DNA of 64,000 bases, from positions 251,591-315,590 of the forward strand of contig JBHYGA010000006.1 in assembly GCA_051859245.1 (NCBI GenBank), given 5' to 3'. Source of the DNA: Gemmatimonadaceae bacterium (GTDB taxonomy: Bacteria; Gemmatimonadota; Gemmatimonadetes; Gemmatimonadales; Gemmatimonadaceae). The position numbers and the translations under genes were made by a program. Of the stretch, positions 1 through 64,000 are shown piece by piece (the first letter of the stretch is position 1; every line of letters starts with the position of its first letter). The notes under the pieces are model-generated. The model did not search any database. It saw only the letters and a list, made by a program, of their open reading frames with translations, and had not been told where the DNA came from.

Positions 1-68
1 GACACGAAGGCACGAAAGACACGAAAACTGCAAAGCAAATAAAGGGGAGTCGCAGCCAAATGATGGCG

Positions 69-119
69 AAAAAATCAACGCCCCGCCAACTCGCAAAAGC
101 GAACTGGCGGGGCGTTGAT
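69..119 (-). terminator. Intrinsic terminator of the DUF305-LVIVD operon
   Basis: TCAACGCCCCGCCA...TGGCGGGGCGTTGA inverted repeat; the A6 run at 69-74 reads as a U-tract on the minus strand; ~40 bp after the stop at 161. Confidence 0.75.
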
Positions 120-160
120 GTGAACAACGTTACCGGCGCGAACGCCGGCGAACGATGTGA

Positions 161-2164
161 TTACATCACCGTCACCTGCAAATCCTGCAGCGCCTTCTTG
201 AGCAAGTCGACGCGCTTGGCATCACAGCCACGCTCTGCTTCGATTTCCGTGCTCAGCTTCTGCAGCGCCGAGTTGCGCGCGGCACCAGAGGCGCGCTCGG
301 CGCCCGCGATCGACGAACGAATCGCACTGATGCGCGTAGCGTTTACACAGCCTTTGCGCTCGATCTGATCAGTGTACGCCTTGGCGAGTGCGAAGCTCGG
401 CGGCCACACAATCTTCGGCTGACCCTGCGCGTTCAGGTATTCCCACTTCACCGTCTTCGCCGCGTCGATTTCATTCTGCGACACGTACTGGCTCGGCACG
501 AGCTCAGCAATGTCGAGACCACGTGCGATTTCGGAGCTGATCATCGCGCCGTTGTACCAGTACACGGACCACGAACCACCGCTCACCATACGCGTGGAGT
601 CCACCGGACCACGGTCGAACGAGGCGATTTCAAACGGCTTGGCGGGGTCCGTCCAGTCGAACACCGAAATGCCACCCTGATACCACGCCTGCACCATCAC
701 GTCACGACCCGGAATCGGAATCAGTGAACCATTATGTGCCACGCAGTTTTCGAGCGACGACTGCACGGCCGGCAACTTGTAGTAGCTCTTGAATACGAGC
801 TTGCGATTTTCAATGGCGAAGATCGCGTTCGAACCCCACTCCGGCTTGTCACCTTCGCGGCACTTCGGCGAGCTGCCACCGCCCCACTCGTCGGAGAAGA
901 GCATCTGCGTGCCGTCGTTGTTGAACGTGGCCGAGTGCCAGTACGCAAAGTTCGAGTCAGCCACGGCGTCGAGACGACGCGGGTTCACCGGATCACTGAT
1001 GTCGATGAGCAAACCATGTCCTTCGCACGCGCCACCGGCGAGTCCAAGCGCCGGATACACCGTGATGTCGTGGCACTGTGAACGATCAGAGACCGACTGA
1101 TTGCTCGTGCCCGCCGTTGGCGCTGCGGCAAACGTGCGATTCATGATGTTCTGCAGTGCGCCGCGCAGCGTTGCACTGTCAGCAGCCGTTGGCGCGCCGG
1201 TTCCGCCGCGCACCTTCACCAGGCTGTCGAGCAGTGGTGCGGCCTGACGCGGGTTCAGTGCGGCCTCTGCACCAGACTGCGGATTGCGATAAATGAAGGC
1301 ACCGCTGCGACGCGCGGCATCAAGCGCGGCCGAGGCGGCGGCTTTGTCAGCGTCAGACAGACCGTGACGCGGCGGCGCGGACAGGCCGGCAAAAATGTTG
1401 GCGCGACCAACAACCGCCGACTTGGCCGGATCGGCGAGTGGCACCTTGATGATTTCAATGCGCAAACGCGACGAGTTCGGATCGCTGGCGTCAAGATCGC
1501 CCGCGCAACCGGCGAGTTCCGCGGCCGGACGAATGCCCGACGAACCCGACACGTAGATGTAGACGTTCTGCTTGTCCTTCGGATCTTCGAGCACCGTGTG
1601 CGTGTGCGAACCGCGGCACGTCTGCACATTGGCCACCAACTTCGGCGCCTTGATATCGGTGATGTCAAACACGCGCACGCCACGCATGCGGTCCTTGCTC
1701 ACCGCTTCACGCACGCCACCCGGCATGCAATCGGTGCGACCGTTGGCCGCTTCAGCCGACATGAACATCAGGTTCTTGTACACGGACACGTCGTTCTGCG
1801 ACGCCGGGCACGAGAACGCCGTGACGAGCTTGGGCGCGTTCGGGTTGCTCACGTCCCAGATCACGGGGCCGTTGTAGTTACCCTGAATGGCGTAGTTGCC
1901 CGTAAATGCGAGATCGGAATTCGTGACGCCAAGAAATCCGGCCGGTGACTGCGCCTTGGCCGTCACCTTGAGGTTCGACACGGCTTCTTCCGCGTCAAAC
2001 AGACCCGCCTTGAGTCCGACGCGCGGATCATTCTGCGGCGACGGGGCGGTGTTGGGCTTGCTGCTCGAGCAGGCCGCGAGTCCGGCAAGCGCCGCAACCG
2101 TCGCGGCACGCGCGGCGAATGCGACAGCGGATGCGACGGTGCCGCGATGAGAAAGAACGGTCAT
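161..2164 (-). CDS. LVIVD-repeat beta-propeller lipoprotein
   Basis: 667 aa ORF; lipobox LAAC; repeated 'iwDVSNPnaPklv', 'vfDITDikaPklv' and 'lIDISDPvnPrrl' blades; His-rich motifs GSHTHT, CHDI, YWHSA, CVAHNG. Confidence 0.8.
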   Translation of the reverse strand: MTVLSHRGTVASAVAFAARAATVAALAGLAACSSSKPNTAPSPQNDPRVGLKAGLFDAEEAVSNLKVTAKAQSPAGFLGVTNSDLAFTGNYAIQGNYNGPVIWDVSNPNAPKLVTAFSCPASQNDVSVYKNLMFMSAEAANGRTDCMPGGVREAVSKDRMRGVRVFDITDIKAPKLVANVQTCRGSHTHTVLEDPKDKQNVYIYVSGSSGIRPAAELAGCAGDLDASDPNSSRLRIEIIKVPLADPAKSAVVGRANIFAGLSAPPRHGLSDADKAAASAALDAARRSGAFIYRNPQSGAEAALNPRQAAPLLDSLVKVRGGTGAPTAADSATLRGALQNIMNRTFAAAPTAGTSNQSVSDRSQCHDITVYPALGLAGGACEGHGLLIDISDPVNPRRLDAVADSNFAYWHSATFNNDGTQMLFSDEWGGGSSPKCREGDKPEWGSNAIFAIENRKLVFKSYYKLPAVQSSLENCVAHNGSLIPIPGRDVMVQAWYQGGISVFDWTDPAKPFEIASFDRGPVDSTRMVSGGSWSVYWYNGAMISSEIARGLDIAELVPSQYVSQNEIDAAKTVKWEYLNAQGQPKIVWPPSFALAKAYTDQIERKGCVNATRISAIRSSIAGAERASGAARNSALQKLSTEIEAERGCDAKRVDLLKKALQDLQVTVM

Positions 2165-2245
2165 GCGTGATCCTCAGAGTGAACGAACGTGAACACAAAA
2201 CACAACAACGACAGTGTGCTGAGCACGCCAATGTCGCGCGCCCAA

Positions 2246-2950
2246 CTATTCAAACGGCGGTACAAACCCAAGTTCGAGCATCATGGTGAGCATGCGACGA
2301 ATTTCTGTGGACTGATCCACTTCCACATCGTTCGCAAACTTGAACACGGTTTCATCCTGGCCGGCGCCCGGTGACTTGAACAGCTCCTTCACCATGCTCA
2401 CCGCGCCACGGTGATGCGCCATCATGAAGGTCAGAAAGAGCCGGTCAAACTCTTCGCCGCGAGCGGCATTGAGTTCCTTGAGCTGCGCATCGGTCAGCAT
2501 GCCCGGCATCGTCATGCCACCCATCTTCGACATATCGTGACCCGGCATGTCGTGTCCCGCATGCGCATCACCACCACCACTCACATTGCCCAGTGAATCG
2601 ATTTCCGGCGCGGACTGATTGCGATCCTTGAGCCAGGTCTGCATGAGTTCGATCTCGTCTTTCTGCGCATTGATGATGCGTTCAGTGAGTCGAATCACGG
2701 CTGGATCGGCGCCATGTGAGGGCGCCCATTTGGAAATCACAATCGCCTGCGCGTGATGATGAATCATGCCGCGCATGAAATCGATGTCGGCCTGCGTGTA
2801 CGGATAGCGCATGCTGTCCGCGCGCGCGCGGAGAATCGCGCCCTCCTGACCCATCACAAAGGCGGGCGTGGCAGAGCGCGAGGAGGCGCAGCCAGCGACA
2901 AGGAGCAGCGACCCAAGCGTCGCGCCGAAAAGAGCGGTGTGGCGAAGCAT
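2246..2950 (-). CDS. DUF305 (CopM-like, ferritin-like) lipoprotein
   Basis: ADIDFMRGMIHHHAQAI and FDRLFLTFMMAHHRGAVSM duplicated DUF305 motifs; lipobox VAGC; His/Met-rich linker; start taken at ATG 2950. Confidence 0.88.
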   Translation of the reverse strand: MLRHTALFGATLGSLLLVAGCASSRSATPAFVMGQEGAILRARADSMRYPYTQADIDFMRGMIHHHAQAIVISKWAPSHGADPAVIRLTERIINAQKDEIELMQTWLKDRNQSAPEIDSLGNVSGGGDAHAGHDMPGHDMSKMGGMTMPGMLTDAQLKELNAARGEEFDRLFLTFMMAHHRGAVSMVKELFKSPGAGQDETVFKFANDVEVDQSTEIRRMLTMMLELGFVPPFE

Positions 2951-3132
2951 GTAGCGTTGGGGGACGGACGAGGCGGGCAACGTGGGCGCAGGTACTCGGC
3001 GCCATCCTGAGGGTGCGTCAGGGGTAATCCGAAATCTACCGTCTCGTGTCGGAATCCCAACCCGCGAGGGACGACAGGCTGCTGCTACCCGTTGGTACGC
3101 GCCACCCGGGCGGGGCGCTGATGCACGGCGGG

Positions 3133-3885
3133 CTAGGCCGCGAGCGCCGTCAGCACAAACGGCACGTTGTCCCGTCGAATCATGATCGTGTGCTCATGGT
3201 GGGCGCTGAGCGAGCGATTGCTGGTTCGGAGCGTCCAGCCATCCGACTCTTCCACCACACGGGCCGGTTTGGCCGATACCATGGGCTCGAGGGCGATCAC
3301 GAGTCCCTCGTGCAGGCGATCCTGACAGGTCGGGTCGGCCCAGTTCGGCACCATCGGATCTTCGTGCAGCTTCCGGCCGATGCCGTGCCCGTAGAGCGTC
3401 CGAAAGACCGATGCGCCCTCCGCCTTGGCCGCGGCTTCCACCACGCCGCCCACTTCACGGAGGGTACGCCCAACGAGCGCATGCTCCAGTCCGCGCTGAA
3501 ACGCCACCCGGGCAGCCCGCATCACACGTGTGCCGGCCTCGCTCGCCGCGCCCACGGGCACGGTGAGGGCGCTGTCGGCCAGATAGCCCTCGAACTCAAG
3601 CGTCACGTCGAGCGTGACCAGATCACCTTCGGCGAGCGCCCGTGCGCCCGGAATGCCGTGCACGATCTCCTCGTTCACACTGATGCAGGTGAATCCGGGA
3701 AAGCCATAGGTGAGCTGCGGCGCAGACCGGGCACCGGCTGCACGGGCAAAGTCTTCACCAATAGCGTCCAGCTCGCCGGTCGTAATGCCCGGGCGAACCG
3801 CGGCGCGCATGGTGTGAATCGTGCGCGCCACAAGCTGGCCCACACGCTGCATGCCTTCGAAGTCGGCGGTTGAAAGAATCGTCAC
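3133..3885 (-). CDS. map: Type I methionine aminopeptidase
   Basis: CISVNEEIVHGIPG, DVTL..GYLADSA, GHGIGRKLHEDP, ALEPMV, SAHHEHTI motifs. Confidence 0.95.
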   Translation of the reverse strand: MTILSTADFEGMQRVGQLVARTIHTMRAAVRPGITTGELDAIGEDFARAAGARSAPQLTYGFPGFTCISVNEEIVHGIPGARALAEGDLVTLDVTLEFEGYLADSALTVPVGAASEAGTRVMRAARVAFQRGLEHALVGRTLREVGGVVEAAAKAEGASVFRTLYGHGIGRKLHEDPMVPNWADPTCQDRLHEGLVIALEPMVSAKPARVVEESDGWTLRTSNRSLSAHHEHTIMIRRDNVPFVLTALAA

Positions 3886-3974
3886 TATTGAGCGTCCCGT
3901 CTGGTTGGGGTGGTCATGTTCACGTTACACTGTGAGCAGAGGCACTGCTACTCTCGTACTCATTTCGCTCGATC

Positions 3975-5339
3975 ATGTCCGATTTGCTCGCCGCGCGAAG
4001 CCAAATGGCGATGTCGCTCGGTTTTCACATACTGTTCGCGGTGGTTGGCATCGGTATGCCGGCGCTCATGGTGATCGCTGAGTACCGCTACCAGAAACAT
4101 GGCGATCCGCTGCTCAAGGAGCTCGCCAAACGGTGGGCCAAGGGCACCGCGATCCTGTTCGCGGTGGGAGCCGTCTCCGGTACCGTGCTGAGTTTTGAAC
4201 TCGGTTTGCTCTGGCCCACGTTCATGGAGCACGCGGGCGGCATTATTGGCATGCCGTTTTCTCTCGAAGGGTTGGCGTTTTTTACCGAAGCCATTTTTCT
4301 CGGCATTTATCTCTACGCCTGGGATCGCGTCTCGCCGCGCGCGCATCTCGCTGCCGGTGTGGTGGTGGCCGTGAGCGGTGCGCTCTCCGGTGCGTTCGTG
4401 GTGACGGCCAACGCGTGGATGAATGCACCCACCGGCTTTACCGTCACCAACGGGGTGATTGGCAACGTGGACCCGATCGCCGCCATGCTGAATCCTGCGG
4501 CGTTCACTCAGGTGCTGCATATGACACTCGCCGCGTACGCCGCGACGGGTTTCGCCACGGCGGGTATCCACGCCATCGCACTGCTACGCAACACGCCGCA
4601 TCGCGTGTTTCATCGCTACGCGCTGCAGATCGGGTTGCTGGTGGGAGTGCCGGCGGCCTTGTTGCAGCCGCTGTCGGGAGATCTCTCTGCCCGACATGTG
4701 GCCGAGTATCAACCGGTGAAGTTCGCCGCCATGGAGGCGCATCATCACACTGGTCCGATGCCGTTTGTGATTGGCGGCTGGCCGGATGTCACCGCCGGCA
4801 CGAATCGATTTGCCATTGAGATTCCGGGTGCGGTATCACTGGTCATGAAAGGTGACGCCAACGCCAGCATTCCGGGATTGGACAGCGTGGTCGAGGCAGA
4901 TCGTCCACCCGTCGCCATCGTGCACGTGGCATTTCAGATCATGATCGCGTGTGGTGTGATCATGGGATTCGTGGGACTGTGGACCATTGTGCGCATCTGG
5001 CGACGCAAGCGCGGTCTCGGCGTGTCGCTGCCCAATGATCGACTGTTTCTGCGTTTGCTCGCGTTCAGTGCGCCGTTAGGCTTTGTTGCGGTTGAAGCCG
5101 GTTGGACGGTGACTGAAGTTGGGCGACAGCCGTGGATCGTGCAGGGATTCATGCGCACGGCTGATGCCGTGTCGCCCGTGCCCGGACTCGTGGTGCCGTT
5201 TATCGGATTTACGTTGCTCTACATTGGCTTGGCGATCGCGGTGGTGTGGTTGCTGTATCGTCAAATCATCAAGACCGGTGTTGGCGCCAATCCGCGCGCC
5301 GGATTTACTGAAGAGCTGCCAGTGCCGGTGCGATCATGA
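3975..5339 (+). CDS. cydA: Cytochrome bd ubiquinol oxidase subunit I (short Q-loop type)
   Basis: SLGFHILF, FAVGAVSG, ANAWMNAP, QPVKFAAME, EAGWTVTEVGRQPW motifs. Confidence 0.95.
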   Translation: MSDLLAARSQMAMSLGFHILFAVVGIGMPALMVIAEYRYQKHGDPLLKELAKRWAKGTAILFAVGAVSGTVLSFELGLLWPTFMEHAGGIIGMPFSLEGLAFFTEAIFLGIYLYAWDRVSPRAHLAAGVVVAVSGALSGAFVVTANAWMNAPTGFTVTNGVIGNVDPIAAMLNPAAFTQVLHMTLAAYAATGFATAGIHAIALLRNTPHRVFHRYALQIGLLVGVPAALLQPLSGDLSARHVAEYQPVKFAAMEAHHHTGPMPFVIGGWPDVTAGTNRFAIEIPGAVSLVMKGDANASIPGLDSVVEADRPPVAIVHVAFQIMIACGVIMGFVGLWTIVRIWRRKRGLGVSLPNDRLFLRLLAFSAPLGFVAVEAGWTVTEVGRQPWIVQGFMRTADAVSPVPGLVVPFIGFTLLYIGLAIAVVWLLYRQIIKTGVGANPRAGFTEELPVPVRS

Positions 5340-6385
5340 GTACCGACACGCTGTTCACACTGCCGCACGCAGTCGCCGGCGTGATGGTGTTGTCGCTCAA
5401 TGCGTATGTGCTGCTCGCTGGCGCCGATTTTGGTGGCGGTGTGTGGGATTTGCTCGCAAGCGGTCCGCGTCGCGAGCAGCAGCGTGCCACCGTGGCCGAC
5501 GCGATCGGCCCGATCTGGGAAGCCAACCATGTGTGGTTGATTCTCGTGGTCGTGTTGCTCTTCTCCTGTTTTCCGCGCGCGTTTGCGCACTACTCCACCA
5601 CGTTGCATGTGCCGCTCACGCTCATGCTCGTTGGGATCGTGTTGCGTGGATCAGCGTTCACGTTCCGCAGTTACGACAGCAAGGCCGACAACGTGCAGCG
5701 CCGCTGGGGTCGCGTCTTCGCCATTGCGAGCGTGGTGACACCCGTGCTGCTCGGCGTGTGCCTGGGCGCGGTCGCGAGCGGCCGCGTGCCGATGGTACCG
5801 CTCGATTCGTCGCGGACGTTTGCCGAGCTGTATCTGACGTCGTGGCTGAATCCGTTTGCGCTGGCCGTTGGTGTGCTGACGCTGGCGCTGTTTGCACATC
5901 TCGCGGCGGTATATCTGGCGTGGGAGAGCACCGAAGCTGAGCTCAAGAACGACTTTCGGGAACGCGCGCTGCACGCGGCGGTGTGTGTGTTTGTTGCCGG
6001 CACGCTCACGATTGTCCTGGCGCAGCGGAACGCACCGCTGGTGTACGCGGGTCTGACCTCGGGAGTCACGGCGCTCGGCATGCAGGGTGTGACGGCGATT
6101 GCCGGCCTCACGGGTGTGTGGGCGCTCTGGAAACGCAAATGGTTTCTGGCGGTGGTGTGTGCGGCCGCGCAGGCCTCTTTCCTGCTCTGGGGCTGGGCCT
6201 GGTCGCAGTTTCCGTGGATGGTGCCACCGTCGCACACCATCACCGAGCTGTCGGCACCACGCGTCACACAACAGCTCGTGCTCGGCGTACTCGGGGTTGG
6301 TACGGTGATCCTGCTGCCGTCGTTCGTCTACCTGTTTCGGATTTTCAAGCGACGTGAAACGGCGTTTGAACGGCTCGACGCATAG
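5336..6385 (+). CDS. cydB: Cytochrome bd oxidase subunit II
   Basis: GADFGGG and IGPIWEANHVWL motifs; ATGA overlap with cydA. Confidence 0.95.
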   Translation: MSTDTLFTLPHAVAGVMVLSLNAYVLLAGADFGGGVWDLLASGPRREQQRATVADAIGPIWEANHVWLILVVVLLFSCFPRAFAHYSTTLHVPLTLMLVGIVLRGSAFTFRSYDSKADNVQRRWGRVFAIASVVTPVLLGVCLGAVASGRVPMVPLDSSRTFAELYLTSWLNPFALAVGVLTLALFAHLAAVYLAWESTEAELKNDFRERALHAAVCVFVAGTLTIVLAQRNAPLVYAGLTSGVTALGMQGVTAIAGLTGVWALWKRKWFLAVVCAAAQASFLLWGWAWSQFPWMVPPSHTITELSAPRVTQQLVLGVLGVGTVILLPSFVYLFRIFKRRETAFERLDA

Positions 6386-6474
6386 CGTAGACTTCAGCTG
6401 CTCGTTGCCGACGCCGGTGCGACTCTCGTGAGTATACCCTTGCTACCTGCACCAGCGAGCGCGACATTGCCCCC

Positions 6475-7170
6475 ATGCGACCAGACCTGATTCGCGTTGT
6501 GCTCATTGATGATCACGCGATTGTTCGCGCGGGACTGAAAGCCATTCTCGCGACGGCCCGTGACATCATGGTGGTTGGCGAGGGCGGCAACGGACGCGAA
6601 GCGTTGTCACTGGCTGAGCGGCTTGATCCGCACGTCGTGGTGATGGACCTGTCCATGCCGGAAATGGATGGCCTGGCCGCCACGCGTGAGCTGGTCAAAG
6701 CCAACGGCAGTCGACCGGTCGTGAGCGGCACACCACAAACACGTCGTGTGCTGATGCTCACCATGCACAGCGAAGACGAACATCTCGTGGCCCTGCTCGA
6801 AGCGGGCGCGGGTGGGTATTTGCTCAAGACGGTTGCCGATCGCGAACTGGTGGACGCGGTGCGCACGGTCGCGGCGGGCGATATCTACGTGCAACCCTCG
6901 GCGGCCCGCGCACTCGCACGCGGCCTGGCGCGCAAGGAAGAGCACGCCGACGATCGCACCAAGTTTGAACGGCTCACCGAGCGCGAGCAGGTGGTGCTCA
7001 AGCTGTTCGCCGAAGGTTACACCGCGCCGGAAATTGGCGAGCGGTTGTCGATCAGTCCGAAAACGGTGGATACGTACAAGCAGCGCATCAACGAGAAGCT
7101 GCACATCACGCATCGCACGGATTACGTGAAGCTGGCGCTGCGGCTCGGGTTGCTGAGTTCCGAGGATTAG
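6475..7170 (+). CDS. NarL/LuxR-family response regulator (orphan)
   Basis: REC domain (DDH, VMDLSMP, LTM, YLLK) plus LTEREQVVL...ISPKTVDTY HTH. Confidence 0.93.
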   Translation: MRPDLIRVVLIDDHAIVRAGLKAILATARDIMVVGEGGNGREALSLAERLDPHVVVMDLSMPEMDGLAATRELVKANGSRPVVSGTPQTRRVLMLTMHSEDEHLVALLEAGAGGYLLKTVADRELVDAVRTVAAGDIYVQPSAARALARGLARKEEHADDRTKFERLTEREQVVLKLFAEGYTAPEIGERLSISPKTVDTYKQRINEKLHITHRTDYVKLALRLGLLSSED

Positions 7171-7197
7171 CCGCAGCGCTGGAAAATGCTTTTGCCG

Positions 7198-8355
7198 TTA
7201 GTTGGGCGGATGCTTGTGCCCACCCACCATTTCGCCCCAGCCCATGCCGGTGTGTTTCCCGGTCTGATCATCGTGCTTCATCACAGCACCGCGTGACACA
7301 GTGGGAACAGGAAACTCCGCCGTGAACCCCACCGCCGGCCCTCCCTGATTTTCCACGCCCATCTCCTTGGACATCACCAACCACGCGGCCGTTGGCATCA
7401 CATACGACGTGTCGTCGCGATAGCGCGACGCAGCGAGCATGATCTCCCGACGTTTATCGCGATCGGGCACGCTGTCGTTCGCGAGGATGTCACTGATGAC
7501 ATCGTGCATGGAATGCAGATTATCAAAGATGATCGCAACCGTCGGATAACGTGCGGCGAACGTTGGCGCAATCGTCGCCGTCATGGGCATCACTACGGGC
7601 ATGTGCATCGGCGCGTGTTGAATCATGCCACGAAAACGATCGGTCGTTGCACGCACCAGACTGTCACGCTCAGCGTCGGTCTTCGCCACCATCAGCGGCT
7701 CGTACAGCCCCACCTGCAACCAGTGATACGCCCAGATCAGTCCGTTGAACTTGGGATACTGTTTGCGAAACGCCAGTGAGTACGGCATCTCCTGCATCAG
7801 CCGCATGCTCTTTGGCTTCGTGCTGAACGCGAGGTCGGGACGCGCGAAATAGGCGGCGATAATCCGTTCGGTTTCCCGATCCTTCGCCGCTTCATCGAGT
7901 CGCTGGTCTGACCAGATGTCGTAAATCTGGCGGTGCAGAATATGCGCCCACTCGAACATGAGTTTGGCTTCGGGCGCCACACGCGCGTACGACGGCATGA
8001 TCGCTTCTTCCGCCAGCGGCAAACGCGGCGGATTCACGAGCAGTTTGTTCACCAGAAAATTGAACTCACGCTCTTCGAGACGAGGAATCGCCTTTTCAAC
8101 CGGTTCCTTCCACAAGACTTCATACAAAATCGCGTGGCCGTAGTCGAACGCGTTGAAGAGTTTGGCCGCGTCTGGATAGGTGCTCAGAAAGCGCCAGTTG
8201 AAGCTGCCGCCAGGGTAAAACTGTTCGGCGGTCGTGACCCACTGCGCGTGCAGTGACTTCGCCGGCGTAGACATCACCGCAGCAACGGCAACCAGCAGCG
8301 TGCTGCGTCGCACGATTCGTGACAGAATTCTCTCAGGCATCTGTTGTGTCTCCAT
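7198..8355 (-). CDS. Exported hypothetical protein with four internal His-bearing helical repeats and Met/His-rich segments
   Basis: Signal peptide ending SLHA-Q; repeats YPDAAKLFNAFDYGH, APEAKLMFEWAHILH, YPKFNGLIWAYHWLQ, YPTVAIIFDNLHSMH; begins 3 bp after the upstream stop. Confidence 0.75.
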   Translation of the reverse strand: METQQMPERILSRIVRRSTLLVAVAAVMSTPAKSLHAQWVTTAEQFYPGGSFNWRFLSTYPDAAKLFNAFDYGHAILYEVLWKEPVEKAIPRLEEREFNFLVNKLLVNPPRLPLAEEAIMPSYARVAPEAKLMFEWAHILHRQIYDIWSDQRLDEAAKDRETERIIAAYFARPDLAFSTKPKSMRLMQEMPYSLAFRKQYPKFNGLIWAYHWLQVGLYEPLMVAKTDAERDSLVRATTDRFRGMIQHAPMHMPVVMPMTATIAPTFAARYPTVAIIFDNLHSMHDVISDILANDSVPDRDKRREIMLAASRYRDDTSYVMPTAAWLVMSKEMGVENQGGPAVGFTAEFPVPTVSRGAVMKHDDQTGKHTGMGWGEMVGGHKHPPN

Positions 8356-8357
8356 GA

Positions 8358-9266
8358 TCAGAACAGGCGACGACCGAGGCCAAGCGCAATCGCGCTGCCC
8401 ACGGTAAACGACCACTGCTTATGCGTACCGCTCAACTCTCGGCCCACGCCCACATCAAACACGATCCGCGGCGAGACCTGATGACGAACACCCGCGCCGG
8501 CCGCCCAGACCACGTCGGCCTCTGCCTCCAGACCGCGCTGCGCAAACACTTCCGCAGCGATCAGTGTGGACTTGAGCGGGAACGCACGATCCATCGAAAC
8601 GCCTGCCATCCAGCGATGCGGCAGTTCAGCGATGGGTCCATTGTCGCTCAGTTCATCAACGGTTGGTGCATCTCCAAACGTGACGGACGCGTTGCCGTGC
8701 AATCGTACCGCGCCAAGCGCCGGGAGCGTTCGCGTCACGATGCCGGTGAGCGCGGGATAGGCGCGGTCTGGCGAGAACGCACCAACTGGCAACAACACTT
8801 CACCGCGCACGGCAAACGCAGGTATGCGCGTCTCCACATTGAGCTGGTGAAACACTGACATGTGCAATCCCGAGAGGCCAGTTGTTCTCACGCTGCCATC
8901 AAACGGGACCGACGACGGAGACGGCGCGCGCAGCAAATCGCCGGTGGGCACGGACACCATGGGAAAGCCAAGCGACACGTGCGTGCGGGGAAACAGTCCG
9001 AACGCGAGCTCAGGTTCAACCTCGGCATGCCACGCGTCGCCGGCGCGTTCAAGACGTAACGGAGCGAACTGGAGCTCGATCGCACGCCACTCAATGGAAA
9101 GCGCATCCTGCACGCGCAGTGGACGTGAACCGTCGGTGTTGAAAAAGTCCGTTTGTGCCTGCGCGCTTCGGGGCGCAGCCGCTAAAACGATTGCAGCGCC
9201 AAGCGCAGCGGCGCTGGCAAATATTCGTACACGCGCGCGTCGTAGCGCACGAAGAGTGTACCACAT
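8358..9266 (-). CDS. Probable outer-membrane beta-barrel (MetA-pathway/transporter-like)
   Basis: Signal peptide (SAQA-Q); alternating amphipathic strands (WAAGAGVRHQV, IVFDVGVG, WSFTVGSAI); terminal Phe. Confidence 0.65.
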   Translation of the reverse strand: MWYTLRALRRARVRIFASAAALGAAIVLAAAPRSAQAQTDFFNTDGSRPLRVQDALSIEWRAIELQFAPLRLERAGDAWHAEVEPELAFGLFPRTHVSLGFPMVSVPTGDLLRAPSPSSVPFDGSVRTTGLSGLHMSVFHQLNVETRIPAFAVRGEVLLPVGAFSPDRAYPALTGIVTRTLPALGAVRLHGNASVTFGDAPTVDELSDNGPIAELPHRWMAGVSMDRAFPLKSTLIAAEVFAQRGLEAEADVVWAAGAGVRHQVSPRIVFDVGVGRELSGTHKQWSFTVGSAIALGLGRRLF

Positions 9267-9357
9267 GCAAACCTCAGAATTGTGAGTGATCGATCGCGGC
9301 GATTGTCGCGCGAGCAGAATCCAATCAGCCGGTCGCTATGGGCCGGCTGGCGATCAC

Positions 9358-9837
9358 TCAGGCTCGTGGCGGCGGTACGTCTGGGGCGTTGGCCGGTCCA
9401 GGAGGCGCAATCGGGCTCGGCGCGCGATTGAGCGCGGCCACGATGCGGAGTGCGCCTGACGCACGCTCGTCGTGGTTGCTGACGGCGACGGTGCAGCCAG
9501 ACGCACCACTGCAGTGTTCGGGTGCGCCCTGCTGCGGGCAGCAATCGTGAGGGGCAGCATCCCCGATGTCGTTCGCGGAGACCTTCGCTGCCACGGAAAC
9601 TGGTGCGTCCGAAGTCTCGGCTACGGCGTCGTGTCCCGCGTGGTGTCCTGCGGACACCGGTGCGTTCTGTGACGCATCTGCGCCATGCGCAGCGGTCGCC
9701 GCGCCATGGGACGCGTGCGACGACCACGCCTCTGCCTCGCCGAGTAAATGCGACAAACAGGCGCCGCCGCCCAGAAGAGACGGAACCAGCACCGCTGCCA
9801 ACCACACCGCCATCACTCGTCGCCAGATCGAACGCAT
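9358..9837 (-). CDS. Small Cys/His-rich membrane-anchored protein with Pro-rich C-terminus (DUF2946/CruR-like)
   Basis: N-terminal TM; GACLSH, SHASHG, GHHAGHD, HDCCP, HCSGASGC motifs; ends APDVPPPRA-stop. Confidence 0.6.
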   Translation of the reverse strand: MRSIWRRVMAVWLAAVLVPSLLGGGACLSHLLGEAEAWSSHASHGAATAAHGADASQNAPVSAGHHAGHDAVAETSDAPVSVAAKVSANDIGDAAPHDCCPQQGAPEHCSGASGCTVAVSNHDERASGALRIVAALNRAPSPIAPPGPANAPDVPPPRA

Positions 9838-9868
9838 GACCCAAGGTAGCAAAACCGTCCGGAAAAAG

Positions 9869-9885
9869 ATACCCCCTAGGGGTAT
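9869..9885. promoter_or_regulatory. CsoR/RcnR-type operator
   Basis: ATACCCCCTAGGGGTAT: ATAC/GTAT inverted ends flanking C- and G-tracts, ~30 bp upstream of the ATG at 9837. Confidence 0.7.
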
Positions 9886-9899
9886 TTATCCGGTGGCGG

Positions 9900-11747
9900 T
9901 CACGTTGTGCCGACGGGCTCCGCTGCGCGCGCCGTTTGCGCCGGCGGTGTGAGGGTAGGAGCGGCCCGGTCCGGCGCCGGGATCTCCATGAGTGCACCCG
10001 AGATCTGGTACCCGCTGTCCTCGCGCAGCGACCGTGCGATCGAACGGCGTCTATCGTCGATCGTTTCGCCGCCGTCTTCAAGCGCGATGCGGAGATCGCG
10101 GAACCGACGCCCGGAACTCACACAGAACAAGTCGCACAAATCGAGCTCGCGCGCGCACGCGTCGACACCCTGCTGCTCGATCAATCGCTGCGTGCGTGAA
10201 ATGGTGGCCGTGCGTGCGTAGAGCTCCGCCGCCATATCCGCCAGGCGTTCCACGACCATCTGTCGCTCGATCAGCTTTTTCTTGTGTTTCATGACCGCGC
10301 GCTCGGTGGCCTGCGCCAACTCTGCGGTGTGCTTCTCGACAAAGCGCGCGTGTGGTTCAAGTCGCGCGTGCAACTTCACGTCAAATCGCTCGTGACGGCC
10401 AAGCGCCGATTTCACGCGACCACCTACATACTCGGCCACGCGCTCCCAATGTTGCAACGGACTCTTGAGCGCGTCGGCCACTTCCTGGAGCTGCGCCGCG
10501 GGTCCCTGCACACCATTCAAGCCAACATACAATCGCAAAATCTCGTTCGCGCCTTCAAAGATTCGATTGATGCGGGCATCGCGCAGATACCGCTCGTACG
10601 GCCATGGTTTCACAAAGCCGCGACCGCCCGCGAGTTGCACCATCTCATCACTTGCGCGCCAGATCAACTCAGACGCGAACACTTTGACAATCGCGGCCTC
10701 AAGTGACGCGTCAACGTCTTTACCATCGAGCGCCGCGGCAAGTGCCCCAACCATCGCGTCCGCCGCATACACGTCCGCGGCCATCGTGGCCGCTTTGCGC
10801 TGCGTGACTTCGAACGAGGCGAGTGGCGCGCCAAACTGCTGACGTAGCTCACCGTAGGCGATGTACTCGCTCACGAGCAACTTGGCGGCGGTCGTGCAGC
10901 CGGCCGCGAGTGACAGTCGACCGGCGTTCAGTGCGTTGACGGCAACCTGAAATCCCTTGCCCACTTCGCCGAGCACGTGATCATCGGGTACATACAGTCC
11001 GTCAAAAATCAGCTCGGCTTGTGTGCTCGCGCGAATGCCAAGCTTACGCACGGTACCGTGCACGTGAAACCCGGGCATATCGGGACGAATGATGAACGCC
11101 GTTGGGCGTTGCACCATCTTGCCGTTCCGTTCAACGAGCGTTTGTGCAAAGGTGACAATGACGCCGGCGCGCTGTCCGTTGCCAATCCAATGCTTGCGGC
11201 CATGCAACAACCAGCCGTGTCCATCCGGCGCACGTTCGGCGCGCGACACAATGTTCTGCGCGTCGGAGCCCGTTTCGGGTTCGGTGAGCGCGTATGCGCC
11301 GAGTGTTTCGCCGCGTGCGAGCATTGGCAGGTAGCGCGCTTTCTGCTCGTCGTTGCCAAAGAGTACGATGGCCTTTGACGACAATCCGCAGTGCACGCCA
11401 ATCAGCACAGCAAGCGACGCATCAACCGCGGCCACCGCGCCTGCAACAACGGCGTAGCCGGACGCCGAGAGCCCAAGACCGCCGTACTCGCGCGGAATGG
11501 AGATTGAGAGCATGCCACACGCGGCGAATGCTTCAATCACGGCTTCCGGAATCATCTCGGCTTCGTCCATCGCGGCCGGATCAATCACTCCGTCGCGCAC
11601 GAGGCGGTGCAACTCCGCCACGAGGCGCGCTGCGACCGCCGCGTCCTCCGGCGCCCGCTCAGTGAGCGGGGCCGGATACGGGAACATCAGAGACTCGTGC
11701 AGCTCGCCTTCGAACAGCCCTCGAACGAACGACGATGGCATCGTCAC
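9900..11747 (-). CDS. Acyl-CoA dehydrogenase, ACAD9/VLCAD-like
   Basis: YALTEPETGSD, GRKHWIGNG, KLGIRAS, RQQFG, YERYLRDARINRIFEGANEILR plus C-terminal extension. Confidence 0.92.
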   Translation of the reverse strand: MTMPSSFVRGLFEGELHESLMFPYPAPLTERAPEDAAVAARLVAELHRLVRDGVIDPAAMDEAEMIPEAVIEAFAACGMLSISIPREYGGLGLSASGYAVVAGAVAAVDASLAVLIGVHCGLSSKAIVLFGNDEQKARYLPMLARGETLGAYALTEPETGSDAQNIVSRAERAPDGHGWLLHGRKHWIGNGQRAGVIVTFAQTLVERNGKMVQRPTAFIIRPDMPGFHVHGTVRKLGIRASTQAELIFDGLYVPDDHVLGEVGKGFQVAVNALNAGRLSLAAGCTTAAKLLVSEYIAYGELRQQFGAPLASFEVTQRKAATMAADVYAADAMVGALAAALDGKDVDASLEAAIVKVFASELIWRASDEMVQLAGGRGFVKPWPYERYLRDARINRIFEGANEILRLYVGLNGVQGPAAQLQEVADALKSPLQHWERVAEYVGGRVKSALGRHERFDVKLHARLEPHARFVEKHTAELAQATERAVMKHKKKLIERQMVVERLADMAAELYARTATISRTQRLIEQQGVDACARELDLCDLFCVSSGRRFRDLRIALEDGGETIDDRRRSIARSLREDSGYQISGALMEIPAPDRAAPTLTPPAQTARAAEPVGTT

Positions 11748-13471
11748 GGTGTGTCGAGCACCGTGACGCGTATCCTCGTAGTCTTGCCTTCAGGGTTTCC
11801 GTTGGCGTTGAGCGCACGCACCGAGATCACGGCTTCGCCCACCTTGCCCACGGCCGTGGACTGAATCGTGAGAATGCGCGAGCCCTGATTCCACGTGGCG
11901 TTGGCCACGTCCGGGTTGGACGAGCTGATGAGCAGATTGCGGTTGAGTACCGTGGCGCCGTCTGCATCAACCAGCTCGAGCTGTACCAGCTTGCGGTTGT
12001 TGGGCAACGAATCGTTGATCACAACCGACGTGTCCGATGTGTTGGCCACGAGGATTGAGTCGACTGAGATTGGCAGTACCGTGACGGTGGCGTTGTCGCT
12101 GCGGTTTTCAACCGAGGCGGTGATCGTGGCGGAACCGGTCGCAATGCCAGTTACGACACCGTTGTTCACCGACGCGGTGGTTGGATTGCTGGTGAGCCAT
12201 GTGAGCACGCGATCGGTGACTTCATTGCCGATGGAGTCTTTGACCACCGCGGACAACGTGATCGACTTGCCCTGTACCACACTGGCCTGCGGCGGTGTGA
12301 CGGTCACTTCGCCAACGGGGATGCGTGTGACGGTGAACTGTACCGTGTCGGCAGCGCCATCAATGCTGGCGCGCAACCTCGCAGTCCCGAGTGCGAGCGG
12401 ATTGATCGTACCATTGGGACCAATGCTGGCAATCGTTGGTGTCAGACTCTGCCACTGCACCACACGACCAGTGACCGTCTGGTTGAGCGAGTCGAGCAAC
12501 TGCGCCGAAAGCTGGCGCGGCACGGCCAATCGCAAGAAGCCAGTGCGCGGCGAGATCACGACGGTCTTAACCGTACGTTCCACCACGTTCACATCGAGAA
12601 ACGCGTTGATCGCAGGATTCGCAGGCGAGGACACCGTGATGCGTGCTGGGCCGACGCGACGTCCGGTGACGACGCCCGTGTTTGATACCGACGCATTGAG
12701 CTCGTTGTTGCTGCTCCAGTCAAGTGCACGGCCGAGCGACTGCAGTACGTTGGACGCCGTGTCACGAAGCGTAACGTCTGGAATGAACGTCTCGTTTACC
12801 TGAATGGTCTTGCTTGTCGGTGCAACCGAAATCGAGCCGATCGGAATTTCGGTGACAGTGACCTGAGCGCTACCTGACACCTGATTCACCGATGCCGTGA
12901 TCACCACGTTGCCCGGTGCGACGGCGCTGGCTTCACCCTGCGGCGAGATGCTCACGATGGCAGAGTTACTTGACTGCCAGGTCACGGTGAGCCCAGAGAT
13001 CGGCGTGCCGGCGGAGTTTCGCGGCGTGGCCGTGAACTGACGCACATTACCGCGACGCAGCGTCACCGGGCTCGGCGTCACCAGAATACTCGCCGGCGCC
13101 TCAGGAATCACCGTGACCGTGGTCTCGCCACGCGCGCCATCGGCTTCACCGGCAATGATCGTCTGACCGGGTGCCACGCCAATCACCAGACCGTCACTCG
13201 TGATCGTGGCGATGGTGTTGTTCTGCGACGAGAAACGAATTGTCTTCGATCCAATCGTATTGCCGTCCTTGTCGAACGCCGTTCCCACCACGCGGACGCT
13301 CGAGTTCACCGGCACCTCGAAATTGGTCGGTGCCAGCGAAATGGATTCCGCATCTCGTGTGCGCACGATCAAATCCCGGCAACCACCGAGGGTGAGCATG
13401 GTGGAGGCGGCAAGCACGGCGGCCGCAATGCGGCGGGAGTGCGATGGGGCGAACATGGGCGTGACCCGCAT
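11744..13471 (-). CDS. Lipoprotein with tandem Big_2 Ig-like domains
   Basis: Lipobox LGGC; ~5 repeats of 'W.SSN..iA.v...G.vtg.a.G...itA'; GTGA overlap with the acyl-CoA dehydrogenase gene. Confidence 0.85.
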   Translation of the reverse strand: MRVTPMFAPSHSRRIAAAVLAASTMLTLGGCRDLIVRTRDAESISLAPTNFEVPVNSSVRVVGTAFDKDGNTIGSKTIRFSSQNNTIATITSDGLVIGVAPGQTIIAGEADGARGETTVTVIPEAPASILVTPSPVTLRRGNVRQFTATPRNSAGTPISGLTVTWQSSNSAIVSISPQGEASAVAPGNVVITASVNQVSGSAQVTVTEIPIGSISVAPTSKTIQVNETFIPDVTLRDTASNVLQSLGRALDWSSNNELNASVSNTGVVTGRRVGPARITVSSPANPAINAFLDVNVVERTVKTVVISPRTGFLRLAVPRQLSAQLLDSLNQTVTGRVVQWQSLTPTIASIGPNGTINPLALGTARLRASIDGAADTVQFTVTRIPVGEVTVTPPQASVVQGKSITLSAVVKDSIGNEVTDRVLTWLTSNPTTASVNNGVVTGIATGSATITASVENRSDNATVTVLPISVDSILVANTSDTSVVINDSLPNNRKLVQLELVDADGATVLNRNLLISSSNPDVANATWNQGSRILTIQSTAVGKVGEAVISVRALNANGNPEGKTTRIRVTVLDTP

Positions 13472-13713
13472 GCAGGTCTATCCTGGGCTACTGGTAGGGA
13501 AGAACGCGGCGAAGCGCCCGGTCAGGCAATTCTGCCTGGCGACGGCGCACACTCAAAGACGCGCGGGCACGAACGGCGGTAACCGTCACACCACGGGAAC
13601 AATCTCACATACAATATGAACCTCTCAGTCTACCCGATTGGTCACCAGGAGTTCTATAGCGCTGCTATTACGAAACTCGACCGATCTGGGGCTGTGACAG
13701 ACGCCACCAAGGT

Positions 13714-15309
13714 GTGACCTTACGCTACGTGTCTGCCCCTGACGATCCGCTGTCGCCCCGCTCGCCCGCCGCCAGTCGGCGGCTTTGGCGCATCGCCGCC
13801 CTTTGGTGGCTGGCCGGAGCCGTTACACGCGCCGGTCTCGCGCTACTGGTCCCGTTGCTGCCCGACGAGACCTACTACTGGGAGTGGACGCGTCGCCTTG
13901 AGGCCGGCTACTTCGACCATCCCCCCGGCATCGCGCTGCTACTGGCGGCCGGCACACGCCTCCTGGGTGATACGCTGCTGGGCGTGCGCATCGGTCCATG
14001 GGTTGCCGGTGGCATTGCCCACGCGGCAGTGATCGGGCTCGGCGGGCATCTGGGCGGCCCGAGGGCCGCTGCCCGGGCCGGTCTGCTCATGTTCGTGCTC
14101 CCGATCGCCACGCTCGGCTTTGTCCTGGCCACGCCAGACGCACCATTTCTGGCCATGCTCTCCGTGGCCTGTCTGCTGCTGATGTACGCGCTCTCCTCGC
14201 AAATGCGCTCGGTTTCGTCGCTGGTGTGGTGGGCGCTCACTGGCGCGGCCGTGGGCGCGGCGATGGTGTCCAAGTACACCGCGGTGCTTATGCCTGGCGC
14301 AGTCACACTGGCCGCACTGGTGCATCCGGCGCTGCGCAAACGATTCGCCGAGCCGGGCCCGTATGTGTCCGTGATTGTGGCATCGCTCGTGTTTGCGCCG
14401 GTGGTGGTGTGGAACTGGTTCTATGAATGGGTGTCGTTTGCCTTTCAGTTCTCGCACGGCTTCACGCCCGCCCGTGGATCGCCGCTGCTGCGCGAGCTGG
14501 AATTGCTCGGCGGACAAATGGGGCTCGCCTCGCCGATTCTGTTTGTGTTGCTCATGGGCGCCGTGTATCTCGCGCTGCGCGACGGATGGGAGGTGCGCAA
14601 ACGACTGTCCGCGACGGACATTCTCGCGCGCCGATTTGCGTTGGCGTTCATTGTGATTGTGCCGCTCGGTGTGTTTGCGTTCAGTGCGTGGCGACGCTCT
14701 GTAGAAGCGAACTGGCCGGCACCGATCTATCCGGCTGCGGTGGCATTGCTTGCGGCGGGTACCGCCAAGTGGGCGTATGGCCGTTGGTATCGCGCGGGCG
14801 TTGTGCTCGCGAGCGTACTGCTCGTTGTCGTGGCGGTGCAGGCGTGGCAACCGGTATTGCCACTCAAGGCACCGCGTGATCCGTTGGCGCGCGCGTATGG
14901 ATGGGACACGCTGGCCGCCGCCACACACGCCGCGCGTCGCGATCCGTTTCTTGATGGCAGTGTTGACGTGTGGGTTGCGGCCAATCGGTATCAAGACGCG
15001 TCTGAGTTGGCGTTTCACTTGCCGGATCAGCCCACCGTGTTCGCGCTCAACCTTGCATCACGCCGCAATCAGTACGATCTCTGGGATACCGCGCACGATC
15101 GGGTGCGCCCCGGTGATGGACTGGTGGCGGTGTTCGAAGCCAACGCCAAAGGTGATTCGCTCGCAAGTGTTGTTGGGACCTGGTTCCGTGAGCACCGCGC
15201 GGCGAGCACCGTCGATCTGAAGCGAGGAGACGGTGTGATTACGCAACGTCGCATCTGGGTGTATCGCATTGCGGTGGATATTCCGCCGCTCGGTCGCGAA
15301 ACGTGGTGA
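13714..15309 (+). CDS. GT-C glycosyltransferase (GT39/ArnT/PMT-like)
   Basis: PDETYYWEW, GYFDHPP, ATPDAP, SKYT, EANWP motifs; multi-TM. Confidence 0.88.
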   Translation: MTLRYVSAPDDPLSPRSPAASRRLWRIAALWWLAGAVTRAGLALLVPLLPDETYYWEWTRRLEAGYFDHPPGIALLLAAGTRLLGDTLLGVRIGPWVAGGIAHAAVIGLGGHLGGPRAAARAGLLMFVLPIATLGFVLATPDAPFLAMLSVACLLLMYALSSQMRSVSSLVWWALTGAAVGAAMVSKYTAVLMPGAVTLAALVHPALRKRFAEPGPYVSVIVASLVFAPVVVWNWFYEWVSFAFQFSHGFTPARGSPLLRELELLGGQMGLASPILFVLLMGAVYLALRDGWEVRKRLSATDILARRFALAFIVIVPLGVFAFSAWRRSVEANWPAPIYPAAVALLAAGTAKWAYGRWYRAGVVLASVLLVVVAVQAWQPVLPLKAPRDPLARAYGWDTLAAATHAARRDPFLDGSVDVWVAANRYQDASELAFHLPDQPTVFALNLASRRNQYDLWDTAHDRVRPGDGLVAVFEANAKGDSLASVVGTWFREHRAASTVDLKRGDGVITQRRIWVYRIAVDIPPLGRETW

Positions 15310-15689
15310 CGTGGCTGGCGGTGGCTGCGGGTGGCGCGGCCGGGTCCGTCGCGCGCTACGCGGTTGGTCTCGCGCTGTCATGCACCACGATTGGCTTTCC
15401 CGTTGGCACGCTCGTAGTGAATGTGCTGGGATCGTTTCTCATCGGATTGTTCGCGCGCTGGCTGAGTGCGCCCGGTCTTGATCCGGTGTGGCGCATCGCA
15501 CTCACCGTGGGATTCTGTGGTGGCTTCACCACCTTCAGTACCTTCAGCGCGGAACTGATCACGCTTGCCAATGAAGGGCGCGTGACGCGCGCTGCGGTGT
15601 ATGTGGTTGTTTCGGTGACGTTGGCCGTGCTTGCAACACTGCTCGGTCTTGCGGCCGGTGATCGCATCTCTGGTCTGATGCGTGCCTGA
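15303..15689 (+). CDS. crcB: Fluoride efflux channel Fluc/CrcB
   Basis: GGAAGSVARY, FPVGTLVVNVLGSF, GFCGGFTTFSTF motifs. Confidence 0.95.
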   Translation: MVTWLAVAAGGAAGSVARYAVGLALSCTTIGFPVGTLVVNVLGSFLIGLFARWLSAPGLDPVWRIALTVGFCGGFTTFSTFSAELITLANEGRVTRAAVYVVVSVTLAVLATLLGLAAGDRISGLMRA

Positions 15690-15761
15690 CGTTGTCCGTG
15701 TTGTTGCGCCTGATTGTGCTTCCGAGATAGCACGCGGTCTTTTCCCTCAGCTCAAGCTCTT

Positions 15762-17156
15762 GTGACTACGGCATCAGTTCCTTCCGATCTTGATCAGTGG
15801 CTGCACGCGCATCGTGACGAAGCGATGCACGAGCTCTTTGAGTTCTTGCGCATTCCAAGTGTGAGCGCGCGCACGGAGCACCAGGCCGATTGTCGCGCCG
15901 CCGCGCAGTGGTTGGCCGACAAACTCTCGGCATCAGGTTTCTCTACGACTTTGGAAGAAACGCCCGGTCACCCGATTGTGCTTGCGGAATGGCGCGGCGC
16001 GGGAAAGGACGCACCAACCCTGCTGGTGTACGGCCACTACGATGTGCAACCGGCGGAGCCGCTCGAACTGTGGACGTCGCCGGCGTTCGAACCCGAAGTG
16101 CGTGATGGTCGCATCTACGCACGCGGCAGTGTGGATGACAAGGGTCAGCTTTACTTGCACGTGAAAGCGCTGCAGGCACATCTCGCGGTGCGTGGCACGT
16201 TGCCGGTGAATGTGATTGTGCTGGCAGAAGGCGAAGAAGAAGTGGGCAGTGTGAATCTCGAAGCGTTTCTTGAGCAGAACCGCGAGCGCCTGGCGTGCAA
16301 CGGCGTGGTAATTTCTGACAGCACGATGTTCGCGCCCGGTACACCGAGCATTTTGTCGTCGCTGCGTGGATTGGCGTACGTGCAGATTGACGTGCGCGGC
16401 TCAACGAGTGATTTGCACTCAGGGATGTACGGCGGTGCCGTCGTGAATCCGGCCATGGCCTTGGCGCGCATTCTGTCCACCTTGCACGACGAGAACGGTC
16501 GCGTTGCGATTGCCGGGTTTTATGATCGCGTACAGGAATGGCCCGCGGCTGTTCGCACCCAGATGAAATCCCTGCCGTTCAACGAAGCACACTTTCGCGA
16601 AGAAGTGGGCTCGCCCGCGCTGGGTGGAGAAAAAGGTTACACGGTGCTGGAGCAGCTGTGGACGCGTCCCACGTGCGAAGTCAACGGTTTGCTGAGCGGC
16701 TACACCGGTGAAGGCGCAAAGACCGTGTTGCCCGCTGTGGCCATGGCCAAGGTGAGTTTTCGTCTGGTGCCGGATCAGGATCCGAAAGTGATCGAACAAC
16801 TCGTGGCCGAACACGTGGCGCGCGTGTCACCACGCGGTGTCACCACCACCGTGACTGCGCTGCACGGCGGTCGCCCGTGGCGTTCGGAGCTCGGTGGCCC
16901 GCTGCACGATGCGGGCGTAGCGGCGCTCGAGGCTGCCTTCGGAACGCCACCCGTGATCACGGGCGAGGGTGGTTCTATCCCGGTGGTCGGTGATTTCGAG
17001 CGCATACTTGGTGCGCCCGTGTTGCTGATGGGATTTGGATTGCCGGGTGAAAACGCACATGCCCCTGACGAATGGATCTCCGAAGAGAACTTTCGTCAGG
17101 GGATGCGTGCGGCCGCCACACTGCTCGACCAATTTGCCGCAGCGGCGACTACTTGA
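15762..17156 (+). CDS. M20 family dipeptidase (CNDP/Dug1-like)
   Basis: YGHYDVQP, RGSVDDKGQ, EGEEEVGS, DLHSG, GGSIP, AHAPDE motifs; start estimated at GTG 15762. Confidence 0.92.
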   Translation: MTTASVPSDLDQWLHAHRDEAMHELFEFLRIPSVSARTEHQADCRAAAQWLADKLSASGFSTTLEETPGHPIVLAEWRGAGKDAPTLLVYGHYDVQPAEPLELWTSPAFEPEVRDGRIYARGSVDDKGQLYLHVKALQAHLAVRGTLPVNVIVLAEGEEEVGSVNLEAFLEQNRERLACNGVVISDSTMFAPGTPSILSSLRGLAYVQIDVRGSTSDLHSGMYGGAVVNPAMALARILSTLHDENGRVAIAGFYDRVQEWPAAVRTQMKSLPFNEAHFREEVGSPALGGEKGYTVLEQLWTRPTCEVNGLLSGYTGEGAKTVLPAVAMAKVSFRLVPDQDPKVIEQLVAEHVARVSPRGVTTTVTALHGGRPWRSELGGPLHDAGVAALEAAFGTPPVITGEGGSIPVVGDFERILGAPVLLMGFGLPGENAHAPDEWISEENFRQGMRAAATLLDQFAAAATT

Positions 17157-17583
17157 CGGCGATGACCTTCACGCCGTCGGTTGACGCACCACCGCTCACG
17201 TAACCAATCGCGCCAGGCGTCGACTTCACGAACGCGATGATGTCGGCGTCTGAGTTTTTCACGGCAGGCGGTACTTCCTTGCCCGAAAAGATCTGCTGCT
17301 GCCAGAACGTTTCAACGGCGCCAACCGCGCGGCCGTGAACCGCTTTGCTGAATGCTGCACGCACATCGGAATCCTTGGCCAGGTCCACCGGAGTCACCGT
17401 GGTTCCGTCGGGCAACTTCTTGCTCTGCTTGAGGAAGACTTTCGAAAGCGCCGCGGCCGGCACATCGGATTCCGTCACGCTGCTGTGCGCGATCACTTTG
17501 AACGCCTGCGCGTGCGCGGTGCGCGCACTGACCATCACGACACACGCAACGGCGGCCAGTGCGAACATCTTGAGATGTTTCAT
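17149..17583 (-). CDS. Small periplasmic binding-protein-like protein (phosphate-ABC SBP-like single domain)
   Basis: Signal peptide AHA-Q; VIAH..., FW....FSG..PP, FVKSTPGAIGYV motifs typical of this short family. Confidence 0.8.
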   Translation of the reverse strand: MKHLKMFALAAVACVVMVSARTAHAQAFKVIAHSSVTESDVPAAALSKVFLKQSKKLPDGTTVTPVDLAKDSDVRAAFSKAVHGRAVGAVETFWQQQIFSGKEVPPAVKNSDADIIAFVKSTPGAIGYVSGGASTDGVKVIAVK

Positions 17584-17599
17584 GGGAGTCAGTCCTCGC

Positions 17600-18757
17600 T
17601 TAAAAACTCACCGCGACACTGGCCAATGCGTAGAACGCTTTGGCAGCAGGCGCGAGTGATGCGCGGAACGGCGGGCCCGTTGGCGGCACAACGGTCGGCA
17701 CGGCGGTATCAAACGCGTAGCCTTCCTGACGATGCCCTTCAAGCTTGAACACGAGACCAGGATTCACCGCCCACGAAGCGCCAACTGCGAAGTCTTTGCT
17801 CACGGGCACCGTGATCGGCTCCACCGGCGACGGCAGGTTGATCAGATTGTTGGACGCTGAGTATTCCACCGCAAGCGTGAGCTTCTCAATCGGCTTCACA
17901 CCGGCGAGCACGTACCAACCGTCGTAGTGACTCTTGGTTGTCGGGTTCTTGCTGTTGAAGCTCGTGTATTCGGCGCGCGCAAAGCCCTTGTCACGAACGG
18001 CGTCAAACGAATAGAGCGCCGTGGTCGTGCGGCCTGAGCGAGACGCCTTCGGTACGGTCGCGTTCGGTGTCTGCATGTAGTTGTTCACGAACGCACCCAA
18101 ACGCACGCCGTCAAGCGGCGTATTGAGCCACAGCTGCGTGCCCACGGAGTTCTCCGCGCGCAACTTGATCGCCTGCGAACCCGTGGACGAAGGCAGCACG
18201 GCGCGAATATCAAAGCCACCACCAAACGCCGAGGCATCAATGCTCCAGCTGTCGTTGATGTCGATTGATTTGGCGACAACCGCGCCATCGATGTACTCGA
18301 GCGTTTCGCCGTACACCGTCGAACCCACGCGATAGAACGGAAGCAACGTGCCGACAAAGCGCACTTCGTTGAAGACGCCACGCGGCAGTGGATTACGACC
18401 GAGTTTTACAGTGGCGCCGTTATCAAACTTGCGCTCGTAAAACGCCCACACGGCGCCAACGGCAGGCTCCGTCGCAGCCAACGGGCTCGTACCGATACGA
18501 CGATGCAGCAACTGCGTGACCACGCGATCCTTTGACGAAATCTGATAGCCGAGCAGCATGGCAACGGCGCGATAATCGCTGGTGCCGTCCTTGTTGATGC
18601 CGAACACACCCAGTCCATCCGACTTGGCGATTGCGGCATTGATGGAACCGTGGAACGAAAAGCGTTCGTCCTGCGCATGCAGTGACGTAGAAAGCGCCAT
18701 GCTGGCCGCTACGGTGACCGCAGCGAGCGCGGCCACCGGCGAATATTTGATCAACAT
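17600..18757 (-). CDS. Outer-membrane porin-like beta-barrel
   Basis: Signal peptide SLHA-Q; WAFYER, VKLGR, WYVLAG, VFKLEGH strands; terminal VAVSF; start taken at ATG 18757. Confidence 0.75.
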   Translation of the reverse strand: MLIKYSPVAALAAVTVAASMALSTSLHAQDERFSFHGSINAAIAKSDGLGVFGINKDGTSDYRAVAMLLGYQISSKDRVVTQLLHRRIGTSPLAATEPAVGAVWAFYERKFDNGATVKLGRNPLPRGVFNEVRFVGTLLPFYRVGSTVYGETLEYIDGAVVAKSIDINDSWSIDASAFGGGFDIRAVLPSSTGSQAIKLRAENSVGTQLWLNTPLDGVRLGAFVNNYMQTPNATVPKASRSGRTTTALYSFDAVRDKGFARAEYTSFNSKNPTTKSHYDGWYVLAGVKPIEKLTLAVEYSASNNLINLPSPVEPITVPVSKDFAVGASWAVNPGLVFKLEGHRQEGYAFDTAVPTVVPPTGPPFRASLAPAAKAFYALASVAVSF

Positions 18758-18806
18758 GTTCAAAGTGGTGTTGGGGAGTGTCGTGACGTGCGACGAGCGG
18801 GTCTGC

Positions 18807-20954
18807 TTAGAACTCCGCAAAAATGTCGGTGTCATCGTCAAACGGAATCACGTCGGCGGCATCAGTAGCGCTTGATGTCGTGGCGTGTGCTGCAGCCGCA
18901 GCACGCGGCTTCCGGGTTGTCGCAGCGGCCGCCGGCGAGGCGGCGCGAGCCGTCCGACGTGCGGGTGCAGCCGGCTTCGTCGCCGCTGCAGGTACGTCGG
19001 GGCGCGTACGCGTGGCGCTGCCATTGCGGGCAGTGGACGCGTCCACGGTGAACTGCGACGCCATGTCGTGCATCTCGCCGGCCTGCGCCTGCAACTCGGC
19101 CGCGGCACTCGCCGATTCTTCGGCGTTGGCCGCAACGCGCTGTGTCAGCTGCGCGATCTGCGAAATCGCCGACGTGACTTCCTGCAGTTCCTGCTCCTGC
19201 TCACGTGCACCATCGGCAATGTTGGCCATCATGGTGCTCGCGCGTTCCACACCCGTGCGAATCTCCTCAAGACGACGGCGTACACCATCGTTGAGCTTCA
19301 CACCGGTTTCCGTCTTCTGCACCGACTCTTCAATGAGCGCTGCCGTGTTGCGTGCGGCTTCGGCCGCACGAATCGCGAGGCTGCGCACTTCGTCGGCCAC
19401 CACTGCGAAACCCTTGCCGGCGTCACCAGCACGTGCTGCTTCGACAGCGGCGTTCAGCGCCAGCAGGTTCGTCTGGAACGCGATTTCGTCAATCGTCTTC
19501 ACGATCTTGGCCGTTGAGTCGGCCGACTTCTTGATGTCGGTCACCGCTTCGGCCAGCGCCTGCATGCGTTCCACACCCTGCACGGTATCCGTGCGTGCAC
19601 GCTCCATGGCAGCACGCGCTTCGTGTGCATCTGCGGCACTCGCCTTGGTGCGTTCACCAACAATCGCGAGACGGTTCGACACCTGATCAATCGAGCCGGC
19701 CTGATCCGAGGCGCCGCTCGCGAGGTCCTGACTGCCAGAGCCAATCTCGGTCGCGGCCGCATTCACTTGCGCCACCGCCGATGTGAGCGAAGCAAACGCT
19801 TCACCAATCTTGGCGAGCGCGGCGTTGAGCGAGTTCTTGATGACCGCGTGATCACCCTTGTAGTCGCCCTGCATGCGCACCGTGAGGTCACGCTCCGCCA
19901 CGCGCTCCAGCACAGAGCGCGCTTCGTCGATCGGTGCGTTCACGGCGTCAAGCATGGCGCCCGTGCCAGTGAGTACTTCGGCATACGCGCCTTCAACGCC
20001 ATTCGCCGAGGGACGCTTGGCCAGATCGCCAGACTGCACGGCGCTGATCGTGGTGCTGATTTCTCCAACCACGGTGCGCAGCGCGTCTGAAACACGATTC
20101 ACGTTGCGTGACAGCACATCGTGCTCTGAACGCGGCGTCACACTGGCAGCGTTCAGGTCACCCATGGCCAGACGATCTGCCGAGTGCGCGATGTCACCGA
20201 TGTACGACACCATATTGCGGAACGCGTCGGCAAGCGCGCCGATTTCGTCTTTCGACGTGACATCAATGCGCTGCTCAATGCGTCCACTCGCAATTTCCGT
20301 CGCCGCATTCGACAGCTCCCGAAGCGCGCCGAGAATGCTGCGCAGCGTGCCCGCGGCAATCACGGCCAACACCGCGAGTGCAATCACGAGTACAGCGGCG
20401 GATCCATACAGCGCAGTGCTTTGCATGCCGCGCGCCGTTTCAAAGGCGGCGGCGATGCGCTCTTCTTCGGCCACACGACGACTCGCGAGCGTGGCGGCCA
20501 GATCACTGTACTGCGAGCGCATGGCCTGCATGCCCGAAACCAGATCGAGCTCCATGTTACCGGAGATCATGCCAAGGCTGGTTTCGCGCGCGACTTTCGC
20601 ATACGCCGTAAAGACGGCGGTGACGCTATCGATGCCGGCCTGTTCCACCAGGTCGTTGGCGCTCAGCGTGTCGGCGAGCGCGGCGAACTGCGTCACGAGT
20701 GAGTCGGCGCCCGTTGCGGCAGCTTCATCACTCGCACCGACTGCATCGCGTAACGCGCGCTGATAGTTCTCAAGCGAGCGCTCCAAACGCTGACTCACTT
20801 GCAACGCGGGCGAGTAGCCGGTCTGAATGCGGCGCTGTTCCGCCTGCGCGGAGAGGCCGAGTGTCACGACGACACCCAACGTCAGCACGAAGCCAACGGC
20901 GGCGACAACGGGCAGAGCAAGAATCTTGGCGCGGAGAGTCAGATTGCGAAACAT
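18807..20954 (-). CDS. Transmembrane methyl-accepting chemotaxis protein with multiple HAMP domains and C-terminal pentapeptide
   Basis: Two TMs; HAMPs ([25 protein letters not shown]); [23 protein letters not shown]; tail IFAEF; start ATG 20954. Confidence 0.93.
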
Positions 20955-21030
20955 GCCGGATACGGGAGAGAGGGGAGCAAGGCACAGCGCAGCGGCCCCG
21001 ATGTGTGATCGGGCCCGCGTCCTCCTCTGG

Positions 21031-21057
21031 GTATCGGCGCGTGCCCGCGACTCTTTA
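21031..21057 (-). promoter_or_regulatory. Sigma28 (FliA) promoter of the MCP-porin-SBP operon
   Basis: Minus strand reads TAAA-N15-GCCGATAC (consensus TAAA-N15-GCCGATAA), ~77 bp upstream of the MCP ATG. Confidence 0.8.
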
Positions 21058-21097
21058 GCCGTTGCGCGAATTGCAGACGGGCTGTGCGCACGTCTGT

Positions 21098-21168
21098 GCG
21101 GTCGGGCGGTCGGGCGGGCGGTCGCACGAGCAGTCGCATGAGCAGTCGCACGAGCAATCGCGCGTGCC
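21098..21168. repeat. Short tandem repeats
   Basis: GCGGTCGG x2, then GTCGCA(C/T)GAGCA x3 plus a degenerate fourth unit. Confidence 0.85.
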
Positions 21169-21170
21169 AG

Positions 21171-21290
21171 GAGGTCGGGCGGGGACCGGTCCCTCGCGCA
21201 GACGGCCGGCCGGGCGCGCCGGGAGCGGGCGGGGCGCCCGCCCGGCGCTGGCCGACCGATAGCGCGCCGGACCGGCCCCCGTTCGACCTC
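21171..21290 (+). repeat. GC-rich hairpin repeat, copy A
   Basis: Core GCCGGCCGGGCGCGCCGGGAGCGGGCGGGGCGCCCGCCCGGCGCTGGCC enclosed by outer stem GAGGTCGGGCGGGGACCGGTCC/GGACCGGCCCCCGTTCGACCTC. Confidence 0.85.
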
Positions 21291-21404
21291 GGCTGGAGGC
21301 GCCACGCCGCACGCGAGAGAGTGGCGTCGCTGGGGCTTGCACAAGCCCCCAGCCCCAAGCAAAGCGTTGGCAGGGCCGAGCCGACCCCAGCCCGGCCCCA
21401 GACA

Positions 21405-22508
21405 TCAACGTCGCGGCCGATCGCTCCGAGGGTAGAGAAACGCTGACGGCTCGACGCGCGCGCCCCGCTCGTCGCACACCGCAAACGACGAACCCTCGTA
21501 GCACGAGACGCCCGCGTAGCGCCCGTCCTTGGTGACGGCGTAAAAGTCGAGATCAAAAAACGGTCGGCCGCGCGCGTCGAGCAGCCGCGATTCCGTCATC
21601 GCGATCACGCGCTCCACCACCTTGAGCAGCGCTTGCTCGGGCGACAGCCCCTGACGCATGAACTCGACCGCCAGGAACGCGCCGCACACCTTGATATTGG
21701 CTTCGCCTCGCCCCGTGGAGCCGGCCGCGCCCACGGTGTTGTCGCAATACTGGCCCGCGCCAATCACGGGCGAATCGCCCACGCGGCCAGGGACTTTCCA
21801 CGACATGCCACTCGTTGTGGTCACCGACGCGATATCACCGCTCGCCGTGACGGCGTTCATGTTGATCGTGCCGGTGTGGAACTTGATGTTCACGTTGCCG
21901 TCGTAGTCGAGCCACGCGTCGTTGGCGTTCAGTCGCGCGCGCCAGCGCAGCCAGTCCTGGCGACTCTTTTCGGTGAGCAGATTCTGCGGCGTGAATCCCA
22001 TTTCGAGCGCGAATCGCTTCGCGTGCGAACCAACCAAAAAGATGTGATCGGTGTAGTCCATTACCGCTTTTGCCACGAGCGACGGTGTGGCGATGTCCTC
22101 AATGCAGGCCACCGCGCCGGCCCGCCGCGTGGGGCCGTGCATGCATGATGCGTCGAGCTGCACCACGCCCTCGGCGTTGGGCAGGCCGCCCAGCCCCACG
22201 GACTGATCGTTCGGGTCGAGCTCCTGAATGTTGACGCCGGCGATAATCGCGTCGAGCGGATCGGTGCCCGAGACAATCTGATCGTAGGCCACCTTCACCC
22301 CCCGAATGCCGTTCGCCGAGCCCACCACGCAGGGACGAGCGCGCACGACCGCGGGCCCGGGCGACATGCGCAGCGACGGTTCCTCCGCCCCCAGAGCACG
22401 CGGGAGGAAGCCGGCGGCGGCCAACGCGGCCGCTGTTTCAAGGAAATCGCGACGATTCTGGGACACGGGCGGCGGGGTGGTGAGGAAAGAGGGTCGAGCG
22501 GTCGACAT
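21405..22508 (-). CDS. Tat-exported Ntn-hydrolase of the asparaginase-2 family (glycosylasparaginase/isoaspartyl peptidase)
   Basis: NRRDFL Tat motif; SVGLGGLP, QLDASCM, G-TINM (Thr nucleophile), TTSG, GRVGDSP, STGRGE motifs. Confidence 0.9.
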   Translation of the reverse strand: MSTARPSFLTTPPPVSQNRRDFLETAAALAAAGFLPRALGAEEPSLRMSPGPAVVRARPCVVGSANGIRGVKVAYDQIVSGTDPLDAIIAGVNIQELDPNDQSVGLGGLPNAEGVVQLDASCMHGPTRRAGAVACIEDIATPSLVAKAVMDYTDHIFLVGSHAKRFALEMGFTPQNLLTEKSRQDWLRWRARLNANDAWLDYDGNVNIKFHTGTINMNAVTASGDIASVTTTSGMSWKVPGRVGDSPVIGAGQYCDNTVGAAGSTGRGEANIKVCGAFLAVEFMRQGLSPEQALLKVVERVIAMTESRLLDARGRPFFDLDFYAVTKDGRYAGVSCYEGSSFAVCDERGARVEPSAFLYPRSDRPRR

Positions 22509-22730
22509 TACGATGTGATCCACGATGCGGGAAGGGCGCCGCGGATCAGCGCCCAATGTTCACCGTGCTGATTGCCGATCCGAGGTCAAATCGTCATACC
22601 ACTGGCACGGCGCCGCGCGGTTCGCCATCGATCAGGCTTGGCGCGCGTTACAGAGCGGCACCTACTCGACTTTCACCCGAAACGCCTTACGGGCTTTCGG
22701 TGACGCGCATTCTTCGATCATTCCGCACTC

Positions 22731-24599
22731 ATGTTGAGCCCTGCAGATATCGCTTCACGTCTCGAATCCGCCAGCTTTGTTTCCGGCTTTTCCGAGGCGT
22801 ATCTCTGGCGCCTCGCACGCGCCGTCAAGTCGCGCACGCTGGCGGTTGAAGAAACGCTGTTCGAGGAGGGCGACAAGCGCACGCTCTTTGCAATTCTGCT
22901 GAGCGGCTCCGTCGCGGTGGAAAAGGCGCACGAAGGACGCATCACGCGTCTGGCTACGCTTGGCCCGGGCGAAGCTGTGGGCGAAGGCATTTTTCTCGAC
23001 GACGAAGAGCACGGCACCACGGCCCGCGCGATCATGCCGGCCGAGTTGCTGGTGATGACGCGCAATGATCTCGACACGCTGATCCGCGAACATCCGCAGC
23101 TGTACGCCGCGCTGGTGAATCGCGCCGCGCGCACCATTTCTGGTCGACTGCGCGCCGCCGACGCCACACTCGTTGGTCGCGGCCGAGCGCTCGGTTTTGG
23201 CGGACATCGCACGCGCACTGAGAAGGATCTGCTCGGCGAACGCGAAGTACCGTTCGAAGCGCTCTATGGCGTGCAGACGTTGCGCGCGCTTGAAAACTTC
23301 CCGATCACGGGCATTCCCATTCGCGAAATGCCGGAACTGATTGACGGACTCGCCGCGGTCAAGGAAGCGGCCGCGCACGCCAATCATGAACTCGGTTTGC
23401 TGCCCACAGAGATCTACGAACCGATTGTGAAGGCCGCGCGTGAAATTCGTGCCGGCCGTCATCATGAACAGTTTCTGGTTGACGTCATTCAGGGTGGTGC
23501 AGGCACGTCCACCAACATGAACGCCAATGAGGTGATTGCGAATCGTGCGCTTGAACTCACGAATCGCCAGCGCGGTGACTACCACGCAATCTCGCCGAAC
23601 AGTCATGTCAACCTGAGTCAGTCCACCAACGACGTGTATCCAACGGCCGTCAAGCTCGGCATGTACACGTCGATGGGCGAATACCAGAAAGAACTCTCGC
23701 TGCTCGCCGACGCGTTTCTGGCCAAGGGCAAAGAGTTTGCGCCGTACATCAAGATGGGGCGCACGCAAATGCAGGACGCGGTACCGATGACACTCGGACA
23801 GGAGTTCACCGCGTACGGCAATACGCTCAAGGAAGATGTCGATCGCATTCACGAAGCGCGTCAACTGATTCGTGAAATCAATCTTGGTGCAACTGCGATT
23901 GGTACGGGTATCACGGCGAGTCCTGAATACACCGCGTCGGTGTGTCGTCACCTGAGTGAAATCACGGGCATCAGTCTCATTACGGCGCCCGACCTGGTCG
24001 AGGCAACGAGTGATACCGGCGCGTTTGTTCAGCTCTCCGGCGTACTCAAGCGCACCGCGACCAAGTTGTCCAAGATCTGCAACGACCTTCGCCTGCTCTC
24101 ATCCGGACCACGCGCAGGTTTTGGTGAGATCAATCTGCCCGCCGTTCAGCCGGGTTCGTCGATCATGCCGGGCAAGGTGAATCCGGTCATTCCAGAAGTT
24201 GTAAATCAGGTCTGTTTTGATGTGATCGGCGCCGACGTCACAGTCACGCTCGCCGCCGAAGCCGGACAGCTGCAGCTCAACGCGTTCGAGCCGATCATCA
24301 CGTATCGCCTCATGCGTTCGCTGCTGTCACTGCGCAATGCGTGCATCACGTTGCGTGAACGCTGTGTGGTGGGCATCACCGCCAATCCGGATCGCATGCG
24401 GTACTTCGTTGAACATTCGGTTGGCATTGTCACGGCACTCGTGCCGATACTCGGCTATGAAGTCGCCACTGAGATTGCCAAATCGGCGTACGAAAATGAT
24501 CGGGGAGTGTTCGAGATTGTGCTTGAGCGTGGTCTGCTCACGCGCGAACAGCTCGATGACATTCTGAATCCTGCTTCCATGACCCGCACGAGTAGCTGA
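22731..24599 (+). CDS. aspA: Aspartate ammonia-lyase fused to an N-terminal cNMP-binding-like domain
   Basis: RTEKDLLG, YGVQTLRALENF, QGGAGTSTNMNANEV, GSSIMPGKVNPVIPE; first ~150 aa have the CAP_ED pattern LFEEGD...LLSGSV...LGPGEAVGE. Confidence 0.92.
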   Translation: MLSPADIASRLESASFVSGFSEAYLWRLARAVKSRTLAVEETLFEEGDKRTLFAILLSGSVAVEKAHEGRITRLATLGPGEAVGEGIFLDDEEHGTTARAIMPAELLVMTRNDLDTLIREHPQLYAALVNRAARTISGRLRAADATLVGRGRALGFGGHRTRTEKDLLGEREVPFEALYGVQTLRALENFPITGIPIREMPELIDGLAAVKEAAAHANHELGLLPTEIYEPIVKAAREIRAGRHHEQFLVDVIQGGAGTSTNMNANEVIANRALELTNRQRGDYHAISPNSHVNLSQSTNDVYPTAVKLGMYTSMGEYQKELSLLADAFLAKGKEFAPYIKMGRTQMQDAVPMTLGQEFTAYGNTLKEDVDRIHEARQLIREINLGATAIGTGITASPEYTASVCRHLSEITGISLITAPDLVEATSDTGAFVQLSGVLKRTATKLSKICNDLRLLSSGPRAGFGEINLPAVQPGSSIMPGKVNPVIPEVVNQVCFDVIGADVTVTLAAEAGQLQLNAFEPIITYRLMRSLLSLRNACITLRERCVVGITANPDRMRYFVEHSVGIVTALVPILGYEVATEIAKSAYENDRGVFEIVLERGLLTREQLDDILNPASMTRTSS

Positions 24600-24604
24600 T
24601 TTCT

Positions 24605-27600
24605 ATGTTGAAGTGTTTCCAGCGCCCCGCGCTGCGCGCGTCGTTTGCCTTGGTCGCGCTGCTCGGTTTCGCACAAGGTTGTGGTGGTGGCGGAGACGGT
24701 GAAGGCGGCACGGGCGTGCCCACACCGGTTCCCTCGTCGATCACGCTGTCGACGTCTGCGGTCACGATCAATGTGATTGACGGCACGAGCACGGCCTCCG
24801 CCGTTGTGCGCGATGCATCGGGGGCCACGATTCCGGGCGCCTCGGTGAGCTGGAGCAGTGACACGCCCGACGTGGCCAGTGTGGCCGCGAGCGGTGCGTC
24901 GGCAACGATCACGGCCCGCAATCGCGGCGTGGCGCTGATCACGGTGCGCAGCGGAACCGTTACGTCTAGTGTGACGGTGCTTGTGCGTACCGCGTTCGCG
25001 GTCACGGTGTCGCCGCCCGATGGGGCGATTCGTGTGGGCAATTCGCTGCCGCTGCTCGCCACGGTCAGCGCGGATGATGGCGCCGCCAGATCGGTGACGT
25101 GGACAAGCAGCGCCCCAACAATTGCGAGTGTGACGTCGCAAGGCGTTGTGACGGGTATTGCGGCTGGCACCGCCACCATCAGTGCTCGCAGCACCAGCGA
25201 TCCGCGCGTGACCGCATCGGCCACGATCACCGTCGCGCCGCCGCGCAGCATTGTGGTGACGCCATCCGAAAAGAACGTGGGTCGCAACGAATCCATTGCG
25301 CTGACGGCGCAGGTGTTTGTTGATCCCGGCATGTCGAGTGCCATCACGTGGCGCACCAACCGGCCGCTTATTGCCACGGTCACACAGCAGGGTGTCGTGA
25401 CCGGCGTGACAGACGGCGACGCTACAATCACCGCCGTGTCGGTCGCGGATACCACACTGCGCGCATCGGCGCTGGTCCGGGTGCTGAATGTGGTGCGCAG
25501 CATTAGCCTGGCGCCTACGAGTGCGACACTGCAGGTTGGACAAACGCGTGAGTTTGCCGCAACGATCGTGGCCGACCAGGGCGTATCGAGAGCGCTTGCG
25601 TGGACATCGAGCAATCCCGCAGTCGCCACCGTGAATGCGCAGGGTGTCGCCACCGCGGTAGGCGTTGGCAACGCGGTCGTGCGTGCGCGTGCTGTTGCCG
25701 ATAGCACGCGCGAAGGCACAGCTACCATCAGCGTGGTTGCGCGTCCGGTTGAGCTCACACTGGCCACGCGTTCGGTTGGCTTGATCATTGGCGGCAGCAC
25801 CACCATTGCCACCACCGTGACTGGGGATCCTGGCATCTCCACGGCGGTTCGCTGGAGCAGTCGCAACAGTGCGGTTGCCACGGTGAACGATCAGGGCGCG
25901 GTGTCGGCCGTGAGCAGTGGCAACACGTATCTCGTTGCAGAAGCCGTTGCCGATATCACCAAACGCGACTCCGTGCGCGTGAACGTGGTGCCGCGTCTCG
26001 CGAATGCGTGGACTTCATCGCGTCTTGGTGGTCCACTCATTGAAGACATTGTGTCGATCTGGGCGCCGAGTGGCTCGCTGGCGTACGCCGTGAACTCACT
26101 GGGTGATGTGTTTCGCTGGAACGGTTCTGCGTGGGCGATTTCAGCGCGCGGTGCACAATTCAATACACTGTTCAGCGCAGTGCATGGTGCCACAGAGAAC
26201 GCGATTACCGCGGTAGGCTCAAACGGGGTGATTGTTCGTTTCGATGGAACGAACTGGACGGCCATGACCTCTGGTACCACAGCCGCACTCACGAATGTGT
26301 GGATGCAAAGCGCCGATACCGCATGGGCGGTTGGTGCGGCGGGCACCGCGCTGCGTTTCGTGAATGGTGCGTGGACGCAAAGCGCCACCAACACCACCGC
26401 GCGACTGCGAGCGGTCTCCGCGGCAGGCAACTCGGTATTTGCGGTAGGCGACGGTGGCACGATTCGCCGCTGGTTGTCGGGCAGCTGGCAACCGATTGAA
26501 TCTGGCACGTCCGAAGTGCTGCACGATGTGTGGGTATCTGCTGACGGTGGCAGCAACATCATTGTGGTTGGCGACTTCGGTACGATTCTGCGCTGGAACG
26601 GATCCGTCTTCCGCAGTGAAGCAAGCAGCACGAGCGGTTCACTGTTCAGCATTACGGGCAACGCGGCTGGTGTGCTCTTCGCAACCGGTGACGGTGTGGC
26701 GTTGCGCTTTACCAACGGTGTCTGGGTGGACCAGTCCGTGCCGTACCGCACGCGCTTTGGTTCGAACTGGATTGACGAATCGAGTCGACTGTGGGTTGGT
26801 GGTCAGCGCGGGTTGCTGATGACCACCACCGCGCCGAATGTGTGGTCAACACTCAGTCTCACACCCGACTTGCTCGACGTGTGGAGCTCGAGTGCAACGC
26901 ACGCGATCACCGTGGGTGAACTCGGTTTCATTTTCCATTACAACGGTGCCGAGTGGACGCGTCGCGTAGCACCGACACTTGAGCGATTGAACACCGTATG
27001 GGCGGCGTCCTCAACGCTGGCGTTTGCAGCCGGCGACAATGGTGTGCTGATCCGATGGAACGGTACTGCGTGGACGGAACAAGACTCACCAACCAGCGAT
27101 CACATTTACGCCATGTGGGGCGCATCACCGAATGCTGTGTGGGCGGTGAGTGACGGCGGCGAAATCCTGTTCTGGAACGGTACCGCGTGGACCGTTGCGC
27201 TGGCACAGTCGGAACCGCTGTACGGTATTCACGGCGACAGCGAACAAAGTGTGTACGCTGTGGGACTGTCGGGCACCGTGCTGTACTGGAACGGCAATAC
27301 GTGGAACCGTCGTGACGCGGGCACCAACAACGTACTGGTCGGCGTGTGGGGCGAAGACGCAACGCATGCGGTTGCGGTTGGCGCGCGCGACTTTTCATCA
27401 GGCGTCACGCTCCGCTACAACGGCACCTGGTCAGAAGTAAGCGTTGGCACGTCGCGCATTCTGAGTGCGGTGTGGGGAGTGGTGCCGTTCGATCTCTACG
27501 CCGTCGGGGATCTGGGCGCGATTGTTCGCTATAACGGTACAAGTTGGAGTACGATGACCTCGGGCACGACTGAGTTCCTGTGGGCGGTAACGGGCGCACC

Positions 27601-27808
27601 GGATGCATCGGGCGCCGGCTTCGCGGTCGGCCTCAACGGCGTGATGCTGCAGGCACAGCCATCGGCGTCTGCGAGTGTGTCGAACACGCGCGCCGGCGTG
27701 TTGCGCAACGCCCGTCAGAATCTCGCGCCAGCGCGAGGCGCGACGCGCACATCACGCGGCGCACTTCCGGCGGCTGCAGCACGCAAACGCGGAATGCGCC
27801 AGCGTTAA
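24605..27808 (+). CDS. Large surface lipoprotein: Big_2 Ig stalk plus Trp-rich beta-propeller repeats
   Basis: Lipobox AQGC; 5 Big_2 repeats; ~14 repeats of 'L..vW......awAvG..G.ilrwnG..W'. Confidence 0.85.
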   Translation: MLKCFQRPALRASFALVALLGFAQGCGGGGDGEGGTGVPTPVPSSITLSTSAVTINVIDGTSTASAVVRDASGATIPGASVSWSSDTPDVASVAASGASATITARNRGVALITVRSGTVTSSVTVLVRTAFAVTVSPPDGAIRVGNSLPLLATVSADDGAARSVTWTSSAPTIASVTSQGVVTGIAAGTATISARSTSDPRVTASATITVAPPRSIVVTPSEKNVGRNESIALTAQVFVDPGMSSAITWRTNRPLIATVTQQGVVTGVTDGDATITAVSVADTTLRASALVRVLNVVRSISLAPTSATLQVGQTREFAATIVADQGVSRALAWTSSNPAVATVNAQGVATAVGVGNAVVRARAVADSTREGTATISVVARPVELTLATRSVGLIIGGSTTIATTVTGDPGISTAVRWSSRNSAVATVNDQGAVSAVSSGNTYLVAEAVADITKRDSVRVNVVPRLANAWTSSRLGGPLIEDIVSIWAPSGSLAYAVNSLGDVFRWNGSAWAISARGAQFNTLFSAVHGATENAITAVGSNGVIVRFDGTNWTAMTSGTTAALTNVWMQSADTAWAVGAAGTALRFVNGAWTQSATNTTARLRAVSAAGNSVFAVGDGGTIRRWLSGSWQPIESGTSEVLHDVWVSADGGSNIIVVGDFGTILRWNGSVFRSEASSTSGSLFSITGNAAGVLFATGDGVALRFTNGVWVDQSVPYRTRFGSNWIDESSRLWVGGQRGLLMTTTAPNVWSTLSLTPDLLDVWSSSATHAITVGELGFIFHYNGAEWTRRVAPTLERLNTVWAASSTLAFAAGDNGVLIRWNGTAWTEQDSPTSDHIYAMWGASPNAVWAVSDGGEILFWNGTAWTVALAQSEPLYGIHGDSEQSVYAVGLSGTVLYWNGNTWNRRDAGTNNVLVGVWGEDATHAVAVGARDFSSGVTLRYNGTWSEVSVGTSRILSAVWGVVPFDLYAVGDLGAIVRYNGTSWSTMTSGTTEFLWAVTGAPDASGAGFAVGLNGVMLQAQPSASASVSNTRAGVLRNARQNLAPARGATRTSRGALPAAAARKRGMRQR

Positions 27809-27918
27809 CGCTGGCGGTGGGTGTGCCAGCCGTGCAGTTCAGAACTCGTGTTCATATTCGATCTCCGCTCCGCACCCAGCATCCCAGCGAGCCGCTACTC
27901 GCGCTTGCACCGCCGGTC

Positions 27919-28045
27919 GGCGCGGGGGCGCGGGCTGGGGGCGCGACGCGCTGTCGGTCGGCCAGCGCCGGGCGGGCAACGCCCGCTCCCGGCGCGCCCG
28001 GGCCGGCCGTGAGCGCGGAGTCCCCCCAGCCCGCGCCCCCGCGCC
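27919..28045 (-). repeat. GC-rich hairpin repeat, copy B
   Basis: Reverse-complement core enclosed by a perfect 23-bp inverted repeat (27919-27941/28023-28045); lies between convergent genes. Confidence 0.85.
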
Positions 28046-28060
28046 CACACCAAAGAGAGT

Positions 28061-29686
28061 TCAGCGCGAGAAGGACGCGAGCGTCGGCCCCATGGCGTCG
28101 ATCGTTTCGCGCGCGTTCCATCGATCCGCGCCGTTGTACAGGAACGCAAACGCGAGGATCTCACCATTCTCGGCGGTCACGTAGCCCGAGAGCGAGATCA
28201 CATCATTCGTGGTGCCCGTTTTCGCGTGCAGGTTGCCCTGCGCCGAGGTACCGCGCATGCGTGTGCGCAGTGTTTCCGACTCGCCGGCCACCGGCAACGA
28301 TCCGTGAAACACGCTCGACCATGACGCACCGTGCGCGTAACTCATGAGCTGCACGAGAGCACGCGGTGTCACGCGATCAAGCACCGACAGACCGCTGCCA
28401 TCGGTGGCCGTGATCGCATTCGGCGAGATGCCCATGCGCGACACTGCGAACTCGCGAAGCTGCGAGTACGCGTTGTCTGCAGACCCTTCCTGATCGCGCA
28501 GCGGACCGCGGGCCGCCCCACGAAAAATCTGCTCGGCGTACAGGTTGATGCTTTCGCGATTCATCACCGACACCAGTCGCGATAAGGGCGGCGACGGCAT
28601 GGAGGTCACGAGCAACGAACCCTCGGGCGTGCGTCCCACCTTGATGGCACCGGCGACCTCAATGCCCTGAGCGCGCAACGCTTCGCGGAACGCACCGGCG
28701 GTGAACGTGACAGGATCCGCAACCACCAGCTGCACGCGATACGGTGCTGCGTTCACGCCAATCGTGCCAGTCACCACCACTTGGGATTCGCCAATCATGC
28801 GCACCGACAGTCTGGTGCTGCGCCCTGGGACCACGCGAACACTCGACACCGTTTTCAGCGCGCTCGATGCGGGCTCCAGCCGCACCTCGGCGCCGCCCTT
28901 TTGCGGATACACACCCACGATCACGATGTTTTCGTTGAGCGACAACGCACTGAACGGCGCCGCGTACGACGCGCCAGCGTACCGGGTGAGCCAGCCTTCG
29001 GGAATGCGTCGGCCTTCCATGCCACTCGCGTCGGCAATCAGATCACCGTCGATTCTTTTAACGCCCGCACCGGCCACAAAGCGCGCCAGCATGTCCATGG
29101 GCGCGTCGGGGCCACCGCGCACGAATCGTGGCGACAAACCCGGATCACCATCGCCGCGCAGAATCAGATTGCCGTGCACCACACCGTCTGGTCCCAACGC
29201 ACCATCGCGCAGCACATCGGTGGAAAACGCGAAATCGGGGCCCAGCCGTTCAAGCGCCAGCGCGGCGGTGAACGTTTTCATGGTGGAAGCCGGCACCATG
29301 GGCGTGTCGGCCGACTGCTTGAACAGCGTGTCACCACGCGTGAGCGAAACAACCATCACGCCCCACTGCCCATTTCGCGTTTTCGCGCCGAGCATGCTCG
29401 ACAGATCTGACGAAAGCGCCGAAGCGCCGACCGGCGACGTTGCCTTGAGGACCACCGGCGCTTTGCGCGCGCTAACTGGTGTGGCCTTGGGTCTTTTCGC
29501 GGGCGCGGGGCGACGCGTTGTTTGCTGCAACGCGGGCATCACACGATGCAGCGGCGATGTTTCGCTCGCGTGCGAACTCGTGGGGGCCACCAGCAGTGCG
29601 GCAAGCGCCACAAATGTGGGACCAATCGAAGACAGCGCGCGAAACGCGGGCCGCGAGCGAGACAAATAATCGCTGCGTGGATTCAT
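28061..29686 (-). CDS. dacB: D-Ala-D-Ala carboxypeptidase/endopeptidase PBP4
   Basis: PASTMK (SxxK), GDGDP, ESINL (SxN), DGSGLS, AKTGT; start estimated at ATG 29686. Confidence 0.93.
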   Translation of the reverse strand: MNPRSDYLSRSRPAFRALSSIGPTFVALAALLVAPTSSHASETSPLHRVMPALQQTTRRPAPAKRPKATPVSARKAPVVLKATSPVGASALSSDLSSMLGAKTRNGQWGVMVVSLTRGDTLFKQSADTPMVPASTMKTFTAALALERLGPDFAFSTDVLRDGALGPDGVVHGNLILRGDGDPGLSPRFVRGGPDAPMDMLARFVAGAGVKRIDGDLIADASGMEGRRIPEGWLTRYAGASYAAPFSALSLNENIVIVGVYPQKGGAEVRLEPASSALKTVSSVRVVPGRSTRLSVRMIGESQVVVTGTIGVNAAPYRVQLVVADPVTFTAGAFREALRAQGIEVAGAIKVGRTPEGSLLVTSMPSPPLSRLVSVMNRESINLYAEQIFRGAARGPLRDQEGSADNAYSQLREFAVSRMGISPNAITATDGSGLSVLDRVTPRALVQLMSYAHGASWSSVFHGSLPVAGESETLRTRMRGTSAQGNLHAKTGTTNDVISLSGYVTAENGEILAFAFLYNGADRWNARETIDAMGPTLASFSR

Positions 29687-29751
29687 GAACCAGGACGTGA
29701 GGGAACGTTGCGTCGTGCTACACTCAAAGTGTCGACACGTGCCGCACCACG

Positions 29752-31005
29752 CTACAGCTTGACCACGATTCCTCGTTTGTGCATCAACGACAAGATACCG
29801 TACCAAAGCACGACGAAGGCAATCGCAAAGAGCAACGAAGCGTTCTTGGGCGCGAACCACGGCGCAAACACCTCGCGATAGATAAATGCCTGCAGCGACG
29901 TGCGACCGGTTTCTGTCTCCCACACAATCATGCCGCCAATGAGTCGCGCCATCAGCCCCGAACCCAGAAAGGCGACGAGCGGGTTGATGCCGTACACCAC
30001 AAAAAACCGAGTCCAGCCGCGAATACCGAGTCCATCAATGAGCCAGAGGCAGGTCGCAAGCATCACGGACGCCATGCCACCGGCCAACAGTACGTAAGAG
30101 CTTGTCCACAGCCCTTTGTTAATGGGGAACACCCAACCCCAGCATGTGCCCACCACCATGAGAATCGCGCCCACCGCGAACATGGCCGCCAGACGATCGC
30201 CAAGCGCGCGCTCTCGCTGGGCCAACCACGCGCCGGTGAGTGCGCCGAGCAACACGGTCCCCACAGCGGGCAACGTGGAGAGCAGCCCTTCCGGGTCCCA
30301 CGTTTTGGTGCCCGAATACAAATGCGCTTCACCGAGGACCGCACGATCCACCCACGCGCTCAGCACGAGTCCGGGTTCGTCGAGCAATGCGGCGCCGATC
30401 TGTCCAGTGCCCGGCACCGGTACCAGCGTCATCAGCGCCCAGTAGCCGAGCAGAATGCACGCGGTGAGCACAATCTGCGCCCGCCACGCGAAACGCAGTG
30501 TGAGCAATCCACCAATCGTGTACGCCAGGCCGATGCGCTGCAGCACGCCGAGGATTCGCAGATGTTCGATGCGGTAGATCACACGATCCATGAAACTCGG
30601 ATCAGCAACGTCAGGAATCGCCGTGTACGTCCATCCGGGAAACCACGAGAGAAACAGGCCGCAGAGAAAAATCAGCAGGCCACGGCGGAGCACCTGTCGC
30701 ACGAGCATGGCATCGCTGTCACCGCGCGCACGTCGACTTTGCAGTGACAGATGCGTGGTGATGCCAACAATGAACAGAAAAAACGGAAAGATGAGATCCG
30801 TGGGTGTCCATCCGTGCCACGCCGCGTGCGCGAGTGGCGGATGAATTGCACCCCACGTGCCGGGGTTGTTGACGAGCAACATGCCGGCCACGGTAATGCC
30901 GCGAAATACATCGAGCGCGAGCAATCGCTCCGTTGTATTGGCGCGCGGCGCAACCGGATTCGGTCGCGACGCCGGCACTATTTCAGGCTGCGCAACCGCG
31001 CTCAC
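29752..31005 (-). CDS. HGSNAT-like/NagX (DUF5009) membrane acetyltransferase
   Basis: RLLALDVFRG, LVNNPG, DLIFPFFLF, GVLQRI, WDPEGLL, PINKGLWTSSY motifs. Confidence 0.88.
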   Translation of the reverse strand: MSAVAQPEIVPASRPNPVAPRANTTERLLALDVFRGITVAGMLLVNNPGTWGAIHPPLAHAAWHGWTPTDLIFPFFLFIVGITTHLSLQSRRARGDSDAMLVRQVLRRGLLIFLCGLFLSWFPGWTYTAIPDVADPSFMDRVIYRIEHLRILGVLQRIGLAYTIGGLLTLRFAWRAQIVLTACILLGYWALMTLVPVPGTGQIGAALLDEPGLVLSAWVDRAVLGEAHLYSGTKTWDPEGLLSTLPAVGTVLLGALTGAWLAQRERALGDRLAAMFAVGAILMVVGTCWGWVFPINKGLWTSSYVLLAGGMASVMLATCLWLIDGLGIRGWTRFFVVYGINPLVAFLGSGLMARLIGGMIVWETETGRTSLQAFIYREVFAPWFAPKNASLLFAIAFVVLWYGILSLMHKRGIVVKL

Positions 31006-31535
31006 GCGCCTCCCGTGCTGTCCATGACCCACGTGGCCACCGAGTCGACCTGACAGCGAATGGTGTATCGACGTTCGGGGCTCTCCCGTCCGTCATGTGG
31101 ACGTCCCACGTAGCGTCCGCCCACGCGCACCACCGTGGTGCCAGCGCCGTTGTCCGTCAGCTCGCGCACGAGCACGAGCATGTTCGGCCATTCACCACCA
31201 CTCTCCAGCTTATCGCGAATCTGCTGCTGATTTTTTTCGTTCGGCAGCCAGTAAAACGTGGGTCCCTTTTCTTTCACGACCGCTTCGGCGGCTGGTGGCA
31301 GCGCGGAATCGGTCGTGGCTGCATTCAAAAAACGCAGCGGCTTCGGATCAGCCGTGGTGATGTAGTCGAGCACCGCGATCGCCACCGGCGACGGCGTGAG
31401 ACTGGTGCACGCCGTCGCGGGATCGAGTTGTACCACTTCGCTGGCGCGATCCGCCGTTCCTGCACCGCCACCACACGCCGCACCGAGCATCAGAAGTGAA
31501 AGTGACGCGGTGCGAAGGGAACGAAGGACGGTCAT
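31002..31535 (-). CDS. Hypothetical lipoprotein
   Basis: 177 aa ORF with lipobox GAAC; GTGA overlap with the downstream gene. Confidence 0.7.
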   Translation of the reverse strand: MTVLRSLRTASLSLLMLGAACGGGAGTADRASEVVQLDPATACTSLTPSPVAIAVLDYITTADPKPLRFLNAATTDSALPPAAEAVVKEKGPTFYWLPNEKNQQQIRDKLESGGEWPNMLVLVRELTDNGAGTTVVRVGGRYVGRPHDGRESPERRYTIRCQVDSVATWVMDSTGGA

Positions 31536-31785
31536 GGTGGGGTATCAGAGGGGAGAACGACGATCCTGTTTCGGCCGGTGTGTATCCGGAAACGCGATGT
31601 CCGTTAGCCGCGTTGACACAGATGGCTGAGTGAATCTGATGAGCGGAGCGTCAATCGCGCCACTTCTCACGATTTGGCTCTGGCGCAAAGCCTGTACAGT
31701 CTGAACATTCGAGCATCCCACCTCGCGCGTGAACGGCATCGCCCCCGCGCACCCTCCGCAAGCCATTCCACGAGGAACGACCTGC

Positions 31786-32280
31786 ATGCCCATGGATCGA
31801 AACACGGTCATCCGCGAAGGCGTCTCCGCCGGTCTGATCGGCGCCACCGCCATTGCGATCTGGTTTGGAATTCTTGACGCCATTGCCGGCAGCCTCCTGG
31901 CCACGCCGATCATGCTGGGCTCGTCACTGGCCTCGGTTTTTCAGGGGGTGGGCGCACCGAGTGCCCCCGCGTCCTTCTTGCTGTACACGGTCTTCCACTT
32001 CGCCCTCTTCGTCGGCATCGGTCTGCTGTTCGCCTGGGTGGTGAGCAAGGCCGAAGAGACCCCGTCGGCGCTGATCGGCTTTATCGGCCTCTTCATCGTG
32101 TTCGAGGTCGGCTGGGTGGGTTGGACGTCGGTGCTCTCGCAGGGTTTTGGCCAGCTGACGTGGCTGCAGGTGTTCATTGCAAACCTGATCGGTGCCGCGT
32201 CCATGGGTTACTACATGTACCGCCAGCACCCGGCGCTCCCGGGTCGCGTGGGTCAGGTGCTTGCTGGGGCCGACTCGTAA
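31786..32280 (+). CDS. Hypothetical integral membrane protein (~4 TM)
   Basis: GAGG RBS before ATG 31786; strongly GC3-biased codons; hydrophobic helices with a His in YTVFHF. Confidence 0.75.
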   Translation: MPMDRNTVIREGVSAGLIGATAIAIWFGILDAIAGSLLATPIMLGSSLASVFQGVGAPSAPASFLLYTVFHFALFVGIGLLFAWVVSKAEETPSALIGFIGLFIVFEVGWVGWTSVLSQGFGQLTWLQVFIANLIGAASMGYYMYRQHPALPGRVGQVLAGADS

Positions 32281-32327
32281 CCGCTTTGGATCTGCTCGCT
32301 GGTTAGAGCTGGGGTGCTGGAAGTCCC

Positions 32328-32447
32328 GGCCCCGGTCGGGTGCCCCCTCTTCGCGCCCCCTGCCGGCCGGGCGCGCCGTGAGCGGGCGGAGCGCCCGCCC
32401 GGCGCTGGCCGACAGAAGGCGCGGCGCGGGGGCACCCGACCAGGGCC
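32328..32447 (+). repeat. GC-rich hairpin repeat, copy C
   Basis: Core as in copy A; outer stem GGTCGGGTGCCCCC/GGGGGCACCCGACC. Confidence 0.85.
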
Positions 32448-32583
32448 TGCGTTTGCGCGGGGGCTGCGGGCAGCGACAAGACCACGAAGGTAAGTAGCTC
32501 CCGCCGCGCAGCGGGTCCGACCTCAAGTCCGGCGCGCGCGCCGGGTTCGGCACCACACTCCGCTGGCACTAGCGCTTCCCCAA

Positions 32584-32693
32584 GGACCGGGAGCCCGTCC
32601 GCCGCGCCTTCTGCAGGCCAGCGCCGGGCGGGCGCCCCGCCCGCTCCCGGCGCGCCCGGCCGGCAGTGGGCGCGAAGGACGGGTTCCCGGGCC
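32584..32693 (-). repeat. GC-rich hairpin repeat, copy D (inverted relative to C)
   Basis: Reverse-complement core; outer stem CCGGGAGCCCGTCC/GGACGGGTTCCCGG. Confidence 0.85.
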
Positions 32694-32722
32694 GCCGGCC
32701 GAGCACCCACAAGGGCGCAGCG

Positions 32723-33616
32723 CTACGCCGGCTCCCCGAGCGCCGTATCCTCGGCGTCCCGGTTGACCCAGCGGAAGAAGACCACCGTCATCACCGCGTA
32801 GAAGAACACCCCACCCGGAATCCACATGATCAGCCCACCATACTGCTGATCATCGAGTGGTGTGATGCCCATGATGCGCGGCGCTGTGGCGTAGGCCGGG
32901 TACAACAAGGAGTCGGCCATCACGATGTAGATGGACACCACCGACATCGGAATCACCATCAAAAAACAGAACAACATCTGACCTGGGAACGCGAGTCGCG
33001 GAAGCTCCGCCATGCGACTCGTGAGCGGCCACCACATGAGCACCGCGGTGCTGATGAACATCAGATGCTGCGTAATGTGCACCGCGTGAAACTCAAGCGC
33101 TGCGTTGTACATCGGCGGCAAGTGCCACACCGCGAGCACCACATTGAACCAGAGAAAACTGCTGGCCGTTGTGGTGAGCATGCGAAAGACGCGGCCAACC
33201 ACCGGCACGCGCAACAACGGACGCAGCATCCACCCCGGCGTGCCGAACAACAACAGTGGCGGCACCACCAGTGTGAGAATCAAGTGCTGCACCATGTGCG
33301 CACTGAACAGGTAATAGTCGCTCAAATCATGCAGCGGACCGTTCAGTGTGAAGAACAGCAGGAACAGCGCCTGAAAAAATGACGCGCGCTGCGCAATGCT
33401 TGGTCCGTCGGCTTCGTCGCCCGCCGCAGGCGTGCCAGTGAGTGAATCGCCGTGCGCCGTTGGCGCGAGCGGAAGCGCGGGTTGCAGATCAAGTGCAGAC
33501 GGCCCTTGACGCGCTCTCCAGAGGTAGAGCGCGCCAAGGGCCGAAAGTCCGATCACTGTACTCGGGTGAACCGTGAAGCTCGCGCCGAGATCTACTGCAG
33601 GGTGCAACAGCAACAT
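32723..33616 (-). CDS. ctaG: caa3-type cytochrome c oxidase assembly factor
   Basis: YLFSAHMVQHL, WHLPPMY, DQQYGGLIMWIPG motifs (Caa3_CtaG family). Confidence 0.88.
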   Translation of the reverse strand: MLLLHPAVDLGASFTVHPSTVIGLSALGALYLWRARQGPSALDLQPALPLAPTAHGDSLTGTPAAGDEADGPSIAQRASFFQALFLLFFTLNGPLHDLSDYYLFSAHMVQHLILTLVVPPLLLFGTPGWMLRPLLRVPVVGRVFRMLTTTASSFLWFNVVLAVWHLPPMYNAALEFHAVHITQHLMFISTAVLMWWPLTSRMAELPRLAFPGQMLFCFLMVIPMSVVSIYIVMADSLLYPAYATAPRIMGITPLDDQQYGGLIMWIPGGVFFYAVMTVVFFRWVNRDAEDTALGEPA

Positions 33617-33635
33617 GATGGTGCCGGAAACGGCC

Positions 33636-33983
33636 TCAGCTCAGCAGGCCGAGTCGAATCGACAACTTGCTGAACAGGAACATCAGGCCGATCAAAGTGA
33701 GTGCCGCAATGATGAGCGGCCCGGTAAACAATGAACGGAACAGTTTGTGATCGTACTTGAGGTGCATGTAGTACATGACCACCAGCACGAACTTGATCGT
33801 TGACAGCGTGAGCATGCTCGGCACGTACACCCAGCTCGTTTCCCACGCCGGGATGTAGAACGCGGAAACTTCCACCGCCGTGATCACAAACAGGATAACG
33901 GCAATCTTCCAATACGTGCTCCAACCCGGATGCTCGTGACCATCAGCGTGCGCCCCTGCAGCGGGCGCGTGTTCATTAGCCAT
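33636..33983 (-). CDS. Cytochrome c oxidase subunit IV
   Basis: ITAVEV, KFVLVVMYYMHLKYD; 3 TM; operon position. Confidence 0.88.
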   Translation of the reverse strand: MANEHAPAAGAHADGHEHPGWSTYWKIAVILFVITAVEVSAFYIPAWETSWVYVPSMLTLSTIKFVLVVMYYMHLKYDHKLFRSLFTGPLIIAALTLIGLMFLFSKLSIRLGLLS

Positions 33984-33992
33984 TTGCGCCCC

Positions 33993-34679
33993 TTACTTGA
34001 TGAGGTACACGAGCGTGAAGATCACGATCCAGATCACGTCAACGAAGTGCCAGTACAACGCGGCAATGTCCACATTTGTGGCATCACTCGGCTGCAAACC
34101 ACGCTTGTAATCAATCGCGAGCAACGAGAACAACCAGCAGACACCAACCGCCACGTGCGCACCGTGGAAACCGGTGAGCGTAAAGAAGCTCGAACCAAAC
34201 AGGTTCGTGCGAATGCTCAGTCCTTCACGAATGAAGGCGGTGAACTCGAACGCCTGGAAGCCCAGAAACGATACGCCCATCAGGCACGTGACCCAAAGCC
34301 ACAGCTTGCTCGAGCCAAGAATTTTTTCGCCGAGCGTGTGCTTGGGCAGGTTCTTGTTCTGTACAGCCGCGAGCGCCAGCACCATCGCGAACGATGACAT
34401 CAGCAGCACAAACGTGGACGCCGATGTGACCGGAATATCGAGAATGGCCGGGAACACCTTCCCTGTCGCGGGCTCCGTCCACGGCTCATGCGGGAACGGG
34501 CCCTTGATCGAACGTCCCTTGTAAATCAGGTACGTGGAAATGAGCGACGCAAAGAGCATGCATTCGGACCCGATGAAGGTCCAGATCGCCACCTTGCGGT
34601 TGTCGAGACCGAGCGTGGTGTAGTGGCCGCCGTGGCCAGGTTCACCATGTTCGACATGGGGAGCAGTGGTCGCGGTCAT
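33993..34679 (-). CDS. ctaE: Cytochrome c oxidase subunit III
   Basis: WTFIGSECMLF, LTGFHGAHV, LYWHFVDVIW motifs. Confidence 0.93.
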   Translation of the reverse strand: MTATTAPHVEHGEPGHGGHYTTLGLDNRKVAIWTFIGSECMLFASLISTYLIYKGRSIKGPFPHEPWTEPATGKVFPAILDIPVTSASTFVLLMSSFAMVLALAAVQNKNLPKHTLGEKILGSSKLWLWVTCLMGVSFLGFQAFEFTAFIREGLSIRTNLFGSSFFTLTGFHGAHVAVGVCWLFSLLAIDYKRGLQPSDATNVDIAALYWHFVDVIWIVIFTLVYLIK

Positions 34680-34680
34680 A

Positions 34681-36561
34681 CTAGTGTGCATCCTCGAGCG
34701 GCGTCATCAGCCAGTTGTACAGTGCAGTAATCCACCACAGCGCGCCGGTGATCATGATGCCGATGGCGAGCTTGATGTTGGAATCGGTGAAGAGCATGCC
34801 GCTGAACATGAAGATGACACCCGCTGCGCAGATGAGCGGCATGATCGACGGATTCGGCATCGTAATGCCGAGCTGCTTCGCGGTTTTCTGAACGTGTCCC
34901 GCTTCTTCGGCGACCGTGGTCGGCTTGGAGACCACTGTGCCCTTGAGATCCCACAGCGGATAACGCGACGTGATCTTGGGCAGCTCGTCGAAGTTGTGCT
35001 CCGGCGGCGGTGAAGGAATCGCCCACTCGATCGTTGGCGCGCCCCACGGGTTGCTCGAGGCACGCTCGCCAGACTTCCACGACTTCCACAGGTTGATCAA
35101 ACCAAACAGTGTGCCGAGCATGAGCACGAGCGTGCCGATGGACGAGAGCATGTTGAACAGGTCGAGTCCCTGACCGGCGTCGTACTGATACGTGCGGCGC
35201 GGCATGCCGAGCAGTCCGCTGAAGTGCATCGGGAAGAACGTCAGGTTCATGCCGATCAGCGACAGCCAGAAGTGCCAGTTACCGAGCTTCTCGCTCATGA
35301 AACGGCCGCTCATTTTCGGGAAGTAGTAATACAACCCGGCAAAGAGACCGAACATCGAGCCACCAAAGAGCACGTAGTGAAAGTGCGCCACGATGAAATA
35401 TGTATCCGTCTGCTGCAAGTCGGCCGGCGGCGACGAGTGCATCACGCCGGAAATACCACCGATCGTGAACATGCCCACGAGTGCCACACCAAACTTCATG
35501 GCCACGGTGAAGCGCAACTGGCCGTCCCACATGGTGGCCATCCAGTTGAAGATCTTCACACCGGTTGGAATCGCGATCAGCATCGTGGTGAGTGAGAACA
35601 CCGCGTCGGCGATCGGGCCCATGCCCACCGAGAACATGTGGTGAGCCCACACGCCGAATCCGAGGAAGCCGATGAGGATACCGGAGTACACCATGACCGG
35701 ATAACCGAACAGCGGCTTCTTGGAGAACGTGGGCAACACTTCGGAGACGAGACCGAAGGCCGGCAGAATGAGGATGTAAACCTCGGGGTGTCCGAACACC
35801 CAGAACAGATGCTGCCACAGCAGCGGGTCAGCGCCGGCGCCAATCGCGTAGAAGTTCGTACCAAAGAATCGGTCGAACTGCAGGAACACGAGCGCCACGG
35901 TGATGACCGGGAACGCGAGTGCCACCAGGAACTGCACCACGAACGACATCCACGTAAAGATCGGCATGCGCATCAGGTGCATACCTGGCGCGCGCATGTT
36001 GATGATCGTGGTGATGAAGTTGAACGCGGCGGCAAGTGACGAGATGCCGAGGATCTGCAGACCCAGCACCCAGAAATCCATGTTGATCTGGGGCGAGAAC
36101 TGCTTCGTGCTCAGCGGCGCGTAACCGAACCATCCACCATCTGGAGCCACCGAGAAGAAAATCGGCACCGTGATGAAAATACCGCCCAGCAAATACACCC
36201 AGTAACTGAACGCGTTGAGTCGCGGAAACGCCACGTCTCGCGCGCCAATCTGGAGCGGTATGAGGAAGTTGAAGAACGCAGCCGATAGCGGCATGATGGC
36301 GAGGAACACCATCGTGGTGCCGTGCATCGTGAACAGCTGGTTGTACATGTCGGCCGACAACACCTGTCCGTTTGGTGTGGCGAGCTGCGCACGAATCAGC
36401 GCGGCCTCCAATCCACCAATCACGAAAAAGATGAGCGACGTCACGAGATAGAGCGCCCCGATGCGCTTATGGTCGACCGTGGTGAGCCAGCTCCAGAGTC
36501 CCGTGTTCGAGGACTCCGCGGCTGACTGCGTGTACGGCGGGGCGGCGACGATGGTAGCCAT
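34681..36561 (-). CDS. ctaD: Cytochrome c oxidase subunit I (A1 type)
   Basis: TTVDHKRIG, TMHGT, WVFGHPEVY, WAHHMF, VAHFHY, GMPRR motifs. Confidence 0.97.
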   Translation of the reverse strand: MATIVAAPPYTQSAAESSNTGLWSWLTTVDHKRIGALYLVTSLIFFVIGGLEAALIRAQLATPNGQVLSADMYNQLFTMHGTTMVFLAIMPLSAAFFNFLIPLQIGARDVAFPRLNAFSYWVYLLGGIFITVPIFFSVAPDGGWFGYAPLSTKQFSPQINMDFWVLGLQILGISSLAAAFNFITTIINMRAPGMHLMRMPIFTWMSFVVQFLVALAFPVITVALVFLQFDRFFGTNFYAIGAGADPLLWQHLFWVFGHPEVYILILPAFGLVSEVLPTFSKKPLFGYPVMVYSGILIGFLGFGVWAHHMFSVGMGPIADAVFSLTTMLIAIPTGVKIFNWMATMWDGQLRFTVAMKFGVALVGMFTIGGISGVMHSSPPADLQQTDTYFIVAHFHYVLFGGSMFGLFAGLYYYFPKMSGRFMSEKLGNWHFWLSLIGMNLTFFPMHFSGLLGMPRRTYQYDAGQGLDLFNMLSSIGTLVLMLGTLFGLINLWKSWKSGERASSNPWGAPTIEWAIPSPPPEHNFDELPKITSRYPLWDLKGTVVSKPTTVAEEAGHVQKTAKQLGITMPNPSIMPLICAAGVIFMFSGMLFTDSNIKLAIGIMITGALWWITALYNWLMTPLEDAH

Positions 36562-36582
36562 CGCGAATAGTGTGTGAGGGTG

Positions 36583-37875
36583 TTACTTGAGCGCCTGCAG
36601 ATACGCCACGATGTCGGCGATCTGAGCGTCCGTGAGTCCACCCTTGGCGGGTGTCATGACCGATTTGATCCGGTAATCCATCTCTCCAACACCAATGGCT
36701 GGCATCAGACTGCCTGGCTTCATCGCCGTTGCATTCTTGATCCACAGCGCGAGGTGCTTCGCGTCATTCACGTAATACCCCGACGCAATCGTGTGACGCG
36801 ATGCAACGTGCGTGAGGTTAGGCCCAACGTTCGACATCGACATCGGATTGCCCTTGATCGCGTGGCAACCAATGCAGCTCGAGCGGGAATACAACTCGCG
36901 TCCACGTTCTGCATCACCGGCGGCGAGCAGCGATTCGTCGAACGTCAGATCCTTCGGCAAACGCGTGGTCGGAATCACGTACGCTGGCAGCTGCTCGCGC
37001 GGGAACGAATAGCCCGTGCTCGGCGCGGCCACAGGAGCCGGTGCAGCCACCGCGGTTGAATCCTGCGTGGTCGCGGCCGCATCGGTGCTGGCCGGCAACA
37101 ACGGTACCGGAGCGGCAGCTGGTGCCGCCGGTCCCGTAAACACGGCGGGACTCGCCTGATGCTTGGCCCAGCTTTCAAACTCGTCCGGCGACACCGTGTA
37201 CACCTTGAACTTCATGTTCGCGTGCGACGAACCGCAGTACTCGGCGCAGAAACCGTTCAGCGCCGACATATCCAGATCTTCGTTCGGCGTGAACCACAGG
37301 TAGTTCGTGCGATTCGTGATCAAATCGCGTTTGCCACCAAGCTGCGGAATCCAGAACGAATGCAGTACGTCCACCGTGGTCAGCGCAAAGTTGACGGTGC
37401 GCCCCTTGGGGAGATACAGCTCGTTGGCGGTGGTGATGCCGTACTCCGGGTAGCGGAACTCCCACCACCACTGATGTCCGATGACTTCCACTTGCAATGC
37501 GTCGGGCGCCGCTTTCGCCTGCGTGGCGAAAATCGTGCGCACGTTCGGAATCGCAATGAAAATCAGGATGACGGCTGGAATTGCAGTCCAGAGAATCTCA
37601 AGCACCGTGTTGCCGTGCACCGGTTTCGGATCTGCGCTATTTGGACGGCGGCGGAAACGAATGATGACGTACACGAGGCCAACTTCAACGGCAATAAACA
37701 CGAGCGTGCCCCAGAACAGGAGCTTGTCCCACAACACGTCAGTCGCCGCGTTGAAGTCGGTCGTGTGATTGAACGTTGAGTTCGGATACTCGGTGCTGCA
37801 GGCACCGGCAACAAGCGCCAGTGCTGAGAGAAGTGCGACGGTATGCCACCGGCGCCGGCGGAACAACGAAGACAT
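36583..37875 (-). CDS. coxB: Cytochrome c oxidase subunit II with fused cytochrome c (caa3)
   Basis: Lipobox AGAC; GHQWWW, DVLHSF, CAEYCGSSHANM (CuA); C-terminal CIGCH and MP ligands. Confidence 0.95.
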   Translation of the reverse strand: MSSLFRRRRWHTVALLSALALVAGACSTEYPNSTFNHTTDFNAATDVLWDKLLFWGTLVFIAVEVGLVYVIIRFRRRPNSADPKPVHGNTVLEILWTAIPAVILIFIAIPNVRTIFATQAKAAPDALQVEVIGHQWWWEFRYPEYGITTANELYLPKGRTVNFALTTVDVLHSFWIPQLGGKRDLITNRTNYLWFTPNEDLDMSALNGFCAEYCGSSHANMKFKVYTVSPDEFESWAKHQASPAVFTGPAAPAAAPVPLLPASTDAAATTQDSTAVAAPAPVAAPSTGYSFPREQLPAYVIPTTRLPKDLTFDESLLAAGDAERGRELYSRSSCIGCHAIKGNPMSMSNVGPNLTHVASRHTIASGYYVNDAKHLALWIKNATAMKPGSLMPAIGVGEMDYRIKSVMTPAKGGLTDAQIADIVAYLQALK

Positions 37876-38100
37876 GCCAGTTCCGAGAGTGAGAGAGTCG
37901 ATGTGTTTCGACGAGATTCGTTGATAGTCAGTCGAAGCTAAACCGCCGTTTCAGCACAAGGCAAGCAACTCCGTGAGAAGTTTGCCTCTGCGTGCGATGA
38001 TCGTCGTACACGAGAGAGTATCGGCACCCGATCCATCGATCTCATTCGGACCGACTGTTCCGATATCGCACGCAACGCGTTTTGCTTCACTCCGCACGCC

Positions 38101-39195
38101 ATGCATCCAACGCCACCGTCGCCACACTGGGTCGTTCCCGCTCTGCTCATCGCGCTCGCGGCGTGCTCGAATTCCGCCGCGCTGGGTGATGATGTCGCTA
38201 TTGGCGTCGGCGCGCTACCAGGTCGTCCTGGCTATGAGAATGTCGTGCGCGGTGTGGAATTGGCCGTCGCCGAACTCAATCGCGCGCCGGGCGTTCGCTT
38301 TCGGGTCGCGCTGCCCTCGGACTCTGCGTCCAGTGCTGTCGCTGTCGCGGCAGCGCACCGGGCCGATCCGAGCGTGGCCGCCGTCGTGGGACACCCGGAA
38401 AGCGGCAATACCCAGCTGGCGATCCCCGTCTACGCCGCGGTGGGCGAAGGCGGCGTGAACGCCGTCGCGGCCATTTCCCCGACCGCCTCCAGTCCGGCCC
38501 TGTCCGGCATCAGCCCCTGGTTTTTCCGCGTCGCGCCCAGCGACGAGGCCGGCGCCCGGGACGTGGCGCGTTACGCCTACGACTCCCTGGGCTTCCGGAC
38601 AGCAGCCATCGTCTATCGGAACGACAGTTACGGTCGTGACTGGACCACGGCCTACGCTCAAACGTGGCGCGAACTCGGTGGACGCATCGTAGTCCGCGAT
38701 CCGTACCTCGCGGATCAGACGGACTGGGACCTGTACGCCATGAACATCGCCGGCCGGAATCCCGACGTGGTGTTGTTTCCGGGCGACGGAGGGGACGCCG
38801 CGATCTTTCTGCGCGCCCTGCGCACCGCCGGCGCCCGCGCCCAGTTCATTGGCGGCGACGGCACGGAAGCCCTGGCGCAGCAGCCCGAGTTTGCGGGCGC
38901 GCGCTACGTGACCTTTTTTCAGGCCGATCGCGCCACCAGCGCCGAGGCCCAGCAGTTCCTCAAGGCCTGGCAAGGGGCCTACCGTGACCCGCCAGACATG
39001 TTCGGCGCCCTCTCCTATGATGCCGCCATGGCGATCGGCGCGGCCGTTCGCAACGCCTCCCCGCGCACCAGGGAGGGCATCCGCAACGCCATCGCGGCAC
39101 TCTCGATCAATGGTGTCGCCGGCCGTATTGCCTTCGATCCGACCTCACACGATGTGATCGGGCGCAGTGTTGTTGTCTCGACGGTGAGGCCGTAA
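38101..39195 (+). CDS. LivJ/LivK-like type I periplasmic binding lipoprotein
   Basis: Lipobox [44 protein letters not shown] motifs. Confidence 0.88.
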
Positions 39196-39200
39196 CCCCC

Positions 39201-40916
39201 ATGGCCGGTTTCCTTCGACTCGGAACGATCCGCGCTCGCCTGCTGGCGGGCTTTGGCGCGTCCATTGGACTGCTGTTGCTCGCCGGAATTCTCGCCTGGC
39301 TAGGACTCCAGCGTACTAACCTGCAATCCGAGCAGACGGTGGCGCAGCTATCGGCCAAAACAGAGCTCGCCGAACGCGTGATTACCGGAATTCTCCGTGA
39401 AGTGGTTGGTGGACTCCGGTATCTGCAGGTCCGCACCAGCGATGAAGCAGAGCGCTATCGCAATCTCGCCAGCGAAGCCGACCGCCTGCTCCGAGCCGCC
39501 AGCGCCGACACCATTCTCGGGGACCGCGAACGCATGGTCCTTGAACGCGTGTCGCAAATGCAGGCGTTACTCGAAGTGCGGATCGCCAGCGCGGCCGCGC
39601 TGCAAGCACTGAATCGCAACGCCGAAGCCACGCTGGTTCTCGACCAAACATCGCAGGACATCGGCCGCATCGAGGAACAACTGCGGGAGTTGCGTGACGC
39701 CGTGCGAACCGGCACGGACGTTGCCGTTTCCGACATGGCCGCCACGCAGCGCCAAAGCGAATTGTCATTGGCCGTGGTCATTCTGCTCGCGTTTTTTGTG
39801 GCCGCGTTCTTTGGTCTGACTACATCGCGCGCCGTATCGCGTCCGCTTGGCGCATTGCAGTCGGAAATGGGCGCGATTGGCGCCGGCGACTTGCGTGTCC
39901 CAGACGAACCACTCGACCGCAGCGAGATTGCCGCCGAGTACGCCGATTTGCTCGGCGCGATGTCGCAGGCCCGTGAACGACTGCGCACGCTGTTGCAGGA
40001 AGTGAAAGTGGAAGCCGACCAGGTCACGCTCGCGGCAAGTGAACTAACCGCGTCGGCATCGGCTGCAGCAGCGTCATCACAGCATGTGACGTCGGCCGTG
40101 ATGGACATTTCACACGGCGCCGCATTGCAACTCGACGCGCTGAACGCGGCCAGTGACGCGGTGCGCAAACTGGCCGAAGCGGGCGCGTCGATTGGTGAAG
40201 CGGCCGAAGATTCGGGATCGGCGGGTCACGATATCCGCGCCACGGCCAACGCCACGCGTGAACAGGTGCAGAAAGCGCTCGACGTGCTCGCCGCCGCTCG
40301 TCAAACGGTGCTGGAATCGCAGCAGGAGATGACCGCGCTGCGCGATGCGACGGGCGTTGTTGATGATTTTGTGAATGTAATTTCTGAAATCGCCACACAA
40401 ACAAACTTGCTCGCGTTGAACGCGGCCATTGAAGCGGCGCGCGCGGGTAGTGCGGGGCGAGGTTTTGCGGTGGTGGCGCAAGAGGTGCGCACACTTGCCG
40501 AACAGAGTGCGAATGCTGCTCACGAAGTCACGATCAGTGTGAAGCGCATTCGTGGACGGCTTGCCAGTGCGTCACAGTCCGTCGAAGCCGGCGCCACGCG
40601 CATGCGTGATGTTGGTGGTGTGGCGTCTGACGTCTCGGTCGCGCTCTCGCGCATTGAGAGTGTGGTGGAACGCGTAGAATCGTCCACCAGTCGTGTTGTG
40701 TCGGCCGTCACCGCCAATCGTTCGTCGCTCGGTGCCGTTCAACATTCGCTCACCAGCGCGCGCGATACCTCAGAAGGGCACGCGGCGGCCGCGCAGGAAG
40801 TCGCCGCCAGCACGGAGGAAACGAGCGCCTCAGCAGAAGAGGTCTCGGCCACGGCCGAAATGCTGCAGACGGCGAGCGTGCGACTGCGTTCGCTCGTGAG
40901 CGAGTTCCGAACGTAG
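39201..40916 (+). CDS. Transmembrane methyl-accepting chemotaxis protein
   Basis: Two TMs around a helical periplasmic domain; [24 protein letters not shown]. Confidence 0.93.
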
Positions 40917-40971
40917 CACAACGGCACAACGGCACAACGCCACAACGGCACAACGCCACAACGGCACGACG
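40916..40971. repeat. 8-bp tandem repeat x7
   Basis: (G/C)CACAACG seven times (last unit GCACGACG), starting at the MCP stop codon. Confidence 0.95.
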
Positions 40972-41053
40972 ATTCGCCCATTTTGCCACGAATCTCGCTC
41001 CAGAAGTGCCAAAAGCGCTGGAATCACGGGCCGAGTTATGGCATGTTTCAGTG

Positions 41054-41401
41054 ATGCGAAACGCTCAGCGATTCTGGCCACTGCTTGCGGCGGCGATCTT
41101 GCTGCCCATGCACCTCAAGCTCGACAAGTCGGATCCCAAAGCCGACTCCGCGCTCAACGCATCACCCAAGGCCGTGAGCCTGTGGTTCTCGCAAGCGGTT
41201 GAACTGCCGGCCACAAAAATCACGCTCACGAACGCGGCGAAACAAGACGTCGCGACCAAAGCGTTAGCGAAGGCGGCGGATGGCGCCATCGTTGCGGCAA
41301 TCGAAGCGCCGCTCGCCGCCGGAAAGTACAACGTGTCTTGGCGCACGATGGCCAAAGACGGCCACGTGATCAAAGGCGAGTTTGCGTTTTCGGTGAAGTA
41401 A
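41054..41401 (+). CDS. copC: Periplasmic copper-binding protein CopC
   Basis: Signal peptide, then H-LKLDKSDP; LWFSQ; YNVSWRTMAKDGHVIKGEFAF. Confidence 0.88.
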   Translation: MRNAQRFWPLLAAAILLPMHLKLDKSDPKADSALNASPKAVSLWFSQAVELPATKITLTNAAKQDVATKALAKAADGAIVAAIEAPLAAGKYNVSWRTMAKDGHVIKGEFAFSVK

Positions 41402-41429
41402 TCGGCAGCTACTCGCTGCCGCGAACTTA

Positions 41430-43478
41430 CTACCGCAGCGTCATCGTGATGCGCAGCGTGCGGCCTGGCTGAGGCAGGCCGCACTGATCGTACACGGCTG
41501 TGTTGCCCACGTTGTCGAACGAGAACAACGCCCGCAAGAATCGGAAAGGCCCACTGTTGGCCACGCGGAAGTCACGCTGCACTGCCAGATCACCCACCGT
41601 GCGCGCCGCCAGCTGGTCTTCGTTGCCCGAGTCGCCATTGAGGCAGTACTGGGTGCCGGTATAACGCGCCGTAGCAAACGCGCGCAGCTGCATCGCCACT
41701 GGTACACCCACTTCCACGCGCCCGCGACGCTCGGGATTGTTCTCCGGACGACGCTGCGAACCCGGCGCCGTCTGATCAACAATCCGAATGCGCTGCAACG
41801 TGGCGTCACCGTTCACGGTGATCGAACGCATCGCATCATCTCCGAACACCAATCCACCAAGCAACTCCACACCGGCACTCTCAATGCGATCACGATTCAC
41901 ACGCTGAAATCGTGTGGGGTTTTGCAGCGTGATGCGCACAACCGCGTCGTCCAACTGATGGTGAAAGCCGATCAGCTGAAACGTGGATTGCGCGAGCGAC
42001 GGCAACACGCCGTTCAGGCTCACACCGCCCTCAACGCCAAGCAACGTCTCGGGCTTAAGCTCCGGATTCGGAATAAAGCGGTTCAACGCGCCGGAATACA
42101 GTTCACGGAGCGCCGGAAAACGTGATCGTTCACTGGCACTCGCGTGCAGCCGTACACGCGCGTTCACTGCGTGTGAGAGTCCTACGCGCCAGCCGCTATT
42201 GGCAAACGGTTCCTGCCCGGGAGTACGTCCACCCGTCTCGGGTGTACTCGACTGATCGAACACCACACCACCGGCGATCACCGTTCGCGCGTTGAGCGGC
42301 GCTTCAACTTCCACACCCGTACTGGCGAGTTTCTGTCGGTAATCCACCGGCGTTGCTGGTGACAGCGTTTCTTCGTAGCGCACATCTGCGTTGGTGTAGC
42401 TTGCGCGCAATGTCGCAATGCCCAGTGAATGCGTGAGCAGCGCGCGCGCCGTCGTGGTGCGCTCGTCACCCAGCTCCTGGCCGGTCACGAGTCCATAGTC
42501 GCGATCACCAAACGTTTCGATCTTGAACGTCCCAGTGTTCACGCCCACGCCAACTTCAAGCGAGCCGGTGCCGAAGGGTGTGGTGAGCAGTCCGGTGTTG
42601 GCCGAGAACATGGCCACGTTCCGCCGCGCAAACGGATAGCGCCACAATCTGGGCGACGCGAGATGTTCTTCCGGCGGCACACCGCGTTCCGCATCGTAAC
42701 CAGAGATCATCACACCAAGCGTGCGGCCAAGCGTGTTGCTCCAGCGCAGCGACGCGAATCCATCGGTCTGCTTGAGATCCGTGCCCGTGCGCAGTCCGTT
42801 CTGTTCCGTGGGATCAATCGCGCCGTTGGGCAGCGCCACTCCATCGCGCTGTCTGTATGCACCGCCCGCGCGCAACGACAACGCACCGCCTGCAAACTCC
42901 GCCACACGTCGACCGTAGCCGAGTGTGCCCACGGTCGCCCCGTATTGATCAAGTCCGGCGCCGGCCCACAACTGTCCGCCCGCCGGCTGGCCCGACGCGT
43001 CGTGTGAAATCTCGATGGATCCACCGAGTGTGTTGGGGCCGTTGAGCAGCGAGCCCAGCCCACGAACAATCACCAGTCGCTCAGATCCCGTGATTGGAAC
43101 CAGCGACGGATCGGTACGATGATCCCAGCCGAGCGTCATCGGCACGCCGTCCATGAGCACGGCCGCCTGTCGTGAGTCCGAGCCGCGTACGGAGATTTCC
43201 ATTTCGCCGCGCGAGTTCTGACGCACCAGCACGAACGGCGATTCGCGCAGTGCCTGATCCAGCAGCGGCGCCGGTGACGAGCGCAGTTCGCTCGGTGTGA
43301 TCACCACAGCCGCGGCGCCACCAACCATGGCCGCGGCCCGTGACGCGCTCACGCTGACCGGTGTAATGGTCTGGCCGGTGGAATCTCGTCGCGCGGTATC
43401 CTGGCCCGCCTGGGCACTCAGTGATGACGTGGTGACGGAAGCGGCAATCAGACTGATCAGACAGACCGGAACGCGCAT
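41430..43478 (-). CDS. TonB-dependent receptor
   Basis: Signal peptide; TonB-box-like TITPVSVSASR; plug ISVRG...VLMDGVP...IVRG..SLLNG; RFPALRELY, NPELKPET, PQPGRTL; start ATG 43478. Confidence 0.9.
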   Translation of the reverse strand: MRVPVCLISLIAASVTTSSLSAQAGQDTARRDSTGQTITPVSVSASRAAAMVGGAAAVVITPSELRSSPAPLLDQALRESPFVLVRQNSRGEMEISVRGSDSRQAAVLMDGVPMTLGWDHRTDPSLVPITGSERLVIVRGLGSLLNGPNTLGGSIEISHDASGQPAGGQLWAGAGLDQYGATVGTLGYGRRVAEFAGGALSLRAGGAYRQRDGVALPNGAIDPTEQNGLRTGTDLKQTDGFASLRWSNTLGRTLGVMISGYDAERGVPPEEHLASPRLWRYPFARRNVAMFSANTGLLTTPFGTGSLEVGVGVNTGTFKIETFGDRDYGLVTGQELGDERTTTARALLTHSLGIATLRASYTNADVRYEETLSPATPVDYRQKLASTGVEVEAPLNARTVIAGGVVFDQSSTPETGGRTPGQEPFANSGWRVGLSHAVNARVRLHASASERSRFPALRELYSGALNRFIPNPELKPETLLGVEGGVSLNGVLPSLAQSTFQLIGFHHQLDDAVVRITLQNPTRFQRVNRDRIESAGVELLGGLVFGDDAMRSITVNGDATLQRIRIVDQTAPGSQRRPENNPERRGRVEVGVPVAMQLRAFATARYTGTQYCLNGDSGNEDQLAARTVGDLAVQRDFRVANSGPFRFLRALFSFDNVGNTAVYDQCGLPQPGRTLRITMTLR

Positions 43479-43610
43479 CAAACTCACGAACGAGGGGACT
43501 GGGGACACGCAGGTGCGGTGTGCCGTGGCGAGTACCCCAACAACGCGCCCGACGCCCGGTTTGTTGGCGCGTGGGGGGCGGCGGGCTCGCGACCGATCGA
43601 GCCGACTCCG

Positions 43611-43868
43611 ATGGCACTCAATGGTGCGCTGATCTGGACGTTCATTCTGGCCCTCCCTCTGCCCGGTGTGCTCACCGTACCAGCCGATCGCACGCTCTAC
43701 TTCAAGCTCCCCATTGAGGGCGTTCGCCTTTACTGGGAGTTTCAGGATCCGGCCGCCTTTCTCGGGTGGAACGGCGCGAAACCCGCCGACGAGGATGATC
43801 GCGGCTTTTGCCGCACCTTCATGCGGGAACGAGGCGTCGACGGGCGTCTGTGCGGTTCGCATCACTGA
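43611..43868 (+). CDS. Small hypothetical protein
   Basis: 85 aa from ATG 43611; hydrophobic N-terminus; GC3-biased codons; fills the gap between two minus-strand genes. Confidence 0.35.
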   Translation: MALNGALIWTFILALPLPGVLTVPADRTLYFKLPIEGVRLYWEFQDPAAFLGWNGAKPADEDDRGFCRTFMRERGVDGRLCGSHH

Positions 43869-43907
43869 GAACCGTACACGACGCGCCGCCGTGTGTCGCG
43901 GATGCGA

Positions 43908-45050
43908 CTACTGCATCGCCTCGACAATCACCCCACGTTCCGCCAGCATGGCCAGATACTTGTCCGCTGGCACGCACTCATCCGGCGTGTGCACACCGGG
44001 ACGAATCACACCCGTGGCCTGCAGCTGCGATGTGATCGACAACGTGAAGCCCGTGGTCTGCATCATGGCTGTGAGTCCGTTCTTCTCGTCGTAACGCGCG
44101 ACCATTTGCCAGGCGCGTTCCGCTGGCTCACCGTTCTTGGTACCCGTGACCACCACGCGCAGCGCAACGAGATCCTTGCCGCCAGGCTTGCGCAGTTTTT
44201 CGCCGGCCACTTTCACAAACACATCACGCGGCACCACAGACTGACCCTTCACGTCGACCGGGTCGAGTGACAGCAATCCCAGATCGCGAATCGCTTCCAT
44301 GATGCGCGCGTGTCCGGGGTAGCGGAGCGTTTTGTATTCCATGTTTGGAATCTTGCCGTCGTAGCGAAACGCCATCGTGGACAATCCACCCGCCGTGTGA
44401 AACGCTTCTAGCGTGCCCACTGGCTCGGGGAACTGCACCTGCTCTACTTCAGACAACGCCGGCAACGTTGCACGACGCCCGTCGCGCACCACCAGCGACT
44501 CGGTGGTGTAATAATCCACCACACCTTCGAGTGAATACACAATCTGATAGTTGAGCGGCGGCTCCGGATGTTGCGGCAACCCGCCCACGTACAACTTCAC
44601 CGTTGACGTGGTATCCAGCTGTGAGATGCCGTACTGCGCCAGAATATTCACCATACCCGGAGCAAGCCCCGTATCGGGCACAACACTCACACCTTTCGCT
44701 TCGGCGTCTGCTTCCAATCCCTTTTGCTGCAACACGATTTCGGTGTTGCCGCCGAGATCGGTAAAGTGCACGCCGCACTCCACCGCTAGCTGCGCGAGCG
44801 GAAAGTTGAAGTAGTAGGGAATCGCGCTGCACACCGCCGTGTTCTCGCGCATGAGCGCGCGCACGGCATCGTGATTGCGCACATCAAGTTCTGTTGTGAC
44901 AAGACGCGAGCCGACGTACGGCTGCAAGAATGCCGGCAGCGGGCCAATGCGCACATCGGCGAGCACGACGCGCTCAACCGCAGGATTTCGGAGCAGATCA
45001 AACGCACACGCTGAGCCTTGCAGCCCGGCGCCAAGAACGAGCATCCGCAT
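43908..45050 (-). CDS. Saccharopine dehydrogenase / lysine 6-dehydrogenase family protein
   Basis: LGAGLQG Rossmann motif; FTDLGG, GLAPG, YVGGLPQ, LEAFHT, YKTLRYPGH motifs. Confidence 0.9.
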   Translation of the reverse strand: MRMLVLGAGLQGSACAFDLLRNPAVERVVLADVRIGPLPAFLQPYVGSRLVTTELDVRNHDAVRALMRENTAVCSAIPYYFNFPLAQLAVECGVHFTDLGGNTEIVLQQKGLEADAEAKGVSVVPDTGLAPGMVNILAQYGISQLDTTSTVKLYVGGLPQHPEPPLNYQIVYSLEGVVDYYTTESLVVRDGRRATLPALSEVEQVQFPEPVGTLEAFHTAGGLSTMAFRYDGKIPNMEYKTLRYPGHARIMEAIRDLGLLSLDPVDVKGQSVVPRDVFVKVAGEKLRKPGGKDLVALRVVVTGTKNGEPAERAWQMVARYDEKNGLTAMMQTTGFTLSITSQLQATGVIRPGVHTPDECVPADKYLAMLAERGVIVEAMQ

Positions 45051-45161
45051 GGAGGGATCTCCGAACGGGGAAGTGTCAGGGGGAGTGAACCCCGAAAGCT
45101 AACCAGCGGGCATCGCTCCCGGACAGCAGCGGCCACCGATGCGGCAGCCTCGACCGTTCCG

Positions 45162-46640
45162 TTACCGCCGAACCCTGTCCCGCCCCTCGGCTTTCGCCCG
45201 ATAAAGCGCCGCGTCGGCGCTGGCGAACAGATCTTCTACTGACTCAATGCGCGCGGCCGGAAATGTGGCCACACCGATACTGGCCGTAATGGTCAGCCCT
45301 TCTTCACGGGGACGAGTGGCGAACGCGTGTGACGCAATCGCGGCCCGCACACGTTCAGCAAACGCCACACCGCCTGCATCGTCTGTTTCCGGCAACAGAA
45401 TCAGGAACTCTTCACCTCCGTAGCGCGCCACCACATCGTTGCCACGCACGAGCTCCGTGAGCAGCGACGCGGTATCACGCAACACGTCGTCACCAATCAG
45501 GTGTCCGTACGTGTCGTTCACCCGCTTGAAGTGATCAAGATCAATCATGAGCAGCGCGAGCGACGAGTCGTAACGCAGCGCCCGCTCCATTTCGGCCGTG
45601 ATCGATTCCGACAGCGCGCGTCGATTGAGCAGCTGCGTGAGCGGATCGGTTTGCACCAACTGCTCGAGACGCGCGTTGTCAGCCATGGTGTGCTCCACCA
45701 TGCGCGCACGCTGAATCACCGCGACTGCCGCAGTAATCACCGCTTCGGCGAACTCCAGATCTGCCGGACCCAGCGCTGACTGCTCACGCGTGCGACGCAC
45801 GAGAAACACGCCGTACACTCCACGATCGACCGTGAATGGCAACGCAATCACCGATCGGATATTCACTTCAATACCTTCGAGTCCCCACACCTGACGCACA
45901 CCTTCATACAGCGGATGCGTCGCGATGTCTTCCACCAGCACCGGCTGTCCGGTTTCAAGCGCCGCTTCAATCTCGGGATATCGATCCAGCGACACTTCAA
46001 GGTGCGTGATCTTGGGATTCTCAACGGCGGCCACCACCGTCACGGTACGCGTGCCCGTTTTTGCCAGAATCACCGAGCAGTGCGACACGCCGAGCGCGCG
46101 CGCCGCTCGACCGACGAGAAGCTGATACAACTCGGACACCGACAGATCGCCTGTGACCTCATGCAGAATATCCACGAGCTTGCGACGGCTCTCGGCGTCT
46201 TCCTGCGCACGATGGAGCGCCGCCTCGGTTCGCTGCAATGCGTCGCGCGTGGATCGGAACACGGCCCCGTGACGCAGGTGCGCCTGAACACGCGCCAGCA
46301 GTTCTTTCGGTCGAAACGGTTTGCGAATAAAGTCCACCGCGCCCAAACCCAGCGCGCGAACCGACGCATCTTCGGGCGGGAGCGACGACAGCATTAACAC
46401 CGGTACATCGCGCCACCGCTCGTCGGCCTTGAGCTTCTCGAGCAGCAGATAGCCTTCGGTGTCGGGCAACAGAATATCGAGCAGCATCAGATCGGGCGTG
46501 CGCTCCCCAAGTTGCTCCAGACAGGCTTCGCCGCTCGACGCACGCGCCACGTCGTAGCCATTTTCCTTGAGCAACCAGCCGATCGACTCCAGCACCGCTG
46601 GATCGTCGTCGACCACCAGAATACGCGCACCCGCCGCCAT
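45162..46640 (-). CDS. REC-GAF-GGDEF diguanylate cyclase
   Basis: REC (VDDD, LLDILLP, KP); central GAF-like domain; DPLTQLLNRR, DLDHFKRVND, RGND I-site, GGEEF. Confidence 0.92.
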   Translation of the reverse strand: MAAGARILVVDDDPAVLESIGWLLKENGYDVARASSGEACLEQLGERTPDLMLLDILLPDTEGYLLLEKLKADERWRDVPVLMLSSLPPEDASVRALGLGAVDFIRKPFRPKELLARVQAHLRHGAVFRSTRDALQRTEAALHRAQEDAESRRKLVDILHEVTGDLSVSELYQLLVGRAARALGVSHCSVILAKTGTRTVTVVAAVENPKITHLEVSLDRYPEIEAALETGQPVLVEDIATHPLYEGVRQVWGLEGIEVNIRSVIALPFTVDRGVYGVFLVRRTREQSALGPADLEFAEAVITAAVAVIQRARMVEHTMADNARLEQLVQTDPLTQLLNRRALSESITAEMERALRYDSSLALLMIDLDHFKRVNDTYGHLIGDDVLRDTASLLTELVRGNDVVARYGGEEFLILLPETDDAGGVAFAERVRAAIASHAFATRPREEGLTITASIGVATFPAARIESVEDLFASADAALYRAKAEGRDRVRR

Positions 46641-47638
46641 TAGCGTGCTACCACTTCATCGGCCATCGCGCCGTCGGATACATGCTCGAGCAATCCATCC
46701 CACTCGATATTGCCGCCGCTGAGCAGCGCGACGATGGGTCCATCTGATGGAACCTTTCCTTCCATCACCGCCGTGAGCGTAATCGCGCCACTGGGTTCGG
46801 TGACCAGCTTCATGCGGTCGAGCAGAAAGCGCATCGCACAACGAATGGGCCCGTCGTCGACTTGCACGACCGAGTCTGCGAGCACCGACAAGTGATCCCA
46901 GTTGCGATCGCCAAGTCGCACGCCGAGTAACCCATCTGGAATCCCGCTCGTTATGTCCAGCGTGATCGGACCGCCGTTGGCAATTGCGCGCGAAAGTTTG
47001 CGCGCGCCCGACGGCTCCACACACACAATGCGTGCCTCAGGCTTGCGCGCCTTGATGGCGGCGGCCACGCCTGATGCCAAACCACCACCGCCAACCGGCA
47101 CCACCACGGTAGCCGTTTCCGGCAAGTCATCAAGAATCTCAAGGCCGGCCGTTCCCTGACCGGCAATGATCAGATCGTCATCAAACGGCGGCACCACGGT
47201 GGCGCCCGTTTCGCGCGCGATGGCATCCGCCCGCGCAATGCGCTCGATCGTGGTGGTACCAACAAGCTCAACCCGCGCACCGAGCCGCGCGCAGCCGGCT
47301 TGTTTGGCCGGCGACACGGTGGTTGGCATCACCACGGTACATGGCACGCCAAAATGCAGCGCCGCGTACGCCACGGCCTGCGCGTGGTTGCCGCTGGACG
47401 GCGCAATCACGCCGCGCGCACGCACGTCCGGGTCCATACTCGACACGTAGTTGAACGCGCCGCGCACCTTGAATGCGCCCACCCGCTGCAAACATTCCGC
47501 CTTCACCCACACACCATGCGGGAATTTTTCGCGCAGTGCATCAACGGGAAGCAATGGCGTGCGCAGCGCAACACCACGGAGGCGTTGCGCTGCAGCTTCC
47601 AGCTGCGGGAGACCAACCAGCGGCGTGGAATGGCTCAC
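46640..47638 (-). CDS. PLP-dependent threonine/serine dehydratase (serine-racemase-like, no ACT domain)
   Basis: GAFKVRG, SSGNHAQ, IIAGQGT, VGGGGL, EPSGA, SGGN motifs. Confidence 0.9.
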
Positions 47639-50163
47639 GCGTTCAGTCCGAGCTCTCCATCGGGCGTGGTGTCCACGTCACCGTTGTCACCCGTGTCACC
47701 GTCGCCCTTGTCATCATCCGGCACCACGCGCGCTACGGCGGTCACCATGTCACCGCTATCGAGCGACACAAACTTCACACCTTGCGTGTTGCGACCAACC
47801 ACGCGCACCTGGTTCATCGACGAGCGAATCGAGATGCCGCCGCGCGTAATCAGCATGATCTCTTCGTCCGACGACACTTCCATGAGCGCCACAATGTGTC
47901 CGGTGCGCTCTGTACGCTTGAGCGTGAGAATGCCCTTGCCACCACGCTTCTGAATGCGGTAGTCGTCGAGCGACGTGCACTTGCCAAGACCCAGCTCGGT
48001 AACCACAAGCAGCGTGGCTTCATTACGACGAATCACCACCATGCCCACCACGGAGTCACCTTCGCTCAGCGTAATGCCCTTCACGCCGGTGGTGTCGCGT
48101 CCCATTTCGCGCACATCCTGCTCATGGAAACGCACTGACATGCCCTGGCGCGTGCCGAGGATGACGTCGCTCGTACCCGTGGTCACCTGCACGTCGATCA
48201 GCTCATCACCTTCTTCGATCTTGATGGCCTTCACGCCGTTGGCACGCACGTTCGAGTACTGCGACAACGCCGTTTTCTTGACGGTGCCGAGCTTGGTACC
48301 GAACAACAGGTACTCGTCATCGCGGAACTCGCGCACCGGCACGATGGCGCGAATACGCGTGTCGGGCGTGACGTTAATAAGGTTCACAATTGGCTTTCCA
48401 CGTGTGGTGCGACCAGCCTGCGGTAACTCGTGCACCTTGAGCCAGTAACAGCGGCCATCATCGGTGAAGATCAGGATGTAGTGATGCGTTGACGTCACAT
48501 ACATCTGTTCCATGAAGTCGCCGTCTTTGAGATCGGCGCCAATCTTGCCGCGACCACCGCGTCCCTGCTTGTTGAACAGCGACACGGCGGTACGCTTGAT
48601 GTATCCCTGACGCGAGATGGTCACCATCATCTCTTCTTCCGCGATCAGATCTTCCACCGAGAACTCGCCTTCATCGCTCACGATCTCGGTGCGACGCTCG
48701 TCTCCGAACGTTTCGCGCACTTTGAGCAGCTCGCCCTTCATGATCGACATGCGACGCTCGCGCGAATCAAGAATGCTGCGCAACTCGGCGATGAACGCAC
48801 GCACTTCGGCGAGTTCTTCTTCGAGCTTATCACGCTCAAGCCCGGTAAGCTTGGCGAGACGCATGTTCAGAATCGCTTCTGCCTGACGCTCGCTCAATCC
48901 AAAGCGGCTCTGCAACTGCGCACTGGCCGTGGGCGTGTCTTCGGCCGCACGAATGAGCGCAATCACTTCGTCGATGTTGTCGACGGCAATCTTGAGACCT
49001 TCCAGGATGTGCTCGCGCTCAACGGCCTTGTCGAGATCAAACTGCGTGCGACGCACGATCACTTCGTGGCGGTGCTTGAGATAGTGCTCGAGCACCTGCT
49101 TGAGGCTCAACACGCGCGGAATCAGGCGGCCCGTTTCATCAGGCACGAGCGCCAGCATGATCACACCGAACGTGCTCTGCATCGCCGTGTGCTTGTACAG
49201 CTGATTGAGCACCACACGCGGAATCGCGTCGCGCTTGAGCTCGACCACCACACGAATACCTTCGCGATCGGATTCGTCGCGCAGCGCAGAGATGCCGGTG
49301 AGCTTGCCGTCACGCACAAGATCGGCAATGTCTTTCACCAGCTTGGCCTTGTTCACCTGGTACGGCACTTCGGTAATGACAATCTGCGACTTGCCGCTCG
49401 ACTCGCGCTCTTCAATCACGGCGCGGGCGCGCATCACAATGCGTCCGCGTCCGGTGTTCTGATAGTCGGCAATGCCCGCGCGGCCGTAGATGTAACCGCC
49501 CGTGGGGAAGTCAGGGCCGGTGACAATGCGACGCAGTGCGTCGGCGTCGAGATCCGGATTGTCGATCAACGCAATCGATGCATCCACCACTTCGCGCAGA
49601 TTGTGCGGCGGAATATTGGTGGCCATACCCACGGCAATGCCCGACGACCCATTGATGAGCAGATTCGGCGCGCCAGCCGGCAGGACGCGCGGCTCTTCAA
49701 GGCGGTCGTCAAAGTTGGGCGCAAAATCGACCGTGTTCTTGTCGATATCGGTGAGCATTTCCACCGCGAGGCGCGTGAGGCGCGCCTCGGTGTATCGATA
49801 GGCGGCGGCGGAGTCACCGTCGATGGAACCAAAGTTTCCTTGCGGATCCACCAGCAGGTAGCGCAGCGAAAAATCCTGCGCCATACGCACGAGTGCGTCG
49901 TACACTGAGCTGTCACCGTGCGGGTGATACTTGCCGAGCACGTCACCAACGACCGTTGCACACTTTTTGAACGGGCGACCCGGCACGAGCCCAAGTTCGT
50001 TCATGGCGTAGAGCACACGCCGGTGCACGGGCTTCAGTCCATCACGTACATCCGGGAGCGCGCGCGAGACAATCACGCTCATGGAATAGTTGATGAACGA
50101 TTCCTTGATTTCCTCGTGAATCATCCGCGGCAGAATGCGATCGCGGGCGTTGGGAGCGGTCAT
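47635..50163 (-). CDS. gyrA: DNA gyrase subunit A
   Basis: [43 protein letters not shown]; GyrA box QGRGGRG; acidic tail. Confidence 0.97.
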
Positions 50164-50244
50164 GGAAGAGGGCGTGGGGAGACGGGAACGGGCCGTAGCA
50201 GAACGGTCGCGCGGGAGTTGCGCGAGTGTGCGGCCAAGCCTGAA

Positions 50245-50273
50245 AATCTACTTGATCGCACGCTGTAAATCAA
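50245..50273 (-). promoter_or_regulatory. Sigma70-like promoter of gyrA
   Basis: Minus strand TTGATT-N17-TAGATT in a locally AT-rich patch. Confidence 0.5.
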
Positions 50274-50312
50274 CTTTGCGCTAGTCGCGCAAGTCGTTGT
50301 GCGGCAACGCTT

Positions 50313-51209
50313 TCAGCGCGTTGCGCCGATCTCGCGTTCGGGCTTGACAACGGCCTCGGGGCCCGTCTGCGAAGCGGCCGGCTCGGAGTCCGCGCTCACA
50401 CGCTGCGCCACATCAAACTCGGTGGTCGCCGCGAACTCTTCGGTGTCCGGAAAGTCCTCGGCTTCGTCGGCCGCGGCTTCCCGCTCAACCAGTTCACGCT
50501 CGGCCCGGTAGCGGGAGTACCAGCTGCGCGTGATTTCCCCGGCGAGCTCACGATTGCCCAGCCCGAAGGCCAGGCCGAGCGCGAGTGCCACGGCGCCAAA
50601 GAGGATGCCAAAGGCGATGGTCACGATGTTCGTGGCCACGCCGATCTCCTGCAGCGCCATGAACACAGCCAGCACGATGACGCTGCCGCGTCCGACACGG
50701 GCCAGCGCGGCGGCCCCGATCACGGCACCGGCAGCGGCACGAATCAGCCCCTCCACGAAGCCGCCGAGCACGATGCCGACAATCACGATCACCAGGGCCG
50801 CAATAATGCCCGGGATGTACGACAGCAGCTCGCTGAACACGCCGGCCAGCGACTCGAGCCCGATCGCGTTGGCGGCGATCAGCAACACCGAGAACATCAC
50901 GCCCCAGAACAGGAACGAGGCGACCACACGGGCCGGATTGATGGGCGTGCCCGAGCGGGCCACCGCCTCCAGTACGCCGCCGCGGTCCAGGACGTCGTTG
51001 AACCGCACGCGGCGCAGCAGGCGGTGCACTCCCTTTTCGATGAGCTTCGCCGCGAGGTAGCCGGCAAAGAGAATCACGAGCGCGCCAAAGAGCGCCGGCA
51101 CGAACTCGGCGATCAGTGTGAAGCTGTACTCGAGTCGCTCGGTGAAGCTGTCGGGGAGCGGTGCCGCCGCCTGAATCAGGCCCGGCGCAAAAAGCACGGT
51201 CTGGAGCAT
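50313..51209 (-). CDS. MscS-associated TM_helix repeat membrane protein (CmpX-like)
   Basis: Duplicated 'FVPALFGALVIL'/'YIPGIIAALVI' repeats; ALGLAFGLGNRE. Confidence 0.8.
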   Translation of the reverse strand: MLQTVLFAPGLIQAAAPLPDSFTERLEYSFTLIAEFVPALFGALVILFAGYLAAKLIEKGVHRLLRRVRFNDVLDRGGVLEAVARSGTPINPARVVASFLFWGVMFSVLLIAANAIGLESLAGVFSELLSYIPGIIAALVIVIVGIVLGGFVEGLIRAAAGAVIGAAALARVGRGSVIVLAVFMALQEIGVATNIVTIAFGILFGAVALALGLAFGLGNRELAGEITRSWYSRYRAERELVEREAAADEAEDFPDTEEFAATTEFDVAQRVSADSEPAASQTGPEAVVKPEREIGATR

Positions 51210-51265
51210 GTCTGCGAATCTACACGCGAATGCAAGCCGCCACAGATGTGGCGTGCGGCCGCATC

Positions 51266-51320
51266 GTCAGGGCGCGTCGCGTCAGGGCGCGTCGTATAAG
51301 GACGCGTCAGGCCGCGTCGC
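51266..51320. repeat. 15-bp direct repeat x3 at the 3' end of the BLUF gene
   Basis: GTCAGG(G/C)CGCGTCG(C/T) at 51266, 51281 and 51306; the last copy contains the BLUF stop codon. Confidence 0.8.
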
Positions 51321-51747
51321 GCCGCTCAGCGTCGGCCAGTGCGGAAAGAAAGCGACTGGCCTGGTCCGCCGTCATGAGAAAGGGATCGAACACCGACTGG
51401 CTGGCGAGACGCTGCAGCAGCACGCGACGCGGCGCGGTTGGTATGTCTTCGGCTCCCACAAGACGCATTGCCCAGTCCGCGAAATCGCGTCGCTCAATGG
51501 CCTGCGCTGACAACAGGGTGCAGCGCTGATGTCTCCGATCTTTCACGATACGGTTGTACAGCGCGTTCACCGTATCGCGATTGCCTTCCAACACCTGCAG
51601 AAACTTGTTGCTGCTGTACACCAGCATGCCGGTGACATCGTGCGCGGTGTTGTGTGCAACGGCGCGCTGCAGCAGCGCGGTAAGCGACGCGTAGCTCGTG
51701 TACTCCGGATGCGCTTCGCTCGCATAAATGAGTCGAATGGTCTGCAT
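51307..51747 (-). CDS. Stand-alone BLUF blue-light photoreceptor
   Basis: IRLIYAS (Tyr), AHN (Asn), VTGML, FLQVLEG (Gln), LYNRIVKDRRH, RDFADWAM (Trp-Met); start ATG 51747, 146 aa. Confidence 0.93.
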   Translation of the reverse strand: MQTIRLIYASEAHPEYTSYASLTALLQRAVAHNTAHDVTGMLVYSSNKFLQVLEGNRDTVNALYNRIVKDRRHQRCTLLSAQAIERRDFADWAMRLVGAEDIPTAPRRVLLQRLASQSVFDPFLMTADQASRFLSALADAERRDAA

Positions 51748-51755
51748 GATGAAGA

Positions 51756-51849
51756 TTGTCGACGGCTCGCACCGAATACTTGACGCCCAATCGTTTTCAA
51801 AAACTGGAATCGTTCGCTGGCTAATGTCCTGACACAAAGGTTCCGATAC
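51756..51849. promoter_or_regulatory. Possible divergent sigma28-like promoters for BLUF and cheA
   Basis: Minus strand TCAA-N16-GTCGACAA (51783-51756); plus strand TAAT-N16-TCCGATAC (51822-51849); both are imperfect matches. Confidence 0.4.
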
Positions 51850-51924
51850 CTGTGGACACATCGATACGACGCCGTAGTCGGTGGTTGAGCACATTCTCTT
51901 TCCGAGCGATGGCGGAACCGCTAC

Positions 51925-54495
51925 ATGGACGACCTGCTGCGTGACTTCCTGACGGAGAGTTCGGAGAACCTCGCGCGACTCGACAATGATCTGATTGCGC
52001 TGGAGCGACGTCCCGAGGACGCTTCGCCGTTGAACAGCGTATTCCGCACGGTGCACACGATCAAAGGGACCTGCGGATTTCTCGGTCTCACGCGCCTTGA
52101 GACCGTCGCGCACTCCGCGGAAAACCTGCTCGACGCTATGCGCGCCGGTCGCCTTCCGGTTTCGCCAGCGCTCATTAACGATGTGCTCGCTGCGGTTGAC
52201 CAGATCAAGCGCATACTGCAAGCGCTGGAGCAGCATGAGAGAGAACCGGCAGGAGACGATCAGGCGCTGATCGCGACACTGGATGCCTGGATCGCCACGG
52301 ATTCGCCACGCGTCGCATCGAACGTACAGCCGCCCGCTCCCGTCGTTGCCGCGACAATAGAGTCACCTGAACGATCAGGTCCGAGCAGCAGCGCGTCGTC
52401 GGCCACAACCTCTGCAGAACCGGACAATGTCGGCGAAGCGCGTTCTGCGATTGCCGACAGCACGCTCCGCGTCAGCGTTGGCTTGCTTGACGAGCTGATG
52501 AATCTGGTGGGAGAACTCGCCCTCAGCCGAAATCAGCTCGCACAACTTGCCGCGGTTGACGAACAATCAGTGTTCATGCATCCGGTGCAGCATCTCAATC
52601 GCGTGACGACCGACCTGCTCGACGCGGTGCTGCGGACGCGCATGCAACCCATCGGCAATGCGTGGACCAAACTCCCGCGACTCGTGCGCGACCTCAGCAG
52701 CGCCGCGGGAAAGCAGATCACGTTGGTTATGCACGGCGCGGAGACCGAACTCGACCGACAGATCCTGCAAGCGATTCAGGACCCGCTCACGCACATGGTG
52801 CGCAACTCCGCAGATCACGGTGTTGAAGACCCGAAGACACGACGCGCGGCGGGAAAGCCCGAGCAGGGGACGGTACGACTAAGCGCTCGACACGAAGGCG
52901 GTCATGTCATCATCGAGATCGCCGATGATGGACGTGGCATCGACGTGGACCGTGTGCGTCGCAAAGCCGTGGAACGCGGACTGGTGCGCGCCGATGTTGC
53001 GCAGTCACTCAGCGATATGCAGGTGTTGCGTTTCGTGTTCGAACCGGGATTCAGCACCGCGGAAACGGTCACCAACGTGTCTGGGCGCGGCGTGGGGATG
53101 GATGTGGTGCGCAGCAATATCGAATCGATCGGTGGATCCGTGGAGCTGCAGTCGGAGTTTGGCCGCGGCGCAACCGTTCGTATTCGTATTCCACTCACGC
53201 TGGCGATTGTGTCGGCGCTCATTGTGGAGTGCGCCGGCGAATCCTTTGCGGTTCCACAAATCGGCGTGGTCGAGCTGGTACGCGTGACTGAGGAAAAGCA
53301 GCATCTGCTGGAGCATGTCAATGGCGCCCGTTTCTTTCGATTGCGCGATGTTCTGCTGCCCCTTGTCGACTTGCACGGACTGCTCGCACTCGACGCACGC
53401 GACAGCCTGGAAACGCAGAGCATCGTGGTGTGTCAGGTCGGACAGACGCGGTTCGGGCTGGTGGTCGATGAGGTGTTCGACACCGCAGAGATCGTGGTCA
53501 AGCCGGTAGGACGTCTCGTCAAGCATCTGGGCGCGTACGCGGGCTGCACGATCACCGGCGATGGTCGCGTGATCATGATTCTTGATCCGTCCGGCGTTGC
53601 AAACATGGCCGACATCAACGGACGATCGACGCGTGATACGGACGCCGAGTCTGACGCGCAGCTGCGGCGGCAGGAAGCGCAGTCGGCGACGGAAAGCATT
53701 CTGCTCTTCGATGCGGGATTCCCCGCGCTGCAGGCGGTACCCCTCTCGCTGGTTGCACGGCTGGAGGAGTTCGCACCGGACACGTTTGAAGAAGCGGACG
53801 GCCAGTATCTGGTCCAGTATCGCGGTGCGCTTATTCCCATTATTCCGTCGAATGCCGCCATGGACATGCGCGCCGTGAATCCTCGACCCGTCATTGTCTT
53901 TGACGACGGCGGACAGACGATGGGCCTGGCGGTGGAAGCGGTGCGCGACATTGTGGACGATCACATTCGCATCGAGCGCGGCGCATCACGCGCTGGCGTG
54001 CTGGGCGTGTGCGTGATCAACGGTAAGGCGACCGAGGTCGTGGATACGGACTACTTCTTGCGACTCGCCCATGGAGACTGGCACGCGGCGCGGCGCGCAC
54101 ACAGCGGCGTTGCGTCGCCACGTGTGCTGATTGTGGACGACTCGCGCTTCTTTCTCGGCCTGCTCTCGCCCGCACTGCGCGCCGCCGGATTCGATGTCAC
54201 GTCCTCCACCGGAGGCGAGAGCGCACTGGCGCGACTGGAAGCGGGTGAAGTGTTCGACCTGCTCGTGAGTGATATCGAAATGGACGGGATGGACGGATTT
54301 GCGTTGGCAACCTCCGTGCGCAGCAATCCGTCGTGGGCGCACATGCAGTTGATGGCGCTTACGACACGCAACAGCATAAGCGATCGCGCGCGCGGCCTCG
54401 AAGCCGGTTTTGATGTCTATCTGCCAAAGTTTGACCGCGAATCTGTGGTGGCAGCGATTCGCAGCCTCCTCTCTACCGAGCGAGCGGCCGCATGA
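51925..54495 (+). CDS. cheA: Hybrid chemotaxis kinase CheA (HPT-dimerisation-HATPase-CheW-CheW-REC)
   Basis: FRTVHTIKG, HMVRNSADHG, DDGRG, PGFSTA...SGRGVGMDVV, IPLTLAI; second CheW-like domain; C-terminal REC. Confidence 0.96.
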   Translation: MDDLLRDFLTESSENLARLDNDLIALERRPEDASPLNSVFRTVHTIKGTCGFLGLTRLETVAHSAENLLDAMRAGRLPVSPALINDVLAAVDQIKRILQALEQHEREPAGDDQALIATLDAWIATDSPRVASNVQPPAPVVAATIESPERSGPSSSASSATTSAEPDNVGEARSAIADSTLRVSVGLLDELMNLVGELALSRNQLAQLAAVDEQSVFMHPVQHLNRVTTDLLDAVLRTRMQPIGNAWTKLPRLVRDLSSAAGKQITLVMHGAETELDRQILQAIQDPLTHMVRNSADHGVEDPKTRRAAGKPEQGTVRLSARHEGGHVIIEIADDGRGIDVDRVRRKAVERGLVRADVAQSLSDMQVLRFVFEPGFSTAETVTNVSGRGVGMDVVRSNIESIGGSVELQSEFGRGATVRIRIPLTLAIVSALIVECAGESFAVPQIGVVELVRVTEEKQHLLEHVNGARFFRLRDVLLPLVDLHGLLALDARDSLETQSIVVCQVGQTRFGLVVDEVFDTAEIVVKPVGRLVKHLGAYAGCTITGDGRVIMILDPSGVANMADINGRSTRDTDAESDAQLRRQEAQSATESILLFDAGFPALQAVPLSLVARLEEFAPDTFEEADGQYLVQYRGALIPIIPSNAAMDMRAVNPRPVIVFDDGGQTMGLAVEAVRDIVDDHIRIERGASRAGVLGVCVINGKATEVVDTDYFLRLAHGDWHAARRAHSGVASPRVLIVDDSRFFLGLLSPALRAAGFDVTSSTGGESALARLEAGEVFDLLVSDIEMDGMDGFALATSVRSNPSWAHMQLMALTTRNSISDRARGLEAGFDVYLPKFDRESVVAAIRSLLSTERAAA

Positions 54496-55001
54496 ACGCC
54501 ACCATGCATGCGTCAGGCGCTGCCGCATCTCGCGGCACTGCAAACACGTTGTCAGCGTCAGCCAACACGTCAAAGGAGTTTGTGACGTTCGTGCTGGCCA
54601 ATCAGTGGCTGGGTATTCCTGTGGGCGCCGTGCAGGAAGTGCTTGTGGCGCAGCGCATCGCGCGTGTGCCACTCGCGCCGGTCGCGATTGCAGGGTTTCT
54701 CAATCTGCGCGGGCAGATCGTAACGGCGATCGACCTGCGAACCACACTGGGGCTTCCGTTGCGCGCGGGTGGCGAGCCCTTCATGAACGTTGTTGTCCGC
54801 CAGGAAGGCGAGTTGTTCGCGTTCATGGTCGACGATGTCGGAGATGTTCTCGCGGTCGATAGCGATACGATCGAGGACACTCCGGCGACGCTCGACGCGC
54901 GTTGGCGCAGCGCGTGCTCCGGCATTGTGCGCCGCGAGTCGGATTTGCTGCTCATTCTCGATGTGCAGGCATTTCTTCGTCTGGATCAGCCGACCACCTG
55001 A
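54492..55001 (+). CDS. cheW: Chemotaxis coupling protein CheW
   Basis: FVTF, VQEV, VPLAP..IAGFLNLRGQIVTAIDLR, VDDVGDV. Confidence 0.95.
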   Translation: MNATMHASGAAASRGTANTLSASANTSKEFVTFVLANQWLGIPVGAVQEVLVAQRIARVPLAPVAIAGFLNLRGQIVTAIDLRTTLGLPLRAGGEPFMNVVVRQEGELFAFMVDDVGDVLAVDSDTIEDTPATLDARWRSACSGIVRRESDLLLILDVQAFLRLDQPTT

Positions 55002-55059
55002 GGCGCCGACCGCGCCAATCGCTCCCACACTGTCCTCACTATCACCGCAAGGAACTGCC

Positions 55060-56718
55060 ATGCCTACCAAGACCCCTGTCCGTCCACGTGCTCGCGGCGC
55101 CGCCGCGCCCGCAACCACGCGTCGCAAGGCAACAACCGCATCCACCGATGGCGCACTTCAGCTTCGACTCGCGGACTACGAAGGCCAACTGAACGCGATC
55201 GGTCGTTCAATGGCGGTGATTGAGTTCGACGTTGACGGGACGGTGCTCACCGCCAACGAAAACTTTCTGAACGCGGTGGGCTACTCGCTTGCCGAAGTGC
55301 AGGGTCGTCATCACTCCATGTTCTGCGACCCGACGTACGTGGCGGGCGTTGAGTACCGCGAGTTCTGGGCCAAGCTCAATCGCGGCGAGTTCCATACCGG
55401 TGAATACGATCGCGTTGGCAAAGGCGGCCGGCATCTTGCCCTGCAGGCAACGTACAATCCGGTACGTGATGGTGAAGGACGCGTGATCAAGGTGGTGAAG
55501 TTCGCAACGGACATTACGGCGACCGTGCGCATGCGGCGCGACATGGCGGTGTTCAAACCCATGGTTGAATCTGCGCGCATCAACCTCATGCTGTGTGATC
55601 TGGATTTCAACATCACGTACATCAATCCCGCATCACTCGCGACGCTCAAGCGCATTGAGCAGCACTTGCCGGTCAAGGCCGCCGACGTGGTGGGGTCCAA
55701 GATCGACATCTTTCACAAGGACCCGGAACATCAGCGTCGCATGCTGGCCACGGACCGGCATCTCCCGCACAATGCCAAGATTCGTGTCGGCCCGGAAACG
55801 CTTGATCTCACCGCCGTCGCCATTTACGACGAACATGGCAAGTACGTGGGTCCGATGGTGAACTGGGACATCATCACCGAGCGCGTGAAGATGGCCGACG
55901 AGTTCGAGTCGAGCGTGATGGCGATTGCGAGTGTGGTGAGCTCTTCCTCCACCGAACTGGAGGCCAGCGCGCAGGGCATGGCCGCGTCGTCGGAAGAGAC
56001 CACGCGACAGGCCCAGGCCGTTGCCGCCGCATCCGAACAGGCCACGCGCAATGTGCAGACCGTCGCCAGCTCGGCGGAGGAGCTGACGGCCAGCATTCGT
56101 GAAATCGCCGGACGCGTTCAGGACGCAAGCAGCATTTCACAAGCCGCCGTGCGTCAGGCGGCCGACACAACGGAAACGATGGCACGTCTCGGTGTGTCGA
56201 GCCAGGAAATCGGACAGGTCGTGAAGGTGATTACCAGCATTGCACAGCAAACCAACCTGCTTGCGCTCAACGCAACGATTGAAGCGGCACGTGCTGGCGA
56301 AGCCGGTAAAGGGTTCGCGGTGGTTGCCAACGAAGTGAAGGAGCTCGCGCGCCAGACCGCGCGCGCGACGGAAGAAATCGGCACCAAGATCACTGGTGTG
56401 CAGTCGGAAACCGCATCGGCGGTCGCGGCCATCAAGGATATCACCAACGTGATCCACAAGATCAACGAAATCTCAACCACCATTGCCAGTGCGGTGGAAG
56501 AACAGAACGCGGCGACCGGTGAGATCTCGCGCAACGTTGGTGAAGCGGCGCGCGGTACGGCCGAGGTCAGTTCAAGCATCAGCATGGTGACGCAGGTCGC
56601 GTTGGAAGGCGCGCAAACAGCCGAGAACATCAAGAGCGCGGCTGGCCAGCTGTCTGTGGAATCAGAGCGTCTGAACCTCTCGGTGACCGAGTTCCTGACG
56701 CGCATGCGCAAACTCTGA
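55060..56718 (+). CDS. Soluble PAS-PAS chemoreceptor
   Basis: No TM; PAS1 AVIEF...ANENFL...HHSMF...FWAKL...ATYNP; PAS2 IDIFHKDPEHQRRML...[23 protein letters not shown]; start ATG 55060. Confidence 0.92.
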   Translation: MPTKTPVRPRARGAAAPATTRRKATTASTDGALQLRLADYEGQLNAIGRSMAVIEFDVDGTVLTANENFLNAVGYSLAEVQGRHHSMFCDPTYVAGVEYREFWAKLNRGEFHTGEYDRVGKGGRHLALQATYNPVRDGEGRVIKVVKFATDITATVRMRRDMAVFKPMVESARINLMLCDLDFNITYINPASLATLKRIEQHLPVKAADVVGSKIDIFHKDPEHQRRMLATDRHLPHNAKIRVGPETLDLTAVAIYDEHGKYVGPMVNWDIITERVKMADEFESSVMAIASVVSSSSTELEASAQGMAASSEETTRQAQAVAAASEQATRNVQTVASSAEELTASIREIAGRVQDASSISQAAVRQAADTTETMARLGVSSQEIGQVVKVITSIAQQTNLLALNATIEAARAGEAGKGFAVVANEVKELARQTARATEEIGTKITGVQSETASAVAAIKDITNVIHKINEISTTIASAVEEQNAATGEISRNVGEAARGTAEVSSSISMVTQVALEGAQTAENIKSAAGQLSVESERLNLSVTEFLTRMRKL

Positions 56719-56729
56719 TAGGAGCCCTC

Positions 56730-57098
56730 ATGAAGCGCATACTGGTCATCGATGATTCGATGGCGATTCGTAAGGCGATCCGACGGATCCTCGAAGGCAT
56801 GGGATACTCCGTAGCGGAAGCGGGGGACGGCGCGCAGGGGTTGAGCGCGCTGGACCTCGCTCCCGCGCCGGACGCGATTCTGTGCGACGTGGACATGCCA
56901 GTCATGGACGGACTGCAGTTCCTTAGCGCGTTGCGCGCGCAAAACAGACCGAGTGCGCCACCGGTCATCATGTGCACCACGCACACGGCGTTTGACAAGA
57001 TCACCGACGCACTCTCGCTCGGCGCGAGCGAGTACATCATGAAGCCGTTCGACGCCGAGATCATTGGCTCGAAGCTTGAGGCGTGCGGCGTCCAGTGA
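56730..57098 (+). CDS. cheY: Single-domain response regulator CheY
   Basis: IDDS, CDVDMP, MCTT, YIMKPF. Confidence 0.92.
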   Translation: MKRILVIDDSMAIRKAIRRILEGMGYSVAEAGDGAQGLSALDLAPAPDAILCDVDMPVMDGLQFLSALRAQNRPSAPPVIMCTTHTAFDKITDALSLGASEYIMKPFDAEIIGSKLEACGVQ

Positions 57099-58183
57099 TC
57101 AAGCCCGATGACGCCATCCGCGTGCTCATTGTTGACGACAGCGCTGTCATTCGTGGCGCGCTCGGACGCATCGTCGATGAGCAGTCCGACTTGCGCGTTG
57201 TCACCACCGCACCGAACGGTCGCGTGGCCCTGGATGCACTGCGTCATACCGTGGTTGACGTTGTATTGCTCGACATTGAAATGCCGGAAATGGATGGACT
57301 GACGGCGCTGCCGCTCATTCTGCGTCAGTATCCGAACACGCGCGTCATCATGGCCAGCAGCCTTACGCAGCGTGGTGCAGAAATCACCATGCAGGCCATG
57401 GCACTGGGCGCGTCTGATTTCATTGCCAAACCGGCCGCAAAAAGCGGCACGGCGGCGCTCACCGCGCTCACGGTCGAGATCGCCTCGAAGGTTCGCGCAA
57501 TCGGACGCGCGGCCCGGGGGAAACCCAAGGCACCGCCGGCGAAAGAGTTTGCGCACGCTCCTTTGCGGACAGAAGTGCTGGCCGCACGATCGAGCGATGC
57601 ACCGCCACGACTGCTGGCCATTGCCGCGAGCACCGGTGGTCCGAACGCGCTGGCCGAAGTGCTCAGCAGTCTACCGCACGACTTCCCACTGCCGATCGTG
57701 ATTACGCAGCATATGCCGCCGGTGTTCACGACACTGCTCGCGCAGCGACTCGAGCGCGACAGCGGTCGCCCGTGCGCCGAGGCACAAGATGGTGCGCCGA
57801 TGCTCCCCAATCATACCTACATCGCTCCGGGCGGATTTCATATGCTGGTTCAAACGCACGAAGGCCGCGCGTTCACGCGCCTCACGCAAACAGAGCCGGA
57901 AAATTTCTGTCGGCCCTCGGCCGACCCGATGCTGCGTTCCGCCGCGGCAGTGTACGGCGCATCAACCTTCGGCGTGGTGCTCACGGGCATGGGTGAGGAT
58001 GGCCGCGAGGGATGCCGCGAAGTGCATCGTCGTGGCGGACGCATCATTGTGCAGGATGAAGCCTCGAGTGTGGTGTGGGGGATGCCAGGCGCGGTAGCAA
58101 ACGCCGGGTTGGCGCATGATGTGCTGCCGCTCAACCAGATCGCGCAGGCCATCTTGCAGCAGTGCGGAGCGCTGACCACATGA
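57095..58183 (+). CDS. cheB: Chemotaxis methylesterase CheB
   Basis: REC domain plus ASTGGP, TQHMP, PSADP, LTGMGEDG, SVVWGMPG. Confidence 0.96.
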   Translation: MIKPDDAIRVLIVDDSAVIRGALGRIVDEQSDLRVVTTAPNGRVALDALRHTVVDVVLLDIEMPEMDGLTALPLILRQYPNTRVIMASSLTQRGAEITMQAMALGASDFIAKPAAKSGTAALTALTVEIASKVRAIGRAARGKPKAPPAKEFAHAPLRTEVLAARSSDAPPRLLAIAASTGGPNALAEVLSSLPHDFPLPIVITQHMPPVFTTLLAQRLERDSGRPCAEAQDGAPMLPNHTYIAPGGFHMLVQTHEGRAFTRLTQTEPENFCRPSADPMLRSAAAVYGASTFGVVLTGMGEDGREGCREVHRRGGRIIVQDEASSVVWGMPGAVANAGLAHDVLPLNQIAQAILQQCGALTT

Positions 58184-59037
58184 TCAGTGCGCCAGACTAC
58201 GAATTCCTGAGCGAGTTGCTCAAGCGCCGGAGCGGCCTCACGCTGGGACCGGGCAAGGAGTACCTGATTGAAAGCCGTCTTCCCCCGGTGGCCGTGACGT
58301 ACGGTTACGCCGACGTGAACGCGTTGATTCAGGCGCTGCGCGGCACGCCGCAACCCGCCATGGTGAAGCATGTGTGCGACGCCATGACAACAAACGAAAC
58401 GCTGTTCTTTCGCGACAATAAGCCGTTCGTTGCGCTGGAGAATGAGCTGTTGCCAGCAGCCGCGAAGCGAGCGCGCGATGCGGGCCGACCGCTACGCATC
58501 TGGTGCGCGGCGGCGTCCACCGGACAGGAGCCCTACTCGATCGCGATGATTGTGGCCAAAGTTGAACCGCAACTGCTCGGTACACGCGTCGAAATTCTGG
58601 CCACGGATTTTTCGACCGCCGTACTGTCGCGCGCGAAATCGGGCCTGTACAACCAGTTCGAGATCCAGCGCGGTCTGCCAGTGCAGCTCATGATGAAGCA
58701 CTTCAAGCAGACGCCCGAAGGATTTCAGCTCAACGATGATGTGCGGAAGCGCGTCACGTTTCAGGAGAACAACTTGCTGGATCCGTTTCCGGCGTCGTGG
58801 CAGTTCGATATCATCTTCTGCCGCAATGTGCTGATCTACTTTGATGTGGCCACCAAGAAGGCGGTGCTGGACCGCATGGCCGCCTTGCTCACCAAGGGTG
58901 GTTCGATCTTTCTGGGCGGTACGGAAAGCACGCTAGGCGTGACCGACTCGCTCGTGCGCGTGCCCAATCATCCGGCCGGGCTCTGCTGCAAACCCATCGA
59001 TCTCGATGTGCACGCGAGCACCAGTCGAGCGGCCTGA
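58180..59037 (+). CDS. cheR: Chemotaxis methyltransferase CheR
   Basis: TTNETLFFRD, IWCAAASTGQEPYS, FDIIFCRNVLIYF. Confidence 0.96.
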   Translation: MISAPDYEFLSELLKRRSGLTLGPGKEYLIESRLPPVAVTYGYADVNALIQALRGTPQPAMVKHVCDAMTTNETLFFRDNKPFVALENELLPAAAKRARDAGRPLRIWCAAASTGQEPYSIAMIVAKVEPQLLGTRVEILATDFSTAVLSRAKSGLYNQFEIQRGLPVQLMMKHFKQTPEGFQLNDDVRKRVTFQENNLLDPFPASWQFDIIFCRNVLIYFDVATKKAVLDRMAALLTKGGSIFLGGTESTLGVTDSLVRVPNHPAGLCCKPIDLDVHASTSRAA

Positions 59038-59054
59038 TACGGGAGCGCATGCAA

Positions 59055-59076
59055 CCTCAGGCCGTTCGGCCTGAGG
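59055..59076. terminator. Hairpin between convergent cheR and a hypothetical gene
   Basis: CCTCAGGCC-GTTC-GGCCTGAGG perfect stem; no U-tract. Confidence 0.45.
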
Positions 59077-59397
59077 CTACTCGAGCCAGATTTCAACCTG
59101 ACGATTGGATTCCCGCAGCGAAAAGATCGAGCGCGGAAATAGCTCCTCAGCGCGATGAAGTTCGATCGCCAGCGCGTCCAGTGGAATGTCTTCCGCGCGA
59201 ATCCGTTTCACGACGTCGTCAGGAATGATGTCGATCAGCCACTTGGCGCTGCGTGCGGGAAGCGAGACGCGCACGCGCTCCTCGCCATCACGCACCACGG
59301 TGACCATCAGATTTTTCGCCGGCTGCGAAGCATCAATGTGGCGCGGCACGCCACTCGAGAAGAGTCCGCGGACCCAGGTGTAGGGACAGCCTGCCAT
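59077..59397 (-). CDS. Hypothetical protein
   Basis: GGGAG RBS before ATG 59397; 106 aa globular-looking sequence; start uncertain. Confidence 0.6.
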   Translation of the reverse strand: MAGCPYTWVRGLFSSGVPRHIDASQPAKNLMVTVVRDGEERVRVSLPARSAKWLIDIIPDDVVKRIRAEDIPLDALAIELHRAEELFPRSIFSLRESNRQVEIWLE

Positions 59398-59526
59398 ACG
59401 CACTCCCGAAGATGGTGACGACGTACGGCGCATGACGCGGTCCGCACGTTTCGGAGTGTCGGCAGCGGGAAGAGCAGAGTGAAATGCGCCCGTTCCCTCG
59501 GGGCACCACTCGCGACCCACACCGTG

Positions 59527-59754
59527 TCAGGTACGCGTGCCCCGCTGCGCGTCAAAGAGCACACTGCGCTTGCACGATGGGCAGAGCAGCCACTCGCGTC
59601 GACGCGAGTACCCGAGTCCGAAGCTGCCACCACCAATGGCGCGGTGACGCAGTGGCACATCGCAACGCGGACAAATCGCCGACGCGTCACGCGCGTAGGC
59701 CTCGCGGAGCGCCTTCTCTTCGATGGGCGTATACGACGCGGAATCGGCGTTCAT
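59527..59754 (-). CDS. Small zinc-ribbon protein
   Basis: CPRC...CPSC; ATGA overlap with the upstream oxidoreductase gene. Confidence 0.7.
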   Translation of the reverse strand: MNADSASYTPIEEKALREAYARDASAICPRCDVPLRHRAIGGGSFGLGYSRRREWLLCPSCKRSVLFDAQRGTRT

Positions 59755-60809
59755 GGTGCGACGCGCACCACGACTTTGCCGAACTGCTCGCCCGACGACA
59801 ACCGCTCGTACGCCGCCCGCCCATCCACGAGCGGATACACGGAATCAACGGGCGGCAACAGGTTGCCTTCGCGCAGTTGTTGCGCAATCGCCGCAAACTC
59901 ACTGTCGCTGCCCATGGTGGAACCCATCAGCGTCCACTGGTTCCAGAACATGCGGCGCACATCGGTTTGCACCATCGGTCCTGAGGTACCACCGCACGTG
60001 ACAAGTCGACCGCGCTTGCCGAGCGCGATCAGCGATTGCGTCCACGTGGCCTCACCCACACTGTCGATCACCACATCCATGCCGCGCTTGTTCGTTGCCA
60101 GGCGCACCTGTTTGCCGGCGTCACCGGCGCGATGATTGATCACATGATCGGCGCCAAGCTGCTGCGCGCGCGCGAGTTTGTCATCACTGCCCGACGTTAC
60201 CCACACGGTGGCGCCAAGCGATTTGCAAATCTGCAACGCCGCCAGCGCAACGCCGCCCCCTATGCCCCAGATGAGCACATGATCACCCGCACGAACGCGC
60301 GCACGGGTTGTCACCATGCGCCACGCGGTGAGTGTCGCCAACGGAAAGGCCGCGGCCTCGGCCCATGAAATCGTATCTGGAACCACTTCCAGATTGGCCG
60401 CCGGAACAACGACATAATCCGCCAGGGTCCCCGGTCGGTGCTCACCAAGCACGCCGTACGTAAGGCACAGCGGCTGATCGCCGTCGCGGCAGTATTCACA
60501 CGTGCACGATCGATCAACCACACCCGGGTTGATGATCACCCGTTGTCCAACGCGCACGTTGTGCACGTCGGAGCCAACCGCGTCAACTACGCCCGCGCCA
60601 TCGGAGCCCACCACCCACTTGGGTGTGATGTGCACACCGGGAATGCCGCCGAGCACCCAGAGATCAAGTCGGTTCAGTGCGGCGGCGTGCACGCGCACGC
60701 GCACATCGGTGGCCGTGGTGAGTTGTGGCACCGGTACGTCGTCGCGCATTTCGAGTTGCGACAGGTCACCGTGGGCTGAGATCGTCAGGGCGCGCATCGT
60801 GAGAGGCAT
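59751..60809 (-). CDS. MDR-family (Zn-ADH-like/quinone oxidoreductase) dehydrogenase
   Basis: AAALNRLD and GSDGAG (catalytic Zn ligands replaced); structural CTCEYC...C retained; GIGGGV; FGKVV. Confidence 0.9.
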   Translation of the reverse strand: MPLTMRALTISAHGDLSQLEMRDDVPVPQLTTATDVRVRVHAAALNRLDLWVLGGIPGVHITPKWVVGSDGAGVVDAVGSDVHNVRVGQRVIINPGVVDRSCTCEYCRDGDQPLCLTYGVLGEHRPGTLADYVVVPAANLEVVPDTISWAEAAAFPLATLTAWRMVTTRARVRAGDHVLIWGIGGGVALAALQICKSLGATVWVTSGSDDKLARAQQLGADHVINHRAGDAGKQVRLATNKRGMDVVIDSVGEATWTQSLIALGKRGRLVTCGGTSGPMVQTDVRRMFWNQWTLMGSTMGSDSEFAAIAQQLREGNLLPPVDSVYPLVDGRAAYERLSSGEQFGKVVVRVAP

Positions 60810-60936
60810 CGGCTCAAGGTAGATCGGCGTTGCCCCGCACGAAATGCCCGGTCCCCGCTCTATATTTCGCAGAATCCCCAACTCCACGTCGGGCGGTTGT
60901 CTTTCGTCCGTCGCATCCCACTGTCCAGCGTTTGCC

Positions 60937-62208
60937 ATGGCGTCCTTCCAAGTTCCCCCGCTCGGTGAATCCATCGTCGAAGCCACCGTCTCCCGCTGGC
61001 TCAAGCAGGTTGGCGAGGCCGTTGCGGCCGGTGAAACCCTGGTTGAGCTCGAAACCGACAAGATCACGGTGGAAGTGCCGGCACTTGAAGCAGGTACGCT
61101 GAGCGCGCGTCACAAGAACGAAGGCGACGTGGTGAACGTGGGCGACGCGCTGGGTGAGGTCACCGGTGGTGCGCCGTCCGCCGGAGCGCCGTCCGCCAGT
61201 GCGCCGGCAGCTGCGGCCCCAGCAGCGGCCGCACCCGCCCCAAGTGCCCCCGCTGCGGCAGCGGCGCCCGCAGCCGCGGCCCCAGCAGCGGCCGGAGCGG
61301 ACCCCAAGGCCTCACCCGCGGCTCGCCGCACCGCCGCCGAAACGGGCACCGATCTCTCACAGGTCGCCGGCACGGGACGCGGTGGCGTAGTGGCCAAGGT
61401 TGATGTCATTGCCGCCAGCAAGAGCGCGCCCGCTGCTGCACCAGCCGCTGCACCGGCCTCGCCGGCCGCCAAGGCACCGGCGTCGGCCCCGCGGGCTGCG
61501 ACCAGCGACGGCCCGCGCGAAACGCGTGAAAAGATGACCACGCGTCGCAAGCGCATTGCCGAAAACCTGCTGCAGTCGCAGCACAACACGGCGCACCTGA
61601 CCACGTTCAACGAAATCGACATGACGGCCGTGTCGGCGCTGCGTGATCGCATGCGTGACAAGGTGGAAAAAACGCACGGCCTGCGTCTCTCGTTCATGCC
61701 GTTCTTTGCGAAGGCGGCGTGCCTCGCGCTCGAAGCGTACCCCACGGTGAACGCGCAGCTCGACGGTGATCACATTGTGTACCACCACTACGTGAATCTT
61801 GGCATTGCCGTCGCGAGTGACGCTGGACTTGTGGTGCCGAACATCAAGGACGCCAACACGCGTTCACTGATCGAGATCGGTCACGACATTGGCGCGGTGG
61901 CCAAAAAAGCGCGTGATGGCAAGCTCGGAATTGATGATCTCATGGGCGGCACGTTCACGATCACCAACGGTGGCGTGTTTGGTTCGCTCGTCTCCACACC
62001 GATCATCAACTATCCGCAGGTTGGCATTCTTGGATTGCACAAGATCCAGGATCGCCCGGTGGCCGAAAACGGACAGGTGGTGATTCGCCCCATGATGTAC
62101 GTGGCGCTGTCGTACGATCATCGCATTATCGACGGCCAGCAGGCGGTGCTCTTCCTCGTGCGCGTGAAAGAGCTCATGGAAGACCCGGCCTCAATGCTTT
62201 TGTACTGA
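60937..62208 (+). CDS. sucB: 2-oxoglutarate dehydrogenase E2 (dihydrolipoamide succinyltransferase)
   Basis: [14 protein letters not shown] lipoyl site, [35 protein letters not shown]; start ATG 60937. Confidence 0.95.
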
Positions 62209-62248
62209 ACGGTTCGACCGCGCACCACAAAGTCGAAAATTCCTGACC

Positions 62249-62288
62249 AAAAAAAGACACCCTGCACGGAAAACCGTGCAGGGTGTCT
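62249..62288 (-). terminator. Intrinsic terminator with U-tract on the minus strand
   Basis: 15-bp perfect stem AGACACCCTGCACGG-AAAA-CCGTGCAGGGTGTCT with an A7 run at 62249-62255. Confidence 0.7.
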
Positions 62289-62435
62289 GGCCGCGTACTG
62301 ACGTTACCGTACGAAGACGGGCTCCGCGTTCGGCGGTTGGAAGAGCATCGGAGCGCTGGCGCACCGTACTCACTGCGAACCAGACGCTTCAAGTTGTCTG
62401 GCGGTAACCTATGTCGCCATTCTCCGCAGGGATAT
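62249..62435. ncRNA. Structured ncRNA candidate (6S-sized, unassigned)
   Basis: Nested stems GTTACCG/CGGTAAC, GCTCCG/CGGAGC, CCAGAC/GTCTGG, plus terminal complementarity of 62420-62431 to the terminator hairpin. Confidence 0.45.
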
Positions 62436-62492
62436 AGGGCAAATGCCCAATTGCTAATCGTGACGTTCCGATACGCGCATTAACTTTTACTC

Positions 62493-63899
62493 ATGACCAC
62501 TCCCCAATCCTTCGACGTCGTCGTGCTCGGCGGCGGACCCGGCGGCTACGTCGCCAGTATTCGCGCCGCGCAGCTCGGCTTTTCCGTGGCCTGCGTTGAA
62601 GGCGACGCCACGCTCGGCGGCACCTGCGTCAACGTCGGATGTATCCCGTCCAAAGCGTTACTGAGCTCCTCCGAACACTACGAATGGCTGCGACTGCACG
62701 CCGCCGAGCATGGAATTACGGCCGACAACGTGCGAGTGGATCTCTCCACCATGCAGGCGCGAAAAGTGGACGTTGTGGCTCAGAACACCAAAGGTGTTGA
62801 GTTCCTCTTTCGCAAAAACAAGATCACGTGGGCCAAAGGCTTTGGCACCATGCAGGCGAACAACGTGATTGAAGTGCGCGCCAACGACGGCACCGTCACA
62901 CAGGTGCAAGGCAAGCATGTGATCCTGGCCACGGGATCTGTGCCGGTGCAGCTGCCCTTTCTTCCGTTCGACGAAAAGCGCGTGCACTCGAATGTGGGTG
63001 CGCTTCAGTTGAGCGAAGTGCCCAAACATTTGATTGTGATTGGCGGCGGCGTGATCGGACTCGAGCTGGGATCCGTGTGGCGTCGACTTGGCGCGAAGGT
63101 CACGGTCATCGAGTTCGCGCCCACAATTCTCATTGGCAACGACGACGACGTGATTCGCGAAGCGGACAAGATTTTCCGCAAGCAGGGGCTCGACATTCAC
63201 GTGGGCACCAAAGTGGTTGGTGCCGATGTGCGCGAGGACGGTGTCACGATTCACTGCGACAAGAATGGCGAGACTGTGTCGTTCGATGCCGATCACGTGC
63301 TCGTTTCTGTGGGCCGTAAGCCGGCACTGCGTGGAGTGGATGCGGCCGCGCTCGGACTCGCGCTCGGCGCGCGCGGCGAGATTCTGGTGGACGATCAGCA
63401 GCGCACCAACCTTCCCAATGTGTTCGCGATCGGTGATGTAACCGGTGGCAAACTGCTCGCGCACAAAGCCGAAGAAGAAGGTGTGATTGCCGCCGAAGTC
63501 ATCGCGGGCAAGCCGGTGCACATGCACCAGCAGACCGTACCAGGCGTGGTCTACACGTGGCCCGAAATCGCGACGGTCGGTTCTACCGAACAGGAAGTCA
63601 AGGCAAGCGGGCGCGCCTATCGCACGGGCAAGTTTCCGTTCAGCGCGAACGGTCGCGCGCGCACGATGGGCGAAACGTCAGGTTTTGTGAAGTTCGTGGT
63701 CGACGCCGAGAGCGACGAGATTCTCGGCTGTCACATGATTGGTCCGAACGTGGGTGATCTCATGGCCGAAGTGGTATTGGCCATGGAGTATCGCGGTTCG
63801 GCCGAAGACATTGCGATCACGGTGCATTCGCATCCGACGCTTTCGGAAACCACCAAGGAAGCGGCGTTGGCCGCGATCGGTCGCGTGTTGCACATGTAG
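62493..63899 (+). CDS. lpdA: Dihydrolipoamide dehydrogenase E3
   Basis: GGGPGGY, GGTCVNVGCIPSK, IGGGVIGLE, LAHKA, HSHPTLSE. Confidence 0.97.
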   Translation: MTTPQSFDVVVLGGGPGGYVASIRAAQLGFSVACVEGDATLGGTCVNVGCIPSKALLSSSEHYEWLRLHAAEHGITADNVRVDLSTMQARKVDVVAQNTKGVEFLFRKNKITWAKGFGTMQANNVIEVRANDGTVTQVQGKHVILATGSVPVQLPFLPFDEKRVHSNVGALQLSEVPKHLIVIGGGVIGLELGSVWRRLGAKVTVIEFAPTILIGNDDDVIREADKIFRKQGLDIHVGTKVVGADVREDGVTIHCDKNGETVSFDADHVLVSVGRKPALRGVDAAALGLALGARGEILVDDQQRTNLPNVFAIGDVTGGKLLAHKAEEEGVIAAEVIAGKPVHMHQQTVPGVVYTWPEIATVGSTEQEVKASGRAYRTGKFPFSANGRARTMGETSGFVKFVVDAESDEILGCHMIGPNVGDLMAEVVLAMEYRGSAEDIAITVHSHPTLSETTKEAALAAIGRVLHM

Positions 63900-63911
63900 G
63901 TTGGTGTTTCG

Positions 63912-63946
63912 AACGGCGGACGCCGAGGCGCCCGCCGTTTTGCTTT
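63912..63946 (+). terminator. Intrinsic terminator after lpdA
   Basis: AACGGCGGACGCC-GA-GGCGCCCGCCGTT stem-loop followed by TTGCTTT. Confidence 0.7.
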
Positions 63947-64000
63947 CTGATTCGGTCATTCGGCCCAGTAGCCGGAGCCCAGGGCTATTTGGCCTTTCGG

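Follow-up and report, generated by a model that had tools for sequence, protein, structure and literature searches.

The window analyzed here, a 64,000-nucleotide stretch of a Gemmatimonadaceae genome, carries a short BLUF photoreceptor gene lying head-to-head with a set of chemotaxis genes. Does blue light enter a taxis pathway at this locus, and if so, through which protein? The BLUF gene (51307..51747, minus strand) encodes a PixD-like protein of 146 aa with PF04940 as its sole Pfam domain (E 7.6e-29). Its best PDB matches, Tll0078 and Slr1694, extended across residues 2–140. The predicted structure (pLDDT 89.5) contained both cap helices and shared the stand-alone short fold of these PixD proteins (TM 0.88–0.91; 33–39% identity). 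The preliminary description of an effector-less BLUF protein retaining its photocycle residues was correct in that Y8, N33, Q51, W92, and M94 of the flavin pocket were all present, and this Tyr/Gln/Asn/Trp-Met set was invariant in 25/25 linked BLUF homologues. By the domain cut-off and pocket residues, the protein is a candidate photoreceptor. The cap residues T104, R107, R108, E141, and R142 were found in 23–25 of the 25 linked BLUFs and in 1–16% of 99 outside BLUFs. Of eight BLUF paralogues that had left the cassette, only three kept R108 and none kept R113. A search for BLUF-Che fusions (Rosetta) found no Che domain in the 10 longer BLUF matches among the best 150.

A complete cheA–cheW–MCP–cheY–cheB–cheR operon had been described on the other side of a 177-bp divergent region. 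Domain searches bore this out, with every gene on the plus strand: cheA (51925..54495; Hpt-dimerization-HATPase-CheW-CheW-REC), cheW (54492..55001), a soluble chemoreceptor gene (MCP; 55060..56718; PAS, PAS, MCPsignal), a stand-alone cheY (56730..57098), cheB (57095..58183; REC and methylesterase, GTG start), and cheR (58180..59037). BLUF and the cheA ATG lie exactly 177 bp apart. ATGA/GTGA overlaps join cheA/cheW, cheY/cheB, and cheB/cheR, and the phospho-acceptor and catalytic motifs are intact. Chemosensory class F5 is recognized by a CheA with a duplicated CheW domain, whether or not REC is present. CheW is duplicated here and the order is A-W-Y-B-R, in agreement with the F5-like layout initially proposed. 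The best named CheA relatives were the Azospirillum CheAs of the cheA-W-Y-B-R cluster (ca. 50% identity). CheA or the soluble receptor had also been suggested to take up the BLUF signal, with the CheA receiver domain among the partners proposed for modeling. However, REC was missing from 6/11 full-length BLUF-linked CheAs, having been lost in two genera, and CheA-REC was therefore rejected as a conserved partner. Clade-specific positions were most frequent in CheR (18/281, including the loop residues Pro204 and Trp207; 1.6–3.7% in the other five proteins), and W207 was present in 97/97 crown-clade CheRs. Since W207 was also present in 10 CheRs that branch immediately outside this clade and the relative stem length of the MCP signaling domain was similar (0.60 vs 0.56), the clade-specific residues may reflect shared ancestry.

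An ORF overlooked in the preliminary description also belongs to the block. It converges on cheR (59077..59397, minus strand) and encodes a conserved 106-aa protein with an N-terminal MxxCPYTW motif. The protein had no Pfam match, and an ESM Atlas search returned only unnamed clusters. Homologues occurred in 12/251 family genomes, every one with the same CheA clade, and adjoined cheR in nine. A sigma28-like promoter of this ORF (59456..59483, minus strand) scored 14.8; the score was at least 13 in 3/12 homologues and lower in the others. The 106-aa protein was rejected as an obligatory BLUF partner, since one BLUF-linked genome (G179) lacks it and three genomes without BLUF carry it at an unlinked position. 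The whole cassette spans approximately 51230..59520 and is absent as one unit in eight genus-mates, in whose empty sites an MscS-TM gene is joined directly to window position ca. 59525. Rfam searches of 49000–62000, including a conserved stretch at 59531–59747, gave nothing at E ≤ 0.5.

The soluble receptor was expected to be of the oxygen/redox type, and its domains are consistent with this. PAS1 is FAD-type with Trp103 (matches to 3ewk and E. coli Aer, E ca. 5e-8), and PAS2 is an Aer2-type heme PAS with the proximal His (His219) and C-terminal Trp (Trp269) of that type (matches to 6ceq, E 3e-19, and Aer2 3vol, E 3e-12). The Trp of Aer2 has a functional role in the heme PAS. The heme-PAS His motif was found in 10/11 linked receptors and was missing in G179. 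The FAD-PAS Trp described for Aer/AerC and the heme-PAS His and C-terminal Trp described for Aer2 align with the cassette receptor (PMC13401364). Unlike these proteins, the cassette receptor is a soluble protein that lacks HAMP and carries PAS domains of the two types; because the domain search matched no flanking HAMP domains, it carries an Aer2-like PAS but is not an Aer2 orthologue. Receptors cognate to F5 systems are of heptad class 38H. In gap pattern the cassette receptor equals the one in the Rhodovastum cluster, whereas 7/8 other host receptors have a different pattern. Sister operons carry globin-PAS, GAF-GAF, or 4HB sensors instead.

Imperfect sigma28-like boxes had been reported to face both ways from the divergent region, and both sites were recovered. 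The che operon site (51822..51849, plus strand) is conserved 41–75 nt upstream of cheA across 25 loci, which are the training set of the matrix; the matrix was trained on the cheA strand only and seeded with the E. coli consensus. On the BLUF strand, the best site of this cheA-trained matrix ended 7–9 nt before the ATG in 25/25 loci; for 23 of them the shuffle p was ≤ 0.05. The site in the window (51756..51783, minus strand) scored 15.9 (shuffle p 0.005), and only 8 nt separate the end of its -10 box from the ATG, so that the BLUF mRNA would be leaderless. In the host genome the same matrix gave 14.4 for fliC, 12.9 for flgM, and 17.7 for flgL, and the cassette, fliC, and flgM have in common -35/-10 boxes at 15–16 nt core spacing. 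No sigma70-type site was found in 51100–52000, and the BLUF sigma28-like promoter was not found at 10 other BLUF loci tested.

The divergent BLUF-cheA arrangement occurred in 10/251 family genomes (G000, G008, G013, G133, G179, G112, G227, G198, G160, and G211) in four genera with differing upstream flanks, and also in G014, G445, 13/21 metagenome loci, and the cultured Gemmatimonas phototrophica AP64 (BLUF RS15830, cheA RS15835; PMC9862903). Thus the adjacency, for which a comparison across genomes had been proposed, is conserved, and the BLUF-che linkage is not by chance. The 8.3-kb block (BLUF, che genes, and 106-aa ORF) was cleanly missing as a unit in 8/10 genus-mates searched, while flagellin was kept in 13/14. 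In a tree of CheA, CheB, and CheR, likewise proposed earlier and including only three outgroups, all 11 BLUF-linked operons formed one clade (support 1.0). The CheA clade of the cassette occurred in 27/251 family genomes and 13 genera, and no BLUF match was found in the 17 genomes with sister operons. All ten carriers had pufLM, and 23/33 pufLM-positive genomes lacked the cassette; the Fisher p of 3e-5 overstates this association since the carriers share one origin. Given the single clade of BLUF-linked operons, their association with phototrophy counts as one evolutionary event. Horizontal acquisition, as first proposed, was not borne out. The cassette is like the host in composition (GC 0.616, GC3 0.70–0.81), no mobility genes were found among the ORFs of the window, and within the genus the carriers share one site without being monophyletic (AU p 2e-38); a recent transfer was rejected. 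With the wide distribution of the CheA clade, these features fit an old, ameliorated, and repeatedly lost cassette; an ancient transfer is possible.

The host is, as described, non-proteobacterial: a flagellated member of the Gemmatimonadaceae in which a check for photosynthesis genes found pufLM. The carrier group consists of light-harvesting freshwater bacteria. The genome has fliA, and its FliM retains the CheY-docking peptide with Asp in place of Glu, so that a strict peptide pattern gave no match in the host search. Our rhodopsin search of the genome gave no match, yet its control matched nowhere either. In AP64, which favors low O2 and low light (PMC11406998), one contrast raised BLUF (log2FC 1.02, FDR 0.04) and cheA, cheW, MCP, cheB, and cheR together (1.25–1.43). 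The same contrast induced the cbb3 oxidase and hemN; neither the BLUF paralogue nor the genes flanking the cassette rose. fliC was not co-induced in the 8-h contrast (0.35). The correlation between BLUF and cheA was r 0.73 over 19 contrasts and 0.10 when two were removed.

Genome comparison establishes co-inheritance and co-loss of the cassette genes, separate predicted sigma28-like promoters, and intact sensor and signaling motifs. We consider it probable that the cassette is an accessory FliA-driven F5-type taxis module integrating oxygen/redox and blue light. The ties of BLUF to oxygen-sensing taxis and the common promoter type suggest that cells may steer by light and oxygen jointly. The receptor would sense O2 through the heme PAS and electron-transport redox through the FAD PAS, and control CheA, CheY, and in turn the flagellar switch. 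Blue light would alter the C-terminal cap helices of BLUF, which would then bind or release one cassette Che protein and bias swimming; the most plausible course would lead out of bright light into dim micro-oxic water. That BLUF docks on CheR or the soluble receptor of the flagellar F5 system, with blue light gating it and resetting the oxygen-taxis set point, is a tentative proposal; literature searches turned up no BLUF-to-flagellar-Che link with a defined partner. Within the taxis-module explanation, CheR is the best partner candidate from residue patterns, and light-gated receptor methylation, by analogy with c-di-GMP/MapZ on CheR1, is possible though rather unlikely. The CheA core, CheW, CheY, and CheB taken together are a somewhat less likely choice, the receptor slightly less so again, and the 106-aa protein very improbable. 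Complex prediction for CheR and BLUF scored 0.01 against a mark of 0.32, with alignments of only 11 rows each and controls not folded, and so counts neither for nor against this pair.

Several other explanations were weighed against this module. BLUF could belong to the motility regulon and be expressed together with the cassette, yet act on a target outside it (for example a motor protein, a protein of PATAN-like type, or a c-di-GMP enzyme, as PapB signals to the c-di-GMP enzyme PapA). BLUF has its own promoter and is not an operon member; unrelated BLUFs of another family (G339 and G422) have no che operon in their neighborhood but do carry leaderless promoters of the sigma28-like type; two near-identical metagenome loci (L129/L130) keep BLUF and its promoter beside a mere remnant of cheA; and another host che cluster, C5, contains two DUF4388 proteins, which we take to be PATAN. 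However, BLUF was lost along with the che genes at 8/8 empty sites rather than kept elsewhere, and the linkage was maintained over four genera despite changing flanks, so we regard an outside target as unlikely. It is also conceivable, at low probability, that BLUF works in the cassette pathway but that the output is aggregation, swimming speed, attachment, or the like. The host has a separate cheY-cheZ-like-cheA-cheW-cheR-cheB cluster beside fliC, 5/9 of its receptors belong to another length class and only 2/9 to that of the cassette receptor, and flagellated relatives manage without the cassette. The stand-alone CheY, the sigma28-like promoters, and the FliM docking peptide argue against this, as does the Azorhizobium F5 system, which is described as driving flagellar taxis (PMC8429497).

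Light-dependent control of che expression by BLUF, as proposed for Spongiibacter nanhainus, would suit the divergent region common to BLUF and cheA, and deletion of the Spongiibacter BLUF gene is described to have removed blue-light che induction (PMC8805636). In AP64 dark-to-light RNA-seq, however, neither light nor O2 was seen to induce the cassette: BLUF never changed significantly and che genes were flat or modestly lower (cheB -0.5 to -0.7, FDR < 0.01, 8 h). The cassette also encodes no transcription factor, and regulation of this kind seems marginally less probable than a non-flagellar output. Finally, BLUF may have landed next to cheA once and been inherited without a functional link. 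The single origin is compatible with such hitch-hiking, and one event can delete one block. But the BLUF promoter keeps its spacing from the gene even though the divergent region ranges from 145 to 397 bp in length and BLUF identity is down to 37–64%, and BLUF paralogues that moved out of the cassette lack it. Because of this promoter conservation hitch-hiking is largely refuted, and we give it the least credence of these explanations.

Cyanobacterial PixD affects motility through a partner protein (PMC5812497). This partner, PixE, has a PATAN-REC architecture, a combination not found among the cassette proteins. By analogy, the window BLUF would work in a PixD-like manner, yet, for lack of this domain combination in the cassette, outside the PixD-PixE system. 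It differs further in its flagellar, not type IV pilus, context, its linkage to a full methylation-adapting Che system, and its sigma28-like leaderless promoter. Azospirillum Che1, which is assigned to F5 (PMC8429497), Azorhizobium che, and Rhodospirillum centenum Che1 have the same cheA(W-W-REC)-W-Y-B-R order, whereas the cassette has a non-proteobacterial host and a cognate soluble receptor inside the operon; no BLUF gene adjoined the three named F5 outgroup clusters examined. The Spongiibacter BLUF (I6N98_15960) likewise lies near a chemotaxis cluster and its deletion changes blue-light motility; however, stretches of 4 kb and 33 kb are skipped in the cluster drawing, it is expression that is affected, and the account of this gene reports no conserved synteny or partner (PMC8805636). 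Sensor docking on Che proteins is described for Pseudomonas aeruginosa MapZ, whose C-terminal helix, bearing an Arg-Arg pair, binds CheR1 (bioRxiv 2020.02.11.943704), and for R. centenum Ppr, which binds CheW (Ppr-CheW/CheAY; PMC5812497). Their folds and signals differ from those of BLUF, and Tll0078 too carries RR at that place; the likeness is only a lead.

Few stand-alone BLUF proteins have a known partner, and here genomics narrows the likely partners of one of them to about seven co-inherited proteins. Photomovement of anoxygenic phototrophs is described as characterized only in purple bacteria and as mostly indirect, via electron transport (PMC5812497). AP64 hardly regulates its photosynthesis genes and is restricted to dim, low-oxygen conditions (PMC11406998); behavioral avoidance could be its way to cope, and the cassette is expressed in this cultured flagellated strain. 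If the proposal is true, light gating of CheR or the receptor would offer a small optogenetic tool for controlling chemotaxis, and an anoxygenic phototroph would gain a dedicated photoreceptor input to oxygen taxis.

All genes of the cassette were re-found at their first-noted coordinates. The preliminary description had reported a 146-aa BLUF protein with the photocycle residues, 177 bp from the divergent cheA; the BLUF domain and the 177-bp gap were confirmed, and the flavin pocket, whose residues have well-known roles, is intact. The protein shares the PixD fold. Translational coupling links the che genes, and their active-site motifs are intact. The best titled loci matching the window were from Gemmatimonadaceae, and the named CheAs nearest to the cassette CheA were from Gemmatimonadota, including Gemmatimonas phototrophica. 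The host genome (4.70 Mb, 99.9% complete) carries pufL and pufM, a single BLUF gene, and genes for flagellin, FliA, and FliM with a CheY-docking type N-terminus. Since it has nine receptors and two further che clusters, the cassette is accessory. A che cluster at C5:750-770k of this genome contains CheC, CheD, and a CheA with a P2 domain. Among its che genes lie those for an MglA-like small GTPase, a double DnaA-type ATPase, and two DUF4388-TPR proteins (DUF4388 is the PATAN domain). The 106-aa protein encoded at 59077-59397 (minus strand) belongs to no known family, has an N-terminal CPYTW motif, and occurs solely in genomes with the cassette-type CheA clade. Just beyond the cassette, ca. 215 bp (59531-59747) conserved genus-wide at 74-80% had no match in an Rfam search; this stretch could represent an RNA or a short gene.

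BLUF was divergent from cassette-type cheA in 10 of 251 family genomes (three of genus g1, one of g56, four of g11, and two of g61), and the upstream neighbours varied; the adjacency is conserved in differing flanks. All ten carriers had pufLM. Among the 251 genomes, the cassette CheA clade (cut-off E ≤ 1e-120) was found in 27, any BLUF in 17, and pufLM in 33. The remaining 17 CheA-clade carriers had no BLUF match, and three of them were pufLM-positive. Two additional genomes (G014 and G445) showed the divergent arrangement. A metagenome scan gave 21 loci, comprising 13 with divergent cheA, two near-identical loci with a cheA remnant, and six uninformative or distant; loci from separate searches may overlap, and the counts were kept apart. 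The published annotation of the cultured G. phototrophica AP64, excluded from these tallies as a separate entry, contains the same block (RS15830-RS15865; PMC9862903 supplement). In a phylum sample of 401 genomes, the linked-BLUF clade was confined to the family.

In a CheA+B+R tree excluding the incomplete G168 and G250, the BLUF-linked operons formed a single clade (11 of 25 rows, support 1.0), and the sister operons had globin-PAS, GAF, or 4HB type receptors. Therefore, BLUF joined a pre-existing oxygen/energy-type operon once. Five sister operons (L113, L114, and L117-L119), from mostly non-phototrophic genera, encode a soluble receptor of globin-PAS-PAS architecture, with an MFS gene next in line, and resemble the Corallococcus globin-PAS aerotaxis cluster. 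Of ten genus-mates searched, eight had a clean empty site and two gave no match; what is missing from the empty sites is one unit of BLUF, all six che genes, and the 106-aa ORF. The flanking genes of 11 genomes rejected monophyly of the carriers (AU p = 2e-38), which implies that the block was repeatedly lost whole, or re-gained by recombination, at one site. The cassette had been proposed to be horizontally acquired; its base composition is host-like. An ancient transfer is plausible because the top named relatives outside the lineage (searched in a plasmid collection only) are alphaproteobacterial, at ca. 50%.

We scanned the promoters using a sigma28-like matrix (seeded with the E. coli sigma28 consensus) trained on the cheA strand alone. 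On the BLUF strand, the -10 box ended 7-9 nt 5' of the ATG in all 25 loci, of which the related ones are not independent, with p ≤ 0.05 in 23. This bears out the imperfect sigma28-like boxes described in both directions, and the spacing suggests that the BLUF mRNA is leaderless or nearly so. The matrix also marked fliC, flgM, flgL, several receptors, and the 106-aa ORF. Since it is permissive (151 sites scoring at least 14 genome-wide), the argument rests on position and conservation, not on score. In the host genome, other genes too had sigma28-like sites ending 8 nt before an ATG (C1:629584, C1:1190305, and C4:167745); FliA transcripts that lack a leader may be frequent in this lineage. BLUF might simply hitch-hike with the che operon. 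However, the g61 BLUF paralogues, a derived clade nested within the linked clade, lack the promoter that the linked BLUFs keep, which is the strongest counter-argument. A methylmalonyl-CoA mutase gene adjoins most of them; L022, L189-L192, and L203 lie between methyltransferase and methylmalonyl-CoA mutase-like genes (named by eye).

BLUF might instead control che transcription. In an 8-h calcium contrast of AP64 (PMC9862903 supplement), BLUF (RS15830) and cheA (RS15835) ranked ca. 41 and ca. 21 of ca. 3,905 genes, and cbb3 oxidase, hemN, and bchE were induced, while the neighbours (0.09 and 0.25), the BLUF paralogue (0.06), and fliC (0.35) did not follow. BLUF-cheA co-expression over 19 contrasts (r = 0.73) fell to 0.10 without two extreme contrasts. 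The cassette showed no induction upon shifts in light or O2 (PMC11406998 Tables S1-S3), which is evidence against transcriptional control and fits a post-translational role. The word BLUF is absent from the main texts of both papers.

PAS1 of the soluble receptor matched FAD-binding PAS domains (11/11 linked receptors), and PAS2 matched Aer2-type haem PAS domains (10/11), in which the Aer2 Trp has a known role. CheA or the soluble receptor had been suggested as the BLUF target; the REC domain of CheA is absent from six of the 11 linked CheAs. The 106-aa ORF is absent from G179. The cap helices of BLUF carry residues that nearly all linked BLUFs share but few others have, and these helices are the expected site of a partner surface. 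In another system, the BLUF protein PapB signals to the c-di-GMP enzyme PapA. By the share of clade-specific positions, CheR led the six Che proteins (6.4%). Its changes cluster at 191-214, where a Gly has become Trp (W207) ahead of the FDIIFCRN motif; all 97 crown-clade sequences have this Trp. A small sensor that targets CheR has a precedent in MapZ (bioRxiv 2020.02.11.943704). CheR is thus a lead as a candidate partner by sequence and analogy. This comparison concerns one branch on which the receptor also changed, and the lead is limited by the same Trp in ten basal CheRs of undefined genomic context.

BLUFs also occur elsewhere. In the pufLM-positive G470, a cheA-cheW-PAS-PAS receptor-cheY-cheB-cheR cluster distinct from the cassette (L221:8100-17731), followed by CheX-like and GAF-like genes (both named by eye), has a downstream BLUF on its own strand that is unrelated to that of the window (tree distance 4.1). 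This arrangement is a possible second, independent BLUF-che association; the CheR of the cluster lacks W207. Another BLUF subfamily, in another family and genomes without pufLM, has sigma28-like sites whose ends lie 7 nt (L197 of G339 and L200 of G422) or 4 nt (L196 of G412) from the start codon; the surrounding ca. 8 kb contain no che operon. Several phototrophic relatives encode AppA-like BLUF-SCHIC/B12-binding proteins of ca. 360-385 aa (L063:766-1842 of G013, L015:1408-2517 of G001, L016 of G004, and L206 of G470; Pfam was run on L063 and L015 only), and none was found in the window's genome.

A literature search covering few subscription papers found no paper describing the cassette. The cassette is a real, selectively maintained module of known parts in an undescribed arrangement. 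We infer each of its signalling steps and consider the following scheme the most likely one, with moderate confidence: the soluble receptor would read O2 and redox, CheA-CheY would drive the flagellar motor, CheB/CheR would provide adaptation, and BLUF, acting on a single protein of the cassette, would let blue light bias the system directly.
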